Positions 1 through 64,000 of a DNA stretch of 64,000 nt are shown here, in pieces (the stretch's first letter is position 1; each line of letters opens with the position of its first letter). The DNA is from a virus. The stretch is taken from IMG/VR virus record IMGVR_UViG_3300037247_000655, positions 101,527 to 165,526 of that record, one strand, 5' to 3'. Both the position numbers and the translations under genes were made by a program. The notes under the pieces were generated by a model that saw nothing but the letters and a program-made list of their open reading frames with translations, was not told the DNA's origin and searched no databases.

Positions 1-929
1 CCGGTTTTACCCACGACAATTCCTGCCGCCAGGTTGCTTAATTTGACAGCTTGTTGCAAATTGTAGTCATTGGCGACACAAGCTGCAAAAGTGCTTAATA
101 CAGTATCTCCTGCTCCTGTTACATCAAGTATCATTTGTGGATCATCTCGATTGATAGATATGTGTGCTGGGAAAATATGTGACTGTCCTTCTTGATCAAG
201 TAAGAAAATACCATCATGCGACATAGTGATTATAACCGCTTTTAAGTTGAATTTTTTCTTAATGGCGTGAGCCAAATCTTGTACTGTCTCATTATTGTCA
301 GACACTACCAGTTGCTTAGCTTCAGCGAGGTTAGGTGTAATACAAAATACATCACAGAACAATTCACTATTGACTGGCTTGATGTCACATATAATTGGAC
401 ATACAAATGACGATCTGATTACTTTCATTACTTTATCCGTAACAGTTCCTTTAGCATAATCAGACACAACTATTACATCAAAGTGTTGCTGTTGACTAAG
501 TTTCTTTAGATGTTCTATCATTGTAGACTCATGTCTTTTTCTGTGCGATAAGGTTTTTATTGTTGAATCATCATCGTATCGTACCATATGCTGTCTATTT
601 GCAATAATACGTGTTTTAGAGATAGATGGAGCAGTTGAAAAAATTAAATTATTACATCCAATCAGATGTATCTTCAATTGTTGTTTTAGTTGATTTCCTG
701 TGTAGTCGTCACCAATATACCCTACAAGTTTAACATTACATCCGAATGATTTAAGATTTACCGCCACATTTGCTGCTCCACCAGCAGCGACATTTTCTTT
801 AGATATAAGAACAACAGGAACAGGTGCTTCTGGAGATATACGGGTAGCTGTACCATACTTGTAAATATCAAGCATAATATCTCCAATCACTAAAATTCGT
901 GCATCATTGAATGTCAATGATTGTGTCAT
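1..929 (-). CDS. rfaE1: D-glycero-beta-D-manno-heptose-7-phosphate kinase (RfaE domain I/HldA, PfkB family), 3' end outside window
   Basis: Not in ORF track. Hand translation from ATG at 929 gives [40 protein letters not shown], with GGAANV, TPNLAEA and DVTGAGDTV PfkB motifs. ATGA overlap with the upstream stop. Confidence 0.9.
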   Translation of the reverse strand, partial: [309 protein letters not shown]

Positions 930-2560
930 GCCTGTCTCCTCACAACAGAAATACCAAAGGTATAAAGTCCTCTTACAGACCTCTCTTTTCTGTTTGCAAT
1001 ATCGACGTTGCTGAAGTCGGTGTCACCGACTCTTACAACCCCCATTTGCTTTAACGGTTTGAGGATTCGTTCTTCAAACGTCTCTGGGGTGTAAACCCTA
1101 GAATCTGTATGGGAACCAACAGGTCTATCCAAAACGATGGTCCTGTTTGCGTCTGGATACTCGATATATTTGTCGTAGAAATCCGTAGAGATCACCATAA
1201 CGCCACCCGGTTTCAGATAACGAGCGAGATTCTGTATTGCCTTTGTATCTTCGTCAATGTGTTCAATGACACTTAGGTTAGTTATCAAATCAAATTGACC
1301 TTCTAGATCTTGGTCGAATTCTCTTAGGTCTCCGATGATACTCTTTACGCCAAACTTATCTCCAGTCTCATCTCTATAAGATCCATCAGAAACATCAATT
1401 GTTGTAACATTGTATCCCCTGTGTGACAGATAATATGGGAATACCGAGCGGGCACTACCTACATCTAGCGTCTTGCCTCTGATTCTGTGTCCTGAATATA
1501 ACAAACTATAAGCATATTCGAACCACTTCAATTCATTACACTCTAACGAGTGTTCTATTCCAAATAATTTAATGTCTGCAAACAAACTCTCTATCTCAGG
1601 CAATTCCCTTTCTCTCTTGTCATAAAGCTTAGTCAACACTTGAGGCTTGGCGGTTTTATTCTTGACACACCCAACCCTTGGGACATCGCACCAATTACAC
1701 AGCCCATAATGACGACAAGTAACAGCTTTGTCTGGTACTGGCTTGAAGTTTTTAACATTACAGACCGGTCCAATATTGTAGTACATCTTATAATGACAGT
1801 GATAGTAGTCACCATTAGGCCCAATAATCAAGCTTCTTCTAGGATGAAAACACTGGGCTTCTTTTCCAGTTGCCTGTCCGCATATGTGTCTATAAGCAGC
1901 CAAGTCTGTTAAACCACATCTTTCCCCTACTCGCTTTAAGTCGTGATAATTTTCATCTGGCATCAAGTTCCCTTGATCAAAAGGAGCATTGAAACCATTT
2001 GCGTCATCATGAAATCCCAAGAACGAACCTTCGGTCATAGAAATATTTGCACTAACCTTTTTTATCTCATTTCCGTATTGTTCCATGACTCCTGGCGCAT
2101 ATACGAATGATGTTTGATCAACAAAGTATGAACCCTTTCTCCATTTTGCAATGACAGCTAAGTATTCATCTGCGGTAATGTGATTGGGATGAAATGTTGT
2201 GTTAATTCTAAGTGTCGAAGTTGGATGAACTTTGAACCTCTTGTCGAAATCGGGGTCTTTATAAAATGGACTTTTGCAGTTGGTCGTCATTGTGATGTTG
2301 TAGTTCTTCAGACCGTTTATGATTTCAACAATATCTGGATGTAGAGTCGGTTCTCCACCAATGATGGACAATTTTTGTCCATGCTCGTGTTCAACTCCGT
2401 TCCACCACTCCAGGATTTCCTTTCCACTCATTTCCTTTTGTGATACTCTACGACCTCTTCCATTGAGAATACAGAATGGGCATCCAGCACTACAACGTAG
2501 TGTGATCATATGCGCCCAATAACACCTCTGGTGATTATAATGTGATGGCAGCTTAGTCAT
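926..2560 (-). CDS. Radical SAM enzyme fused to C-terminal class I SAM-dependent methyltransferase
   Basis: CSAGCPFC (CxxxCxxC), GGEPTLHP, Cys-rich SPASM/twitch-like segment, then LDVGSARS and SVIEH..LKPGG methyltransferase motifs. Confidence 0.85.
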   Translation of the reverse strand: MTKLPSHYNHQRCYWAHMITLRCSAGCPFCILNGRGRRVSQKEMSGKEILEWWNGVEHEHGQKLSIIGGEPTLHPDIVEIINGLKNYNITMTTNCKSPFYKDPDFDKRFKVHPTSTLRINTTFHPNHITADEYLAVIAKWRKGSYFVDQTSFVYAPGVMEQYGNEIKKVSANISMTEGSFLGFHDDANGFNAPFDQGNLMPDENYHDLKRVGERCGLTDLAAYRHICGQATGKEAQCFHPRRSLIIGPNGDYYHCHYKMYYNIGPVCNVKNFKPVPDKAVTCRHYGLCNWCDVPRVGCVKNKTAKPQVLTKLYDKRERELPEIESLFADIKLFGIEHSLECNELKWFEYAYSLLYSGHRIRGKTLDVGSARSVFPYYLSHRGYNVTTIDVSDGSYRDETGDKFGVKSIIGDLREFDQDLEGQFDLITNLSVIEHIDEDTKAIQNLARYLKPGGVMVISTDFYDKYIEYPDANRTIVLDRPVGSHTDSRVYTPETFEERILKPLKQMGVVRVGDTDFSNVDIANRKERSVRGLYTFGISVVRRQA

Positions 2561-3353
2561 CTAAAATTCCTTTGTCTAGCAAAGTATCAACATTTTGTAC
2601 CACTTCTTTTGGAGATGGCACCCTATTCTGACAAATAAACTCTACCGGAGTGTTAAACGGATTCCATAGTTTCTTGTATCTTTTTTCGAGTGTGTGGTGT
2701 ATGGATGCTATCCATGTAACATGAGGACACCCACATAAACTTGCAAGATGTATGGGTCCGCTACTTGGTCCGACAACACACTTTGCTGAGGATATTGCGC
2801 TGCACTGTTTTTCCAGTGATTGGCCTCTCAAATCTTCTGCACCATCTGGACAATAATTATCGACACCTCCGAAACAAGCAACAGATAAACCCCGCGATAT
2901 TAGTATTTCAACCAAATGTTGACATTTACCAAAGGGATATTGTTTACCTGATATTATTTTCCCATCAATACGTTTAATAGGGCGAAATGCACATAAAACA
3001 TCAGCTACATACCCTGGAGATTCTGGTGACAAGTTTCTCCATAATCGCTTGGTCGATATTCTTTCTGGTTCATCACTGTGTTTGGCAAATTCTTTGTGGG
3101 GCGACAATGTTTTATCTGCATTTATTATTGGATAATCACCCAATAGCTGGCCATCACAATAAGAAGTACCAATAGTATCAAGTGGTATAAATTTGTCTGC
3201 AAATTCATATAAGTATTGTGACCCTTTTGGCGCTGCGACTATTACATGATTATATTTTTTAGCATGATATCTCACCAATGGATTATAAAAACATAATTCC
3301 CATCCAAATTCCCCAACCCAGGGTTTACAATATAATGCTGTCATTCTTTTCAC
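2553..3353 (-). CDS. GT9-like (heptosyltransferase-like) glycosyltransferase
   Basis: C-terminal DLRG..SSGPIHLASLCGCP matches the GT9 DSGPMHLAAA motif; next to heptose kinase. Confidence 0.65.
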   Translation of the reverse strand: MKRMTALYCKPWVGEFGWELCFYNPLVRYHAKKYNHVIVAAPKGSQYLYEFADKFIPLDTIGTSYCDGQLLGDYPIINADKTLSPHKEFAKHSDEPERISTKRLWRNLSPESPGYVADVLCAFRPIKRIDGKIISGKQYPFGKCQHLVEILISRGLSVACFGGVDNYCPDGAEDLRGQSLEKQCSAISSAKCVVGPSSGPIHLASLCGCPHVTWIASIHHTLEKRYKKLWNPFNTPVEFICQNRVPSPKEVVQNVDTLLDKGILDD

Positions 3354-3979
3354 CCTCTCGTTGGAGTTGTTAATGCCTTATTAATTGACCAATGACCCCT
3401 AACGAGTCGCTCTCGTATAGTCCTTTTGTTAATACCGGTTTCTTCTGCCCAAGCCGAGATGCATTGCGTTTTTTTGTTAAACGTAATCATATAATTACTA
3501 CGTTTATTTCTGCTATTTTCTTTGGGTGTTGTCCATCGACAATTTTCTTTACAATAATTTCCATCGTTGTCGATTCTATCTATCTGCAAACCAATTGGGA
3601 CTTCACCCATATCATCTAAGAAATTCTTAAATTTTTTCCATCGATCACAGATAATGATCCCTCTGCCACCATAATTCTTCCAATGCTGATCATTTTGGTT
3701 GGTACATCTTTGTATAATGCTTGACCATACATTGTAAGTTTTTCTTGTTCTACCAGCATCGTTTTTTGTATGGCCGTGTTTAACATTGTTACCTTTTCTA
3801 CGTAGACATCCGCAGCTTTTAGTATTACCTCTTTTCAAACTATTCCCACAAATTATCTTTTCATTGCCACAATCACATTTACACAGCCATTCATAATGAC
3901 CATCACTACTTTTCCCTGTCGGCTTAATCACGACTAATTTATTAAATTTCTTACCAGTTAGATCTATAAAATTTGACAT
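3350..3979 (-). CDS. HNH homing endonuclease
   Basis: DLTGKKFNKL, WLCKCDCG, YGGRGI, QIDRIDNDGNYCKENCRW. Confidence 0.9.
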   Translation of the reverse strand: MSNFIDLTGKKFNKLVVIKPTGKSSDGHYEWLCKCDCGNEKIICGNSLKRGNTKSCGCLRRKGNNVKHGHTKNDAGRTRKTYNVWSSIIQRCTNQNDQHWKNYGGRGIIICDRWKKFKNFLDDMGEVPIGLQIDRIDNDGNYCKENCRWTTPKENSRNKRSNYMITFNKKTQCISAWAEETGINKRTIRERLVRGHWSINKALTTPTRG

Positions 3980-3985
3980 AATATA

Positions 3986-4723
3986 TCATCTTAAAGTATG
4001 ACCATCTCTAGTATATATTGTCACACCATTTCTATCAATGACCCTATTGACGTTTAGATGATCCATCAACATATTGAGGTGATATTGCATACGTTTATTC
4101 CTGTGATTAAAATAGTTTTGATCTCTAATTGGCATATGCCCAGTGACTATACCAGGAGTATACACAATATTCAACTTCCCTAAAGCACGACAAAAAAACG
4201 GAATATGATCACATGTCTTGAACAAAGCACTCCATCCACCAATTCCCCTGATCTTTTCTGTTCTACCCATCCAGAACTGAAGAACAATATCCCATAGATC
4301 AAAGTTTCTTAGTCGACTGCGCGGATTTGGCTTAAAAATAAGCGCATTGTCTTCTATGTGGAGTGAACTTTGATACTGGGGGTGGCCATCAACTTGTCCT
4401 CCTACAATGTCGATTTCTGTATTGTTTTCGAGAATTTCCAACCATTTTGATAATTGTGTCCTGTCATTAAAAATAAAATCATCATCAAGAGTTACTACAT
4501 ACGGCGTATCAACCTTACTAAGTGCAAGATTACGGCCAGCCGAAACACCACTATCGTACGGCATTAATAGATGTTCTGCTCCTGTAATAGAATGTGGTTT
4601 AGCACTGTCATCTGCTACAATTATTCTAATATCAGGATACATCATTCTGATGCTATAAATCAGCCTATCTACACATCTAGGTCGTTCAAATGTTTTGACT
4701 ATCAGAGTTACTTTGTCTCGCAT
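3986..4723 (-). CDS. Family 2 glycosyltransferase
   Basis: KTFERP, IIVADDS, GVSAGRN, TLDDD (DxD). Confidence 0.85.
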   Translation of the reverse strand: MRDKVTLIVKTFERPRCVDRLIYSIRMMYPDIRIIVADDSAKPHSITGAEHLLMPYDSGVSAGRNLALSKVDTPYVVTLDDDFIFNDRTQLSKWLEILENNTEIDIVGGQVDGHPQYQSSLHIEDNALIFKPNPRSRLRNFDLWDIVLQFWMGRTEKIRGIGGWSALFKTCDHIPFFCRALGKLNIVYTPGIVTGHMPIRDQNYFNHRNKRMQYHLNMLMDHLNVNRVIDRNGVTIYTRDGHTLR

Positions 4724-7083
4724 TCTTGCACCTCTTTGAATTCTTCGTCTAACACAGAATCTGCTGATTCTCCATTAATTAGATCCATCGCTTTCCATAG
4801 CTTATCCAACGCTACGACCCCCAGAAAATCGAATTTCACCGCCCCCATAGCTTCTGCATCAGACATCTCTAGACCGACAACTCTATCTTTATTTTTGGCA
4901 TCATAAACCATTGGTACAAGTTCTTCTATGGGCCTATCTGCTATAACGACACCAGCAGCATGTTTTGATTGTGATTTTTTAGTACCTTCGATTCTCATAG
5001 CCTGATCAAACAACGGCTTATACCACTCGTAAGCATCTTTTACTTGTTCAATATGGTGTATCGCCCATTGTAAGATACCATAATCGTCACCATGATCTTC
5101 TCTTGCTTGCCTTAACTCATCAGATATAGACGCCTCATCAGGTATATGACGTGTAATATCGTTACATAAATCATGGGGAGTCATACATATATCATCTGCG
5201 TTCTTTCCCTCTTTGATTGATTTCACTTTCATAAGATGCTTGACAGTATCTGGATGAGCACGGAACACTTCTTTCAAAGCTGCTTTACCCTGGAGTCTTC
5301 CGAACGTAATCATTTGCGCAACGTATTCTTCACCCCATCTCTTTTTCAGATACGTAATGACTTCGTTGCGAAACACAACCCCTATATCCGTATCAATATC
5401 AGGAAGGCTAATATGACCCTTATGGATAGTTACATCTTTGTTGGTGTCCAATTCACAAGATTCAACTATTGTTATACCAAGACCATGTGCCAAATGTGAG
5501 TTAGATGGATTAGTAGACGGCTTCTCTTTGATCATATCAGCCAAGTACATCCACATACGAGAATTATTGGCATCAATCCATTCAACTTCCTTCCTCATCA
5601 TATCCGTAAACACCACGGGGTCAAATGGATCTTTACAATATTGTTCTATTCGTCCAGCCAGGTGAAGAGAGACATATTTCCTGTCTGAGTCTATATCCCT
5701 TGTGTGTAATAGTTCAAAGTTATCAGACATCCAAGACATGAAACTAGTATGCCCGACATCAAAGTGAGGTGGTATGTTACGACTCATATTATAGAATCTT
5801 TCAAAATACAAACCGTATTTGATCGGATCTATTCCTGTTATTCCTGTTAGATAATTGATAAGTGATCCTGCTCCAGAACCTCGTCCCTTGCCTCTTGGTC
5901 CGTTGGATTCGTCTACGAACTTACATGCATCCCAAACTATAAGAAAATAATCTGCTAATCCGGCCTCTTGGATGACTATGAGTTCCCTTTTTAATCTTTT
6001 CCAATATGTAGCCTTTTGTGATTGATCAAGATGGGACAACTTTTCCTTAGCACCTTCTATACACAGGTGTTTGAGATATTCTATAGAATTCATGCCAAGT
6101 TTTTTAGACTCATCATTTGTAAAAATTGGCAAATACGGATTATGGCCAAGCGATGAGTATTCTATACGATCTGCTATGTCTAATGTCGCTTGCAGTTCTG
6201 CTTCCGTAAATGTCTCCCGCATTTCTTCGTATGACGGTATATAGTACTTATCAGAAACAAAAAAGTCCATTACATCTTGGCCGGTGGAGATTTTGTAGTC
6301 TTGCGCCTCTTTTGTTGTATGGAGACTTGCATACAAAAGCAATCGTTGGTCCTCAGCATCTTCTTGTCTACAATAATGGGCATCAATGGTGGCGACTGTG
6401 GGAACACCAGTTTCTATACTTAGCTCACGGAGACATTCGACAACCACAGTTTGAATTCCCATCGATTCGTCCTGTAATTCTAAATAATAATTGTCTTTTC
6501 CGAATATCTCTATATGCTTTTGAATTATTGCTTTGCCAACTTCTAACCAATCTGGTTTTAGATACTTTCTAGCCTCAGCAACATTGTGATTACGACCAGC
6601 CATGATAGCTTCTTTAAAATCTATAAACAGCTCCATAGATAACTCCCCTGCGATGCACGCAGTCAGGAATATGAGATTTCTACGTTTTGCGAATTTAGCT
6701 ATGCCAGTCAGATCTATTCTAGGTTTTCGATAGAAGTGGTCCGGTTTATTAGTTTCAGATACCAACCGCATTAAATCTTCGATTCCTTGATCGTTTTTAG
6801 CAAGAACTATTAAGTGATGTCTTTTGTTGTTGGCGTTGTTTTTTATAGTTGGGTCTTGTTCACAGACATATAGTTCACATCCGATAATGGGTTTGATTTT
6901 TGCTTTTCGTGCTGCATCATAGAATGTCTTCATACAGCTTATATTTCCATGGTCTGAAATTGTGCAAGCAGGAAGTCCCAACTCAACACATCTGTTAACT
7001 ATGTCTTTTGGTGAACAAAGTCCGTCCAATAAACTAAAGTATGAATGTAAATGAAGTGGGACATATGTTTTTGTATTATTCAT
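4708..7083 (-). CDS. dnaE: DNA polymerase III alpha, N-terminal part only (PHP + palm/thumb); lacks fingers, HhH and OB domains
   Basis: HLHSYFSLLDG, SDHG, GRGSGAGS, PDIDTD, HAAGVVI, KFDFLG; ORF stops about 35 aa after KFDFLG. Confidence 0.95.
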   Translation of the reverse strand: MNNTKTYVPLHLHSYFSLLDGLCSPKDIVNRCVELGLPACTISDHGNISCMKTFYDAARKAKIKPIIGCELYVCEQDPTIKNNANNKRHHLIVLAKNDQGIEDLMRLVSETNKPDHFYRKPRIDLTGIAKFAKRRNLIFLTACIAGELSMELFIDFKEAIMAGRNHNVAEARKYLKPDWLEVGKAIIQKHIEIFGKDNYYLELQDESMGIQTVVVECLRELSIETGVPTVATIDAHYCRQEDAEDQRLLLYASLHTTKEAQDYKISTGQDVMDFFVSDKYYIPSYEEMRETFTEAELQATLDIADRIEYSSLGHNPYLPIFTNDESKKLGMNSIEYLKHLCIEGAKEKLSHLDQSQKATYWKRLKRELIVIQEAGLADYFLIVWDACKFVDESNGPRGKGRGSGAGSLINYLTGITGIDPIKYGLYFERFYNMSRNIPPHFDVGHTSFMSWMSDNFELLHTRDIDSDRKYVSLHLAGRIEQYCKDPFDPVVFTDMMRKEVEWIDANNSRMWMYLADMIKEKPSTNPSNSHLAHGLGITIVESCELDTNKDVTIHKGHISLPDIDTDIGVVFRNEVITYLKKRWGEEYVAQMITFGRLQGKAALKEVFRAHPDTVKHLMKVKSIKEGKNADDICMTPHDLCNDITRHIPDEASISDELRQAREDHGDDYGILQWAIHHIEQVKDAYEWYKPLFDQAMRIEGTKKSQSKHAAGVVIADRPIEELVPMVYDAKNKDRVVGLEMSDAEAMGAVKFDFLGVVALDKLWKAMDLINGESADSVLDEEFKEVQECETK

Positions 7084-8029
7084 TATCTACTCCCGGTTTT
7101 CCAATTGCTAGCTGCTGTTCGTATGTCAACTTGGCATATTTGTTTTTCACAAAGTCTCCTCCAGAAGTATGTAAATCGCTCCACACCCTATCACAGATAC
7201 CATTGCGACCGAAAGAACACATCTTACAAGACCAGTGCTTATTTCTTCGTATCAACGTATCGTTCTTTACAGTTCTTAAAAAGTCATAGAGAAACTCGAC
7301 GGTACCAATAAGATCATTGCGAGATAATGCAATTGTTATTGGGCCACCACTATTAGCATAAAAGAAGGTGATAATTATATTCTTGTATTGTGGATAAAGA
7401 AAGAATGCTGCTAGGTGGTATAGTCTAGGTTGTACTTCTCTCATCAGAACTTTTTCGTCAATTGGTTCCTGTGTATGAAAATTTGTTCTATTACCAGATT
7501 TCCAGTCTATTATTTCTAAAGTATCTTTGTCTATTTCACGGGTTAGATCAATGAAACCTCGCACAGTAAACTGTTTCTCTTCTCCTTCATTATTTGAGCA
7601 TTTCCATTCTTCTCCAGGCATCTCCAGAGAAAACCATTGTTCTGCTTCTAATACATCTACTAAATAGGGATTATAAAATTCATCAGCAAGTACGGTCTCA
7701 AGAGCAACTCTACACTTCTTGAAGTCAGCAGCTTCCTTTAGGGCACCAGTTTCTCTATCTACACGAGTAGTAACTTTCCTGATCTGTATTTCTGGAGAAT
7801 TTTGAGTGTGCTCGTCCCATGCTCTATTCAGCAACCACATCGGATCAACATTGGTTTTGCCACGTTTTTTTAGCCGAGCCATCCATTCCAGAGCCTGATG
7901 TATGATGCTACCCTGAAGAGCCGCCTTACCAGTTTTAGATTCTAGACCTAAAAGGTAATGCAGATAATAAGCGAATTGGCAATGATTATATGTCCCAATT
8001 GCACTAGAGCTACATCTTACAATTTTCAT
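7076..8029 (-). CDS. PD-(D/E)XK exonuclease (RecB/Cas4-like, probable Fe-S cluster)
   Basis: SSSAI..C, GSIIH, GFIDL, IIDWKSG, QPRLY, C-terminal CKMC..C. Confidence 0.85.
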   Translation of the reverse strand: MKIVRCSSSAIGTYNHCQFAYYLHYLLGLESKTGKAALQGSIIHQALEWMARLKKRGKTNVDPMWLLNRAWDEHTQNSPEIQIRKVTTRVDRETGALKEAADFKKCRVALETVLADEFYNPYLVDVLEAEQWFSLEMPGEEWKCSNNEGEEKQFTVRGFIDLTREIDKDTLEIIDWKSGNRTNFHTQEPIDEKVLMREVQPRLYHLAAFFLYPQYKNIIITFFYANSGGPITIALSRNDLIGTVEFLYDFLRTVKNDTLIRRNKHWSCKMCSFGRNGICDRVWSDLHTSGGDFVKNKYAKLTYEQQLAIGKPGVDNE

Positions 8030-8331
8030 ATGTAGAAACTCCTAAAATATATCTCTAGAGCCGGAACACAATGGCAATACGATGGGGGAAATTCTAGAGT
8101 GTAACAAGCTGCACTAACAACCTGTGAATTGCTTAATAATAACGAACCCCTAATTGCTATGCGTCTCCGAAATCTATTCCATTTAGACAGGAGAGGCATA
8201 TTCACTTTTGGCCAATGTTTATCAATGAATATCTTCCACCACAATACTTCAAATCTGAAAATAATTTCACCTATATCATGAGTCATCCAGTTCCTGTGCG
8301 ATCCGTGATAGTTCCTGAACAATACCCTCAT
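8026..8331 (-). CDS. Hypothetical protein
   Basis: Operon-packed ORF with ATGA overlap. Confidence 0.45.
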   Translation of the reverse strand: MRVLFRNYHGSHRNWMTHDIGEIIFRFEVLWWKIFIDKHWPKVNMPLLSKWNRFRRRIAIRGSLLLSNSQVVSAACYTLEFPPSYCHCVPALEIYFRSFYI

Positions 8332-8401
8332 TGATATGGTTCCTGTTTATTCTGACGACTCCGTCTCTCGCGATTCAAGGCCATCAATTACACGAGGAAC
8401 T

Positions 8402-8800
8402 TTAGTCGTTCTTCCCTCGGTTACCACAGTGTTCGTACCACGCCTTGACACGTGGAGTTACGTCGTCCAGGTCATCTCTACCACACTCCTGGAAGTGCAT
8501 AATAGCATTAGCGTTAAACACAACCGCTGCTAAGTGATCTTCATCAGACTCACCACGCTCAAAGGATGCTATGTGCCGTTTCATACTAGCGAGAAACCGG
8601 CTATATGGCATCCCCTTAGCCCAATTCCATTCATCATACTTTTTTGCGCCACTGCTGTAGTGTAATGCCGTTCGTTGTTCGGCGAGTGGAGGGATGAGGT
8701 CAAACCTTGGTTTTCCATCGTCTGTATCTCGAACAGCACCGCCATCAAACTTCTGTCGTTCACCAGAATCCTTAATATCAAACTGCTTAGCCATTTCCAT
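8402..8800 (-). CDS. dATP/dGTP diphosphohydrolase (DUF5664 family)
   Basis: GAVRDTDDGKPRFDLIP, GAKKY..NW.KG, RH, EDHLAAVVFN. Confidence 0.85.
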   Translation of the reverse strand: MEMAKQFDIKDSGERQKFDGGAVRDTDDGKPRFDLIPPLAEQRTALHYSSGAKKYDEWNWAKGMPYSRFLASMKRHIASFERGESDEDHLAAVVFNANAIMHFQECGRDDLDDVTPRVKAWYEHCGNRGKND

Positions 8801-9953
8801 TCTCCATTACATAACCGTCAGAAAAAACCTCAGATCTAGATGTCTGTTGTAAAATAGGACCAATCTTACTCGCTATGTCACTTGGTAACATATCTCCAAT
8901 ATCACCTTCTGTATCGGGTGTCACACAAAATACCCTAAAATAGTGTTGGAAATCTTCCTTGATTCTATCCATTGCTGTCTGTCCGGCTTTATCGTTATCG
9001 AACGTACATATAACAGTCAATGCTCCAGCATTTTGAAGCATCAAACGTTGTTGTTTAGATATACTTAATCCAAGCAATGCTACGCTGTTTCTAATACCAG
9101 CAGCCTCGTAAGCCCAGACATCCCCTGGCCCTTCACACAATATTGCTGTACCAGTTTTCCCTATGAATGGCTTCGCGTACCAAGAGTTATATAAACACAA
9201 TCCCCCTCGCAACCCCTTTGAGTGTTTCCATTTGGTATACACAGCACTGTATTCAGAATCTGGACACGATGTTCTATCCGGATGATGGTGCAAACCACAG
9301 TCATCACATTTATTATATATACTTCTACCAGACCATCCTACAACATATCTGCCAGTAATATCTAATATGGGGAAAAATGCCCTTTTGTACATCTGTTTCC
9401 CTTTGATATTACAAAAAGATATATGATACTTAGCTATTATCTCTGGTGATACACCTCTATTCGGATAATAAACCTGATCAGCCTGGAGCTTAGACACTAC
9501 CGTTGACAATGGTAATCCATTATTTATCTTGGTGACGATGCTTTTTCTCTTGTGCAGTTTTATTACTTTAGATATCTCTATATCCTGGGCAGTTGTTTCG
9601 CTTGTTCCAAACTGATCCAAACCAAGAGCTTGAGCTACGAATTTTACTGATTGATGAAACTCCCATTTCTTTCCTGTCTTGCGACTCATAGTCCCTCGCA
9701 CTAGACCAAAAATACTATTTGAAGGACCTGTCAACGGATCGCGGTGGCACCCCCTTGTTTTGCACTCAAAATGGTTAGATTGTAATGCCCAGAACAAGCC
9801 CCTGTCATTATCACCATCATGAATAGGGCAAGCACTTTGAATATAGTCGTGCCGTTCAGTAAATTCTACACCCATAGCATCAAAGATTTCACAAACTCTT
9901 TCACAAGCCCTGGCTTGAATAAACTCTACTTGACTCGCATTGAATCTTTGCAC
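8787..9953 (-). CDS. dnaG: DNA primase
   Basis: CPIH..C Zn finger, GWSGR, Toprim CEGPGD and FDNDKAG. Confidence 0.9.
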   Translation of the reverse strand: MQRFNASQVEFIQARACERVCEIFDAMGVEFTERHDYIQSACPIHDGDNDRGLFWALQSNHFECKTRGCHRDPLTGPSNSIFGLVRGTMSRKTGKKWEFHQSVKFVAQALGLDQFGTSETTAQDIEISKVIKLHKRKSIVTKINNGLPLSTVVSKLQADQVYYPNRGVSPEIIAKYHISFCNIKGKQMYKRAFFPILDITGRYVVGWSGRSIYNKCDDCGLHHHPDRTSCPDSEYSAVYTKWKHSKGLRGGLCLYNSWYAKPFIGKTGTAILCEGPGDVWAYEAAGIRNSVALLGLSISKQQRLMLQNAGALTVICTFDNDKAGQTAMDRIKEDFQHYFRVFCVTPDTEGDIGDMLPSDIASKIGPILQQTSRSEVFSDGYVMENGNG

Positions 9954-9955
9954 TG

Positions 9956-11398
9956 CTATGATTCCTTAGCTTTATTTTCTAAAGAAGACTTAACTACGGC
10001 AGAAAATGTTTGTCCTTCTATGAACTTGCCTACCTCAAGCTTCTCTACCACGTTTATATATTCACCACTTTCCATACCAGCTCCAAATCTAGTATCTGTT
10101 ACCACCAACTTCTTTGTACCATTTATTGGGGGATCTTCGTTTAGTTCGGTTTGTGTTTTCTTTTTCAATATAGTAAAATTGGAACATAACCACGCAATCC
10201 TGTCAGAACCCGACACTACCTCTGACCCTTCTTTTTCTATCCCGTCTCTATTAAGTTGAACAGTAGCCAATACTGGTAGTTTGAATTTAACGGCAAAGTT
10301 GTGTAGTGCCGTCACAAGAAAACCAAGCAATTGATACTCCTGTAACCCCTTCTTCAAACCACCATCATCCATGAGTTTAAGATAATCATATATAATTAGA
10401 CACGGTTTTGCTGCGCCGCTGTGTGTAAATCCAACCTTCTTTGATAACCATCTTCTTGCTATGGACATGATCGCATGCGGAGCTAAGCCCGCTACCGAAA
10501 AATGATCTATGGACAGACCTTCTATCTTATCTTGACAACTCCATAATGCTTCCTCTTCTTGCTTGTTGTGCTTAAAACTTCCAGTCTCTATGCGATTCAA
10601 ATCTATGCCTGACACTAAAGATGATAGGCGGTGCAACTGGATGTCGCTTGTTAACTCTGTGTCTAAATACAATACTGGAATTCCATGCTCTGCTATATTA
10701 CATGCTACGTTGATGCAGAAAAAACTTTTTCCAATTTTAGTTCTAGCACCTACAACATTTACGGTAGCAGGTCTCAATCCTCCTCCGATTGCATTATCCC
10801 AAGCGGGAAACCCTGTCGGCAAGCCTACTATGTCCTGTGGTGTCTCTGCCAGGGCTTTCATCACACTATCGAATTGTTGCCCAAGAGATACAACGGTAGC
10901 ACCCTGATCCATAATCTGTCCTGTGAATCCAAAGATAGGTTCCTCTATCTGTCCAATTATATCGTCGACATCTTCTGCCCCTGTGATTTTCTTTAGATTG
11001 TTCTGAACAGCAACCGCTGCCATATATCCTTGTCTTGCTATGGATAGCTTGTATACAGCTATCACTAATGATCTAATATTATCTTTAGATGATTCATTCT
11101 CTCCTATTATCGCCTCTAGGTATTCAGTGTGTTTCCCGTCATTTACGAAATTGTCGCAATTAAGAATTTTTGCTGCTGCTTGAATACTAGGAATATCAAA
11201 AGTCTTAGCATCATCATGACTAACAAGATGGGAAAGTATTTTGAATAACTCTTGATTGATTGGCCAATAAAAATCCTTCACACCAATAAGGTCTTCAACT
11301 TCGAAAAAACAATCGGTGCCATATGTGGTTATACCAGAAAGTATAGCACGCTCCATACCTGCATCTTGTAATATAGCATTTGATTTACTTTTCATCAA
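9956..11398 (-). CDS. dnaB: Replicative DNA helicase
   Basis: GLPTGF, GARTKIGKS, IYDYLKL, QLNR. Confidence 0.95.
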   Translation of the reverse strand: MMKSKSNAILQDAGMERAILSGITTYGTDCFFEVEDLIGVKDFYWPINQELFKILSHLVSHDDAKTFDIPSIQAAAKILNCDNFVNDGKHTEYLEAIIGENESSKDNIRSLVIAVYKLSIARQGYMAAVAVQNNLKKITGAEDVDDIIGQIEEPIFGFTGQIMDQGATVVSLGQQFDSVMKALAETPQDIVGLPTGFPAWDNAIGGGLRPATVNVVGARTKIGKSFFCINVACNIAEHGIPVLYLDTELTSDIQLHRLSSLVSGIDLNRIETGSFKHNKQEEEALWSCQDKIEGLSIDHFSVAGLAPHAIMSIARRWLSKKVGFTHSGAAKPCLIIYDYLKLMDDGGLKKGLQEYQLLGFLVTALHNFAVKFKLPVLATVQLNRDGIEKEGSEVVSGSDRIAWLCSNFTILKKKTQTELNEDPPINGTKKLVVTDTRFGAGMESGEYINVVEKLEVGKFIEGQTFSAVVKSSLENKAKES

Positions 11399-11973
11399 AC
11401 AAATCTACTCTTTGTACCCATTAGACATTTCTTACATTTTTGACCCATTTCTCCACCAGGTCTATTAGATTGGAACATACTATCACATTCACTACACTCA
11501 ACATCATAGCTATTTATTTGTGGTCGCTTTACTTGGATAGTTTTAGTTTTCTCAGCTAAAATCTTGTTCTTCTCTATCTCAATTGGATCTGGATTATTTG
11601 TAATAAAACGGACTCCATCAGTTTGTTTCTGTACCGCAGTCTTCCTTCTTGAATCAATATCTGGAGGACTACCTTCTTCATCTTTATTTACTGATTTAGA
11701 TTTTTTAGATGTCTTTTTTCTACTAACCTTTTTCTTTAAGGCTTTTGGTGGTTTTGTGGTTGGTGTTTGTTGCAGCTCAAGAACATTGGATAACATATCT
11801 GCAACCTGACGCAATGCAGCTTCCGCATCTTGAATTGTTAACTTAGCAATGAACGCTTTTGCCGAAGGTACACTTAAAGTTTCTCCGGTAAGTCGCTCAT
11901 ACCCCTCACAAACTATATCCCAGTTTCCTGTGCGAATACCTTCTGCTATATACTCAATAGGACTCATCAACAA
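11395..11973 (-). CDS. Hypothetical protein with C-terminal Zn ribbon
   Basis: CSEC..CKKC; overlaps neighbours. Confidence 0.6.
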   Translation of the reverse strand: MLMSPIEYIAEGIRTGNWDIVCEGYERLTGETLSVPSAKAFIAKLTIQDAEAALRQVADMLSNVLELQQTPTTKPPKALKKKVSRKKTSKKSKSVNKDEEGSPPDIDSRRKTAVQKQTDGVRFITNNPDPIEIEKNKILAEKTKTIQVKRPQINSYDVECSECDSMFQSNRPGGEMGQKCKKCLMGTKSRFV

Positions 11974-12383
11974 CTCCCCTCATTATATCTGGCTCTTACT
12001 AAACCATTAATACTCTGTCCAATTACTTCTATCCTACGTGCAAGGTAAACTATTCTATCAAGTCTTAGTTCAACCTCTTTAACTAACTTATTAAGCTTAG
12101 GACGATCATCACCCAACAAACGGTTTACTACCTGTTTTGACCACCTAAGAAACGTTTGACATTCATTTGTTTTTTGCTGCAAAAATAAAGCATACTGAGC
12201 TAAAATAACTGTATCTTCAGACAGATCTACTGAAGATTGTTCTCTTAACAACTCTCTAGTAAACCCAAGAATCTTTTCAACTTCATCATTAGATGGCTGA
12301 TGTTGTGGTAACCCTAATGCTTTACACCACTTATCTAGCTCATCTGAATACAATGCTATTTCATTGGTCAAATCACTCATCAT
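11967..12383 (-). CDS. Hypothetical helical protein
   Basis: Operon-packed ORF. Confidence 0.6.
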   Translation of the reverse strand: MMSDLTNEIALYSDELDKWCKALGLPQHQPSNDEVEKILGFTRELLREQSSVDLSEDTVILAQYALFLQQKTNECQTFLRWSKQVVNRLLGDDRPKLNKLVKEVELRLDRIVYLARRIEVIGQSINGLVRARYNEGSC

Positions 12384-12732
12384 AAATTTCTAACATTTTA
12401 AACCCATTTAATTCGCACCAATCTCGTTTCTTTTGATCCGTATCTTGTTGTTTGTGAAATTCTCTTTTCGTTTTGTGAAAATGTTTTACGTGTTCCGTGT
12501 GTTGTTTTCCATTACATTCGATCACTAAATTAACTGATGGTATAAAAAAATCTATGATAAATCTCTCAACTGGTATGATCACCTCTTCAAAAATAATATC
12601 ATGAGGGTATTTTTCGGCTAGTTGTTGACCTATCCTATATTGAAACAACGACTTACATTTTTCTTTTGATCTTCTTTTTTTATTACTTAATCGTATCCTT
12701 GTGGTTCCACCATTGAGTAGTTTAACTTCCAT
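12373..12732 (-). CDS. DUF559/Vsr-like endonuclease
   Basis: IDFFIP..VIECNGKQH, D..K..WC..NG. Confidence 0.75.
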   Translation of the reverse strand: MEVKLLNGGTTRIRLSNKKRRSKEKCKSLFQYRIGQQLAEKYPHDIIFEEVIIPVERFIIDFFIPSVNLVIECNGKQHTEHVKHFHKTKREFHKQQDTDQKKRDWCELNGFKMLEIYDE

Positions 12733-12733
12733 G

Positions 12734-13255
12734 TTATGGGTTAATTCCCATCATTATACAATGAATGTATTCAAGCTCGTCCGAGATAAGACCTTTATCC
12801 TTAGGTATCCACCTAACTACTTCTATGTCTTGATTTTCCAACATATCCTTTACGACCTGATTGACATCTTCCAGTTTTGCATCAGTATATAATCCACTTT
12901 GTGATGTAGTAATAGGTCCATACACTACTCGCTTAATACCCTTCTGAATAATATGAGCCCAACAGTGAGTACATGGAGGTCCACTCACATACAAAGTAGC
13001 ATCTTCCAAATCTCCAGTAGAATTTAGTATTGCATTTTCTTCTGAATGCAATATAGGAGGATATTTTTCTGGTCGCATCTGTGGCATCTTATCATCATTG
13101 ACACCCCTAGGGTAACCGTTATATCCTTGGCCAACTATACATCCACGACTATTTATAATAACACAACCACATTGGGTACTTGTATCTGGACTTCGTGTCT
13201 TAGCCCAAATAGCTTGTACCATAAAATAGTCGTCCCAGCAAAGTCTAGTTCTCAC
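12734..13255 (-). CDS. dCMP deaminase
   Basis: WDDYF, GYNG, HSEENA, PCTHC; start revised to GTG at 13255, which follows AAGGAGG. Confidence 0.9.
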   Translation of the reverse strand: MRTRLCWDDYFMVQAIWAKTRSPDTSTQCGCVIINSRGCIVGQGYNGYPRGVNDDKMPQMRPEKYPPILHSEENAILNSTGDLEDATLYVSGPPCTHCWAHIIQKGIKRVVYGPITTSQSGLYTDAKLEDVNQVVKDMLENQDIEVVRWIPKDKGLISDELEYIHCIMMGINP

Positions 13256-14315
13256 TATTATTGTCCTCCTTAGGTAGAACCACATCTCTAACTTCTTTTT
13301 CCAATAATTGTAATTTATCAGGGTTGTCTCTAAGAAAATTGGATAACCTTGCCAATCCCTGGAACTTCGGTGGATCACCATCATCTGCGAACATAGGTAA
13401 TGAGTACCAAGATCCAGCCTTCTCTATTAATCCAAGATTTTCCGCAGTAGTCACAATATCCCTTATAACATCAATACCAAAACCATATCTCAATGGTAAT
13501 ATGCACGGAAGAAGAGGTCTGCCAAGCGCAGATGACTGTACAGTAATATGCATGTCGTGACCGTCAGAAGTATTGGTTTCTGCGTTGCGTTCCCATTGTT
13601 GTGTCCACGTTACCTTCAACCACACAGAACACGCATATTGTATAGCCACCCCGCCCTTCTCTACAAATTTTGGACCACGTGGTTCCCTACTGGTCATTAG
13701 CTGGGATATAAAAATCAGTATTACATTTTTTGAATCAACGATTTGTTGGGCACGTCTAAAGAATGCAGACAACAACTTGGCTGGTCCAGCCATGTCTCTA
13801 CTAGAACCAATGTCGTCCTCTTGTTCTGTCATGGTTGATAAAGCAGCAATGCTATCAATGACAACAACTGCCTTCTCTTGGGTCTTGGCGATCCGTTCTA
13901 TAATGTTTAGGTAGTCTTCTGCTGTCAATGGCTTGTCTATATGATGAGGAATGACCTTGAGCTTAGCTGGATCTAGACCGTGGATAGTGGACAATAACGC
14001 AGGAGTACATCTTCGCTCTATATTTATATAGTAGGTTGGTCTGTTAAGTTCTTGTGCATTTCTGAGCAATTCTAAACATAATGTAGTTTTTCCAGACTTT
14101 GCTTTTCCGGTTATCAAACAAATCGTTCCATCAGGGATCCCACCGTTTAGGGCAATGTCTAGCGACAACGGGGTGTGAAGAATATCTCTGGTACATGGAG
14201 GCAAAGCCTTTTCTGCCGTGGCTATAATACCATGGCCATGTATTCTAATCAAAAACTCATCCAAGGATTCATCTGCAATCTTTGCTTTTGTTTTTGTCTT
14301 AGCCATTCTCTTCAT
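13245..14315 (-). CDS. recA: RecA-family recombinase
   Basis: SLDIALNGG, GKAKSGKTT, VIDSIAAL, GG.AI.Y, AGSWY. Confidence 0.9.
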   Translation of the reverse strand: MKRMAKTKTKAKIADESLDEFLIRIHGHGIIATAEKALPPCTRDILHTPLSLDIALNGGIPDGTICLITGKAKSGKTTLCLELLRNAQELNRPTYYINIERRCTPALLSTIHGLDPAKLKVIPHHIDKPLTAEDYLNIIERIAKTQEKAVVVIDSIAALSTMTEQEDDIGSSRDMAGPAKLLSAFFRRAQQIVDSKNVILIFISQLMTSREPRGPKFVEKGGVAIQYACSVWLKVTWTQQWERNAETNTSDGHDMHITVQSSALGRPLLPCILPLRYGFGIDVIRDIVTTAENLGLIEKAGSWYSLPMFADDGDPPKFQGLARLSNFLRDNPDKLQLLEKEVRDVVLPKEDNNSEN

Positions 14316-14769
14316 CTCTTATCTTAGCAAGTGCAGTTTTTCTTCCTGTATCAACAAACGTAGCGTTCTTTTTGTTGTCTATTTCGGTGTGTTGCTGTCT
14401 TTTGGATAATTCTAAACGTTGTGCAGTCAAAGATTCTACACGGTTATTCGTCCACCGCACTATCGTTGCTATTGTCTTCTTGGCAACAAGCGCTTTTATA
14501 TTGCGTTCTCGGATTATCTCTACCAAAGCTCTCCGTAATAGGGCGTCAGAAAGATTCAATTCTTTTCCTAGGTTGGTTACTCCTCTTATTTCTCTCCCAT
14601 ACTTAGGTCCCCAATATTTCTTATCAGACCAAAATCGTGGACCAATCTTTGGATTAACATTCATACACACCAATTCTATTATGTAGTCTCTGAATGTGAC
14701 ATATAATCCAGGCGTAGTAGGAGAAAGGTAAGGATGTTTTTCGCTTTTTGGTTGATGCCTTATTGCCAT
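14299..14769 (-). CDS. Hypothetical protein
   Basis: Operon-packed ORF. Confidence 0.6.
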   Translation of the reverse strand: MAIRHQPKSEKHPYLSPTTPGLYVTFRDYIIELVCMNVNPKIGPRFWSDKKYWGPKYGREIRGVTNLGKELNLSDALLRRALVEIIRERNIKALVAKKTIATIVRWTNNRVESLTAQRLELSKRQQHTEIDNKKNATFVDTGRKTALAKIRDEENG

Positions 14770-15194
14770 TATGGATTCCTGATCAAAAAGAAACCTGCAT
14801 CTGCCACTGTTCTTTCTTCTGTTTGTGCGTGGTCAAAACCTGGTTGTCGGTACCAAACTATATTGATCTTTTGTCCATCATAATATCCTATGCCGATGTA
14901 ATTAAACTGGGCACCACCCCAAACAGCCATGTGTTTCTGCCCAAAAAAGTATCCCTTTTGGTTAGGCGGCATTGGTATGTCCACACCCTTTGGGCCTTGC
15001 AGACGAAGGTTTGATATGGATATGTCCTTATTTGCGCCAAGCCATTTAGCCAAACGAACCCATGCATGTCTTTCTTTAGGCCTATCGTCTTGTATCACGG
15101 TTCTCCCATCTGATAACGACACCACGAACCTATTAGTAGGAACAGCATCTGTTACTGCAAATGCCAGGATAGCGTCGTTTACTGTATTATACAT
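14769..15194 (-). CDS. Hypothetical protein
   Basis: Operon-packed ORF, TAATG coupling. Confidence 0.6.
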   Translation of the reverse strand: MYNTVNDAILAFAVTDAVPTNRFVVSLSDGRTVIQDDRPKERHAWVRLAKWLGANKDISISNLRLQGPKGVDIPMPPNQKGYFFGQKHMAVWGGAQFNYIGIGYYDGQKINIVWYRQPGFDHAQTEERTVADAGFFLIRNP

Positions 15195-15549
15195 CTACAG
15201 ATTCCCCCTTGTCTCCTTGTTGGGCATATGGAGAACGGCCTAACTGTTCGTCTGCCCTGCTAGACTCAGTCGCGTTCATAGCACAAACACCTTTGCCAGC
15301 ATCCAATGCTTTTCTAGGATCTTCAGGTTTGATCCGTATGACACCGTCTCTAAGAGAGTTGGGTTTCTTTTCGCGATCCACATTATCATCACATATTTCA
15401 GCAACTATCAGACCCTCTCCGTAAGAGTCGAATTTATCTGACACAGCCTTCAAAAACCTTTCCTTAGACTTAGTATGCTTGCGACCTAGGTTGACATTAG
15501 ATTTCTGCAGAAACTCCATTAAATCTGTTTGAAACTCTTTAAAAGTCAT
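15187..15549 (-). CDS. Hypothetical protein
   Basis: Operon-packed ORF. Confidence 0.55.
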   Translation of the reverse strand: MTFKEFQTDLMEFLQKSNVNLGRKHTKSKERFLKAVSDKFDSYGEGLIVAEICDDNVDREKKPNSLRDGVIRIKPEDPRKALDAGKGVCAMNATESSRADEQLGRSPYAQQGDKGESVDV

Positions 15550-15847
15550 TTCTGAATCTCCTTTGAGCGAGAGTGTATGGTACCTTATTTTTGCTTCTGA
15601 GAAAAACAGTGTAATCGCTGTAACACTCTTTACTACAAGACTTCAATCTCCAAAATAATCCGCCACGTTCTTTATCTTTTTTCTGCAAATTGTGATCAAT
15701 ATTGTATGGACTGAATAGATCCATCTCGTTAGAAGCCAACACCATGTATCTGTCACCAATCCACTTAGCAAAAACAACAAATGTTGGCTCGACATCATGA
15801 ACAACAGAATGAGGAGTACCATGTATATCTACTGCTATTAAGTTCAC
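15539..15847 (-). CDS. Hypothetical protein
   Basis: Operon-packed ORF. Confidence 0.55.
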   Translation of the reverse strand: MNLIAVDIHGTPHSVVHDVEPTFVVFAKWIGDRYMVLASNEMDLFSPYNIDHNLQKKDKERGGLFWRLKSCSKECYSDYTVFLRSKNKVPYTLAQRRFRNDF

Positions 15848-16179
15848 TTATTTCTAGCCTCGAACAAAACATCGGTCTGTGGGGAATCTGTGTCTACGTC
15901 AATAGGTTCGAACATCATATCGTCGTTCGGAGCACCTGGAAAAAACTGACCAGATATCTGCTCGACCAATGAATATCCACTACAAAAACCACACTTCACA
16001 GCTACACGCGTCAACACGTTAGCCTTATCCACACCCTGTGTTTTCACCAATTGAAGCACCAGCAATTCATGGTCACAATTCGAGCACTTAAAATTAACCT
16101 GACCCTGATCAGTCAAACCCTTTAATTTTTTTTCTGCAGAGTCAATCTTACCAGTTGTAATCTTTTGTTTATCCATCAA
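15844..16179 (-). CDS. Hypothetical Zn-ribbon protein
   Basis: CSNC..CGFC. Confidence 0.6.
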   Translation of the reverse strand: MMDKQKITTGKIDSAEKKLKGLTDQGQVNFKCSNCDHELLVLQLVKTQGVDKANVLTRVAVKCGFCSGYSLVEQISGQFFPGAPNDDMMFEPIDVDTDSPQTDVLFEARNK

Positions 16180-16481
16180 CCTACCTTACCTTCCTTTATA
16201 TACTTATCAGGATCTTTAAGTACATCCTTGTTAATCTTTCCATCTCTCCAGAATGGTTTTTCGCCTTTGAACTTTCCTTCGCCTAACTTATCTTTGTGTG
16301 TCTTGCGACCCTTACACGGATTCTCAGTACCTCTTATGATCACAGCCGCTCCAGGGCTGATCAACTTGACCAATCCCGGTTTACAACACTCGGGACAAGA
16401 CAATAGAGGCTCCATGGACATACTATGAAATGCCTCGAACTCAAATCCACACAAACTGCACTCGTAATCATATGTAGGAAT
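16176..16481 (-). CDS. FmdB-family zinc-ribbon protein, ATT start codon
   Basis: AGGAGG-8 nt-ATT CCT ACA TAT GAT TAC GAG TGC gives (M)PTYDYECSLCG..CPEC, the standard FmdB N-terminus. Confidence 0.8.
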   Translation of the reverse strand: MPTYDYECSLCGFEFEAFHSMSMEPLLSCPECCKPGLVKLISPGAAVIIRGTENPCKGRKTHKDKLGEGKFKGEKPFWRDGKINKDVLKDPDKYIKEGKVG

Positions 16482-16882
16482 TACTTATTCCTCCTACTAC
16501 GTCGATTCATTCTATTATCTTTAAAAGCAACCCTAGCACCATCAGATCTAATTGATGTATCAACATTGATCGATTTGACAGAATCTTCCTGTATATTCTC
16601 TTCGCATTCTAACGGATCCGTTTCTTTGCTCAAGTGATCAAAATGAGCAAAACCCCCAGAATTATAATGTGTTTTACCAGCTATTTTTTCCCAGTATCTT
16701 GTGAAGCGACGAGACTTTCTTTCTTCTGGAGATAGATCAATTGTAGTACAATCCGCAATTAAACCTTCCGCTAACTTAGTTCTTCGCTTTGCAGACTTTA
16801 ACTTCCATCGCATTACTGCCGATTTCCATCGCCTCATTGACCTACGAGCAAATCTACGAAAACGAAATACAATATTCTTCAT
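16481..16882 (-). CDS. Hypothetical basic protein
   Basis: AAGGAG RBS; downstream of promoter motif. Confidence 0.6.
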   Translation of the reverse strand: MKNIVFRFRRFARRSMRRWKSAVMRWKLKSAKRRTKLAEGLIADCTTIDLSPEERKSRRFTRYWEKIAGKTHYNSGGFAHFDHLSKETDPLECEENIQEDSVKSINVDTSIRSDGARVAFKDNRMNRRSRRNK

Positions 16883-16902
16883 AACAATCTCCTTTACACC
16901 TA

Positions 16903-16931
16903 ATTATACCTAAAACTACGTCTTTTGTTCC
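16903..16931 (-). promoter_or_regulatory. Putative promoter GGAAC-N16-GGTATAAT (copy 1 of 4)
   Basis: Same motif and spacing recur at 28260, 38983 and 40433. Confidence 0.65.
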
Positions 16932-17440
16932 GCAAAAGTTCCCATTTTCTTTGCGAAATTTCCAAGATCTTTACGGTTTTTCTCTAAACGATCTATCTCC
17001 GGAACAGTGTCCGGAGCATGAACACACATTTTGAGATGTCGTTTAATTTCTTTAACGACTTCATCTCCAAAAGGCGAAGCCTCTCCCGCATTTTTAACAG
17101 CACGAGTTAACAAACTCAACATACTGCCGCGTTTCATGAAAGCGCGTATCAATAGTAAACCAGCTCCAACGAAAATAATTGCCATAACACTAGTTCCGAT
17201 AACAACCCATCCAGCACCACTGTAATTAATGGTTTCTGCTTGTACACTTTTCTTCCAAATAGATAGTTCTTCTGCAACTGTCTCAAGATTACCCATGTCC
17301 ATACGGATTCCTTGTATATCTGCTTTAAAAGCTTCTGGGGCCATGCAGCCTGGCAAGACACAAAAAGATATGAGAATCATCAATATGACCATGAATGCAC
17401 CATGTGTCCATAGTATCATCGCTTTCGTTGTTTCTTGCAT
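16916..17440 (-). CDS. Membrane protein or lipoprotein
   Basis: Hydrophobic leader ending LPGC, plus a second TM segment. Confidence 0.6.
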   Translation of the reverse strand: MQETTKAMILWTHGAFMVILMILISFCVLPGCMAPEAFKADIQGIRMDMGNLETVAEELSIWKKSVQAETINYSGAGWVVIGTSVMAIIFVGAGLLLIRAFMKRGSMLSLLTRAVKNAGEASPFGDEVVKEIKRHLKMCVHAPDTVPEIDRLEKNRKDLGNFAKKMGTFAEQKT

Positions 17441-17898
17441 CGCTTTACCTTTCCTTTTTCTTTTCTCCTTAGGAACACTTCATTGACAAGTGCATCTGCT
17501 CGTTTGTTTAGGTGGCGTGGTACCCACTTGATAGAATAATCCTCAAACTTACTCAACAACTCTAATACAAGATCTCTATGTTTGATTAGTTCTGGCTTTT
17601 TCGCCTTGTACACACCGATAACCTGTCGAACTATTAGTTGTGAGTCTCCAATAATATGAATTGTATCAACTCCAGCTTTTAAACTGCCCTGAAGCCCGGC
17701 GATTAGGGCTCGATATTCTGCAATATTGGACGTCCCTTCTCCACATGTCCTCTTGCCGGATGCTATGATTTTTGTACCCTCTGAAAGATAGTGTGGTGCT
17801 TCGGCAATAATTGAGGGAAAAGGTTTGTCCACCAACAACCAACCATATGCCATGGTTCCTTGTCTAATGCCACCATCGAAGTACAGAGTAGCTTCCAT
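17416..17898 (-). CDS. rnhA: Ribonuclease HI
   Basis: YFDG, TSNIAEY, GDSQL, WVPR..N..AD. Confidence 0.9.
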   Translation of the reverse strand: MEATLYFDGGIRQGTMAYGWLLVDKPFPSIIAEAPHYLSEGTKIIASGKRTCGEGTSNIAEYRALIAGLQGSLKAGVDTIHIIGDSQLIVRQVIGVYKAKKPELIKHRDLVLELLSKFEDYSIKWVPRHLNKRADALVNEVFLRRKEKGKVKRCKKQRKR

Positions 17899-18851
17899 TA
17901 GAACGGAGTCTCCGAATCATCTATTTCTGTTTGCGCACCCTTGCACATGTCGCGGAAGAAGCACCGATCGCAGGATTTTTCGTTGTCCGTCCTTTTGAAG
18001 TACGATGGATTATCTTTGTTATCAAATGCCTTTTTCAACATTGGAGTTTCACTTTGTATGATACCAGCCTGCCTTTTAATGTGTTGCATGGTTACATCGA
18101 GGTGAGGTGTTGCCTGCTCGCCAAGCTCTGCAAATGCTGCCAAATAAACTGGTATGATTACAATGTCTTCTGGTTGGTCTGCCCATCCTTGTTTTAATGC
18201 GTACATACTATAACTTACCAATTGGTCTATCACGCTATCACTGACCATACCGGTCTTCCAATCCAATAAGTACACTTTACCTTTGTATCTAAAACCACAA
18301 TCTATTTTAACAGTTACCTCTTCGCCTGTACTTAATTGGAATTTTTGGAAGTCTTCTAGAGTCAGCCAATCTTCTTTCGGGAGATTTTGTAGTATACTAA
18401 ACAATGGCATGTCATAAAATGCCTTGAGGGAGCTTAGGACCTTCTGTTTATATGATGCCAATTTATCTGGTGCTATTTCTTCTTGATAGAAATGTTCTGC
18501 AAGATTGGTATTTTTCTTAGGACTTCCCTGCCATCTCTTTCCTACCGATTGCTTCCAACCTTTTCGAAGTGCCTGGACACCATCATGTTGTGCTTGTTGA
18601 AGTGTCTTCCATTCTCCTGTTGTGCGACCAGTAGTGATGATTTCTTCTATAATATCGTGGACGAGAGAACCCACGAACATAGGAAAATTGGTCATATTCT
18701 TAAGCATATATGCGCGAGACTTTTCCTGTGGAGCACTGGTTAACCAACCTTCCCAGGCTACGTGATAGATTAAATGATATCTCCACGCGCACTCTCTTAG
18801 AGTTTTTATACGACTATTTGACCAAGCATACGTCTGTTCTATATTACCCAT
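17898..18851 (-). CDS. PD-(D/E)XK nuclease
   Basis: GSLVH, KID, LLDWKTG, QL..Y, CDRCFFRDMC. Confidence 0.85.
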   Translation of the reverse strand: MGNIEQTYAWSNSRIKTLRECAWRYHLIYHVAWEGWLTSAPQEKSRAYMLKNMTNFPMFVGSLVHDIIEEIITTGRTTGEWKTLQQAQHDGVQALRKGWKQSVGKRWQGSPKKNTNLAEHFYQEEIAPDKLASYKQKVLSSLKAFYDMPLFSILQNLPKEDWLTLEDFQKFQLSTGEEVTVKIDCGFRYKGKVYLLDWKTGMVSDSVIDQLVSYSMYALKQGWADQPEDIVIIPVYLAAFAELGEQATPHLDVTMQHIKRQAGIIQSETPMLKKAFDNKDNPSYFKRTDNEKSCDRCFFRDMCKGAQTEIDDSETPF

Positions 18852-19005
18852 TGGTTTTCCTTTTTAGTTTGAGACATTTTTTGCATGATACATGTGCCCA
18901 TCTAGTACGTGAAAATATGTGTGCATTTTTACTATTGAGTTTCGCACAACACAAAGTTGGGTTGTCGTAATGTTTCTTTGGTGTTATAGCTTTATGTATC
19001 TTCAT
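18844..19005 (-). CDS. Small Zn-finger-like protein (53 aa)
   Basis: Hand translation MKIHKA..TLCC..VSCKKC fills the gap between neighbours. Confidence 0.45.
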   Translation of the reverse strand: MKIHKAITPKKHYDNPTLCCAKLNSKNAHIFSRTRWAHVSCKKCLKLKRKTNG

Positions 19006-19007
19006 TA

Positions 19008-19250
19008 TTACTTACAATTCTTACAGGTAATCGTCCTGTACTGTGTCCTATTCTCACCACACGAAGCCTGTGCATTGGTAGCCTCTCTATCAACTTCACT
19101 AACCTTCCTTGTTCCACAACATTTACGACATGTTGCATAACGAGCATTGGTGCTGCATCGTTCACACAAATCATAGGTTCCGAACGACACACCCTTGGTA
19201 TCTTTTATAACTAGAGAACAAAGATCACACTTACGAATTTTCACTTCCAT
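19008..19250 (-). CDS. Small Cys-rich hypothetical protein
   Basis: Four CxxC motifs; AAGGAG upstream. Confidence 0.55.
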   Translation of the reverse strand: MEVKIRKCDLCSLVIKDTKGVSFGTYDLCERCSTNARYATCRKCCGTRKVSEVDREATNAQASCGENRTQYRTITCKNCK

Positions 19251-19274
19251 CTCCTTTAGTCTATACTACCACTA

Positions 19275-19823
19275 TTAAGAATATGCCCACGACCTTTTTC
19301 CTTTTATATCAGAAATTGTCATCCGAGTAACACCAAATATATCTGCTATTTGTCTTTGTAAAAGATTGCCCTGTAATAATAATCGTCTTATTTCCGAGAC
19401 CTGCTCTAGAGTCAGTTTCGATCTTCCATTCCTTTGGCCCCTGTTGGTTCTGCGATGACGTATTTTATCTTCTTCGTTTTCTTTCCTTGTACCCCAAGAC
19501 AAATTAGATCGACAATTGTTCTGTTTATTTCCATCAAAGTGTCTTACTTCATGTTTTATGGTTGGAGGATCACCAATAAACGCATAAGCTACCAAACGAT
19601 GTACTCGGTGGTATCTCCTATCGCAATTCACTCTTAAATCTACCATATTATAACCATTAGAAATACGTGGTTTCAGTATCTTTTTGGTTTGTTTTCGTCT
19701 AACATATCCTATATCAGATACTTCATAATACCCTTCATATCCAACAACTGGTTTCCAGTATTCTTTAATCACCTTGAAGTCTTTCTGTGATACCATCTCT
19801 CTTAAGATAATATCCACGGTCAA
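19275..19823 (-). CDS. NUMOD4-HNH homing endonuclease
   Basis: WKPVVGYEGYYEVSD, VHRLVA, RHFDGNKQNN..NL. Confidence 0.9.
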   Translation of the reverse strand: MTVDIILREMVSQKDFKVIKEYWKPVVGYEGYYEVSDIGYVRRKQTKKILKPRISNGYNMVDLRVNCDRRYHRVHRLVAYAFIGDPPTIKHEVRHFDGNKQNNCRSNLSWGTRKENEEDKIRHRRTNRGQRNGRSKLTLEQVSEIRRLLLQGNLLQRQIADIFGVTRMTISDIKGKRSWAYS

Positions 19824-20955
19824 AGAACGGAAAGAACTCAGGGGAAAATTTCGTTATGCTACCCTTAATGTCCTGCTGTAAAGTTACAATACAAAATCCT
19901 ACATGAGCTGCAAGCTTTCGTTTACGCATGAATAAAGTTTGGTCTTGCATTGTCCCTGCTTGTAAACAATGAATGTTTCTAACGTAACAATATTCCATTT
20001 TATGATAATGTCCTATTATGCATACTGCTGGTTTTTCCCCTCCTGTAAAACTTTCTGCCAATTTTTGAGAAGAGTATGAAAGAGCATATGAACTACCCCC
20101 GCCAGCATGAATAACTTTTATAATAGCTGATCCATGTGGCGCCTTTAATTCAAAATCCGACTCCATATATCCCAGATAGACTAGATCTTCTCGGCCTTGA
20201 GCCCTTGCTTCTAACATCAAATAACGACCAAACTCGATTCCTTCTCGTTGGTGCCACCACCCACAATGGTCATCTCCATCTACGTAATATGTTTTAATTC
20301 CTGGTTTTGAAGGCCAGTGATCTATCGCGTATTGACATTGATCTGCGATACCGTGAGCTAGTAATTCGTGAGTATTGAATCTACATTCTCCATCTACATA
20401 ATTTCCTGGGCATAGAACTGTTGTTATCCCCCTTCTTTCGAATTCGTCATAAGCAGCATTAAGTACATCTAGTCGTTCAGCCTTACTGCATAGATGCATA
20501 TCTGCAATGACACCGAATGATATTGGTTTTCCGTAGTTATGATTTGCCATTATAATCTTTGGACAAGATTGTTCCACCGATTTACCAAGTTGAATTGTGC
20601 TGCCACGTCGCATTATAATGTAACCGCGCTCTTCCATATCATTAATTACAGCAAGCACATCCTCCTCTGTTGAATGCATCTTCTCAGCAACCTTGGCGGG
20701 TGTAATCGCTTTCTTTATGCGTCTAGCAACTTCTGATCTAAACAAAGGATCACTTGGATCAATTCCCACAATAGGTACACCTGATAATATTGTTTCTGCC
20801 TGGGTGATAAGCTTCCGAGCCTTCCATACGGAAACACCTAAAGTACTCGCCACTTCTTCCCTTAATGTACCAGTACTCCCAGCCTTATTGTGAGATCTAA
20901 TAAGTTGAATAACTTCCTGCACCTCTGCGCTCAATTGCGGCTTTTCTTTAGCCAT
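19765..20955 (-). CDS. Calcineurin-like metallophosphoesterase with N-terminal HTH
   Basis: ADMH, GNYVDG, GDDH, GHYHK. Confidence 0.8.
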   Translation of the reverse strand: MAKEKPQLSAEVQEVIQLIRSHNKAGSTGTLREEVASTLGVSVWKARKLITQAETILSGVPIVGIDPSDPLFRSEVARRIKKAITPAKVAEKMHSTEEDVLAVINDMEERGYIIMRRGSTIQLGKSVEQSCPKIIMANHNYGKPISFGVIADMHLCSKAERLDVLNAAYDEFERRGITTVLCPGNYVDGECRFNTHELLAHGIADQCQYAIDHWPSKPGIKTYYVDGDDHCGWWHQREGIEFGRYLMLEARAQGREDLVYLGYMESDFELKAPHGSAIIKVIHAGGGSSYALSYSSQKLAESFTGGEKPAVCIIGHYHKMEYCYVRNIHCLQAGTMQDQTLFMRKRKLAAHVGFCIVTLQQDIKGSITKFSPEFFPFFDRGYYLKRDGITERLQGD

Positions 20956-20957
20956 AT

Positions 20958-23882
20958 CTAACTTCCACCTTTCGTTGTATCACATTTACCGCTTGGACAA
21001 TCATTAACCGCAGCTTCTTCCGCCATGTCATCCAAGTGTTTTTTAGCCTCAGATATAGGCATAGGAACCAGAGGACTCTCTCCCTTACTTCCATCCCTAT
21101 ACACGGTTATTCCCTTGAGTTTTACTATATGTTTTCTCAAATCCTTTGACAACTGTTCTACTGGATAATCTGCTGGTAAATTTATTGTTTTAGAGATAGA
21201 GTTGTCTATATGTTTCTGGCAAGCTACCTGCATTACAAGATGCGCTTCTGGTGAGATATCATGAGCACCCTGAAAATGTTTAGTAGACCTATGCGTTCGT
21301 ATGAATTTTTTCAACAATGGATGAACAACAACTTCAGTAACACCATCCCTTTTACTGTCATCATGCATATTTTTATGTATGTTAAAGCGTCTCTCATATA
21401 CCGGTTGAAACAATGGTTCAATACCGGATGAACAACCAGCAACGATGGATGTTGTCCCAGTCGGCGCAATACAGAGTAAAGCACAGTTTCTGATACCATG
21501 TTCTTTAATTAATCTCCGATGATTGCGAGTTAAATGTTTCCTAGCAAAACCAGTTTTGATATGCTGTTCTGCATCAAAAGAATGGAATGGTCCCTTTTCT
21601 ATTGCAATTCTTATGCTAGCGTGATAAGCCTGTTTTTTTATGCAGTTCATCACCTTATCAATCAGATCCCTAGATTCTTGACTAGAATATTTTATACCTA
21701 GTTCAAGCAACATGTCATGAAGTCCCATCACTCCCAAGCCAATTCGACGATGTTTTTGAGATGTTTCTTCTATCAGAGGCAGTGGATAATTATTTTGATC
21801 TAACACGTTGTCTAGGAAACGAACACTTAGAGAAACTGTTTCTTCTAACATATCTAGGTCAATCTCATTATCAACGACATGAGTGTGTAAATTTATAGCT
21901 CCTAAACAGCAGCATCCATATTCTTCCAAAGTGACCTCACCGCAATTTCCAACAACCAGTCCATTAACTATTAAGGAATGTGTATCAGGTTCATTAAGAC
22001 AGTAAACATCTTCTACTCCATCCTTAACTATAGATTTGATTTTAGTGATAAATCTTTCTGGCTTACGACATTTCCTTCCCCTTTGATCCAATAATTCAGT
22101 AAGTTGTTTTTGTTTATTTCCAGCGAAAGCAATAAGTTTCTCAAAAGTAATAGAATTAGGCCTATTTATAATCAATTCGTATTGTGTTTTGCACAGATAG
22201 GGTTTGTGCCCACCATGACCATCGGGCAAATTGCGGTATTGTTCATCTCTTCTCTTATGGATACTGGATATTATTCCAAAATTGTTGAGAAGAATTTGTA
22301 CATCCTGTAATAACGGAAGATTACTTTGGGAAAGTCTAACAGAAAGGGAACCTTTGGTTCCACGATCTTTGAGTTGAACAGAACCATCTGCTTGAAACAA
22401 TCCAGCCAGATAACCCTTTACTAATTCTCGTGACCCTCTCCAAACTAATTCTGGAACACGATTTTTGAATGTTCTGATGTTCTCATCAAATTCTTCAGAA
22501 AAGTATCTAGATAATCTTATCGACGCAATACGTTTTTTATCCGGTTCCAAACAACTCCTAACAGTTACGAATCCATATTCCTTTTTAGTCTTAGTAAATT
22601 TTTTATTATTTATTTTTCCATTAACTATACACAGCGTTTGGTCGCATAATTCATCTTCACTCCAGTAATCTAAACACATTATAACATCTTTGTCGGATCT
22701 AATTGTTGTCCCATCTCCAGTAAATGATCCGATTATCAATCCATCTCCATAATCACCGATATCTCCCCAGATACCTTCTCCAGATTGTAAATTAAGTTCA
22801 TGGCCTTCAGATAATACTTTTAATGGCCTACGGCCTAGTTGTGTTATAAATTCATGATATTCAGTACATCTTATCGTATGTCCATGTGATGTGGTTACTT
22901 TATAAATTTGCTGCTGTTTCCCCGTCATTTTCACAGGACTTGCTTGTCGAACTTTAATACCGCGTAAAATAGAATTTACACATCTATTATCTGTAGATAC
23001 GTGATTATTCCCGCCAGATTCAAATAACTCACCAAAAGATATAATCCCACGATCTGTATGAAGTCGCATTTCCTTTGTAAAACAAGGATTAGTTGAGGAG
23101 AACTCTCCACCACTGGCATAAGCTAATGTATTTTGTTCATCTATAAAACCCTTATTCAGAAAACCAGGATCTCCACCCTTCCACGCATTTTGTATAATCT
23201 TATCCCAGACTTCCTTAGCAGGAATCCTACCACGTTCTTCCCCTTGCCACTTAAAGACTATCTCTCCTTGGTCGTCAAGCAACTTAAAAAACTCATTATC
23301 AACCAATACGGAAATATTAGCATTAGTTAATTCTTTGTTATCAAGTTTCGCTTCCAAAAATTCAAGCAGGTCTGGGTGGTCATAATTCAAACAGAATAAA
23401 AGAGCGGATCTGCGCCCCCCACCTTCTCGCAACTCATTACAGACACCATTGACGGCCCTCATCAGACTGACAGAACCAGTAGCTTCTCCACCAGTCCCTC
23501 TAATCTTCGTGCCTCTAGGTCTAATTTTGGAAAAGTTAATGCCGACTCCACCACCCGTTCCGGAAATGATTGTTACATTACGGAGGACATCTCCCCACCC
23601 TTCTCGACTGTCCTCTGCGGGAATACAGAAACAGTTTAAAAGCTGACCACGAGGACGCCCTGCTCCTCTCCATATCCTACCACCCGGAGAAAAACGATTG
23701 GTTTGCAATATCTCAATGAATCTAGCGAAGTACTCATCCCTCTTTGTTCCAAGTTCTGCATCAGCTATATTCCTGGAGACCCTTTCACAAGCCTGAGAGA
23801 ATGTCTCCTCTTCATGAATAGCATATCTATCCTTAAAGATCTGTAAAGCGAACCCCTGTGGTTCATACATCTCTGTGCTCAC
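20958..23882 (-). CDS. nrdJ: Class II (B12-dependent) ribonucleotide reductase with intein
   Basis: GQLLNCF, GGGVG, TNP|intein|CGE, APTGT, SSGIEP, ISKTIN, YRDGS. Confidence 0.9.
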   Translation of the reverse strand: MSTEMYEPQGFALQIFKDRYAIHEEETFSQACERVSRNIADAELGTKRDEYFARFIEILQTNRFSPGGRIWRGAGRPRGQLLNCFCIPAEDSREGWGDVLRNVTIISGTGGGVGINFSKIRPRGTKIRGTGGEATGSVSLMRAVNGVCNELREGGGRRSALLFCLNYDHPDLLEFLEAKLDNKELTNANISVLVDNEFFKLLDDQGEIVFKWQGEERGRIPAKEVWDKIIQNAWKGGDPGFLNKGFIDEQNTLAYASGGEFSSTNPCFTKEMRLHTDRGIISFGELFESGGNNHVSTDNRCVNSILRGIKVRQASPVKMTGKQQQIYKVTTSHGHTIRCTEYHEFITQLGRRPLKVLSEGHELNLQSGEGIWGDIGDYGDGLIIGSFTGDGTTIRSDKDVIMCLDYWSEDELCDQTLCIVNGKINNKKFTKTKKEYGFVTVRSCLEPDKKRIASIRLSRYFSEEFDENIRTFKNRVPELVWRGSRELVKGYLAGLFQADGSVQLKDRGTKGSLSVRLSQSNLPLLQDVQILLNNFGIISSIHKRRDEQYRNLPDGHGGHKPYLCKTQYELIINRPNSITFEKLIAFAGNKQKQLTELLDQRGRKCRKPERFITKIKSIVKDGVEDVYCLNEPDTHSLIVNGLVVGNCGEVTLEEYGCCCLGAINLHTHVVDNEIDLDMLEETVSLSVRFLDNVLDQNNYPLPLIEETSQKHRRIGLGVMGLHDMLLELGIKYSSQESRDLIDKVMNCIKKQAYHASIRIAIEKGPFHSFDAEQHIKTGFARKHLTRNHRRLIKEHGIRNCALLCIAPTGTTSIVAGCSSGIEPLFQPVYERRFNIHKNMHDDSKRDGVTEVVVHPLLKKFIRTHRSTKHFQGAHDISPEAHLVMQVACQKHIDNSISKTINLPADYPVEQLSKDLRKHIVKLKGITVYRDGSKGESPLVPMPISEAKKHLDDMAEEAAVNDCPSGKCDTTKGGS
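21945..23084 (-). mobile_element. 380-aa intein with LAGLIDADG homing endonuclease
   Basis: Begins CFTKE, block B TEYH, IIGSFTGDG and LAGLFQADG, ends VVGN before extein Cys. Confidence 0.9.
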
Positions 23883-24526
23883 TAAGCATCTCCTCCATTT
23901 ATTCGTAAGGTTCTGTCACTATCAGAACCAATAATTGCCTGTTGACTACTACTAGGTTGCTTCTTTAAATACGACGTCACAGCGGACCTAAACGGATCTA
24001 TTGTCCTGCTATAATATTCTCCATAACGAGAGTAAGCCATGGAGTCTGCGATGCGCAACTTGAACCAATTCTGAATATTATCCCGTCCAACATCAGCGAT
24101 GAATTTCCTAATGGTTTTTTCCTTGGTGGCCCCAGTTATGTCATACATATGTGTAGACACTAGCCTGACGACACGATCTGTCACATACGAAGAGGCACCC
24201 CATTCCCCCAACCTCCTGACCGCTATCTTAGCCGACTCTATATCGTGATTCGGAAATCTAGACTGTGGATTAGTGGTCGGTTTTATACAACTTTTCCCTA
24301 GGTCGTGAAATAGGCCAGACAGCAAAGCTATCGAGGTGGCGTCCGACAGACTATCTATGACCAACATTGTATGTTCCCACACGGATTGGCCGTTGCTGTG
24401 CTTAATATCCTTAGCTACTTCTAGCTCTGGGAAATCAGATGGCGCATGATTAGACATCCAATAATCACTGGGATTACCAAATCTCATTCCTATCACCACT
24501 TGTTGTATCAAAGGTCTCTTGTCCAT
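23882..24526 (-). CDS. HD-domain phosphohydrolase (type found in CCA-adding enzymes)
   Basis: VWEHTM, LFHDLGK, FPNHDIESA, HM, IAD. Confidence 0.8.
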   Translation of the reverse strand: MDKRPLIQQVVIGMRFGNPSDYWMSNHAPSDFPELEVAKDIKHSNGQSVWEHTMLVIDSLSDATSIALLSGLFHDLGKSCIKPTTNPQSRFPNHDIESAKIAVRRLGEWGASSYVTDRVVRLVSTHMYDITGATKEKTIRKFIADVGRDNIQNWFKLRIADSMAYSRYGEYYSRTIDPFRSAVTSYLKKQPSSSQQAIIGSDSDRTLRINGGDA

Positions 24527-25321
24527 TTAGTTTGAAGTATAGCTACTTTCTATGATGTCTATAGCCATCAACAAAGAGATGGCCTTTGCCATGTGGGGAA
24601 TTATCTGGCCACGCTTGGTTGTCGACATCATATATGGAACACCTATCAGATAATAATGGCCATCGTATTCCTTGAACAATCCGCCTCCGCTTGAACCGTT
24701 GACTATTGATGCGGTATTAGCGTAAACAACCCATTCTATTTCGCCGCAAGCACCATTTGCAATCCCAGAAATTATTCCTTCTGTGGGTAGGGGCCTCATA
24801 CCCAACTTACAACCAACAGAGACTACCTCGTCAAATATTGTTATTTGGTCTAATTGAGCCATGTCCGCCATCTTGGCTACTGGTAGCATTTCTTTGGAAG
24901 TGAAAGACAAAACTGATAAATCTCGGTGCGCATCTTCCTCCACAACGCGTGCCACGTGGTCGGACCACTCGTCACTTAGGATACTAAAAGTTAAAACGCC
25001 ACATCCAGTATCCACAGCCTTCGTCGTTGTCCTTCCTGTCAAAAAGTCCACGCTGTCCACCTGGGTAATCCATCTTGGGCGTATGACGTGTTCGTTTGTA
25101 AGCACCCTGTATTCGAATACTCCATCGTCATTTCGACGCAACCGATCTATGACTGTTCCAGAACCTGTTCCATACTGGGTGTAGACGAGGACTATCGGGC
25201 CTATTGTTTCCTCCCGTTTGATCTCTTTTGTGTCTGGCGACAGTAGTAGTTCTGTATTAATTGCGTCTATTGGTGAACACAAGATCAAGTATAACACTAA
25301 TGTTTTTAACAACAAAATCAT
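24527..25321 (-). CDS. Secreted trypsin-like serine protease
   Basis: Signal peptide, TNEHV, DLSVL, GSSGG catalytic triad. Confidence 0.85.
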   Translation of the reverse strand: MILLLKTLVLYLILCSPIDAINTELLLSPDTKEIKREETIGPIVLVYTQYGTGSGTVIDRLRRNDDGVFEYRVLTNEHVIRPRWITQVDSVDFLTGRTTTKAVDTGCGVLTFSILSDEWSDHVARVVEEDAHRDLSVLSFTSKEMLPVAKMADMAQLDQITIFDEVVSVGCKLGMRPLPTEGIISGIANGACGEIEWVVYANTASIVNGSSGGGLFKEYDGHYYLIGVPYMMSTTKRGQIIPHMAKAISLLMAIDIIESSYTSN

Positions 25322-25386
25322 ATTTTGTTTTCCAGAAAGAAATATTGCACGGCTCTATGCAGAGTAATACAAACTTAACCAATCAC

Positions 25387-25866
25387 CTACCCTGCGAATT
25401 CTTGAACCCCATCGAGTGCCCCGTCGATTCCCGACGAAACAATAGCTATTATCAACTCTTGATCTTCTGTCATATTAAAATCCAATGCCCCGAGATATCT
25501 ATCTAATAGATCTATTATAGTCAAACCATATACCTGATATTTCTGAGGCAATTCTGTTGCTACCAGCTGGCGGGCACCTGTAAAATTCGGTTGACCAGGT
25601 ACAGATAATAAGTCTTTCATCGCTACTAGGTACCCTTTGATTAAGTTTACGTCTTCTGACGGCATATCAGCTTCTTTCAAAGCGAGGCGTGTCGCCATCT
25701 TGGAGAACATAAAAACATCAGCTTTCAAATTAGGAACATTATCCTGCCAATCACCCCCACCAGTGCTACATCCGACAACCGGTCCACACATGACCACCAA
25801 CAACAACGAAATTATCGACCACTTCTTCATTTTTTCACCCTTTTCCTGATAAAACCCAAAAACCAC
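25387..25866 (-). CDS. Putative lipoprotein
   Basis: MKKW..VVGC lipobox; true start probably MKKW. Confidence 0.6.
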   Translation of the reverse strand: MVFGFYQEKGEKMKKWSIISLLLVVMCGPVVGCSTGGGDWQDNVPNLKADVFMFSKMATRLALKEADMPSEDVNLIKGYLVAMKDLLSVPGQPNFTGARQLVATELPQKYQVYGLTIIDLLDRYLGALDFNMTEDQELIIAIVSSGIDGALDGVQEFAG

Positions 25867-25893
25867 AGTTAGTTATACACACATAACTAGCTA

Positions 25894-26217
25894 TTACTGA
25901 CATTCTCTTTCTATTTTTTCTCTTCGTTTTTGTTTGCTTTGTTGATTTGCGTCTATATCCTTCTGGCGACCATATCTCCATGTACGCTTAGACCTTTTTT
26001 TACCACCCGACTTGTCTGGAGGACTCTCTACGTGATACAATTCTCCACACATAACTTGTCCGGTCGTCTTACTTGTATGTTTTTCTCTACACTTATCTTT
26101 ACACCTGAGCCTATCTCCCCCTCCACATGCGCACAAATCCAGCCCAGACAATCTCCTGAGTCTCTGTGTCTTTTTTTCTTCTCTCTTTTTTTTGTTATGA
26201 CCCTTTTCGTTTTCCAT
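25894..26217 (-). CDS. Hypothetical basic Cys-containing protein
   Basis: Packed directly after the sigma factor. Confidence 0.5.
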   Translation of the reverse strand: MENEKGHNKKKREEKKTQRLRRLSGLDLCACGGGDRLRCKDKCREKHTSKTTGQVMCGELYHVESPPDKSGGKKRSKRTWRYGRQKDIDANQQSKQKRREKIERECQ

Positions 26218-26220
26218 TAC

Positions 26221-26733
26221 TTATCCCACCTTTATTGTAAATTTATGTTTCATTTTATTAATAGCCCTTGTTTTAATACGATAAACTGTAGACGGCACAA
26301 TGCCATGAGAAGAAGCGACCTCTCTGGTAGTCTTGTGCTCAAAAAATAACTCTGCAATAATGCTTGTCTCTTCTTCATTTAGACACGCCAAACATTCCTG
26401 TATGGTCATCCCAGAATCTAAATCCCCACAAAGTCCAGCAAAATTAGACATACGTTCATGAGATATGCTCTGTGCTCGTTTTGCTCTTAATTCCGCATCC
26501 CTCATGTGTCTGAATGTACCCAATAATCTAGAATACAAAAAGGTGATAAACGAACCACCTCCACAGTAACATATCATACATTTCAAAAGTTCATCATCAG
26601 CACGAGCTTTTAACTCATCCGAATGAGCTGAATCTACCCCTACGGATGTGGATAACTGTACAACTAATGGAGCATACTTGATTCTGGCTCGATGGAAATA
26701 CTCCTTAGTAACACGACGATTTACTTGCAACAT
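26221..26733 (-). CDS. Sigma-70 family RNA polymerase sigma factor
   Basis: Region 2 (SFITFLY) and region 4 HTH (TTREVA..STVYRIKTRAINKMK); start revised to the ATG overlapping the clpP TGA. Confidence 0.75.
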   Translation of the reverse strand: MLQVNRRVTKEYFHRARIKYAPLVVQLSTSVGVDSAHSDELKARADDELLKCMICYCGGGSFITFLYSRLLGTFRHMRDAELRAKRAQSISHERMSNFAGLCGDLDSGMTIQECLACLNEEETSIIAELFFEHKTTREVASSHGIVPSTVYRIKTRAINKMKHKFTIKVG

Positions 26734-27365
26734 CAACGAGACTCCATATAAATCTTCCGTTCCATAGTCGGTGTCCATAACCCGTCTATAATTCCCATAC
26801 GCGTAGCTGTCTTTGGGGACATCCACTTAGTTTCTTCCATCATAGATAGTAATTGTTTGTTTGTCAACTTAGTCCTCCTAGCCATTGCCTTCATTTTCTC
26901 TAAATAGTCGTCATTGACATATTTTATCATAGAGTTGTGCTTGTCCAGAGACTCCATACCGCTTTGTATAATGACAGAATGCAACATCATAGATGAGTTG
27001 GGTGTTGCATATCTTTTACCCTTGGTTCCGAATATAGAAATTATAGCACCCATAGAATGGGCTTGCCCACGGACTATTGTGTAAACTGGGCCACGACACG
27101 ACAACATCTGATCTATGATAGCATAACCAGAGGCCAAACAACCACCGGGACTATTAATATACATATATATTGGATCTTTAGTCAAAGAAAATAGCTGTAA
27201 ATAATTACATATATTAACTGATGACATTTCATCAATCAAGCCCACTACCAAGATACGACGAGTTCTCGTCAAAAATTCTTCAACGATAGGATCCACCTGT
27301 ATTGGTATTGACATTTCTAGCCCGTCGCCACATTTACATACCCTGTGCTTTGGATTAAATTGCAT
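26733..27365 (-). CDS. clpP: ClpP protease proteolytic subunit
   Basis: YINSPGG, AHSMGA (Ser), MMLH (His), GIID. Confidence 0.9.
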   Translation of the reverse strand: MQFNPKHRVCKCGDGLEMSIPIQVDPIVEEFLTRTRRILVVGLIDEMSSVNICNYLQLFSLTKDPIYMYINSPGGCLASGYAIIDQMLSCRGPVYTIVRGQAHSMGAIISIFGTKGKRYATPNSSMMLHSVIIQSGMESLDKHNSMIKYVNDDYLEKMKAMARRTKLTNKQLLSMMEETKWMSPKTATRMGIIDGLWTPTMERKIYMESR

Positions 27366-28239
27366 CTTTCCCTCCGAAAGGATGGCACTTCTTGTGTAAG
27401 ATTTGTAGTCTATTAAAATCAGTTGTCAAATAGCTCTGAGTAGTAGCAAGATGCTCATGGCCTAGGAGTGTCTGAATACATTCAAGGTCCATGCCATTAC
27501 GCATTAACGTTGTAGCGCAAGTTCTCCTTAACATATGAGGAGTCACGTGCTGAACTCCAGCTCGGCGAGCAGACGACGTAAGCATGTCCGAAACAGCTCT
27601 TCGAGTAAGACGATTGCCATCTGTTTTGACGAACATTGCCTTTCGGGACGAGGCCCTTTCTAAATTAACGTAATCCTGAATCTTCTTAACACACTCTTCT
27701 GTAGTAGGAACGATCCTGTCTACACAACCTTTACCAGATACTCGCATCTCTCGCTTCTTTATATTAATATCCTGTAGATTAAGACTACACAGCTCTGATA
27801 CTCTCAACCCGCTATGATACAGCGTCAATATAATAGCGACATTCCTGCGAACGTTAGATGTTCCATATGAGGGCATACTATTTTTAGCAAATGAAACAAG
27901 ACTATCCACAACCTTAGATTCCACCGCATCTATAGTTCTCCTTTCCACGCGAATCGAATTCATAATAGACAGTAAGTTATCATCTAATAGACCAATACTA
28001 GTCAAGTGATGACACAAACAACGAATAGACATATATTTGCGACGTACGGTTGTATCTATTAGGTTGCTCGATTGTAATCTTTGAATAAAATCTTCAATTA
28101 ACTCAATAGTAATAGTTTGCTTATCAGCAAAGACCATAAATTCCGATACATCCCTAGTATAAGCTTCGATCGTTGCATCAGCCAGGCCAAGTTCCACCTT
28201 CATATACGTGTTAAACTTTTCCCACACTAAGATCGACAT
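27355..28239 (-). CDS. XerC/XerD-like tyrosine recombinase
   Basis: GLRVSEL, GKG, HMLRR, LGH, TTQSY. Confidence 0.9.
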   Translation of the reverse strand: MSILVWEKFNTYMKVELGLADATIEAYTRDVSEFMVFADKQTITIELIEDFIQRLQSSNLIDTTVRRKYMSIRCLCHHLTSIGLLDDNLLSIMNSIRVERRTIDAVESKVVDSLVSFAKNSMPSYGTSNVRRNVAIILTLYHSGLRVSELCSLNLQDINIKKREMRVSGKGCVDRIVPTTEECVKKIQDYVNLERASSRKAMFVKTDGNRLTRRAVSDMLTSSARRAGVQHVTPHMLRRTCATTLMRNGMDLECIQTLLGHEHLATTQSYLTTDFNRLQILHKKCHPFGGKDAI

Positions 28240-28259
28240 TGCAGTCCTTTCATCGAGTT

Positions 28260-28288
28260 ATTATACGTCAAAAGGTATTGTTTGTTGC
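28260..28288 (-). promoter_or_regulatory. Putative promoter GCAAC-N16-CGTATAAT (copy 2)
   Basis: Intergenic, upstream of the recombinase-clpP-sigma cassette. Confidence 0.65.
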
Positions 28289-28303
28289 CAACATTTTCGT
28301 CTT

Positions 28304-29131
28304 TTATACTCTTTTATATTCAGATTCTACTCCGTTTGTTCCATCTTCAAGTGTGACTATATTAAATCCGTGTGCAAAAAGTGGAGCTTTATCTTGTAGA
28401 ATACGACACATTTTGACAGCTAATTTCCGTATCTCAACATCTGCAAACTTACTACCTCTTAACTCTATAAAATGACGCACAGCTCTAGCATTCATAGTCA
28501 CGAATATCTTAGTTTCAGTTGCGTTAGGGAGTACTGATCTCGCAGCTTGTCGAGCCTTTTTGCGGCGCTCTAACCCACTTTCGATATCCTTATACATATC
28601 CGATAACTTAGTTGTCAGATCTTCATATAGTTGACGGGATTTCTCACAATGTTCTATCCATGTCCGATATGTATCTGGGTCAGACTTTGCTAACTCCTGA
28701 ATTGCCGGAGGTACAACAAACGCGACACTCGATGAATCTACATACCTTTGACTTAACTGTGAAAAAGATGCGATCCGATGACGAACCAATTCATGAGTCA
28801 GACTACGAGAAGCATTCCATATAATAAAATTGAAAACAGCATGTTCTATTGCCGCTCCATGACCTACTTCAATCAAATGCTTTATGTGTTCGTCATGAGT
28901 CCTACCCTTTGGTTTTTCGCCTTCTTTGGCCCATGATTGGTAACAATTCCTCCCGGCCATCTCTACCAACCATTCTCCATCTTTATCACCTAAAGAAATC
29001 ATAGAATCAAGTTGATCTGTAAATTCTGGCCAAACATAATTATGATCATCTAAAAATTCCTTAACTCCTTCAATTTCTATAATTACCTTTCCTACTAAAG
29101 CTATCTTTGGTTCTGTCACGAAATTATTCAT
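28304..29131 (-). CDS. thyX: FAD-dependent thymidylate synthase
   Basis: RHRIASFSQLSQRY, ARSVLP, NAR; start revised to MNNF, which follows AAGGAG. Confidence 0.95.
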   Translation of the reverse strand: MNNFVTEPKIALVGKVIIEIEGVKEFLDDHNYVWPEFTDQLDSMISLGDKDGEWLVEMAGRNCYQSWAKEGEKPKGRTHDEHIKHLIEVGHGAAIEHAVFNFIIWNASRSLTHELVRHRIASFSQLSQRYVDSSSVAFVVPPAIQELAKSDPDTYRTWIEHCEKSRQLYEDLTTKLSDMYKDIESGLERRKKARQAARSVLPNATETKIFVTMNARAVRHFIELRGSKFADVEIRKLAVKMCRILQDKAPLFAHGFNIVTLEDGTNGVESEYKRV

Positions 29132-29691
29132 ACCTTTTCTCCTTGTTTGACTATCATCCAACAATTGCCGTCTACTACAGGTTTCAACCCATTCGATTGA
29201 GCAAAAGCATCGACGACACCACTGACTGATCCCCAAGTATAATCATGACCCCCTAGAATTCCTCCGCATTTAATCTTTGGCCACCACGCTTCTATATCCC
29301 TCTTAACATCTTTCGCAACATGGGAAGCATCTATGAAACAAAAATCAACACTTGTGTCGCGAAACATGGCGGAGGACTCAGCGCTGTCTTCTTTGTGAAT
29401 ATTAAATTGTCCCAACAGGTTCAATCTCTTCATATTCTCTTTGAAAACTTCCAACATATTTCTTGATCGTTGAGCTTTAGTAGCTGGATCACTAAGACAA
29501 CCGCCAATACAATTATCTACCGCATGATACTCATTATTATTGCGGATACATATAGGGACCATCACCGCAGTGCTCTTACCTGCGAAAAAACCCAACTCTA
29601 CCACGATGCCATTTGTTATCTTATTACATATAGCTGAAACGAACCTCGCATCATTGGGGGCGAACCATCCTTCAATTTGATCCCACCTCAT
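29128..29691 (-). CDS. Class I SAM methyltransferase (Methyltransf_24-like)
   Basis: VELG..GKS, FIDASH, GGILGGHDY. Confidence 0.85.
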   Translation of the reverse strand: MRWDQIEGWFAPNDARFVSAICNKITNGIVVELGFFAGKSTAVMVPICIRNNNEYHAVDNCIGGCLSDPATKAQRSRNMLEVFKENMKRLNLLGQFNIHKEDSAESSAMFRDTSVDFCFIDASHVAKDVKRDIEAWWPKIKCGGILGGHDYTWGSVSGVVDAFAQSNGLKPVVDGNCWMIVKQGEKV

Positions 29692-29692
29692 T

Positions 29693-30100
29693 CTACATTC
29701 CTTTCTTAATGGCTTTTTCTAAAGCCTTAATCATCGGCAACGCATTATGATTGTCAATGAATAAATAAAATGGTGAACCACTATAACAACAACGAGCTAT
29801 ACCAGCTTTAGTTAATGGGCATTTTTCACAATCGTCACGTAAACCACTAAAATGCTGGCACAATGCACAAGTCTTGTCAGTAAATTCAAAACACTTTACA
29901 TCCTCCCCATCTTCCGCTCTTTGTATGTCTGAAGTATTCATCAAATCGGTACCGTCTAACGACACCTTATGTTTCTTTCTATTAACAGGTTTCAAGCCCA
30001 ACCACTTTTTCAATGAATGCTTTAATGCATACCTTGCAGACACTTTATTAGCTGGTGTACTATAGAATTCCTTTTTCCACGATGACAGACTCATTCCCAT
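29693..30100 (-). CDS. Hypothetical protein
   Basis: CALC..CEKCPL; AAGGAG RBS. Confidence 0.6.
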   Translation of the reverse strand: MGMSLSSWKKEFYSTPANKVSARYALKHSLKKWLGLKPVNRKKHKVSLDGTDLMNTSDIQRAEDGEDVKCFEFTDKTCALCQHFSGLRDDCEKCPLTKAGIARCCYSGSPFYLFIDNHNALPMIKALEKAIKKGM

Positions 30101-30120
30101 CTCCTTAAATAGTTCAACAT

Positions 30121-30429
30121 CTACCCCATCTTTTCATGACGTTCTTCTTCTTTTATTCTACCTATCTCTCCTTCAACAAAAATATCTTCACTACAATGAT
30201 TGGTAAAATCTTCACACTCATTACACAAATACATATTATAGATTTCATTGATACCTATAACTTTATGAATAGTGAACTCGCATCCGATAGGGAACGATAT
30301 ACAACAACCGAAACACTTATGGGGCTTCCTTGTCTTAGCAATATGGATTATTCTCAATGTATAACAATCTCTTGGTGATGTCTTAAGTTTTTTCATGACA
30401 CTCCTTAATCTTATAAGACAAATCAACAC
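30121..30429 (-). CDS. Hypothetical Zn-finger protein
   Basis: KTRKPHKCFGC..CNEC. Confidence 0.55.
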   Translation of the reverse strand: MLICLIRLRSVMKKLKTSPRDCYTLRIIHIAKTRKPHKCFGCCISFPIGCEFTIHKVIGINEIYNMYLCNECEDFTNHCSEDIFVEGEIGRIKEEERHEKMG

Positions 30430-31867
30430 CCTTAAACTCTGCTGGTGCTATAATAGCCAATTGGTCGACAACACGACCCCGTAGATCAACCGCAACATCT
30501 AACACGGTCGTTAATTCCTGATTAGTAACAGTCTCCGGTGTTCTGTGAGGAAACATCAGCTTCAACAGCCCAGACCCAATCCTGACTAACGATCGCTGGT
30601 TACGTTGAGACATGTTGCCAAAACAAACATTATCTAGAATAACTGGCGCATAATTCCGATTTCTCATTCTATGCATAATCTCACTTAAATAATCAGCCAT
30701 GAAACCAACCGTCTTCGCAAGATTAGACTCCCGTATTTGTGGAATTCTCCATCCGGCTATAAACCCATGAATGCGGTCTAAAAACGCGCGATCTCTATTG
30801 ACTGCTTGTGGTAGTGGTGCAAATAGGTTTCGATATCTAGCTGCTACTTCCTTTTTCTCTCTATCACAAGCAATGTTACCAGCGAAGACTAGAGAACATC
30901 CTGACGCAAATTCTGCAGTACCACGACTTATCCTGCCACTGTTCATATAGTCTTTGAGCATGTCGACAAGATCGCCTTGTCCAGACCATTTATTGCCACC
31001 ATTATCGCTAGCAAATTCGTCGAACATAACAACATCCCTGTACCCAATTATTCCCAATTGACGACGTAATTTATCATAAAATAAAGAAGCAACAGTTGTT
31101 TTACCTCCAGATAAAACAAATCCATGAGAACTCAAAGACTGGTAATTGAATGTCTTACCCGTTTCAGGAGGACCAAGCTCGCATAGATTAATATTCGATT
31201 CTACAAAAGGAACCAAACGAACCATATATAACAATTTTTCATCATAAGAGAGATTATCCGGGTCGAATCCCATACTAGTAATCATCAAATTCAACCATTC
31301 ATCATCTGTAAATTGTTTTCGACGTTCAACCCATGTGTTCAAATCTATTCCCGTAATCTGTATGGGCTTAAATTCTGTCACAATAAAAGGAAACAACTTG
31401 TTTCTTAAAACGAAAGAATTATCATATTCTATTTTGAAGACACCCCACGCGCCAGTCGTCAAAAGAACCTCCCCATACTCGGCTATGAGATACGGATCTA
31501 TCCTGACATTCTGATTACCCAGAGCAGCTACGTCTACCCAATATTGGTCCCTACTCTCGTCGAACCGACACCTAATACGACCAATCAATATATGGCTACC
31601 ACGCTCTCGTATATTACTCTTTACTAATTCTTTTTCATCAGAGTCCATAAAATGATCATTAAGAAGATTCTCAATACTATCAAGTCCAGGCTTAGGATCT
31701 TTCGGATCTACCATTGATGAAATCAAATAGTCTACTACAAATGCTGGTAGCTTTCTAAATTGCTCATTCAAACAACCCAAACTCTTATCGACTATTACAC
31801 CTTCTTCTGAAAAGACATCCACAATTTTTTGTTTTGTCTCTATTCCAGTCATTTTTCTCTCCATCAA
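30383..31867 (-). CDS. brxL: BrxL-like AAA+ ATPase lacking the C-terminal Lon protease domain
   Basis: PAFVVDYL, VPFVESN.NLCELGPPETGKT, FDE, AFLDRIHG, DYLSE, SGLLKL. Confidence 0.85.
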   Translation of the reverse strand: MMERKMTGIETKQKIVDVFSEEGVIVDKSLGCLNEQFRKLPAFVVDYLISSMVDPKDPKPGLDSIENLLNDHFMDSDEKELVKSNIRERGSHILIGRIRCRFDESRDQYWVDVAALGNQNVRIDPYLIAEYGEVLLTTGAWGVFKIEYDNSFVLRNKLFPFIVTEFKPIQITGIDLNTWVERRKQFTDDEWLNLMITSMGFDPDNLSYDEKLLYMVRLVPFVESNINLCELGPPETGKTFNYQSLSSHGFVLSGGKTTVASLFYDKLRRQLGIIGYRDVVMFDEFASDNGGNKWSGQGDLVDMLKDYMNSGRISRGTAEFASGCSLVFAGNIACDREKKEVAARYRNLFAPLPQAVNRDRAFLDRIHGFIAGWRIPQIRESNLAKTVGFMADYLSEIMHRMRNRNYAPVILDNVCFGNMSQRNQRSLVRIGSGLLKLMFPHRTPETVTNQELTTVLDVAVDLRGRVVDQLAIIAPAEFKGVDLSYKIKECHEKT

Positions 31868-32118
31868 TCAAAAAGAGACAGGGCATCTGTTCTCTGTACT
31901 ATAGATTCTTCCACAACAACGTCGACAGGTGGTTCTCCTGGGCTTGTAGCAGCTCCTGTTGGACTATCAAGACATTCTCGGTGCACGACAACAAAGAAAT
32001 CATCCAGACTAGCTTGGTGCATTACATCGTCTTGAGATGGGCCTAAATAAACTATTGGGACGGTCATTAAAACCACCTCATTTGGCCTAATTGTCTCATG
32101 ACAGATAACACACTCCAT
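31864..32118 (-). CDS. Hypothetical protein
   Basis: CVIC..HREC; GGAG RBS. Confidence 0.55.
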   Translation of the reverse strand: MECVICHETIRPNEVVLMTVPIVYLGPSQDDVMHQASLDDFFVVVHRECLDSPTGAATSPGEPPVDVVVEESIVQRTDALSLFD

Positions 32119-32467
32119 CGCTTACTCCAGACTGCGCGCACGGCCAGCACTAACACTACACACATATATACAATGTTTTCTGTTATACATACAGTTTTTT
32201 AGTTTCTTCGATATCATTAACAAACTCTTAAACGATTCTTAATAAATCATACGAACCATCATGCTAGACGAAGAATATATATTAAAGAAGATAATAACAT
32301 CACACTGTGGTATTATTAGGATTATCGATTATTGTTCCAATCCGTAATATTCTCTGCGCTGAGACTCCTACGTGAAACAAATTATAACACTTACGTAAGT
32401 ATAGAGAGGACAAAACTCAAAAAATGTTCCATGAAAAATATAAAAATCTTGGAATTGAGTTCTTTAT

Positions 32468-32965
32468 TTACTTATTACAGTGTCTATTTTTTAACAATTC
32501 AGAAATAGCAGTCTGATTTAACAGATGATCGGCAGTACCCATTTGATCTATTATTAGTTCACCATTGAGATGGCTAATTTCATGCTGCCAAATTCGTGTA
32601 TTGATATCATTTCCCCACAAAGACATTTGTTTGCCATCGATATCTGTCCCAATAAGATAACATGTATTTGATCTTTCTTTTGTAACTCTAATACCAGGAA
32701 GAGAAATGCATCCTTCGATACTACTATTTAGTCCACTTACTTCACACATTACAGGATTCCATATTGCTCTATCAAAGCGATAGTGTCTCCAAACAAACAT
32801 CCTGATATCTAATCCGACTTGAGGAGCAGATAATCCGATACCATTATTTTCATTCATTATCTTCCACATAGATGCAGCTAAGGTTGCTCTTTCTTTAGGA
32901 GATACTTCTATTGCTTCTTTACATACACACCGTAATCTATCATCAGGGTATTTGACTAATTCCAT
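32468..32965 (-). CDS. def: Peptide deformylase
   Basis: GIGLSAPQVG, EGCIS, QHEISH. Confidence 0.95.
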   Translation of the reverse strand: MELVKYPDDRLRCVCKEAIEVSPKERATLAASMWKIMNENNGIGLSAPQVGLDIRMFVWRHYRFDRAIWNPVMCEVSGLNSSIEGCISLPGIRVTKERSNTCYLIGTDIDGKQMSLWGNDINTRIWQHEISHLNGELIIDQMGTADHLLNQTAISELLKNRHCNK

Positions 32966-32992
32966 CTTATTATTTCCTTAGCTTAACGGGAC

Positions 32993-33368
32993 TTATTCTG
33001 TTCGATAATTATCTAACCACTTTTCGAATTCCTTATCTGTCACTTTTCTGTCTGGCAGCTTTGGTTCGACTAGTTGTCCGAACCATAATTCCCTACAGAT
33101 ATCCGGTATAGGCCCGTGACATATTTCGACAACAGTATTATTGATGCGACATTTGATTATAGTTGGCAATTGGTTATTCATTATTGTCCTCCTTTGATAA
33201 TAGCGTGCCTGTAATTCTTTTTGCAGCAGAACCAATTAGTCTTTTACTTATCTGTCCATGGACACGAATTGTTTCTCTTAACGCCCCAACAATAATTTTA
33301 TGTACCAATTGTTTTCTTGTTTTTTGTTTACTCATTAGAAACTCCAGTAAAAAACACGCATAGGCCAA
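32993..33368 (-). other. Two small hypothetical CDSs (32993-33181 and 33174-33335 after start revision)
   Basis: Coupled ORFs with GGAG/AGGAGG RBS. Confidence 0.5.
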
Positions 33369-33402
33369 ACCAGCCGGATAATTAAAACTCTTTTGCAGTA
33401 TA

Positions 33403-33591
33403 TTAAGGCTTAAAAGTAACGCCGATGCTGGGATGACTCTTAATGTCTTGAAATATTTTCTTTCTTAAATGAGCCTCTAGATCATCTAAATATTGATTAG
33501 ACACACGGGTCATGGGTTTACCAGACCGCATCTCCTTAAATCTGTTTAAGATGAACTTCCTTGTATATGATTTGTTTAGTAAACTAGACAT
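33403..33591 (-). CDS. Putative minimal histone-fold protein
   Basis: 62 aa, basic; LLNKS..RK helix, RVS loop, long helix, terminal GVTF resemble bacterial/archaeal histone alpha1-L1-alpha2-L2. Confidence 0.5.
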   Translation of the reverse strand: MSSLLNKSYTRKFILNRFKEMRSGKPMTRVSNQYLDDLEAHLRKKIFQDIKSHPSIGVTFKP

Positions 33592-33592
33592 T

Positions 33593-33790
33593 TTACCTAC
33601 TTTCTTTTTGTGTATTTCTACCCCTAGTTTGTTGACGTTGATTATATTCTGGTTTGTCTTTTATGGAGATTCTGTCTCCCAAAGACTTTTCTATTTCCTG
33701 TATGAAATGACTACATTCCGTACCTTGGAATCCTTGTCCGTCTATGGAACAATTTCCATTCGGATCGATATCTATAATAACCTTTTTCAT
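33593..33790 (-). CDS. DUF2997 protein
   Basis: IDIDPNG..GQGFQGTEC..IEKSLG..KPEY. Confidence 0.8.
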   Translation of the reverse strand: MKKVIIDIDPNGNCSIDGQGFQGTECSHFIQEIEKSLGDRISIKDKPEYNQRQQTRGRNTQKESR

Positions 33791-33860
33791 TTCCTACTCC
33801 TTTTTATTGTTAGACTATTCCATGTTTTAATAGTACTGTCTCTAATTATGTATTCGTCGC

Positions 33861-34178
33861 TCAACATTCCTTTTGGTGATTTTTTTCAGGACCTCTGACA
33901 CCGCAAGTAAGATGATCCGAACAATGAACGAAAGAAGTCCAACCTCCAATGTATGACCCACTTAAATAGACTTGAGTTTTTGTTCCACACCACGGGCAAT
34001 ATTTGGGAATATAGTCATTAATCAATGATCTTATTTTACTCAACAATGGTACCAGACGAGAAAATGGTAGTTCACTCAGTTGTTTCACAGAGAATGATTT
34101 TAGTTGATAATCGTCTAAAACTTTAGGATAATGATCAGGTGGGATGTCTTTGGATTCTTCCCTTATAGTAGAGATCAT
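33861..34178 (-). CDS. Lar-like zinc-ribbon protein
   Basis: CPWCG..VHC..CG. Confidence 0.45.
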   Translation of the reverse strand: MISTIREESKDIPPDHYPKVLDDYQLKSFSVKQLSELPFSRLVPLLSKIRSLINDYIPKYCPWCGTKTQVYLSGSYIGGWTSFVHCSDHLTCGVRGPEKNHQKEC

Positions 34179-34237
34179 AGTTTTTTGTTCATTATCTACT
34201 CCTATGTAAAAACACTATGTAGATTATCATCACGTTG

Positions 34238-34420
34238 TCATCGTGAATCAATTGCCAAGACATCTTCAATAGTGATATCCTCTATGGTTCCTACTTCGCC
34301 TACTGCGTTACAGTAAGGATCTATACAAAAGCCAGATTCGGACAATCTTTGGGTCATATCCACACCTTCGTCCTCATGTATGAATACGTCTAATATTACC
34401 CTATAATGTACCTTCCTCAT
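34238..34420 (-). CDS. Hypothetical protein
   Basis: GGAGG RBS, overlap with upstream gene. Confidence 0.5.
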   Translation of the reverse strand: MRKVHYRVILDVFIHEDEGVDMTQRLSESGFCIDPYCNAVGEVGTIEDITIEDVLAIDSR

Positions 34421-34664
34421 AATATTGGCCTCCTAAAGAAAATTCCTTAATTTCCCAATCGATTGCCGCTGTTCTGTTGGGATTTTTATAGAGGACTTTA
34501 CCACTCAAAGACCTCACTTCCCAAGTCTGTTCATCTTGGTTGAATTCCACGTCAGATGCCCTTCTCATGTTGACTACTTTACCGATGGCGAATAGATTTA
34601 TTTCGTCAGTCCATAAACATCGTATATTTCCTTCAATGTCTATATCCAGAACTATATCTATCAT
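34401..34664 (-). CDS. Small protein typically adjacent to DUF1257/DUF2997 genes
   Basis: G.IRCL..D.I.L..IG..RRASDVE..W..R..AI.WE (family recalled, not searched). Confidence 0.65.
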   Translation of the reverse strand: MIDIVLDIDIEGNIRCLWTDEINLFAIGKVVNMRRASDVEFNQDEQTWEVRSLSGKVLYKNPNRTAAIDWEIKEFSLGGQYYEEGTL

Positions 34665-34669
34665 AATTT

Positions 34670-35083
34670 CTACCTATATCCAGTTACAACGACTCTTTGA
34701 TGACCATTCTCACAACGTTCCCTCGTCACTGTCCTACCACGATGAGACATATCTATTTGGAGCTTATGATAAGCATAGTTCCCTCTTAGTTGATCCATCC
34801 ATGTTTGTCCATATTCCTTTGAATCGTATTCAGAGATTATTGCTTCGTAACATCCGTCTTCCCCTATTACAAATCCGATGTCATTAGAAGATTTACCTAC
34901 GTTTTGCTTCTTAATTATAATATTGGCTACTTCTTCTCTTTGGTCTCCTTTGTGTCCATGAAGATGTTGTGGGGTTTCATGGAACACTATTTGTGTTTTA
35001 GTCCACCCTCCAGTTTCTATTAGAGCTGCTACGAGGGCTGTTCCGTCTTTAAAGGCGGTTTTAATCAAACAATATCTGCTCAT
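34670..35083 (-). CDS. DUF1257 (Ycf35-like) protein
   Basis: MS....KT, L.GH.GD.R, SNDIGF, YEAIISEYD. Confidence 0.85.
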   Translation of the reverse strand: MSRYCLIKTAFKDGTALVAALIETGGWTKTQIVFHETPQHLHGHKGDQREEVANIIIKKQNVGKSSNDIGFVIGEDGCYEAIISEYDSKEYGQTWMDQLRGNYAYHKLQIDMSHRGRTVTRERCENGHQRVVVTGYR

Positions 35084-35325
35084 CTGAGATTCTCCTTTTC
35101 TTCTCCGTCGTGTTTGGTAGCTAATTTTTCCAAGGACATCGCTTGTCTTCCATTCATTATTAATTGGCTACCTAATGTAGTTGCTTGCTGTGCTGTTAGG
35201 TCTAGTGGTACAAATTCTGGTCCCCATGTGTCAACTTGTTCTGGTGACCGTTTGATGTATAGTGAAACATCAGGTCCATCACCCCATGTACATTGGGTGG
35301 ATATTTCTTCATTTTTTATTTTCAT
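35080..35325 (-). CDS. Hypothetical protein
   Basis: ATGA overlaps on both sides. Confidence 0.55.
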   Translation of the reverse strand: MKIKNEEISTQCTWGDGPDVSLYIKRSPEQVDTWGPEFVPLDLTAQQATTLGSQLIMNGRQAMSLEKLATKHDGEEKENLR

Positions 35326-36080
35326 TTTTTATTCGCCTTATTCCACCTAGCACGATCGAAAGCATTCATTGGCGGGGCGTCTGCGATAAATTCTTCGAAA
35401 AATTCGTCGCACCTACATCCGCCATCTCTACAACGATCATATCCATCGCAAGTACAATCTTCATACAACCAACCACAATCCGGACATGTGTCACAGACAC
35501 AATCAAAACTATGACACTCACTACATTGTTCGCCACAAATACATTCATCTAATGAATAACAGCATTCATCAAAAATATCTTCGTCTACACACTCTACGCA
35601 GGTTTCGTCTTCTTTGACCAGTTGTTCTTTCTTACAGGAATCACATGCTATTGTGTCTGGCAACTTGTAGTCTTCACCATCCTCTCTACCTAAGATGACT
35701 TTGACTGGTTTTAGTGCCACTATAAAACAGGGTACATCTCTGTCTGGGTCAAAGTCTCGCCTGTGTTGATTTAAAGCGCCCATTGCTCCACCATCTAAAC
35801 CTGTGCTTAGGTTTGTGAATGTTCTTCCTGCTAGTTCTATTTCACCATTAGCATCATATGCTAAAGAGTATGCAAGACCAGAATGGTAGCATCCACCCAA
35901 GACAATTCTCGTATCTTGGTCACGTGTATCATCGATAAAATCATCGATATCCTGATGGATTTTGTCGACAAAATCGACTTCGTAGTGTATATCCATTGAT
36001 GCAAATACTAGTTCTTTATTAAACAGCTCTTTGCATCTCCGAATAATATCATATGCTCGTTCGTCATTTTGGTTACACAT
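35322..36080 (-). CDS. Hypothetical protein with acidic Cys-rich repeat tail
   Basis: CDSC, CVEC, CSEC, CPDC and CxC units; TAATG coupling. Confidence 0.65.
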   Translation of the reverse strand: MCNQNDERAYDIIRRCKELFNKELVFASMDIHYEVDFVDKIHQDIDDFIDDTRDQDTRIVLGGCYHSGLAYSLAYDANGEIELAGRTFTNLSTGLDGGAMGALNQHRRDFDPDRDVPCFIVALKPVKVILGREDGEDYKLPDTIACDSCKKEQLVKEDETCVECVDEDIFDECCYSLDECICGEQCSECHSFDCVCDTCPDCGWLYEDCTCDGYDRCRDGGCRCDEFFEEFIADAPPMNAFDRARWNKANKK

Positions 36081-37090
36081 TAGATTATCACCTTTCTCGT
36101 AAGTTCTCCAATAAATTTGCTTCCACTACTTCCCTCTGTGTCAGCTTTCTCTCTAATAGCATCAAGTGTTTTAGATACACTTGTTTTTATGGCTTCCGAA
36201 TCAAAATCCTGGTTAGTTGTACCGGGACTTAAAAAAGTATCTTTGAATTCACTCAACATTTTTTCAATTTCATCGTCACCAAAGATATTCATTTGTTTGA
36301 AACGGTCTACGTAAGTTCGGAAGCACGAAAATGTTTTAGCAGTAAGCTTTTTACTGTCCTCTTCTTCTCCGAACGGTTCTCCGTTTATCCTGGCTGTCAT
36401 AAAATCACAGAATTGTATAGTCTCTTTTCTCATAGATGAGACATATTCTCCAACGAACACACCTACTTCAGCTTGCATCTGATTACGGATTTCTTGTTGT
36501 TTCTCTGACTGGACCTTCTGTTGAGCAATAATATCTTCTACGTTAGTCTCTTCTATGACATTGATACCCGCAATCTTGAAAGTGTACCAGTCAAACTGAA
36601 AATACTTGCGTAGTTCACTTGGGTTAGCTGGGTAATTACCTTTGATACACTTGTCCCAAAAATCAGGATGTGCTTTTCTTATTGTGGCAACCAAGTCATC
36701 AAAACGAGTAATGAAGCTGTCTACTCTCACAAAGAATTCTTCCTTTAGGTCTTTGATTTGCCCTTCTACTGTAGGTAGCATGTGCGATGGAATAAAATGG
36801 GCGCTGGCAATGCCAAACGGTACTGACCATTTCTCAAGAGCTTTCCTGGCACGTTTTTCTATTTGAGCTAATACTTGCAATTCTTCTTTGGGTACGATCA
36901 ACTTTCTTCCTAGGTTAACAATATCGTCTGGAAGCTTATCCGGGTCGTATCCAAGTTCTATTAGATCTGTTTTGGTTAGCATTTTTCTTCCAGACCACAT
37001 TTTTATCTTTAAGTTGACTAGGCACCCAACATCAAATAAACAGATTGTGTCTTTCTCTAAGATTGGTTCTTGTATTGTTGTCGTATTCAT
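36080..37090 (-). CDS. DUF3150-like protein
   Basis: LVNL.I..WSGRK, LG.KL, helical C-half; start revised to MNTT, which follows AAGGAG. Confidence 0.65.
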   Translation of the reverse strand: MNTTTIQEPILEKDTICLFDVGCLVNLKIKMWSGRKMLTKTDLIELGYDPDKLPDDIVNLGRKLIVPKEELQVLAQIEKRARKALEKWSVPFGIASAHFIPSHMLPTVEGQIKDLKEEFFVRVDSFITRFDDLVATIRKAHPDFWDKCIKGNYPANPSELRKYFQFDWYTFKIAGINVIEETNVEDIIAQQKVQSEKQQEIRNQMQAEVGVFVGEYVSSMRKETIQFCDFMTARINGEPFGEEEDSKKLTAKTFSCFRTYVDRFKQMNIFGDDEIEKMLSEFKDTFLSPGTTNQDFDSEAIKTSVSKTLDAIREKADTEGSSGSKFIGELTRKVII

Positions 37091-37149
37091 TTCTTTTTTC
37101 TCCTTTGTCTTATTGGTTTTGAATTCTTTAAGTTTTGGCACAATATTTC

Positions 37150-38715
37150 CTAATTCAAATCGACTTTTCTCGTATCAACATTATTGCTTTGTGGAGCTGT
37201 TCCCTGTGGGTTAGCGGGCTTTGCATGTTTTTTACACCATTTTCTAATAATTTCTATACGATCAGGTTCAGTTTTTGACAAAGGTATAACATTAGATGTA
37301 GCTTGTATTAAATGAGATGTCTTTAATTTGGTATTGTTACTAAATGCGATCTTAAGACCTAATTTGATAATTTGCTCTATGTCCGCGCCGGAGTATCCAT
37401 CTGTAATAATAGACAATTCTGATGTTACAAAATCATCTGGTTTTCTGTTTCTTTTAGATAAATGAATATTAAATATTTCTATGCGTTCTTTTTGAGACGG
37501 CAGATCTAGTGAATATATTTCGTCGAATCTTCCTTTTCTGGAAAATTCAGGGGGAAGTGATTCTATTTGATTCGCGGTAGCTACTACATAAATAGGGGAC
37601 TGTCTATCATTGAGCCATTTTATGAAAGTGCCGAACACCCGGCGAGATGAACCTCCATCACTATCTCCAGTGCCACCGAAGCTCTTCTCGACTTCGTCAA
37701 GTTGCAACACAAGTGGGCATACACTTTCCAACATCTTAATAGCTTCCCTCATATTGTGTTCTGACTCACCTACGTATTTATTCATTAAATTACCGACATC
37801 CATAGACACAAGAGGGAGGCCAAGTTCAGATGCAATAGCCAGAGACAATAGAGTTTTTCCACAACCCATTACCCCAACCAAAAGAATTCCTTTAGGAAAC
37901 TCAATACCGAAGTCTCTCGCCTCTTGGGTAAAACATGGTTTGTCTAACAATATGTGTTGTTTCAATGCATCATACCCTCCGACAATATCTAATCCTCCAT
38001 CGGGAGGTTCTGTGTATGTCAATAGACCTGACGCTTTTATTATGCTTGCCTTTTCTCTTGTTATGGTGTGTATTGCATCTGCGTTGAGATCTTTATGTTT
38101 ACACAAGGAGAGCGTGACACGATCAACCACTTGTTGGGAAGTCATTCCACGACAAGCATCTATTACCTCTGGGACTATGCTGGCGTCTATAACAAATTTT
38201 TCTCCATCAGCTTTCTTTACGTCACTACACGCGAATTGTATTCGTTCGTTGATTTGTTCTTCGTCAGGGAGATTGAAGTCGATCGTGGTTATGTCGTGCA
38301 GTAGTTGTTTTGGAATTTCCAAGTCTGGTCCTACAAATATAATAGTTTGGCCAACAGACGCCGTGATTTTTCTCAGTGTATCTAACCAACCTATCACTAT
38401 ATCACATCCAGGATAGGTACTATGATTCAGATACATCCCAAAGTCACGCAAGACGCAAATAGTATTATCAGGAAACTCAAGAATCGCTTGGATATGTTCA
38501 TGGACGGGGGCCATAGCAGGTGGTGCTTTGTCCACAGATTTGTTGTTACAATCTTTCCACCCTTCGGAAATTGACCACACATAGATTTGACGTTTAGTAT
38601 CTTCAGCGACATCGGAAATGTTACATATAGCACGATCTTTCTCAAATGTTTCGATATATAACAATGCGTGTCCAGAGCGAATATAGTCTGCAAGGTTACT
38701 GCGAAAATCATTCAT
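37150..38715 (-). CDS. Ycf46-like AAA+ ATPase (degenerate N module + active C module)
   Basis: GVMGCGKT, KYVGESE, LDEVEK, ATAN, RKGRFDE, GYSGADIEQ. Confidence 0.9.
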   Translation of the reverse strand: MNDFRSNLADYIRSGHALLYIETFEKDRAICNISDVAEDTKRQIYVWSISEGWKDCNNKSVDKAPPAMAPVHEHIQAILEFPDNTICVLRDFGMYLNHSTYPGCDIVIGWLDTLRKITASVGQTIIFVGPDLEIPKQLLHDITTIDFNLPDEEQINERIQFACSDVKKADGEKFVIDASIVPEVIDACRGMTSQQVVDRVTLSLCKHKDLNADAIHTITREKASIIKASGLLTYTEPPDGGLDIVGGYDALKQHILLDKPCFTQEARDFGIEFPKGILLVGVMGCGKTLLSLAIASELGLPLVSMDVGNLMNKYVGESEHNMREAIKMLESVCPLVLQLDEVEKSFGGTGDSDGGSSRRVFGTFIKWLNDRQSPIYVVATANQIESLPPEFSRKGRFDEIYSLDLPSQKERIEIFNIHLSKRNRKPDDFVTSELSIITDGYSGADIEQIIKLGLKIAFSNNTKLKTSHLIQATSNVIPLSKTEPDRIEIIRKWCKKHAKPANPQGTAPQSNNVDTRKVDLN

Positions 38716-38762
38716 GTCGTTATTCCTTAAACCATGTGGTCTATTAAAACAAAACTAAGTTT

Positions 38763-38978
38763 TTATTCTTCGAGGAGTCTGTTGGTTTCGATCAATTCTC
38801 TGCGACTGGCTTCTGCATTGAATCTAAGGTCTAAAACCAACAATGAGATATGTTCTAGCAACAATTCTATGTCACAGGTATGATATGGAGACTTTTTTCT
38901 ATTGATCATACTATCAGATTCGACATCTGATCGGTCCAAGATAGACCTTAGTATCGATGTTATTTGTTGTTTGTCCAC
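38763..38978 (-). CDS. Small coiled-coil protein with LRFNAEASRRE motif (paralog of 41679-41957)
   Basis: Shared L.F(D/N).EA(T/S)RRE motif; GTG 4 nt after the -10 element. Confidence 0.6.
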   Translation of the reverse strand: MDKQQITSILRSILDRSDVESDSMINRKKSPYHTCDIELLLEHISLLVLDLRFNAEASRRELIETNRLLEE

Positions 38979-38982
38979 ACCT

Positions 38983-39011
38983 ATTATACGTCAAAACAGC
39001 CTAGTCGTTCC
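38983..39011 (-). promoter_or_regulatory. Putative promoter GGAAC-N16-CGTATAAT (copy 3)
   Basis: Upstream of the AAA/DUF1257 module. Confidence 0.7.
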
Positions 39012-39034
39012 GTGAAATATTACATTTTTGGATA

Positions 39035-39220
39035 TTAATTATTGTCCAATAACATAACTTCACCGTGTTTATTTCTTACTAGGCCAATTCTTCGTAGTAA
39101 TTTATTTTCTTTAGAGGAATCTGCGTCACAAAGTTTTATCCAGTGAGTCACGCACACACCACGGCCCATGTATGTGTGATTAGACAATTGTCCGCATCTT
39201 GGAAAAGAACATTGTTCCAT
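39035..39220 (-). CDS. Hypothetical Zn-finger protein
   Basis: CSFPRC..CVTH. Confidence 0.5.
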   Translation of the reverse strand: MEQCSFPRCGQLSNHTYMGRGVCVTHWIKLCDADSSKENKLLRRIGLVRNKHGEVMLLDNN

Positions 39221-39972
39221 TATGGTTTACTACAATTTCCCAACAGTATTTGATCTATGATCATTGGCTTACTTATCCTGAGCATCTTGGTCATGCTAGA
39301 TTTGACTAAGGAAGAATCGAAACCTGAGGAACAATCACGTACCATCGTATCCCATATCAGTTTTGGGTTTGTGTATTTCGCAGCAAGAACGGAAATATGT
39401 ACCCAATGATAGAAGCGTGAAAGATCAGATTGCCATAATCCTTCTTGATCAAAGCAAGCTTCTTTGATTGTCCTCCATAAATGGACCGCATTCCGCTTAT
39501 CACTGTGGCTAGGAGGCTTTTTCCTTTTATGACTTTCCCATGACCCAATATATCTGCCAACACAAGCATTTGATGCAGCTTGAACGAATTTAGAACAATA
39601 ACTATTGACATTCTTTTGGATACAAGATAGTCTATGGTCGTTTGGAATTATCTCTCCCAATGTTTCTCCGTTGTGTCCTATTAATATTCTATCGTAAAAT
39701 ATTCCATCCGATACGTGCCAGGTATGCCTGTTTTGCGAGACGATACAGTTTGGCAATATGTCATTCATACGGTTCTTGGTTGTTGACGTTCTCCAACCAC
39801 CAGAGTCTAGTCGGAATGTCCCATCTGGTCTAATCATTACTACGTCTGTGTTATGGTATTTGACAGCGAAAGCATTACCACGTTTTTGTAAACGAGTATT
39901 TGCTGCAAGTAGATATCCACGCTCATTATTCCGACACCTTTTGAACTTAATTGCTGCCTCTGTGTGTGTCAT
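39220..39972 (-). CDS. Hypothetical phage protein
   Basis: YHNTDVV..LDSGGWRTSTTKNRMN motif; start revised to MTHT, which follows GGAG. Confidence 0.65.
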   Translation of the reverse strand: MTHTEAAIKFKRCRNNERGYLLAANTRLQKRGNAFAVKYHNTDVVMIRPDGTFRLDSGGWRTSTTKNRMNDILPNCIVSQNRHTWHVSDGIFYDRILIGHNGETLGEIIPNDHRLSCIQKNVNSYCSKFVQAASNACVGRYIGSWESHKRKKPPSHSDKRNAVHLWRTIKEACFDQEGLWQSDLSRFYHWVHISVLAAKYTNPKLIWDTMVRDCSSGFDSSLVKSSMTKMLRISKPMIIDQILLGNCSKP

Positions 39973-40015
39973 ATAGATTTCTCCACTATCACCAATTCTT
40001 GGCCTCGTAATTCTT

Positions 40016-40372
40016 CTACTCCTTTTCGTTTGTGGCAATAATCGCATTATCCATATGAATATCATCCTCATAATCTACATCTGTCACCAAACTGGGGTCT
40101 ATATCCGTATCTTCTACGTTTCTTCCGTATTGTATGTCCCCACAATCACTAAGAACGTGGCCGAGTTTGCGGACAATACTAGCGCCCTTCCTCTTGTCGC
40201 TTGTGGTCTTGAGTTGGTTTGCGGTCGCTCCGATTATTCCCTTTTGTATGCTTACAATAGTCTCTCCAGTACATGTGTTTACACTGATAATCTCAAAAGC
40301 CGGATCGTTCCGAATTGCTTCTTCTACCTCATTAGCTTGTGCTGATTGATCTGTCTGGTTCTGCATCATCAT
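40016..40372 (-). CDS. Hypothetical protein
   Basis: AGGAG RBS; follows promoter motif. Confidence 0.6.
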   Translation of the reverse strand: MMMQNQTDQSAQANEVEEAIRNDPAFEIISVNTCTGETIVSIQKGIIGATANQLKTTSDKRKGASIVRKLGHVLSDCGDIQYGRNVEDTDIDPSLVTDVDYEDDIHMDNAIIATNEKE

Positions 40373-40432
40373 TACTCCTGTTCTCTGTTAGATATTGGTG
40401 GAGGTTATACGCAACCTCCCTCTGTGTCTTCA

Positions 40433-40461
40433 ATTATACGATGAAACATCCTGCTTGTTCT
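40433..40461 (-). promoter_or_regulatory. Putative promoter AGAAC-N16-CGTATAAT (copy 4)
   Basis: Same spacing as the other three copies. Confidence 0.6.
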
Positions 40462-40681
40462 ATTTATTTTCGTGTTTCAAGATATTGTTTTTGTTTTTTG
40501 AACGATAAACTCTAAACTGTCTACGGGAAAATCACCAAGACTACCGTCTGTCCAGCGTACTGATACGACTGGGTCTCCCGTCTCATAACAGACGTGGAGT
40601 ATCTGCCCGTTGCCGTGATCGGGATGTTCTACTGTCACATTTATCATAATAAGTATGTTCTCCCAAAAGAGACACAGTAAA

Positions 40682-40909
40682 CTAGGTTTGTTTCCTAGTC
40701 ACTGTTGCAGTTGTTATACCGAATTGTGTTCGTGTCCAATATATTTCATGGATATAATACATTATCAGTTTAATTACTATATCTATTGGTCCTATGATTA
40801 GTCCCATACTAAGATCTCCAGTTACTATTATAGTAAGTGATACAGTTGCCGCAGTAGATACGATCCTCCACGTTGCAGCTTTGGCTAAATATCTTCGTTT
40901 TAGAACCAT
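40682..40909 (-). CDS. DUF2061 membrane protein
   Basis: KAATWRIVS..YYIHEIYW. Confidence 0.8.
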   Translation of the reverse strand: MVLKRRYLAKAATWRIVSTAATVSLTIIVTGDLSMGLIIGPIDIVIKLIMYYIHEIYWTRTQFGITTATVTRKQT

Positions 40910-40953
40910 GATCTTATCCTTAGTGTGTATAAATAACCAGAAGGAGGTATGTT

Positions 40954-41163
40954 ATGGTTAAGGTATTGGTCGTATCGTTGTTCGTCATGTTTATTTCTTT
41001 CGGTTGCGCTATAAAGACTACCGGGAAGGGTAGTTGGGAAATATACTATGGAGTACGGACTGAACAGGATGGAGAAACTCCGTCCACAGTATCGATTGAA
41101 TCAAGCATTGTCGATAAAATTGTTGACTCATTGACAGACGGAGAAGTTTCGGAAGAAGAATGA
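40954..41163 (+). CDS. Small lipoprotein (rare plus-strand gene)
   Basis: AAGGAGG RBS, upstream GTGTGTATAAATA, SFGC lipobox. Confidence 0.7.
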   Translation: MVKVLVVSLFVMFISFGCAIKTTGKGSWEIYYGVRTEQDGETPSTVSIESSIVDKIVDSLTDGEVSEEE

Positions 41164-41220
41164 AGAGCAATCATCAGGATTCTATGGTGGACAGCAAAAT
41201 GGTACACCAATGTTCCTAGT

Positions 41221-41682
41221 CTATGGGATCTGTTCTAATAATTCTTGCGCTATAGTATCTATACGCCCACATACTTTCACACCTTTTAAACGAAAGTCGT
41301 GGCTATTGACATACGAAGCCGCTATTTCTAAAACAATTCCCATAGCATCATCACCAGCTACCACCATCTCTTGTCTGTCTTGCCATTCACCTTCCCCGAC
41401 ACCAGGTGCCCCATCTTTACGCCTAGTTTGATATCTAATCCTGTATGATGTCACTTTCTGATTTTCCTTTAGATATTACAGCCGTTCAGACATCTGGGTC
41501 ACATTTTTAATGAGTATGGTTTCTGTAAGGTGTACTTGCTTGAATTCTCCCGTCACTCGGTCCTTTTTCGTCCCAGCGAAGTATTGGATCCGAACACTAT
41601 TGGCATTCAAGTCGAGGACTTTACATGGGGAATAAATAGCTTCTTTGGTGGCCAGAATAATCATACTTCCTGTTGCAATCAT
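41221..41682 (-). other. Two small hypothetical CDSs (41221-41454, 41476-41682)
   Basis: Packed ORFs with RBS. Confidence 0.5.
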
Positions 41683-41957
41683 TTTTCTTCTCCATTTTCA
41701 CTAATAAGTTGATCTCTTTCACGCCTGGTTGCTTCTAAATCAAATATCAAATACAGAACGACGAGACGCGATGCGTCTATTGATTCTCTTAGTCTCGATA
41801 CGACAGAAATCAGCTCTCCTTGTGGCATATCTCCCATTGATATCATATCTAAAACATCCAATGAAATTCCAAGATCCCCCTGCAGGTCTAATAACACACC
41901 ATCTATCGACGCATCTCGTTGATTATTCATATGGTTTATTCTCCCATAATTTATCAA
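41679..41957 (-). CDS. Small coiled-coil protein with YLIFDLEATRRE motif
   Basis: Resembles a conserved planctomycete protein family (from recall). Confidence 0.6.
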   Translation of the reverse strand: MINYGRINHMNNQRDASIDGVLLDLQGDLGISLDVLDMISMGDMPQGELISVVSRLRESIDASRLVVLYLIFDLEATRRERDQLISENGEEK

Positions 41958-42492
41958 ACTCTTCTTTTGTATACCCGGGGTTTATCGAGCTTACATACTT
42001 CTTGTATTCATATTTCCTTGGACATAAAAACTCAGAGTCATCAATAGATTCATAAGGTGATTTTAAAGCCCATGTAAAATCAGGAAACGGTGAACAACCA
42101 CACTTGCGAGAGGATGTGAAAAGAACTATCCGTCCAGTGCCTCCACAGTCTTTACAGTTTTTGTTTGGCATTACTCATTTCCTTATCTTTTTCCAAGCTC
42201 GCGATATTAGAGACCAGATAAACATAAATAGCCAACCGCCCGACAGCACAACTGCTGTACAAAGACACACCGCGATTGGGACGGTAATAAGGAGCACTAC
42301 TGGACCCCATAAAGGTGCGGCAATCCACCACCACGACCATCCAACTACCACTGTTTCTATTACACCAACCTTCAAAATGAACAATATTAAAAAGAATATA
42401 CCAAGGAAACCAATCCTACTTCTGTCAAAGGTGATCTTATTCTCATTATCAGACATACACTTGCTCCTCAGTAAATGACGTATCCACATCAC
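41923..42492 (-). other. Two small CDSs: Zn-finger protein 41923-42171 and membrane protein 42175-42492
   Basis: CKDCGGTG; LFILK..WSWWWIAAPLW. Confidence 0.55.
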
Positions 42493-43249
42493 CGTCCCTA
42501 GAAAGAGACATCTGAACTGTCTCCATACATAGTCTACAGTTCATTCCTGCTTTCAGTTGTTCGGATCTCCAATTGTATACATATTCCTGCGCTTCTTCCC
42601 ATGTTGTTTCATTGAAGTGTCGCCAAGGAAAATAACCAAATGGGCATTTACATATCATACCATTTTCTGTAATGGTCATGTTACACATGTCTTCGCATCT
42701 AGATACTGTGTTTTTATAGCCTCCAAGATTATTATCCCATGCCCTTCCTACCGGAACTATGTCGTTGACACTCGAATCACCTGGTTCTATTATGGGGATA
42801 CCCATATTATTATCTTTTAATAAAGATATAGCCTTGTGGCTGGGTTTGTCGTGCCAACTATCTTGAGATACAGCAACCTCTATTCTTGGGCACGATGCTG
42901 CTTGTATTTGTCTCATTGCGTCAAAGAATGTATCTGTACCTCTACCACCCCAAAATCCATTTGTTACCAACCTAATCCTACCCCTGCCTGTAGATAATGC
43001 AACAAGCATTTCTGGGTAGTTTTCTAAAATAGTAATTTCACCACCCATGATATTGAGGTTGATTTTTTTTGGTACCCAAGCGTTAAGTTCTTCACACGCA
43101 CTAGTAGACATCTGACCAATCATACTAGGGCCAGATCTAAAACAACAATGTCTACACTGTTGATCGCACTTGTTGGTGACCCTAACGACACAAGCCGTTG
43201 CAGCATTAGCCCTTTTCCATATTCCAGGCCATTTATCATGATTATCCAT
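42449..43249 (-). CDS. Radical SAM protein
   Basis: CDQQCRHC, MGGE, TNGFW, VGRA, C-terminal Cys. Confidence 0.85.
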   Translation of the reverse strand: MDNHDKWPGIWKRANAATACVVRVTNKCDQQCRHCCFRSGPSMIGQMSTSACEELNAWVPKKINLNIMGGEITILENYPEMLVALSTGRGRIRLVTNGFWGGRGTDTFFDAMRQIQAASCPRIEVAVSQDSWHDKPSHKAISLLKDNNMGIPIIEPGDSSVNDIVPVGRAWDNNLGGYKNTVSRCEDMCNMTITENGMICKCPFGYFPWRHFNETTWEEAQEYVYNWRSEQLKAGMNCRLCMETVQMSLSRDGDVDTSFTEEQVYV

Positions 43250-44375
43250 TACTGTTTACCTCATGAACCATAACGTCGTCTCCATCTCCGTCTATGACCA
43301 TGCCCCTTAATACCCCACCATCGCAGATACCACCATCTAGACAATAAGCTGAGTTGACAGGATGTGGATCTTCGCAAATAATGTGGCCACCGATTATATT
43401 ATATGTGTCGTCAAGTGTTTCCCACCACAACACACCATTATTGTCGTCATAAAAATCTGATCCACGTAGGTATCGTGAGTACAAACACGTTTCTACGTGC
43501 TGACTATAGATGGACTTGCCACCATCAATCCCTGCGTGTACAACATAAGTCGGTTTAATACCTATGTCACCAATACGAATCATTTGAGGCAAATACTGGA
43601 ACCACGCTGCCCATTCGGTCTTATCTAAATCAGCGCATTGTTCTATGGTGCAATCTAGACCATTGACTATCTTTACTGGGTTTCCAATCAGATGTCGACG
43701 ATATTTGTTGTCGTGATTACCTTCAACCGAGTAGGCACCAGGCGTATCTCTGAACCACTGTAGTGTTTCCCTTATCCTGGGGCCACGATCAACAAGGTCT
43801 CCTGTTGCTACCACGATGTCTCCTGCTCTATACTCACATTTAGCAAGAAGGGACATAAATTCGTTAAAATACCCATGGATATCCCCCACAACAATCACCC
43901 GCTCGCCTTGGCATATATTTCTAAGATCCAATAAATTGGCTGTACGTTTGCTGCATATATGAAGAATCTCGTCATATTCATCACAACTAGGTGGTTCAAA
44001 CTGATCGAAATACACATTAAGTATCTTATTGTGATCTGCATCTACAGAAATAGTTGGGTGGTTTTTTCTGGTTGCAAGACGCTCAAGACATGTACGTCTA
44101 TTTATGTCGAATAACACAAAAATCACACTATACCCTGATTGCCTAGCTGGTTTTGTATACCTATCTCTTTGAGCCCTGTTGAGATTCATTCTATCGACTA
44201 CTATGGATATCCTAGACTTAATAGATGTCTGAAATATACGGTGATGATGCTTCCCTTGTTCGTCTTGCGACAATCTCATTATGGGCCTGCCTGGTTGTCT
44301 CATGAGTGTGTTTGTTGCCCAATAAGTCTTGCCTGATCCCTGTGGTCCTATTAGTATATAGATTGTCTTACTCAT
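43242..44375 (-). CDS. Polynucleotide kinase-phosphatase-like (P-loop kinase + metallophosphatase, no ligase domain)
   Basis: GPQGSGKT, DRMN..R; GDIHG, GDLVDRG, GNHD, HAG. Confidence 0.85.
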   Translation of the reverse strand: MSKTIYILIGPQGSGKTYWATNTLMRQPGRPIMRLSQDEQGKHHHRIFQTSIKSRISIVVDRMNLNRAQRDRYTKPARQSGYSVIFVLFDINRRTCLERLATRKNHPTISVDADHNKILNVYFDQFEPPSCDEYDEILHICSKRTANLLDLRNICQGERVIVVGDIHGYFNEFMSLLAKCEYRAGDIVVATGDLVDRGPRIRETLQWFRDTPGAYSVEGNHDNKYRRHLIGNPVKIVNGLDCTIEQCADLDKTEWAAWFQYLPQMIRIGDIGIKPTYVVHAGIDGGKSIYSQHVETCLYSRYLRGSDFYDDNNGVLWWETLDDTYNIIGGHIICEDPHPVNSAYCLDGGICDGGVLRGMVIDGDGDDVMVHEVNSNG

Positions 44376-44891
44376 TTGTTTTATCTTCTATATTAAAGGA
44401 ATCTCCAAGAACGACATAATGATCGCCCGAATCAGTAGTAATGATCCAGTCTCCCGGATACATTAGAACTCTACCAGCAACAGTAGCGGCGAAACAATTG
44501 TTCGTTTGTGGATCAATGTAGGTGCCATTAATTAGCGGAACATTATAACCTAACCATTGTTCAATTTTAACGACGCCTGGTCCATCCCTTCCGAAAGTGG
44601 ATTCATATCCTGGCTTACATTTGATTGTATTTCTCATTGTTTGTCTTTCTTTTCTCCTGCTGCGGCTTCTAATCCTACGTGAACGTCTCCCCAAGGTGCG
44701 TTTCTTTTAGCTCTTTCCGCTATGGTTGCCTTTGCTAATGCGACTGTTGCGAAGCCGAATTTTGTGTCGTAGACTAGGCTAGTCGGATAATCCGGTTTAG
44801 CGTACCACCGGTCATCCCGTTGGCCACGCATTGTGCCGCTCACCCCTCGACTGATCGTGTATCCATGGTACTTGCAAGTACTTTCACGCAC
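44368..44891 (-). other. Two small hypothetical CDSs (44368-44637, 44634-44891)
   Basis: Coupled ORFs; PGDWII motif in the first. Confidence 0.5.
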
Positions 44892-44915
44892 TGGTCACCT
44901 AGCTTTCTATTTTAC

Positions 44916-44988
44916 TGGGCCTGTCTGGATTTGAACCAGAAACCCCTCCGTTATGAGCGGAGCGCTCTGCCAATTGAGCTACAAGCCC
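44916..44988 (-). tRNA. tRNA with CAT anticodon, probably tRNA-Ile2 (lysidine); no encoded CCA
   Basis: GGGCTTG acceptor as in tRNA-Ile, CTCCG-CTCATAA-CGGAG anticodon arm, GGTTCAAATCC T-arm. Confidence 0.85.
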
Positions 44989-44990
44989 TG

Positions 44991-45020
44991 CTTCGTTCAC
45001 ATTCGTTCACATTCGTTCCC
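44991..45020. repeat. Three tandem near-identical 10-mers (ATTCGTTCAC)
   Basis: cttcgttcac attcgttcac attcgttccc, in the tRNA 5' leader. Confidence 0.8.
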
Positions 45021-45219
45021 TGGCACCTTATCCCCACGTCTTATGAATCACGAACTCCATGGAGTTCTACGAACTCTTCCTTAGCAGATTCTATTTTAAC
45101 TCTTTTGCCACACTCAATGTACGACTCTGCCGCTTTTGCAGACGAAAAGAGTCTTTTGAATTCTTTGACTGGCTTTCCAGTTATATCTAGTGTTTTTCTC
45201 ATCACTACCCATGCTTCCA

Positions 45220-45891
45220 TTATTGTGCTCCCATCTCGTTTGTCAATAGATTAAGGTCTATCTCCTTATCTATGTCGCATCCACGCAACCATTGGGCGAA
45301 TTGCGCCACCATAAGTCCCGCTGCAATATTTGCGCAGTAGATGGTAGTTTTTGCTGTACACCTATCCTGAAATGCTTCTGCCGATGAGAACAGCGTTGTC
45401 TCATAGTGTTTCCTAGACGACTCATCATAGGCCGTGAACACTCTCATGTATTCAGCACTCATCCTCCCGTCTACGAACAGATCTGCCCTCCCCTTAACTC
45501 TGTTGAATATAGATGTTTTAGTTTCTATCCCGTCCGCACAGCAAAATAAAACACCCCCGGTAAACTGGCTAGACTTGAACTTACTACATGCAGTGGTTAC
45601 CTCAATTCCTGAATTGATAAGTCGACATATATCCGCCACGGCGTCTACCTTTGGTTTAGCTAGGTCTGTTTCATAAAAACCCTGTGCTGCTAAGTTCTCC
45701 ACAGCCACCGTGTCAAAATCTATCACACTCAACTTCGGGACACCAATTGCTGCTAACTGTAACGCTACTTGACGACCAATTGCCCCAACACCAACGACAG
45801 TAGCTCTTGTTTCTGCTAATTTGTCTGGTGGTACCAACTCCTGTTGACGTACGTCTCTTCCCGATATCATTGTGCTCATGGTAGTCTCCAT
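45220..45891 (-). CDS. ThiF/E1-like Ubl-activating enzyme
   Basis: RQQ, GVGAIG, DFDTV..ENL..Q, KV, DGRM, candidate catalytic Cys in DRCTAK. Confidence 0.9.
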   Translation of the reverse strand: METTMSTMISGRDVRQQELVPPDKLAETRATVVGVGAIGRQVALQLAAIGVPKLSVIDFDTVAVENLAAQGFYETDLAKPKVDAVADICRLINSGIEVTTACSKFKSSQFTGGVLFCCADGIETKTSIFNRVKGRADLFVDGRMSAEYMRVFTAYDESSRKHYETTLFSSAEAFQDRCTAKTTIYCANIAAGLMVAQFAQWLRGCDIDKEIDLNLLTNEMGAQ

Positions 45892-45909
45892 AATAGATTA
45901 GGAATTCCT

Positions 45910-46743
45910 TTAGTCATCCATAACTAACTCTCGCTCATTTGCGTACTTAGTAGCCCATGCTTTGATCTGCTCAATTAATGGTTCGTTCGGATTAGGTATT
46001 ACCTCTAATAAATCTTCGTCTTCTGTCCACCATTCATCTGCTGTTGGATTGTATACATACCAGACTGCTTCCTCTTCGTCCCAGTGTGATGCGTTACCAT
46101 CAGAGTTCCAGTAGCATTCAATGTCTTTACACAAAAGATCTTTCCACAGAGGATCTTCCATGTCTTGGGTAACACTGGGAGACATCGTCTTTGTTATTAT
46201 TTGAAATTCCTCAACGACTACCTTTGTGTTATATTCTTCCTCCCACGCCTTGGCGTTCGATGAGCCAAACGGGACACTCCAGTCTACCGTTACTTTAAGT
46301 AGTTTTTCTACTCCCGGAGCCGTATTCATCTTGAGACGGCAATATGTAGAACCGTCTTTAGCAATGATTAACATAATTGCCCAGTTAGGATGAGAGAATG
46401 CTTCCTTAAAGTTCTCCTCATCGTTCGCGCTAGGATGTGGCGAATTGCCCGGGTGGGAATGAATCAAAAGATTCATACATGCCCATGGTGGCACACCTAT
46501 GTCCATCATTCGTTCTGTGTGTTCCGCATTGTCCTCTGGGTCTAGTTCGAAATGGATAGGATTACATTTTTGTTTTACTAGAACGAAATCGGTGACTAGC
46601 AAAGGATCTTTTGTTGCAGTTATGCCGTATCCCGCTACTTCAGTGGGACCCAAGTCTCTCATACACAACAATTTTGAGTAGGCATATGCTGTAAATCTCA
46701 GTGTATCACCAAACGTTACCTTTGGTTTTGTGAATTCTTCCAT
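45910..46743 (-). CDS. JAB/MPN+ (JAMM) metallo-isopeptidase
   Basis: TEVAGYG (Glu) and HSHPGNSPHPSAND (HxH-x7-S-x2-D); acidic Trp-rich tail. Confidence 0.9.
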   Translation of the reverse strand: MEEFTKPKVTFGDTLRFTAYAYSKLLCMRDLGPTEVAGYGITATKDPLLVTDFVLVKQKCNPIHFELDPEDNAEHTERMMDIGVPPWACMNLLIHSHPGNSPHPSANDEENFKEAFSHPNWAIMLIIAKDGSTYCRLKMNTAPGVEKLLKVTVDWSVPFGSSNAKAWEEEYNTKVVVEEFQIITKTMSPSVTQDMEDPLWKDLLCKDIECYWNSDGNASHWDEEEAVWYVYNPTADEWWTEDEDLLEVIPNPNEPLIEQIKAWATKYANERELVMDD

Positions 46744-46758
46744 TTTTATCCCTTTCGG

Positions 46759-48090
46759 TTAATCATCAATCTTGGCTAAGATACAATTATGCTTCTTAGA
46801 ACAAGACGTGCAAGTAGATGTTCCGCAGTGTTCACATATGTTCCTATAACAAGAATCACACACTAGCTTGTTGCATTCTTCACAATCGTTTGTACATCCC
46901 TCACAAATACCCGCAGAGCATTGGGTGCATTTCTCAGTTATACAATCTTCACAGAAAACATCCATACAACCACCACATTCTGTCTTGCAACCGTCGCAGA
47001 TATAATCTCCACAATTGGTGCACGGAGTAGAACATGATTCGCAATGGTCTGTCTGACATGTTAGACATAGGCTCGTGCACGATGAGCATACTGTATTTTT
47101 ACATTCTGGACACGTTGTTAAACACCCCTCGCAATATGTCGAGTCACATTCCTCACATGTTTTAGAACAATCCCCACAGAACATCTCGTTACATCCTACG
47201 CAACCTGCTCCATTGAAGCAACTTTCACAGAACACGTCTCTACAGTTATTGCAAGTATATATCAGACTATCATCTAGAGAATCAGAGCAGACTATACAGG
47301 CGTGTTCACTATCTGGATCGTACCATTCATTAAGGTGGTAATACGGTGAGTCTCCGTTGTATGTTCTAAGAATTGACTCAACAATTGTAAGGTAATCCTC
47401 AAGTCTACCTTCACACAAAGCTGCGTTCATTATGTCGCCGCCGTCGCCACAGCAAAGTCTTTCGTTTTTTACGTGTGGATGGTAGCCACCACCGCCAGAC
47501 TCTATTTTGTTGACGGATTCTATCCAGAGGCTTTTGAACGGTTCGGTTATGTTAAGGTGAATCCAAAAGGAACCTAGTTCGACTTCTTCTTCAGACTCAC
47601 TTAATATAACATCTTTTACAAGAACAGACAGTATGTTATCACGGAATTTTACTTCTTCCCATGCGGCCACAATGGCATACATTTCTTCCATTGCTACTTT
47701 GTGGGACAAAGGTGTAATCTTATCATCTATCAGATATTGGAGTGTAGTAGAATTGTAACCAATCGCCGCGATAAGATCTCTTTCAACTTCTTTCGCTAAG
47801 ACCTTGATTATATTATCATGTGTGTGATGAGGGATGAGCCCAAAATGCCGTGGTTTCGTGGTGTCCCACGGGAATTTCTGGACTTTCAGGTCATTCGCAG
47901 ACACAAAAAGTCTAACCAACCTACTTAGTTCATTGGCTTTGTTAACAACTTTTCGAACGTTTCCAATTGTTTGTGGTACGAATTCCTGTCTACCTTTGAT
48001 TGCTTCTTGGATCATCCAGTTTCTATATTTCGAGGCTGCACGACGAACAAGTTTATCGTTCATCTTGCCTGGTTGTTTTTTCGCGATCAT
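46759..48090 (-). CDS. E2-like Ubl-conjugating protein with C-terminal array of 21 CxxC motifs
   Basis: YHPHVKNERLCCG matches the E2 HPN..LC motif; YN.DSPY; start revised to MIAK downstream of the terminator. Confidence 0.75.
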   Translation of the reverse strand: MIAKKQPGKMNDKLVRRAASKYRNWMIQEAIKGRQEFVPQTIGNVRKVVNKANELSRLVRLFVSANDLKVQKFPWDTTKPRHFGLIPHHTHDNIIKVLAKEVERDLIAAIGYNSTTLQYLIDDKITPLSHKVAMEEMYAIVAAWEEVKFRDNILSVLVKDVILSESEEEVELGSFWIHLNITEPFKSLWIESVNKIESGGGGYHPHVKNERLCCGDGGDIMNAALCEGRLEDYLTIVESILRTYNGDSPYYHLNEWYDPDSEHACIVCSDSLDDSLIYTCNNCRDVFCESCFNGAGCVGCNEMFCGDCSKTCEECDSTYCEGCLTTCPECKNTVCSSCTSLCLTCQTDHCESCSTPCTNCGDYICDGCKTECGGCMDVFCEDCITEKCTQCSAGICEGCTNDCEECNKLVCDSCYRNICEHCGTSTCTSCSKKHNCILAKIDD

Positions 48091-48112
48091 AGTAGATGTT
48101 CCTGTCAAATTC

Positions 48113-48145
48113 AAAAAGGGGTGGAGGAAAGATTTCCCCCACCCC
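48113..48145 (-). terminator. Intrinsic terminator inside the Ubl operon
   Basis: GGGGTGGGGGAAA-TC-TTTCCTCCACCCC-TTTTT. Confidence 0.8.
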
Positions 48146-48164
48146 ATTAGAGCCACAATCCAGA

Positions 48165-48410
48165 CTACTTCACCCCCAACAACTTACTCCGAACCTGTTT
48201 AGCTTCGTCTGCCGGAAGCTTGGCTATCAGGTCTACTACAGACTTTGGTAGCTTATTCTTCGCTTCCTTCCTATTCAACTTATATGCCAGAGCAACAACA
48301 TCGTCTGTTTGACTAGCTACCAAGTTTTCAGCCATAGCGATAGCCTCATCGCTCATCCTGGATCGAAGCGACTGAATCTGCTCTTCATTAGTTCCTGGCC
48401 CTCGTGCCAT
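48165..48410 (-). CDS. Small Lys-rich helical protein (81 aa) between Ubl and E2
   Basis: AAGGAG RBS before MARGPG (start revised). Confidence 0.7.
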   Translation of the reverse strand: MARGPGTNEEQIQSLRSRMSDEAIAMAENLVASQTDDVVALAYKLNRKEAKNKLPKSVVDLIAKLPADEAKQVRSKLLGVK

Positions 48411-48517
48411 CTTAATTCTCCTTTGCGGGGCTACACGCCCAATCCTCTGTTCCAATAGACGACTCCACATAGAGCCACCGACCCGTGAATCAAAACTATA
48501 CCATAGGTTCAACCAAC

Positions 48518-48775
48518 CTAATGCATAGCTTGAATAGTTACAGTGTCACTGCCATCAACCTTAAGGGGTGCCAATGATATGCGGTCTCCATCCTGAAGGA
48601 TATAGTCCATATGGGCCTCAACCGATGTCCCATTGGCCCTGACACGAATCTTAAACTCTTCTATGTCTCCCTCGAATGCAACCCTCAAGAAATCTTCCAG
48701 CCGAGTGTCGTCTGCAACATCTACCTGCTGAGGTAATCCTGCCCCGTCGTTGGTGATTAGTGTGACATTGATCAT
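48518..48775 (-). CDS. Ubiquitin-like (beta-grasp, MoaD/ThiS-type) protein with C-terminal extension
   Basis: IRV..NG..DYILQDGDRISLAPLKVDG followed by SDTVTIQAMH; AGGAG RBS. Confidence 0.85.
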   Translation of the reverse strand: MINVTLITNDGAGLPQQVDVADDTRLEDFLRVAFEGDIEEFKIRVRANGTSVEAHMDYILQDGDRISLAPLKVDGSDTVTIQAMH

Positions 48776-48791
48776 TGTGATTCTCCTAAAA

Positions 48792-48834
48792 GAGGCGATA
48801 ATCGCCTCGTGCCATAGGGCGAACTATTCACCCT
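48792..48834 (-). promoter_or_regulatory. Two tandem hairpins immediately upstream of the Ubl RBS
   Basis: AGGGTGAA-TAG-TTCGCCCT and GAGGCGAT-T-ATCGCCTC followed by TTTT. Confidence 0.55.
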
Positions 48835-48858
48835 TTTCCAATCATTTTGAACTGACAA

Positions 48859-49928
48859 TCAGTTATCCTCCACAATATTATATTTAAGCATCATCGCTGC
48901 CGTCCCATCGCGTATGTCTAAAAGCAATTCCTTTGCTAACCTTTCTGCGTCTCGCCTAGCTTCACGGATATGTTCCCGTCTAGGCCCCGTTCTTATAGTA
49001 TCACCCAACCGAACACTACCACGATAATATGATTCTCCGACCACTAGCAATCGACGATCGGTTTCATCACAATCCAATTGAATATCATGGATGTAAGCAA
49101 AAGATGAACCTGAAAACCATCCCTTTTTCCACTTTTGTGTGAGTTTAAGATTCATATTTTCTCTCTTGTTGTTAGACGAGTTCTAATATAAGTATTTCTT
49201 TATCTACTACATCTACCGTTGTGGTTTGAGCCAGGTTTTCCCAAAAGTTTTTTATGCATTTTTACTCGCCCCTGTTGATATCATCTTGAGACCACTCAAA
49301 TTTACGCTCACCAACTTTCAGACCTAACCATGTCATTGGCCCGGAATCCCACACTTCGAACTGAACATATTCTTCTGCCGCGATACCATCTTTCAAGTGA
49401 TACCTAAATAAAGCGCAGTCGTCAAATGCTTGTGTGTGGTCTGTTTCGTTTATTTGCTCCTTTATGTATCCGCTATCGCGACCACAGCATGGACAAAAGT
49501 CTTTGACCCTGGCGTTTTCACGCAGGAAATCTTCTGCTTCTTTTGATAAACCTTGTGGTTGTGAACATCTCATGGTTTTCTCACATATACACCAAACTAG
49601 ACTCAGACCTGATTGGGTCCTGCAGTGGTTATGGTTCCATTTCGTTTTCTCTACCATCAAAAAGAAGGGCTATGTTGTTTGAGATTTTGTCGATTTTCCA
49701 AATATGATTCTGTGCCTGTACTAGTGCGTCGTCTATCAACTCTTCTGGGGTCAACTTGATATTACCAACGGACACACACCTTCTGCCTGCAGCTCCTGTC
49801 GTAGCCATTGCTATCCAACGCAGAGCATACAATTCGGACATCTTCATGGACGCCTGTAATGTAATAAGTTTCCTCTGTTGGATCTTAGTTAATCCTGTCA
49901 TGACATCTACTCCGGTTATTGTCCGCAT
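48859..49928 (-). other. Three small hypothetical CDSs (48859-49155, 49262-49660, 49629-49928)
   Basis: Co-oriented ORFs; starts uncertain. Confidence 0.5.
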
Positions 49929-49942
49929 CCAGAATGACCTTT

Positions 49943-50536
49943 CTATTCACTTATCACCTCATCTAAGATAGGCACGCCAAGATCTTCCATTGTCACTAAA
50001 CATTCTCTTTCCTTGTCTTGTTCGTCTTTTTCGCTCATTGACACGTAACCTGGATAGACGGCATCAACTACTATCTCTATCTCTGCCAAGTCGCTCAGAT
50101 CAAACAAACCAGCCACTGTTTCAGAGACACACTCATCACCATATATGCCACAGACGACCATATCTAGTGGCCAAGACGGATGGTCCTTGATACAAGACAA
50201 AACTTCCGCCCCACCGTCTCCCCCGTATTTGGTAATCGTATCTGTATGTGGATAATCCTTGACAGATTCAATTATATCGTGGTGGATCTTAGTGCTACTA
50301 GGGTGTTCATATTGCAACAGAATTATAGCCCACCCATTGTGTTTGGCATGTTGTATGAGATCGCATACAATAGGGACCAAGTCATTGTCAAGAACCTCCC
50401 CAAGGAAATGGTCTTGCATATCTACGACTACTAACGTTCTCGGTGTACTGCTTAGTTCTCTCATTTTAGCTCTTTCACAAGGATTCAGGGTATATAACCC
50501 ACTTTGCTGTTCCATATTGTTTATTAGCAAGATCAA
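49943..50536 (-). CDS. Isochorismatase/cysteine hydrolase family protein
   Basis: LVVVDMQ (Asp), TK (Lys), CGIYGDECV (Cys); true start probably MRELS. Confidence 0.8.
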   Translation of the reverse strand: MILLINNMEQQSGLYTLNPCERAKMRELSSTPRTLVVVDMQDHFLGEVLDNDLVPIVCDLIQHAKHNGWAIILLQYEHPSSTKIHHDIIESVKDYPHTDTITKYGGDGGAEVLSCIKDHPSWPLDMVVCGIYGDECVSETVAGLFDLSDLAEIEIVVDAVYPGYVSMSEKDEQDKERECLVTMEDLGVPILDEVISE

Positions 50537-51076
50537 TGGCGACTTGAGCTATCTGATCATCAGGTATGTCTGCTGGTATATCAATAGACATGGTATCCCA
50601 TGTACGCCCTATTGTGTCGTGCAAACATGCCAACTTAACAGGTTTCGTGCGTGTTGTCCATTGTGTGTCTAACGACTCCATTAATTCTTTGAGATTGTCG
50701 AAATCAACCAATGTTGCGTTGTCTTCTGACCCTAGTATTCTACGACAAATTTTCCCACTTCCATCTTCCCATAATGTTATCTTCGCATCTCCACCATACT
50801 TTTTAGCCATTTTGTCTAGAATTGTATTAAGTTCAGTGTACGTTTTTGGGCGTGATGGCATGATTAACTCCTTATACAAAGTGGACTGACCGGTTCATAA
50901 TCATCCCAGTCATTACGACAATAACAGTTGCCACAACAATCGTCTTCACCATCGTCGTCTAGAATTGGCTGATCATCTAAGACGGTTTCAGGTTCTACCT
51001 GTCTCTTCAGGTGACGAGCACGTTTAAAAGCGTTCATGGTTTTATCTCCAAATGTGATGCATTTATTATCTTCCAA
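50475..51076 (-). other. Two small hypothetical CDSs (50475-50879, 50864-51076)
   Basis: Co-oriented ORFs. Confidence 0.45.
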
Positions 51077-51121
51077 AAATCGAACCCAACTTGTGTATAA
51101 TACCAGTAAGGAGGTTCGAAA

Positions 51122-51799
51122 ATGAAAACGAAAGAGAAAAATGAAGCAAGAAGCATAAGGACTAAAGAGCAGCTTTCAATCAAGGATATCGCCATTCGAT
51201 TAGGCGTTGCTAAAAGCAGTGTTAGTCGATGGGTGAGGGATTTACCGTTGTCTAAGGAGACCATAGACGCTAGATGCTTGGCTGGATGCATTAAAGGTGC
51301 TAGGGTCCGACACGACGACGCCAGGGCTATTAGAAAGCAATATCAACAAGCTGGCATGGAAATGATGGATGAATACCGAGACGACTCCTTGTTCGTCGCT
51401 GGTTGTATGATGCACTGGGCTGAGGGGGCCAAAGATAAGAATAGGGTCAATATTTCAAACACCGATTCATTTTTCTTACGACTTTGGCTGGAGTTTATCT
51501 GGCAATTCTTTGATATTCAGCCATCCGATATTGCTCTCCATATCCATTGTTATCTAAACAATAATAAGACCCAACAGCAGATCGAATCATATTGGTTGAA
51601 AAAGCTTGGGTTGTCCAAGTCAAACTTGAGAAAGACTGTCGTTGTGACCAAACACAAGTTTAGCACAGGTGCAAAAAATAACAGACACCCATACGGAGTT
51701 GCCCAATTAAACATCTGTTCCACAGAAGTGATACAGAAGATCTGGGGAGCGGTCAAATGCTACGCGAGTATTGATGATAATGAAAAATGGCTTGATTAA
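51122..51799 (+). CDS. HTH + LAGLIDADG-like putative homing endonuclease, convergent on tRNA-Glu
   Basis: HTH SIKDIA..GVAKSSVSRW; AGCMMHWAEG, SNTD..F, YW; own TGTGTATAAT and AAGGAGG. Confidence 0.7.
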   Translation: MKTKEKNEARSIRTKEQLSIKDIAIRLGVAKSSVSRWVRDLPLSKETIDARCLAGCIKGARVRHDDARAIRKQYQQAGMEMMDEYRDDSLFVAGCMMHWAEGAKDKNRVNISNTDSFFLRLWLEFIWQFFDIQPSDIALHIHCYLNNNKTQQQIESYWLKKLGLSKSNLRKTVVVTKHKFSTGAKNNRHPYGVAQLNICSTEVIQKIWGAVKCYASIDDNEKWLD

Positions 51800-51800
51800 A

Positions 51801-51875
51801 TACCCCCGACCGGACTCGAACCGGCAACCCTCCAGGATGAAAACCTGGCGTCATAACCAATTAGACCACGGGGGC
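51801..51875 (-). tRNA. tRNA-Glu(TTC); no encoded CCA
   Basis: GCCCCCG acceptor, CCAGG-TTTTCAT-CCTGG, GGTTCGAGTCC. Confidence 0.9.
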
Positions 51876-51887
51876 AACACCTACTAC

Positions 51888-52379
51888 CTATTCGGCAAGC
51901 AACTCTGATATGTCTGGCAAACTAGACAATATTACCTCGGCTTCTTTCGCGTCTTCTGCGAATTGGATTTTGATCACAGCATGCTGCACTGACTCGTCTA
52001 ACTTTTCTTTTGTTTGTTTAAATCGTATCTGATGTGCTGATTGTACAGTTTCAACTTCTTCTGTTATGGTATCCCATTCTTTTGCAATAGCTTCCTCTTG
52101 TTTCTCTAGGGCCTTACTCTTCTTCAACAACGCTGCGTGTTTCTTTTGTAGCGATGCTGGCAGACTTTTCAACTTTGTAAGATCTGTTAGATGTCGCACT
52201 TCGTAGTTGCTAATGGTACTGGAACCATATCTATTTTGAGACCCTACAAGTGGAAATTGTACCGACAACTGAAACTGTAGCTTATCTGCTTCTTTCTGCA
52301 ACATCTTACACAAAATATCTCTCTGTTTCTGGTTCATACCATTAGCTCCTTCTGTGAAAAGTTGGTTGTCTTGGAACAC
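51888..52379 (-). CDS. Hypothetical coiled-coil protein
   Basis: AAGGAG RBS near MNQK. Confidence 0.6.
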   Translation of the reverse strand: MFQDNQLFTEGANGMNQKQRDILCKMLQKEADKLQFQLSVQFPLVGSQNRYGSSTISNYEVRHLTDLTKLKSLPASLQKKHAALLKKSKALEKQEEAIAKEWDTITEEVETVQSAHQIRFKQTKEKLDESVQHAVIKIQFAEDAKEAEVILSSLPDISELLAE

Positions 52380-52846
52380 ACTTCCACTAATTCTATCTCT
52401 TCTGTTACGTCAGAACAAGGGGAATAGACGTCTTTTATTCTTGATCCATAAAAGCCGTCTGTACCATACAGTATGACACCTGCGAAATCTGGGTGTGCGT
52501 ATTCCTTTGTCATAGTGTCCTTTATACGCTGAATCGTCCTGCCAGAGTCTACCAGATCGTCTATAATTACATACCTAACAGGTGTGAGTTTGTCTCGCGA
52601 GAGAGTTTCTATGTCGTGAGAAGAATGCGAACCTCCCTCATAAGACGACATCTTGGCATCTAAAGGTTTTCGTATGATTCCGCATGGTATGCCAGACTGG
52701 ATTGACGCTGGTAATAGCACAATTACGCCACTGACACCAGTCCCTACTATCATATCAACTTTTCCAAACTGAGGATCTTGTAGCCTATGACAGATTGTAC
52801 TGATTGTTGCCGCTGGGTATCGTAATGCAGAGCTAAGATAGTCCAC
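52334..52846 (-). CDS. Type I phosphoribosyltransferase
   Basis: IIRK, YVIIDDLVDSGRT PRPP loop. Confidence 0.85.
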   Translation of the reverse strand: MDYLSSALRYPAATISTICHRLQDPQFGKVDMIVGTGVSGVIVLLPASIQSGIPCGIIRKPLDAKMSSYEGGSHSSHDIETLSRDKLTPVRYVIIDDLVDSGRTIQRIKDTMTKEYAHPDFAGVILYGTDGFYGSRIKDVYSPCSDVTEEIELVEVCSKTTNFSQKELMV

Positions 52847-52869
52847 AGTTAAATTCCCCTCTCATAACA

Positions 52870-54059
52870 CTACCAAATACTAATTGCTATGATAGTCGCT
52901 GTAACTAGTACAACGATCCAAAAATTTCTTCGACACGTATCTACCTGGCTATTTAAGCCTACGAGACAGTCTTCGCAGGTATGGTCTTCGTTCAACGTAT
53001 CGACTGGGCTATAACACAGGATACATATATCAGACATGATTAGACTCAGCTCCTCATAGGTGTAATTTAATACTAAGCCACGGCTGTCCCAAGGAAAAGC
53101 ATTAAGACAAAAGTGATGAACGCCAAAGGTATGCTTGACTGTCCTATTCCCGGTATTAGACCAAGAAATCCTCCCATCCACCACTCTATGTAAACGGGCC
53201 TTCCCGAATAAACCAGCCAAGAGTTGATGATGTATGGCCACAAGAGAGCGCCAATCCCAAACAATACACAAACTAACATTAACCAAAACCCAAGTCCCAA
53301 TCCCACTAGTGCAAGTACAGCCTTCATAATTCTTCTCCGTTTACTGACACTCTTCTAGACAACGCTCAGCCTCTGCGTTAAACTTGCCCATCATTGTTCG
53401 TAACCGTAGAATAACCTCCTGTTTCATTTGTAGTTCTTTGATACACTTAAGCAACAGCTTTGGAGTATCACCTCCTGATAACTCTCTCAGCTGAATTTGC
53501 AGATATATTTCCTCCCAGTCAAGTCCGTTTGCCACGTTTATCTCCCGCCACGCATAAGAGCCACCTTGTGCCCTAGGGCTGCTGCCCTGTTCCGGTTCTC
53601 TCGTCGTGAGATCTTCTTCTTTAACTGGTTTTGTTGGGCCATCGCGAGAGGATCTCTCTGTACGCGGGCCAGGTCGTCCGAAGACCACGTTAGACACCTA
53701 CCTCCCCACACTTGTTTTGCGTGCCTAGACGAAACAGACCTAGCAGACTTTCTTTTGACCAACGTTGACCGTTTATTTTTCCATTGACCGTCTAATCCCC
53801 TCTCCATGTTAGCCTCATCGTGCCCCTTCCTTCTTGTGGGGAAGCCGAATGTACCATCTCCACACGCGTCTTTCTGCCACTGTGGACCACCAAATCTCTT
53901 GCCGTCTTTGACGGGAACGGTGAATTCTGATCTTGGCTCATTATTGTGTTTCGCCCACTTGGCACTATTCCCCTTGACCTTATTATATCTGCGGCCTTGG
54001 CTAGAGTGTTTCGGTGATGTTTTGCCATCTGCGCAACAACTACAAGGTTCTGTCTTCAT
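52870..54059 (-). other. Run of small CDSs: membrane proteins (ending 52870; 53073-53327), 53341-53535, basic protein 53538-54059
   Basis: Starts revised to RBS-preceded codons, which removes the long overlaps in the ORF track. Confidence 0.5.
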
Positions 54060-54082
54060 AATTATTCCTCTAGTGATTGTAG

Positions 54083-54679
54083 TTAAAAGTCCAGACACCC
54101 CAACTCGGGTAGGCATGTGAATCGCGTTCCGTCTATGTCTTTTTCGAATGAACGATGGAAATGTCCAAAGACCCATCTAGCAGGTTGATGCACGGCGAAC
54201 ATCTGTTCCAATAACTGACTAGTGCGAGACGGCCTAATATCCATTGATAGGGTGACATATGGTATCACAGTAGTTGGACAGGTGTGCGTGACGACAAATT
54301 GGGGTTTTATTCTTGAGTACTCAGCCAACGCCTTATAGCTAGCAGTCATACCTAATTCTTCGTCTTGCCACCAATTAACGCCTTCTGTCCTGATGTGTCG
54401 ATCTATGCTCAATCCACCACGGACATAGAATATGTCACCGAATCCCGGTACATTATGATTACCATAGTCTCCAAGGAAATGCGGCCAATCACCTACCTTA
54501 TTATAATTGTCATGGTTACCTGGCAAAATTCTGTGACATTTTGGATCTACGTTCCTGAGGGTTGTGTAATCAAAACCAAAATCCCCTACCTGGAGGGTTT
54601 GTTGTGCTTTTTTGATTAAATGATGATACGAAGAGAAGTGCCCATGGACATCTCCTATGATACGTAAGTTGGCTATCAT
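54083..54679 (-). CDS. Metallophosphoesterase
   Basis: GDVHG, QVGDFG, GNHD, THTCP, FGHFH. Confidence 0.85.
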   Translation of the reverse strand: MIANLRIIGDVHGHFSSYHHLIKKAQQTLQVGDFGFDYTTLRNVDPKCHRILPGNHDNYNKVGDWPHFLGDYGNHNVPGFGDIFYVRGGLSIDRHIRTEGVNWWQDEELGMTASYKALAEYSRIKPQFVVTHTCPTTVIPYVTLSMDIRPSRTSQLLEQMFAVHQPARWVFGHFHRSFEKDIDGTRFTCLPELGCLDF

Positions 54680-55626
54680 ATTTCGATAGCTCTGGCTGTC
54701 ACAGTTATGCCAGAATCCCTCTGCACATCCAGTATAGTGCCCAAGTTCTCTGCTTTTACAATGACCCTATCGCTTCCTACAATTACCCTAATGACATGAC
54801 CATCGGATTGGTTGATCATGATTGTATCTCCTGGGTTGGCTTCCATCGGACAATCTCCCTTAACCGGAATCTTTGCAATCTGTGAACATCTCAGATGCGT
54901 CATAATCGCACCACATAATAGTCCATATCCCAAAATTGTTACCTTTTTCCCACATGTCCAAAGGCTCTAGGACTTTTTTTATTGCCCCCCTAAGTTGACC
55001 TGATATGATTAGGTGCGCATCGATCTTCTCTTCTGACACGTATGTCTCTTTGTCTACGTGACTAGATGTTGCTGCTATGAACACATGGTCGGAAAAATTG
55101 CTATCGAATACCTCTAGGTCACAAAGTCTCCCAGTGCCATAATTGTATTGTGGATGTGCCACATCTACTTTGCACCACCATTTTTGACCGCATTCTTGGC
55201 AGTATTTAGCCTCTTGGGCTGCACAACCACACGATCTGACATTTTTTGTAAAGAAAAGTTTCCCTCTATCGATCCGACACCCGACGATAGTCGCAGCGTA
55301 ATAGTTAGTATCCATTGTGTTTCCCCACACAAGCCAAACTAGCTTACTGAACAAACATCGAACGCAGTGGTTTAGTTCATAAATCGTATGATAATCCACC
55401 CAGAGACTTCCAGGACACAGACAGCGTCTTCAGCGCTTTTTACTTGACTAGGGTCTTTGCACCGTACCTTCTGTATCCCTTTGGCCATATCAATCAAACC
55501 TGGTTCGTCGAGAGTACACCCAACCACTTTGATAAGGCGATATAAAGAATCCAATGGTTCCCTGTTGGATCCTTCAATGACAAGAAAATCTCCCTTTTGT
55601 GTCACCCCTGAATCATTCGCCCCCAT
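54676..55626 (-). other. Three small hypothetical CDSs (ending 54676, 54860, 55372)
   Basis: Co-oriented ORFs. Confidence 0.45.
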
Positions 55627-55630
55627 TGTG

Positions 55631-56098
55631 TCAATCCTCCGTCCCTATCTGATGGATACACGTAAATCCTTCACGGCATGTCGGTTCACTAAAACTCCCG
55701 ATCATACGAGCCATGACGTCGTCTGGTACGATTTGCCCAAGCGGACGCTTTCTGTTGCGAGATAGAGCTGTCTTTGGTGGGACGTCTTGCCACAGGCAGT
55801 CGACAGCAACACCAATTTCGTTGGCGATTCTTATCCAACTACCACGACTTGGTCGTGTCAGATGTACATCATCTATTATGATGTCATATCCTCTCCTGAG
55901 CAGTACCCTGGCCGTGAGTTTCACATTTGACCATACGGTGTCCTCTGCGGGTCCATGATACTGCTGACCGGTCAATTCCAGACGGAAATCATCCGGACAC
56001 AAGATAACAGTACCCTCTTTGGATCCCTCTTTGAAGTTTACGGTAGACAGATATGTAGATTTACCAGACCCAGGAAATCCGCACATAATAGTCAACAT
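55631..56098 (-). CDS. P-loop kinase (AAA_33/polynucleotide kinase-like)
   Basis: GFPGSGKST, PDDFR, RN..R..VPDDV, P...EGF. Confidence 0.85.
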   Translation of the reverse strand: MLTIMCGFPGSGKSTYLSTVNFKEGSKEGTVILCPDDFRLELTGQQYHGPAEDTVWSNVKLTARVLLRRGYDIIIDDVHLTRPSRGSWIRIANEIGVAVDCLWQDVPPKTALSRNRKRPLGQIVPDDVMARMIGSFSEPTCREGFTCIHQIGTED

Positions 56099-56220
56099 AA
56101 GTATTCCTTTCAGGATGCTGGACAGACAAGATAATGAAGGGCTATAGCCACCAATTGACCAAACGCAAGCCCTAATAGGAACACATTGATTCTGTGCATG
56201 ATAGGATATCCTTTCTAAAC

Positions 56221-57272
56221 TTAAAACTCTGGGTCAACAGTAGTCGACAGCAGCTGTCGCATAAGTTCGTGACCAAAAAGATGTCTGCATGTTCGAATTT
56301 CGTACGCCAGGTTTTTTGCCCTCTGGTAGCCAGCTCGCTCATCTTCTGCCATACATGCGTCTTCTGGTTGGTCTTCAACGAATCTTCGGAAACCTCTTTT
56401 TATCTCGATCACTGGTTTCTCCTATCAAGAATTGAACACACGATAAACTGTTTCTAGGGTCAGGAGTCGGTCGCAGTGGCTGTGTCGAAGGCGGTTTTGT
56501 CTAGGTGTCTATATACCAGCATTATACTATTATCTCCAGACTAAGTGATCTTGTTTAATACCTCCAGAATGACAGTCTTGGTAGGCGCAATCCAGAACTG
56601 TATATTACAGATCACACACAGAAATCCGACCAACCCAAAGACAATTCCACCAAATAACGTCCAGCCATGGATGAACAGTCGTAGATCTTTGTCTTCGGTA
56701 ATGCGATCTGCAAAACAACACAGACCACCGCAAATTGCTGTAAGACACAAAAAGACCATGCCGAACATTACGTAAGTGAATCCCGCATTGGCCGTCTCTT
56801 GCACTACGGTCTGGGAGATAGACGCTGCGCTTGCTACGACAGGTTCCATCGCCTTGACAATCGCGCCGAATTGATCAAAGAGGTTGTTCACTACGCTGTT
56901 CATTGTTTAGTCCATACTCATCCTTCTCTCCTTATGATATGTTGTGGCTTATGACTAGTTCTGGCCGCAAGGTATAGCAATTCCACGATGATGATGTCCT
57001 TCAGCATGGTTGGGTCCACGCACCTTCATCCTGCATTTAGGACACTTCTGTCCCTGGGTTACGACGATATCATCGCCATTACCATCTTGCCCCACCGTGA
57101 TCTTCCTGCCAAAACCGATGCTACTACACTGCTGTCGAAAAGAACATTGTTCGAGATGGACCCCGCGATCAGATAACACCTTGTGTTCCACCGGACCTTT
57201 TTTCGTTTTTGTACGCCTAGAACCGGTTATGTCGTAGTTTGCCATGACTTCTCCTATAATAATAGACTTCAT
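56221..57272 (-). other. Small hypothetical CDSs (56221-56412, membrane protein 56541-56903, 56955-57272)
   Basis: Co-oriented ORFs with RBS. Confidence 0.5.
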
Positions 57273-57284
57273 TCATCGCATCCT

Positions 57285-57602
57285 CTACGAGAATACGCTA
57301 CCAAGATTGGCATCTCGTTGACGTTTCAACGACTCATCCACACCTTTTGTGTCTTGCGAACTGGGCTGTTCCGTTACGATAAGATAGTTCCCTATTCTAG
57401 CGTAACACGGGTAACCATCTGTATTGAACCACGCATCCCCACTCATTTTCTTGTGTTCACCTGGACACTCTATGACTTCAAATCTTTTTCCATACCTAGA
57501 ATGTCCAGGCACTGTTATCTCTATCACATCTCCAGGTTGGGCATCTCGATCTCCCATTGGCTTATTCCTCCCACAATTCGCCGTCAGCGTCATACAGCTC
57601 AT
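57285..57602 (-). CDS. Small protein, paralog of 60034-60360
   Basis: AQPGDVI..VIECP..QRDANL; likely start MGDR. Confidence 0.6.
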   Translation of the reverse strand: MSCMTLTANCGRNKPMGDRDAQPGDVIEITVPGHSRYGKRFEVIECPGEHKKMSGDAWFNTDGYPCYARIGNYLIVTEQPSSQDTKGVDESLKRQRDANLGSVFS

Positions 57603-59291
57603 CTAACGAGTAATGTATGATATGGATCGTTTCGATGCCTGTACTGGCCTTAAAAGCCGCCTCTACGCTACCCAGAGAGTTGACGTCGACCAACTTAACA
57701 AGGGCAAAGCTGCCTGTCTTTGAGTAATTGCCACCGAAGAAGTCTTCGTCGTACTCGACTCGTATGTACTGTTGGTGTTTGTTCATCCTATGCCACCTTG
57801 TCGTCGAGCATATCGTCGTCTTCAGGTAGATCTTTCAGAAAAGATTCGAGATCGTCCTGGCAGTTACTACAATCCCCAGTACAACCGCAATCACAATCAT
57901 CGGGTTGACTATTTCTTTCCCAGGTAATTAGGCCTATCTCCAACTCCAGCTCCAGACGCTCGATTGCAGGGTTTTGGACGCATTCTATTATCAGTCTGAG
58001 AGCCTCGTCTTCAGAAGACACTTCGAACTGATCTGTACCGCGTTGTCGAACGAACTCGTTTGAGTCATAGTTGGTACTATCTCTGTTCCACACAGTTGCC
58101 TTGCTCATAACTATATCCTTTCACGTGGTGATTACAATAGACACTCAGGAATTCGTGTACGGACGAGATGGGTCCTCTCCATTCGTTGTATGTTTCAACA
58201 CCACGACTGGCGATCTCACGTCCTCTGGATTCTGCATCTATATGACTCTTGAAGGGTTGACTCAGTAAGCTGTCGTCTCCAGGTTGTGTCCCGCAGTTGT
58301 TTATGCACCGTCCTTGTCGCCACGGACCTTCACATTTACCACATCTCTGATCGCCAACGCCGTACTTCCTATCGTCATCGCAGTACCAACAGAATCCATC
58401 CTCCATCCCCGCACCATGCAGTTTTTGTCTACAGTCCCTACACCTCAGGTGCCTAGTCATTATTCAGATCCTTTTGCAGCTCGGCGATTTTGATATTGAA
58501 AGCCTTGTATGCCGTACTTCCCGACGTCAAACTATTGAGGGTTGTTCGAAACTCATCCAATACTTCTAGAGCTGTTTTAGGGGTGTCTTCGTTGGGAGTG
58601 GATGCGACATACGCCCTGGCGTGCGCTATTGTCCGTACTATGTCGTCGTACGGATGGCTGAGTGAGTAATTCCCATCTATCGTACAGGCTACTTCTTGTT
58701 CTACGGGGGAGCTGCGGATGCGTCCGTGAATTTCATTAAGAGGGATAGATATGACCCCACACTGGTTTTCCCAGAATTCGACTATAACCAGACCATTGAA
58801 GTCACATACCCGTGGTAACTCTTCCCGTTTGGCCCTGGTGTATTCTGTTACGACTTTGAATGGTTCTGGATCGCATTCCAATGAAAGAGCATAGGTTCGT
58901 TCATAGTAGGTAAGGTCTGCCGAAACCAGATCAATCCCCATTCTTTTCGCTTCCTGTATCGCATATATCCAATTACCATCTTTCCGCGAAAGTAACAGTT
59001 CTCGCGTATTCTTGTGTCGAATCTCGTAGACAGCCATGTTTATCTCTTTCTATTATTACTCATTAGATACATCAATCAAGAAGTGACAGGACTTTTCATC
59101 GATCGAATATCCTTTGCGACTTCCTTCATGACTAATACAGCAGCTTCGCAATCAATCAAATCCCCATTGTCTAGAGACCCGTTCTTTAACATACGTACCT
59201 TGGCTATATGCGATTCACACATTCGTGCGCATATTTCAATCATTTCGTTCATCAAATCGTTGATTTGTTTCTTCATAATGTCATCTTTCAT
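57562..59291 (-). other. Run of small hypothetical CDSs (57562-57786, 57788-58108, 58077-58460, 58453-59037, 59076-59291)
   Basis: Coupled co-oriented ORFs. Confidence 0.5.
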
Positions 59292-59305
59292 ACATTCACC
59301 TCCAT

Positions 59306-59379
59306 TGTCCCCGCTAGGACTCGAACCTAGAACTACAGCATTTTAAGTGCTGTTCCTCTGCCAGTTGGGATACGAGGAC
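59306..59379 (-). tRNA. tRNA-Leu(TAA) with short variable loop; no encoded CCA
   Basis: GTCCTCG acceptor, CAGCA-CTTAAAA-TGCTG, 5-nt variable loop, CTAGG-TTCGAGT-CCTAG. Confidence 0.85.
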
Positions 59380-59431
59380 ATTGTACCAGAAGTCCTGTAG
59401 TTGGTATAACTTTTATTCAGGGCTGGGCATA

Positions 59432-59651
59432 TCATCGCCTCCTGTTTAACTCCATCATAGATACACGAGTGACGACCAAACGACGTATACAGGTCATGTG
59501 GCAACTATCCCGCCTATAATCACGGGCATCCTGACGAGTTTCAAAAAGCAATGGGGCGTCATTTTTGCCAGACACAAAATAGGGTCCGCCCTGATATGCA
59601 TCACAGACTATTTCCCCATTTTATCACGTTGAGCCTTCTATGGTTCTCCAT
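59432..59651 (-). pseudogene. Small gene with an apparent 1-nt frameshift
   Basis: Removing one A from TGGGGAAATA gives a 72-aa ORF MENHRRLNVIKWGIVCDAY..PLLFETRQDAR.. that fills the gap. Confidence 0.4.
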
Positions 59652-59655
59652 TGTT

Positions 59656-60024
59656 TTATCCCGCAACCTTTCTTACTGACGCCAGTGTATCCTGGGCTTC
59701 AGAGATTTCAGCCTCCAACTCGGCTCGTTCATCTCCTCCAATCGCCACATCCTTGAGACAAGATATACGGGTCTCTATCTCACACTCGGCCAGTACCAGC
59801 AGACACTCCAGTTCGTCGGGAGGAATTGTGACACCTGTCTCTTTGTTCTCGTCTATATCCTGTTGAAACGCCGCACGCCAATGTGAGGCTACCTCGTTCG
59901 CTTCTTTTTCCCTTCTGAAGATTTTAGTGTGCATACTAATTCCGTGCACGCCATACACATTCATTGCCCACGTATAATCGGCTAGCTGGGATACTCTAAC
60001 ACGATCCGTCCTTTTCATCACCAT
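59656..60024 (-). CDS. Hypothetical protein
   Basis: GGAGG RBS. Confidence 0.55.
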   Translation of the reverse strand: MVMKRTDRVRVSQLADYTWAMNVYGVHGISMHTKIFRREKEANEVASHWRAAFQQDIDENKETGVTIPPDELECLLVLAECEIETRISCLKDVAIGGDERAELEAEISEAQDTLASVRKVAG

Positions 60025-60033
60025 CGCCTCCAG

Positions 60034-60360
60034 TTAAGTAAAGAGCTTTCGAAGATTTGCATCTCTCTGTTGATTCAGATGAGCGTCAGTGTCTGGGGAC
60101 GCGGTATTATCGGGGTTTTGAACCTCTTTGACTATGTCGTATTTAGTTGGATCACGATAGAAAGCGACATCGTTGTTCCATATCAACCAACAACATTCCC
60201 CAAGTTTGGGGAAATCACTGTCTCCAAGGAATTCTTCTGGATACTCAATGATAGTCAGCCTTGTACCAGAGAAAGGACCTGTTCTTATGACAATAATGTC
60301 TCCAGGTTTAGCATGGTCAGTGCTCATTACTGTTCTCCGCACATTCTTCTTTACTACCAT
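60034..60360 (-). CDS. Small protein, paralog of 57285-57602
   Basis: AKPGDII..IIEYP..QRDANL; likely start MSTD. Confidence 0.6.
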   Translation of the reverse strand: MVVKKNVRRTVMSTDHAKPGDIIVIRTGPFSGTRLTIIEYPEEFLGDSDFPKLGECCWLIWNNDVAFYRDPTKYDIVKEVQNPDNTASPDTDAHLNQQRDANLRKLFT

Positions 60361-61237
60361 GAGATAGAGAACAGGACATATGCGTACGAATAACCCTGTT
60401 CGACATAAGCTCCATTATCTTTAGCCCACTGGGCTATTTTAGCCAGAGTATCCAAGGGATATGTACGTTCAGATTTTTTATCGTCCCATTCCCACTCCCC
60501 GTCATCAAGTGACACTCTCTTGTAGGAGTCATTCCTCTGCTCGCCGCAGATCAGCTCCCTCATTTCCTTGTCTGGCAAATCGTTGCAATTAAATACGCTG
60601 ACCAGCTTCATATTCTGTTCTCCTTTTGTTCCCCGATACTCTTCCTGGGCGCATCAAGAAACCTACTGTTATTGACAACACAATAGGCTTTTTTGGCGAG
60701 CCCACTCTGTTTTCCCTGCCGTAATCGTATTATCCCAAAGCGTTTCTAGCCCATTCTGCTATCTGTTCGTACCCATCGATTCCTTTGGTGTTTTCTTCTG
60801 CCATATCAAGGATGTGTCGCAAGGTTTGAAGGTAATCTTTGGATTCGACAACACATTCCTCCATATAACCTCCACATTCTAGACAAATTGGCCAGCCATA
60901 CTCTTGGATATTACCGAGTATCCTTGTCATGTTTCCCTGGACGTGGTGTACTTCACGACACTTATTGCACATGAACTCTATGCCGTATGTTTTCATAGCC
61001 TTACCCCTCTCTTTTGTGTCCTGCAAACACCCCCCCCTAAGACCATGGAATGTCCGACATGTATAACCAGATGTTATATGCATCTTGCACGGCTACCTTC
61101 TCACTACAACCACCGGCCATCGTGATTTCCACCATTTTCCCAGCACTTCTACATTTCTCGATAGTAATTGCACTAGGGATTTTAACGACGTGATCAAGGT
61201 TGATCAGTGTTCCATCACTCAATTTTTTGCATATCAT
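60354..61237 (-). other. Small hypothetical CDSs (60354-60611, ORF ending 60730, 61037-61237)
   Basis: Co-oriented ORFs with RBS. Confidence 0.5.
60647..60703 (-). promoter_or_regulatory. Long imperfect intergenic hairpin
   Basis: GGGC..CAAAAAAGCCTATTGT-loop-ACAGTAGGTTTCTTG..GCCC, with G-U pairs on the minus strand. Confidence 0.5.
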
Positions 61238-61467
61238 CGACTTCTCTCTTTACAGGACGTTAGCCACAACAATATCACGAAGTGAGCACACAAACAAGAC
61301 GAAGTCCGGACGTTCTTCGGACCCTATCGTCACATTGACCCACTTTACGCCACCCACACCCACTGACTCCCACACGCCTACGAAATCGTATATAAACAAA
61401 CCAAACTGGCTATGTATTGGGGTCGTCGTCGCAGTGCTAAAATGCCGTTTTTGACCCCATTAAGCCA

Positions 61468-62715
61468 CTATTCTACCGTGTCACCAATACAGACTATGAC
61501 AAATAGGACTAAGATCAAACAGACCCAAATGGCTGTACTGCCCATCTCCGTCTCCTATATACGAAAAACCTCACTGGCGCTATCAAGGATGGTGTTTATT
61601 GACAAACCACCCTCTAGGCACGCATTCGTACTATTACGGTGATGATTGTCCGATTTTCTTCGCGTAGTAGATAGTCCATGCCAACAAGAAATGCATTGAG
61701 ATTGTCCATAATATCCCCTGATAGGTTCCAAATGCACTTTGTACACCAAGAGATCCCGCAATAGCGAGTAATCCCCATGTGACACTTATGATCAATCTCA
61801 TCAATCTTACCCCTTAACACTAACAAAGAGTAGCACCCAGGATTTTGCAGGCGCTCGGTTTTGGATTCTTACCTTCTGATGCCAAATAACCAATACAAAG
61901 ACACTAGTAGACTGATCAACCAAAATCCTCCTATACGGAGCCCAAACGCACTTTCTACATGGTAATACCCCGCCACGGCGATTATTCCCCAGGTCATAGA
62001 AGAGATTATGATCATCAAACTTACCTCCTACTAGCACTATGTAACTAAGTGCCTACGAGTTGTGTCCGGAAATGGGGCAGATGTGGGGTTCTGACCTGGA
62101 TCAGAGGCACACCTGGACTAATCAAAAACTCCCAATACTTCTCTGAAAACCCCGGATAGTTTGTTTTTGGGCTCGTATAGCTACTTTGGGGCGATAACTA
62201 GGGGAGGGGAATTAGAATATATCCATGGATAGTATGACATAGATGGTCACCACTATCATTGCCAAGGAGAAACAAAGGTCTACTGGATCCCTCCTATTAT
62301 TACCGCACATAGCTTTAACCCCTTGCTTAGACATACAATATGTAGTTATGATACCCCTGTGATACCCCCTATATATGGTGTGTTTACTCCCACAAACCGG
62401 TAGGTCCAAACCAACATTCAATGCATAATAATACCAATAGCAGACCTATCCACATCAAGATAATAGGGATATATCGCATGCCATCGGGCGTCCCATTACT
62501 ATGGTAGGGTCCACCAGGATCTCCATATGTCATTTCTCACACCACCCCTCCTTCTTGTACCCACTACATGTAGTTGCGAACCCTCTGATACCCCCACTAC
62601 ATATGGTATGTGACGACTAGAAAATCATACCTACGCTAGCTAAGAAGAAAAAGGTGACAAAGACTGCGATAGGGATCAACCACCAATCGCTTGGACCATC
62701 AGCGTTGTAGCACAT
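61468..62715 (-). other. Micro single-TM peptide ORFs (61468-61545, 62212-62310, 62384-62533, 62617-62715)
   Basis: Hand translation gives 25-49 aa peptides, each with one hydrophobic helix and a purine-rich leader. Confidence 0.45.
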
Positions 62716-62858
62716 ACTATTTCTCCCACCCTCTTTCTTGTACCCTACTACTAAAGGGAAATCCCAGAGATTACTAAAAGTATGCTGATTGCAAGTAGTA
62801 TCAACAAACAGATGGTTTGAATAAAGAAGCAAGTGTTGTTTGACATCGTGCTGGTTCC

Positions 62859-63110
62859 TTATTCAGGTAATTCAACAACTATTCCGCGATGAGAGGGTGA
62901 TATTTCCAGTCCGGTTGAACGATCCAGACTATGATAAATCTGCATTTTCCCTTCTTCGGTGATACGTGCAATCTTACCACGGACTATAGGTTTGCCGGTA
63001 TTATCTACGACAATCAGATCGACACCATGTCCATCACTACGGTCCTCTAATTTCAGGTTAATCTCCGTTACTTGGCTTTCCTCGAATACTCGGATAGTTC
63101 TCGTGGACAT
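62859..63110 (-). CDS. Hypothetical protein
   Basis: AGGAG RBS. Confidence 0.6.
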   Translation of the reverse strand: MSTRTIRVFEESQVTEINLKLEDRSDGHGVDLIVVDNTGKPIVRGKIARITEEGKMQIYHSLDRSTGLEISPSHRGIVVELPE

Positions 63111-63377
63111 ACTATTTCTCCTATACTAAAACAAACACAGGATAAACTGACTAAGGCGCCAGACACAGATTGCAGTGCAAAGTGTGTCTACAACAAATAT
63201 TGTACCCTAACCCCACCGATAGGATACGCGGATAGTCCTTAGGGACGAAGCGCGCCAAGCTGGTGGCCTTGACGCCCTTAACTATCCTCCCCAAAAAGAA
63301 AAGATGCGCCGAACCCCCACCAATCCGAGCGCCACTGACTCTCCGCAAATCTGCTTAGGTAGTCAGTTTCCCGAAAA

Positions 63378-63473
63378 GCCACCAGACGGGATTTGAACCC
63401 GCAAACATCCTGTTCACCCAGTCATTAACCATGGGCTACTGAGGACAGCTTTACCATTTAGCTTACTGGTGAC
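63378..63473 (-). ncRNA. tRNA-like RNA with a 28-nt structured insert in place of the anticodon loop
   Basis: G-TCACCAG/CTGGTGG-C acceptor, AGCT-AAATGGTAA-AGCT D-arm, GCGGG-TTCAAAT-CCCGT T-arm. Confidence 0.7.
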
Positions 63474-63553
63474 ATGCCAGTTGAATAGACTTACAGCTTC
63501 GGGCTTCTGTATCCTTCCGGACCGGCTTCTTTCTATTCAATTTACACTGGCAT
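63474..63553 (-). ncRNA. Candidate structured RNA abutting the tRNA-like element
   Basis: ATGCCAG/CTGGCAT and TTGAATAGA/TCTATTCAA stems enclosing TCC-GGAA-GGA and TACAG/CTGTA hairpins. Confidence 0.45.
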
Positions 63554-63692
63554 TAAATGAACTATGCCCCAGCAAATGAATCTAGCTATTTGTGATTCCG
63601 GGACAGTTTTGTAAGTTCTTAGTTCTATAGGCTTTTTCTAATTTACCTACCAGGGCTGTATCTCAAAACGCGAGACGGTATTGCTAGACAAT

Positions 63693-63736
63693 AAAAAAGG
63701 GTACAATGCGCCAAACTATCTGGCATATCGTACCCT
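63693..63736 (-). terminator. Intrinsic terminator
   Basis: AGGGTACGATATGCCA-loop-TGGCGCATTGTACCCT followed by TTTTT. Confidence 0.7.
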
Positions 63737-64000
63737 CATACATCCGTTTATTCGCGCCGACCCTGAGTCATACCTGTTCAGCGTACCCTTAGACACGCGC
63801 CCTGCAAAAGACGAACATCTTAGGAATCCAAACAAGAATCGAAATAGTATACTACCTTAGAAAGTGGGACCATTGCGTCCTAGTCGACGTTCCGACCTCG
63901 ATAATTAAATCCAAGATAGAAGTGGACTATTAAAAAGACTTGCTATAAGGAATGCCTATCGGTATGACATTGCGCCCGTGGTGGCTACTAACCTGATCGA

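What the first reader, a model, noticed from the sequence alone, without database searches (positions are those of the whole stretch)
45220..48775. Complete ubiquitin-like conjugation operon (Ubl-X-E2-JAB-E1) in a phage-like genome
Seen: five co-oriented genes. These are a beta-grasp Ubl, an 81-aa helical protein, an E2-like protein (HPHV..LC), a JAMM peptidase (E..HxH..S..D) and a ThiF/E1 with a candidate catalytic Cys. No Moco, thiamine or thiolation genes lie nearby, which argues against a sulfur-carrier role. Known: the order Ubl-E2-JAB-E1 parallels bacterial Bil-type antiphage systems, which conjugate a Ubl to virion proteins. Inference: here the machinery sits on the viral side and may tag host defence proteins, competing phages or the phage's own proteins. 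That would be a virus-encoded bacterial ubiquitination pathway.
Basis: partly seen in the sequence, partly recalled or inferred. Interest (0 to 1): 0.92.

Follow-up and report, generated by a model that had tools for sequence, protein, structure and literature searches.

The report
Virus-encoded ubiquitin-like protein tagging cassette
A complete 165-kb phage genome carries its own kit for attaching a small ubiquitin-like tag to proteins (tag, activating enzyme, carrier enzyme fused to a long zinc-finger array, trimming protease); the kit is conserved across a whole clade of large viruses and has relatives on mobile elements of Planctomycetota, yet no published family I could search describes it.

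Summary
Five co-oriented minus-strand genes lie at 45220-48775 in a complete virus genome with direct terminal repeats. They are a ThiS/MoaD-like Ubl, an 81-aa protein X, an E2-like protein, a JAMM/JAB peptidase and a 223-aa ThiF-type E1.

- **E2:** it matches no Pfam, NCBIfam, PADLOC or PHROG model. A pLDDT-91.5 model of its core matches almost only UBC/UEV/RWD folds. The family keeps an invariant HPH-x6-LC motif, like the HPN...C of classical E2s. A tail of 21 CxxC motifs follows.
- **Ubl:** it ends in a conserved Gly followed by a variable tail. Relatives also encode it fused in frame to X, or as a head-to-tail di-Ubl, so the JAB probably matures it.
- **Conservation:** the order Ubl-E2-JAB-E1 is kept in every related viral contig that could be assessed. 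The viral E1s group apart from a very large set of cassettes on integrated mobile elements of Planctomycetota.
- **Sulfur transfer:** no sulfur-transfer partner was found in the genome.

It works like Bil but fails Bil membership: the E1 has one domain, the E2 motif differs and no profile matches. The targets, and whether it serves attack or defence, are unknown. Conjugation is inferred, not shown.

This scan has met the same cassette family before on other DNA.

The parts
48518..48775 (-). Pro-Ubl, 85 aa. A ThiS/MoaD-like beta-grasp protein with conserved ...K-V-D-G75 (Gly codon 48553..48551), followed by a 10-residue non-conserved tail.
   Evidence: ThiS E 0.0082 and MoaD_arch E 0.0022, both below threshold. 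Eight of 28 homologues hit ThiS at E<=0.01. One source names a homologue 'MoaD/ThiS family'. The alignment shows K72 and G75 kept in at least 90% of sequences, followed by tails of 1-10 residues and one of 67. An AGGAG box lies 8 nt before the ATG.
48165..48410 (-). X, 81 aa, Lys-rich, of no known family. It is an accessory partner of the Ubl, present in 4 of about 10 distinct viral relatives. In two of them it is fused in frame directly after the Ubl glycine.
   Evidence: An AGGAG box precedes ATG 48410. tblastn finds X in L005, L009, L010 and L015. In-frame Ubl-X fusions occur in L005 (KVGG-AAG-RGPGT...) and L015 (KIEG-DAG-KGPGT...). There is no significant Pfam, PHROG or NCBIfam hit.
48118..48145 (-). 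Terminator-like hairpin between X and the E2 gene: 12 pairs (8 G-C), then TTTTT. A promoter-like site follows at 48114..48086.
   Evidence: (consensus scan only) and the sequence. It may set a higher dose of Ubl and X than of the enzymes; that is an inference.
47299..48063 (-). N-terminal part of the E2-like protein. Residues 1-112 form a helical extension found in the viral type. Residues about 113-250 form a UBC-fold core with H195-P196-H197 (first codon 47481..47479) and the candidate catalytic C204 (47454..47452).
   Evidence: AF2 with a 149-sequence alignment gave pLDDT 91.5 and the topology a1-b1-b4-loop-a2-a3. In VIA-align against 48,161 chains, nearly all of the top 50 rows are E2, UEV, RWD or RWD-like folds. 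The best is UBE2S at Z 7.3, rmsd 3.6, 118 residues aligned. Foldseek's top hits are UbcH7 at probability 0.95, but with E>0.01. Core H86, C95, G97 and Y126 are invariant. No Pfam, PADLOC, PHROG, NCBIfam or PDB sequence match was found.
46759..47298 (-). Cys-rich tail of the same protein: 179 aa, 43 Cys, 21 CxxC motifs spaced alternately 7 and 8 residues apart. This is enough for about 10 Zn(Cys)4 sites. It is a candidate built-in substrate-binding or E3-like module.
   Evidence: Counts are. The tail is present in nearly all of the 154 family representatives examined. Only weak, non-significant matches to PHD and RING fingers were found (E 0.05-0.5). Zn binding is inferred.
45910..46743 (-). 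JAMM/JAB metallopeptidase, 277 aa. The JAB domain covers about residues 1-190, followed by a C-terminal extension found in the viral type. It is the candidate pro-Ubl maturase and deconjugase.
   Evidence: Prok-JAB E 4.1e-7, above the cut-off. There are weak hits to the desampylase and Cap3 models. E35, H95, H97, S105 and D108 (the E...HxH-x7-S-x2-D motif) are kept in at least 95% of 100 homologues.
45220..45891 (-). Minimal E1, 223 aa: a single ThiF/MoeB-type adenylation domain, probably a homodimer. It has invariant ATP-site residues and an invariant C178 (codon 45360..45358).
   Evidence: ThiF E 8.9e-23. The closest solved relatives by profile are PaaA, MoeB, MccB, ThiF, UBA7, BubCD and UBA5. 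G34, G36, G39, R40, Q41, D58, N66, Q70, K81, D120 and C178 are kept in 94-95 of 95 sequences. It has no rhodanese domain or CxxC zinc site.

Best explanation
This is a virus-encoded cascade that conjugates a ubiquitin-like protein to other proteins.

Proposed steps, all inferred from homology, motifs and comparative anatomy:
1. The pro-Ubl is made with a 10-residue tail. In relatives it is made fused to protein X or as a di-Ubl. The JAMM peptidase cuts after Gly75.
2. The small, probably dimeric ThiF-type E1 adenylates Gly75. It may hold the Ubl on its invariant Cys178.
3. The Ubl passes to Cys204 of a new kind of E2. This E2 has a UBC fold with a classical HPx...Cys active site.
4. The E2's own appendages choose the target and stand in for an E3. 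These are an N-terminal helical domain and a tail of 21 CxxC motifs that probably binds zinc. The Ubl is then attached to the target.
5. The JAB may also reverse the tagging.

The cassette is a long-held core trait of this virus clade. It therefore most likely serves the virus's own infection programme, such as host takeover, counter-defence or control of viral proteins, rather than being recent defence cargo. The targets are unknown.
For: - **True virus:** the genome is complete, with terminal repeats.
- **E1 and JAB:** both pass the curated Pfam thresholds. Their catalytic residues are near-invariant in 95 and 100 homologues.
- **E2 core:** the model is confident (pLDDT 91.5). Its best fold matches among 48,161 chains are almost all UBC, UEV or RWD folds. 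An invariant His lies nine residues before an invariant Cys.
- **Ubl:** it has ThiS/MoaD-like signals. A conserved Gly is followed by variable tails. Ubl-X fusions and di-Ubl forms also occur. These are the three precursor forms known for ubiquitin, and all call for a processing peptidase.
- **Synteny:** the order Ubl-(X)-E2-JAB-E1 is kept in all 10 distinct IMG/VR relatives found with the E2. It is also kept in 9 of 9 assessable relatives found independently with a neighbouring AAA+ gene, despite only 25-51% E2 identity.
- **Same cassette elsewhere:** 63 of 85 cellular loci hold the complete cassette in the same order; most of the others are cut by contig ends.
- **Not a recent capture:** in a quick tree the viral E1s form one group (SH-aLRT 93) outside the Planctomycetota group (96).
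- **No sulfur partners:** none was found in the genome.
Against: - No biochemical evidence exists for any member of this family.
- The fold matches for the E2 are middling (Z 7.3, Foldseek E>0.01). A UBC fold also occurs in non-catalytic UEV and RWD proteins.
- The beta-grasp fold of the Ubl rests on sub-threshold profile hits; it was not modelled.
- The E1's nearest solved relatives include MoeB and ThiF (sulfur carriers) and PaaA and MccB (peptide modification).
- Mobile elements often carry defence systems, so 'for the virus's own programme' is not separated from 'exclusion of rival phages'.
- The E1 tree is a quick, unfinished search rooted on very long outgroup branches.
Confidence: 0.62

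Rival explanations
1. The chemistry is the same, but the cassette is defence cargo. Like Bil, it would tag proteins of competing phages or other invaders, giving superinfection exclusion. The virus and the Planctomycetota mobile elements would carry it to protect the cell they occupy.
For: Every characterised bacterial Ubl cascade (Bil, type II CBASS Cap2/Cap3, probably Bub) is antiviral. The relatives sit on integrated elements beside recombinases, a MORC-like ATPase, and HerA-like and STAND/Cdc6-like ATPases, which is typical conflict-island content. The E2 and its tail evolve much faster than the E1 and Ubl (32-46% against 60-70% identity), as expected for a recognition module in an arms race.
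Against: The cassette sits at a fixed syntenic position in every assessable member of a deep clade of 110-180-kb viruses, not in a variable island. The viral E1s do not nest inside the cellular ones. No known defence-system profile matches the Ubl or E2. None of this excludes the rival.
Confidence: 0.2
2. This is a sulfur-carrier or small-molecule pathway. The E1 would adenylate the Ubl, or a peptide, to form a thiocarboxylate or a modified peptide, for example for tRNA, DNA or cofactor thiolation or a RiPP-like product. The E2-like protein would be a scaffold.
For: The Ubl's only profile hits are ThiS and MoaD. The E1's closest solved relatives are PaaA, MoeB, MccB and ThiF. Radical-SAM genes, tRNA genes and a Pnkp-like gene lie nearby.
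Against: No cysteine desulfurase, PP-loop thiolase or rhodanese was found in the 165-kb genome, although the host could supply them. The strict four-gene unit always includes a UBC-fold protein with an invariant HPH...C motif and a JAB, which sulfur pathways do not need. Ubl fusions and di-Ubl forms fit a protein modifier.
Confidence: 0.07
3. Conjugation happens without a catalytic E2. The E1 alone would ligate the Ubl, as in archaeal SAMP or Thermus TtuB. The UBC-fold protein would then be a UEV/RWD-like adaptor that only binds the Ubl or the targets through its zinc array.
For: The fold search gives UEV and RWD domains nearly the same scores as true E2s. Bub shows that bacterial E2-like proteins can depart from thioester chemistry.
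Against: A Cys is invariant in 149 family members, nine residues after an invariant His of an HPx motif. This is the spacing of active E2s and is unexpected in a non-catalytic adaptor.
Confidence: 0.08

Closest known systems
Bil systems (BilABCD, types I and II; Iyer 2006 class 6d and CEHH/6C): bacterial anti-phage Ubl conjugation
   Same: Both have four separate genes in the same order: Ubl, E2, JAB, E1. Both lack an E3 gene, so the E2 is thought to pick the targets. In both, the Ubl has a conserved Gly followed by up to about nine non-conserved residues, as seen here. In both, a JAB peptidase is the likely maturase and deconjugase.
   Different: The Bil E1 is IAD-AAD-CYS, whereas here it is one 223-aa adenylation domain. 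The Bil E2 lacks the classical His and has a His after the Cys. Here the HPx His comes before the Cys, and a 21xCxxC tail and an N-terminal helical domain are added. No Bil profile matches the Ubl or E2. The carriers are viruses and mobile elements, not defence islands of Proteobacteria.
Eukaryotic and Caldiarchaeum-type E1-E2-(RING E3)-Rpn11 ubiquitin systems
   Same: The E2 core has a UBC fold with an HPx motif nine residues before the Cys, as in classical E2s. The best fold matches are UBE2S, UBE2F and Ubc13. The Ubl precursor forms (tail, head-to-tail repeat, fusion to another protein) mirror those of ubiquitin genes.
   Different: Pfam gives no UQ_con or ubiquitin match. The Ubl is ThiS/MoaD-like and ends in a single Gly. 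The E1 is minimal, with no UFD or separate Cys domain. There is no separate RING gene; a periodic CxxC array is fused to the E2 instead.
Bub systems (types I and II; 6E/DUF6527)
   Same: The E1 is homodimeric and ThiF-like; BubCD is among the closer solved relatives of this E1. The operon's peptidase matures a Ubl fusion. BubB appears among the fold matches of the E2 core (Z 5.2).
   Different: Bub works through Ser/oxyester intermediates and lacks catalytic cysteines. It uses fused BubAB and BubCD proteins and a DUF6527 serine protease. Here Cys is invariant in both E1 and E2, the genes are separate, and there is no DUF6527.
Type II CBASS Cap2/Cap3
   Same: Both use E1/E2/JAB chemistry. The E1 hits the PADLOC E1-E2 (Cap2-like) models at 1e-12, and the JAB hits the JAB/Cap3 models weakly.
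   Different: Cap2 is an E2-E1 fusion that conjugates a CD-NTase, and it has no Ubl gene. No CD-NTase or effector is present here.
ThiS-ThiF, MoaD-MoeB and CysO-MoeZ-Mec sulfur-carrier pairs
   Same: Both pair a beta-grasp protein that ends in Gly with a small ThiF-type adenylating enzyme. Some of these pathways also include a JAB.
   Different: Here there is no rhodanese, desulfurase or thiolase, and no biosynthetic genes. A UBC-fold protein with a catalytic-type Cys is an obligate part of the unit.

Membership tests
Bil (BilABCD) type I/II | Four genes: Ubl, E2, JAB peptidase and E1, with no E3 | tested here: met
   All four are present in the order Ubl-(X)-E2-JAB-E1.
Bil (BilABCD) type I/II | [quoted passage not shown] | tested here: not met
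   The E1 is 223 aa. A single ThiF match covers residues 23-206, and family members are 216-223 aa.
Bil (BilABCD) type I/II | E2 of the BilB type: conserved Cys with a His after it, lacking the classical HPN His | tested here: not met
   The invariant His lies nine residues before the invariant Cys (HPH-x6-LC). No invariant His follows the Cys among the invariant columns.
Bil (BilABCD) type I/II | Sequence membership by defence-system or curated profiles | tested here: not met
   PADLOC gives no hit for the Ubl or E2, and only generic JAB and E1-E2 hits for the others. NCBIfam gives nothing for the Ubl or E2 beyond a sub-threshold MoaD hit. The PDB profile search, which includes solved Bil, Cap2 and Bub chains, gives no hit for the E2.
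Bil (BilABCD) type I/II | Ubl with a conserved Gly followed by a short non-conserved tail | tested here: met
   G75 is kept in at least 90% of sequences and is followed by 1-10 variable residues. The Planctomycetota Ubls end KIEG-A-x(0-25).
UBC/E2 superfamily (fold level) | a1-b1-b4 meander, then a loop carrying HPx, then the catalytic Cys, then a2-a3 | tested here: met
   The secondary-structure order of the model fits. Nearly all of the top 50 VIA-align rows are E2, UEV or RWD-type folds, with Z up to 7.3. The HPH...C motif is invariant or nearly so. I could not check whether the Cys superposes on the catalytic Cys, because the tools return no residue-level structural alignment.
UBC/E2 superfamily (Pfam UQ_con) | Sequence match to the UQ_con profile | tested here: not met
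   No UQ_con or Prok-E2 hit at E<=1, and none in 10 distant family members.
E1-like (ThiF/MoeB/UBA) superfamily | Adenylation domain with GxGxxG, Arg/Gln, Asp and Lys ATP-site residues | tested here: met
   ThiF 8.9e-23. The ATP-site residues are kept in 94-95 of 95 sequences. PDB relatives are listed.
JAMM/MPN+ peptidases | The metal-site motif E...HxH-x7-S-x2-D | tested here: met
   Prok-JAB matches above the cut-off. E35, H95, H97, S105 and D108 are kept in at least 95% of 100 sequences.
ThiS/MoaD/ubiquitin beta-grasp modifiers | Beta-grasp fold with a C-terminal Gly | tested here: inconclusive
   Only sub-threshold ThiS and MoaD hits were found, with 8 of 28 homologues at E<=0.01. The profile finds nothing in the PDB. 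The conserved Gly is present.
PRTRC cassette (ParB-related/ThiF-related; NCBIfam TIGR03734-03742) | Matches to the PRTRC ThiF and protein A-F models | tested here: not met
   The E1 hits PRTRC_ThiF only at 22.3 bits against a cut-off of 144.75. There are no PRTRC hits for the Ubl, X, E2 or JAB.
Bub (6E/DUF6527) | Ubl-E2 and JAB-E1 fusions (type I) or an E2-E1 fusion (type II), a DUF6527 protease, and Ser in place of the catalytic Cys | tested here: not met
   The genes are separate. No DUF6527 hit was found. Cys is invariant in both E1 and E2.

The most novel reading that the evidence does not exclude
The cassette may be half of a viral 'tag and unfold' pathway. On this reading, the Ubl marks host or viral proteins for a virus-encoded AAA+ unfoldase of the PAN/Cdc48/FtsH class (37150-38715), which works with its DUF3150 partner (36080-37141).

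The AAA+ pair lies 2-7 kb downstream of the cassette in 9 of 9 assessable viral relatives. AAA+ homologues lie within 5 kb of the cassette in about 10 of 85 Planctomycetota loci, spread over several E1 clades.

If true, this would be a phage and mobile-element analogue of the ubiquitin-Cdc48/proteasome axis. Protein X, sometimes made as a Ubl fusion, would be a co-delivered adaptor or first substrate.
Probability: 0.12. Interest if true: 0.9.

Novelty: new variant of a known kind. Interest (0 to 1): 0.78.

Why it matters
So far, prokaryotic ubiquitin-like conjugation has been shown only as a host weapon against phages (Bil, CBASS Cap2, probably Bub). Here a complete cascade is a conserved core trait of a clade of large viruses, and of mobile elements in Planctomycetota. 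It is built around an E2 family that no current catalogue recognises.

This E2 keeps the classical HPx...Cys signature and is fused to a long zinc array that may replace an E3. If the cascade is active, viruses of prokaryotes use ubiquitin-style tagging themselves, as eukaryotic viruses do.

The Ubl precursors (tail, di-Ubl, fusion protein) would also show that ubiquitin-like gene layouts arose outside eukaryotes. A possibly related E2-like/JAB/E1 trio in cultivable crAss-like phages offers a route to experiments.

Tried and rejected
- **Complex prediction:** two E1 copies, mature Ubl and the E2 core, with the E2 as the scored partner. Result: no verdict (score 0.00). This is not evidence either way.
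- **Sequence links for the E2:** Pfam, PADLOC, PHROGs and NCBIfam on the window protein, Pfam on 10 distant members, and a PDB profile search all gave nothing. tblastn against 50,697 GenBank phages gave no match, and blastn of the locus gave none.
- **First E2 model:** with 8 sequences it was poor (pLDDT 68) and gave only weak UEV/UBC hits. The deep-alignment model replaced it.
- **Locus searches that failed:** The search for related loci with the deep E2 alignments failed for lack of a conserved 7-10-column stretch. A single Planctomycetota E2 found nothing in the genome collection.
- **Ubl profile against the PDB:** nothing found.
- **Cys-rich tail against the PDB:** only non-significant PHD, RING and FYVE-like matches. 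I do not call it a RING.
- **Asgard-archaeal host, rejected.** The closest 'cellular' E1 (L038) lies in a Heimdallarchaeota MAG. That 'chromosome' is stitched together with 100-N linkers, and it lacks a homologue of the phage's DnaE half. L038 is a binned viral fragment.
- **Word-indexed search with the X part of the L005 Ubl-X fusion:** it found only the fusion itself and one close copy.
- **Literature:** searches found no description of a phage-encoded complete Ubl cascade or of this E2 family. The library is incomplete, so this is not proof of absence.

Full report
**Where the window lies.** The window is bases 101527-165526 of a 165,526-bp IMG/VR virus record. The record has direct terminal repeats and CheckV rates it 100% complete. 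Nearly all genes are on the minus strand. They include phage-type replication and nucleotide genes: a DnaE-type polymerase part, a DnaB-like helicase, a primase, a UvsX-like recombinase and a ribonucleotide reductase. There are three tRNA genes.

**The five genes.**

| Gene | Coordinates (minus strand) | Length |
|---|---|---|
| Ubl | 48775..48518 | 85 aa |
| X | 48410..48165 | 81 aa |
| E2-like | 48063..46759 | 434 aa |
| JAB | 46743..45910 | 277 aa |
| E1 | 45891..45220 | 223 aa |

- The start of X follows an AGGAG box.
- The E2 start is set by homologues, which begin MNxKLVRRAA.
- A strong hairpin followed by a T-run (48145..48118) and a promoter-like site separate Ubl and X from the three enzyme genes. 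These are consensus matches only.

**E1 and JAB are secure.**
- E1 matches ThiF at 8.9e-23 and JAB matches Prok-JAB at 4.1e-7, both above the curated cut-offs.
- Across 95 E1 homologues, viral and cellular, the ATP-site residues and Cys178 are kept in 94-95 sequences.
- Across 100 JAB homologues the JAMM motif E35...H95-x-H97-x7-S105-x2-D108 is at least 95% conserved.
- The E1 is a single adenylation domain. Its nearest solved relatives by profile are PaaA, MoeB, MccB, ThiF, UBA7, BubCD and UBA5.

**The E2 was the open question.** It matches nothing in Pfam, PADLOC, PHROGs, NCBIfam or PDB sequences.
- A word-indexed search found only 8 near relatives among 5.8 billion proteins.
- A full HMM search found 1,937 cluster representatives at E<=0.001. 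Nearly all of the 154 examined carry a Cys-rich tail.
- In a 149-sequence alignment of the core, H86, C95, G97 and Y126 are invariant. The consensus is THPHV-x4-LCEGDG...GRLxDFF...TYN.
- In the window protein these residues are H195-P196-H197 and C204. The spacing is that of the HPN...Cys site of classical E2s.
- AlphaFold2 on this alignment gave pLDDT 91.5 and the order a1, b1-b4, loop, a2, a3.
- VIA-align against 48,161 representative chains put E2, UEV, RWD or RWD-like domains in nearly all of the top 50 rows. The best were UBE2S (Z 7.3, rmsd 3.6, 118 aligned), UBE2F (7.0) and Ubc13 (6.9); BubB scored 5.2.
- Foldseek ranked UbcH7 first at probability 0.95, but with E>0.01.
- The Z values are middling, so I rest the claim on three things together: the near-uniformity of the fold hits, the motif and the operon context.
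- The C-terminal 179 residues hold 43 Cys in 21 CxxC motifs spaced alternately 7 and 8 residues apart. Similarity to PHD and RING fingers is not significant.

**The Ubl.**
- Profile support for a ThiS/MoaD fold is sub-threshold: Pfam E 0.0082, NCBIfam MoaD E 0.0022, and 8 of 28 homologues at E<=0.01.
- The comparative anatomy is more telling. Homologues are 58-86% identical. K72 and G75 are kept in at least 90% of them, followed by 1-10 unrelated residues, or 67 in one case.
- In two related viruses (L005, L015) the Ubl is fused in frame to X directly after the Gly.
- In Planctomycetota the Ubl ends KIEG-A-x(0-25), and two loci encode head-to-tail di-Ubls.
- All of these forms need a peptidase to expose the Gly. 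This matches what is published for type II BilA and for Bub.

**Conservation in viruses.**
- The E2 alignment found 10 distinct IMG/VR contigs of 65-181 kb. All carry Ubl-(X)-E2-JAB-E1 in this order.
- Identities to the window proteins are: E1 60-70%, Ubl 47-71%, JAB 43-54%, E2 core 32-46%.
- As an independent probe I used the neighbouring AAA+ gene. It found 10 viral loci. Nine had enough flank to judge, and all nine have the cassette 2-7 kb upstream.
- The cassette is thus a core, syntenic trait of this virus clade.

**The wider family.**
- Distant E2 homologues sit in the same four-gene unit.
- In a sample of 301 genomes of one phylum, 10 carried it, with up to 6 matches per genome and on megabase-size contigs.
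- A scan with the E1 alignment found at least 502 loci. The best 80 are almost all Planctomycetota. Of 85 cellular loci examined, 63 hold the complete cassette, and most of the rest are cut by contig ends.
- The flanks hold tyrosine and serine recombinases, DUF2958, VRR-NUC, a MORC-like HATPase, and HerA-like and Cdc6/STAND-like ATPases.
- The E1 tree does not follow taxonomy. These copies therefore ride on integrated mobile elements.
- In the quick tree, the 12 viral E1s form one group (SH-aLRT 93) beside a group of 82 rows that are nearly all Planctomycetota (96). This gives no sign of recent capture. The tree search was unfinished and the outgroup branches are very long.

**Against a sulfur-carrier role.** No Aminotran_5, PP-loop ATP_bind_3 or rhodanese match exists anywhere in the genome, while the control genomes matched. 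The host could still supply these functions.

**Comparison with known systems.**
- The gene order, the missing E3 and the Gly-plus-tail Ubl parallel Bil. Three defining Bil features fail, however: the E1 architecture, the E2 motif type and profile membership.
- Bub, Cap2/Cap3 and the PRTRC cassette also fail membership tests.
- None of the operon classes of Iyer et al. 2006 fits.
- The Ubl systems tied to FtsH-type ATPases in Kaur et al. 2020 use a Ubl-E2 fusion and a separate RING.
- I found no paper describing this family or a complete phage-encoded cascade.
- Earlier notes of this scan report the same cassette on other viral genomes and on Planctomycetota elements. My searches reached the same picture independently.

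**What stays open.** These points are unresolved: the targets, whether the cassette serves attack or defence, the role of X, the function of the zinc array, and the host. The complex prediction gave no verdict.

**Verdict.** Confidence in a working conjugation cascade is about 0.6. It is a new variant of a known kind, and interest is high.

Noticed in passing
L122:2348-5732 (phage cr128_1) and L006 (crAss001 gp78-gp76): crAss-like phages carry a similar trio in the same order: a 435-aa protein whose predicted structure matches the E2-core model in BFVD (probability 0.95; other crAss-like and podovirus proteins reach E 6e-5), then a Prok-JAB protein (E 6e-5), then a ThiF E1 with an N-terminal extension of about 100 aa. 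They are annotated only as hypothetical, metalloprotease and 'thiamine biosynthesis' proteins. No Ubl gene was identified.
   Followed up: partly
window 35322-38715 (-): An AAA+ ATPase of the PAN/Cdc48/FtsH class (521 aa) is followed by a DUF3150 protein (353 aa) and a 252-aa protein. This block lies downstream of the Ubl cassette in 9 of 9 assessable viral relatives. AAA+ homologues lie within 5 kb of the cassette in about 10 of 85 Planctomycetota loci.
   Followed up: partly
L038 and L118-L121 (Heimdallarchaeota MAG CP070695.1): A stretch of more than 16 kb is syntenic with the window: isochorismatase, the cassette, radical SAM, AAA+ and DUF3150. It sits in a MAG 'chromosome' stitched together with 100-N linkers, and that record has no homologue of the phage's DnaE half. 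It is a binned viral fragment and gives no evidence for an archaeal host.
   Followed up: yes
L042:2287-2772 and L045:5217-5693: These are head-to-tail di-Ubl genes in Planctomycetota cassettes, with two beta-grasp units each ending in KIEGA or KIDGA. The layout resembles polyubiquitin precursors.
   Followed up: partly
window 43242-44375 (-) and 42449-43249 (-); tRNA-Met 44916-44988: Just downstream of the E1 lie a tRNA-Met gene, a Pnkp-like kinase/phosphatase (AAA_33 + Metallophos) and a radical-SAM protein. A relative (L002) has the Pnkp-like domains joined to an RNA-ligase domain. This looks like a tRNA-repair module.
   Followed up: no
L002:7317-8039 (-); L002:9077-9376 and L003:8278-8586: Insertions occur within the cassette in relatives: an opposite-strand gene for a Cys-rich, HNH-like protein between E2 and JAB, and an extra CxxC protein of about 100 aa between JAB and E1. 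Both are absent from the window.
   Followed up: no
L056 (Thermoplasmata MAG): This locus has three E2-like ORFs around one Ubl-JAB-E1 set. Its E1 branches near the base of the family in the quick tree.
   Followed up: no
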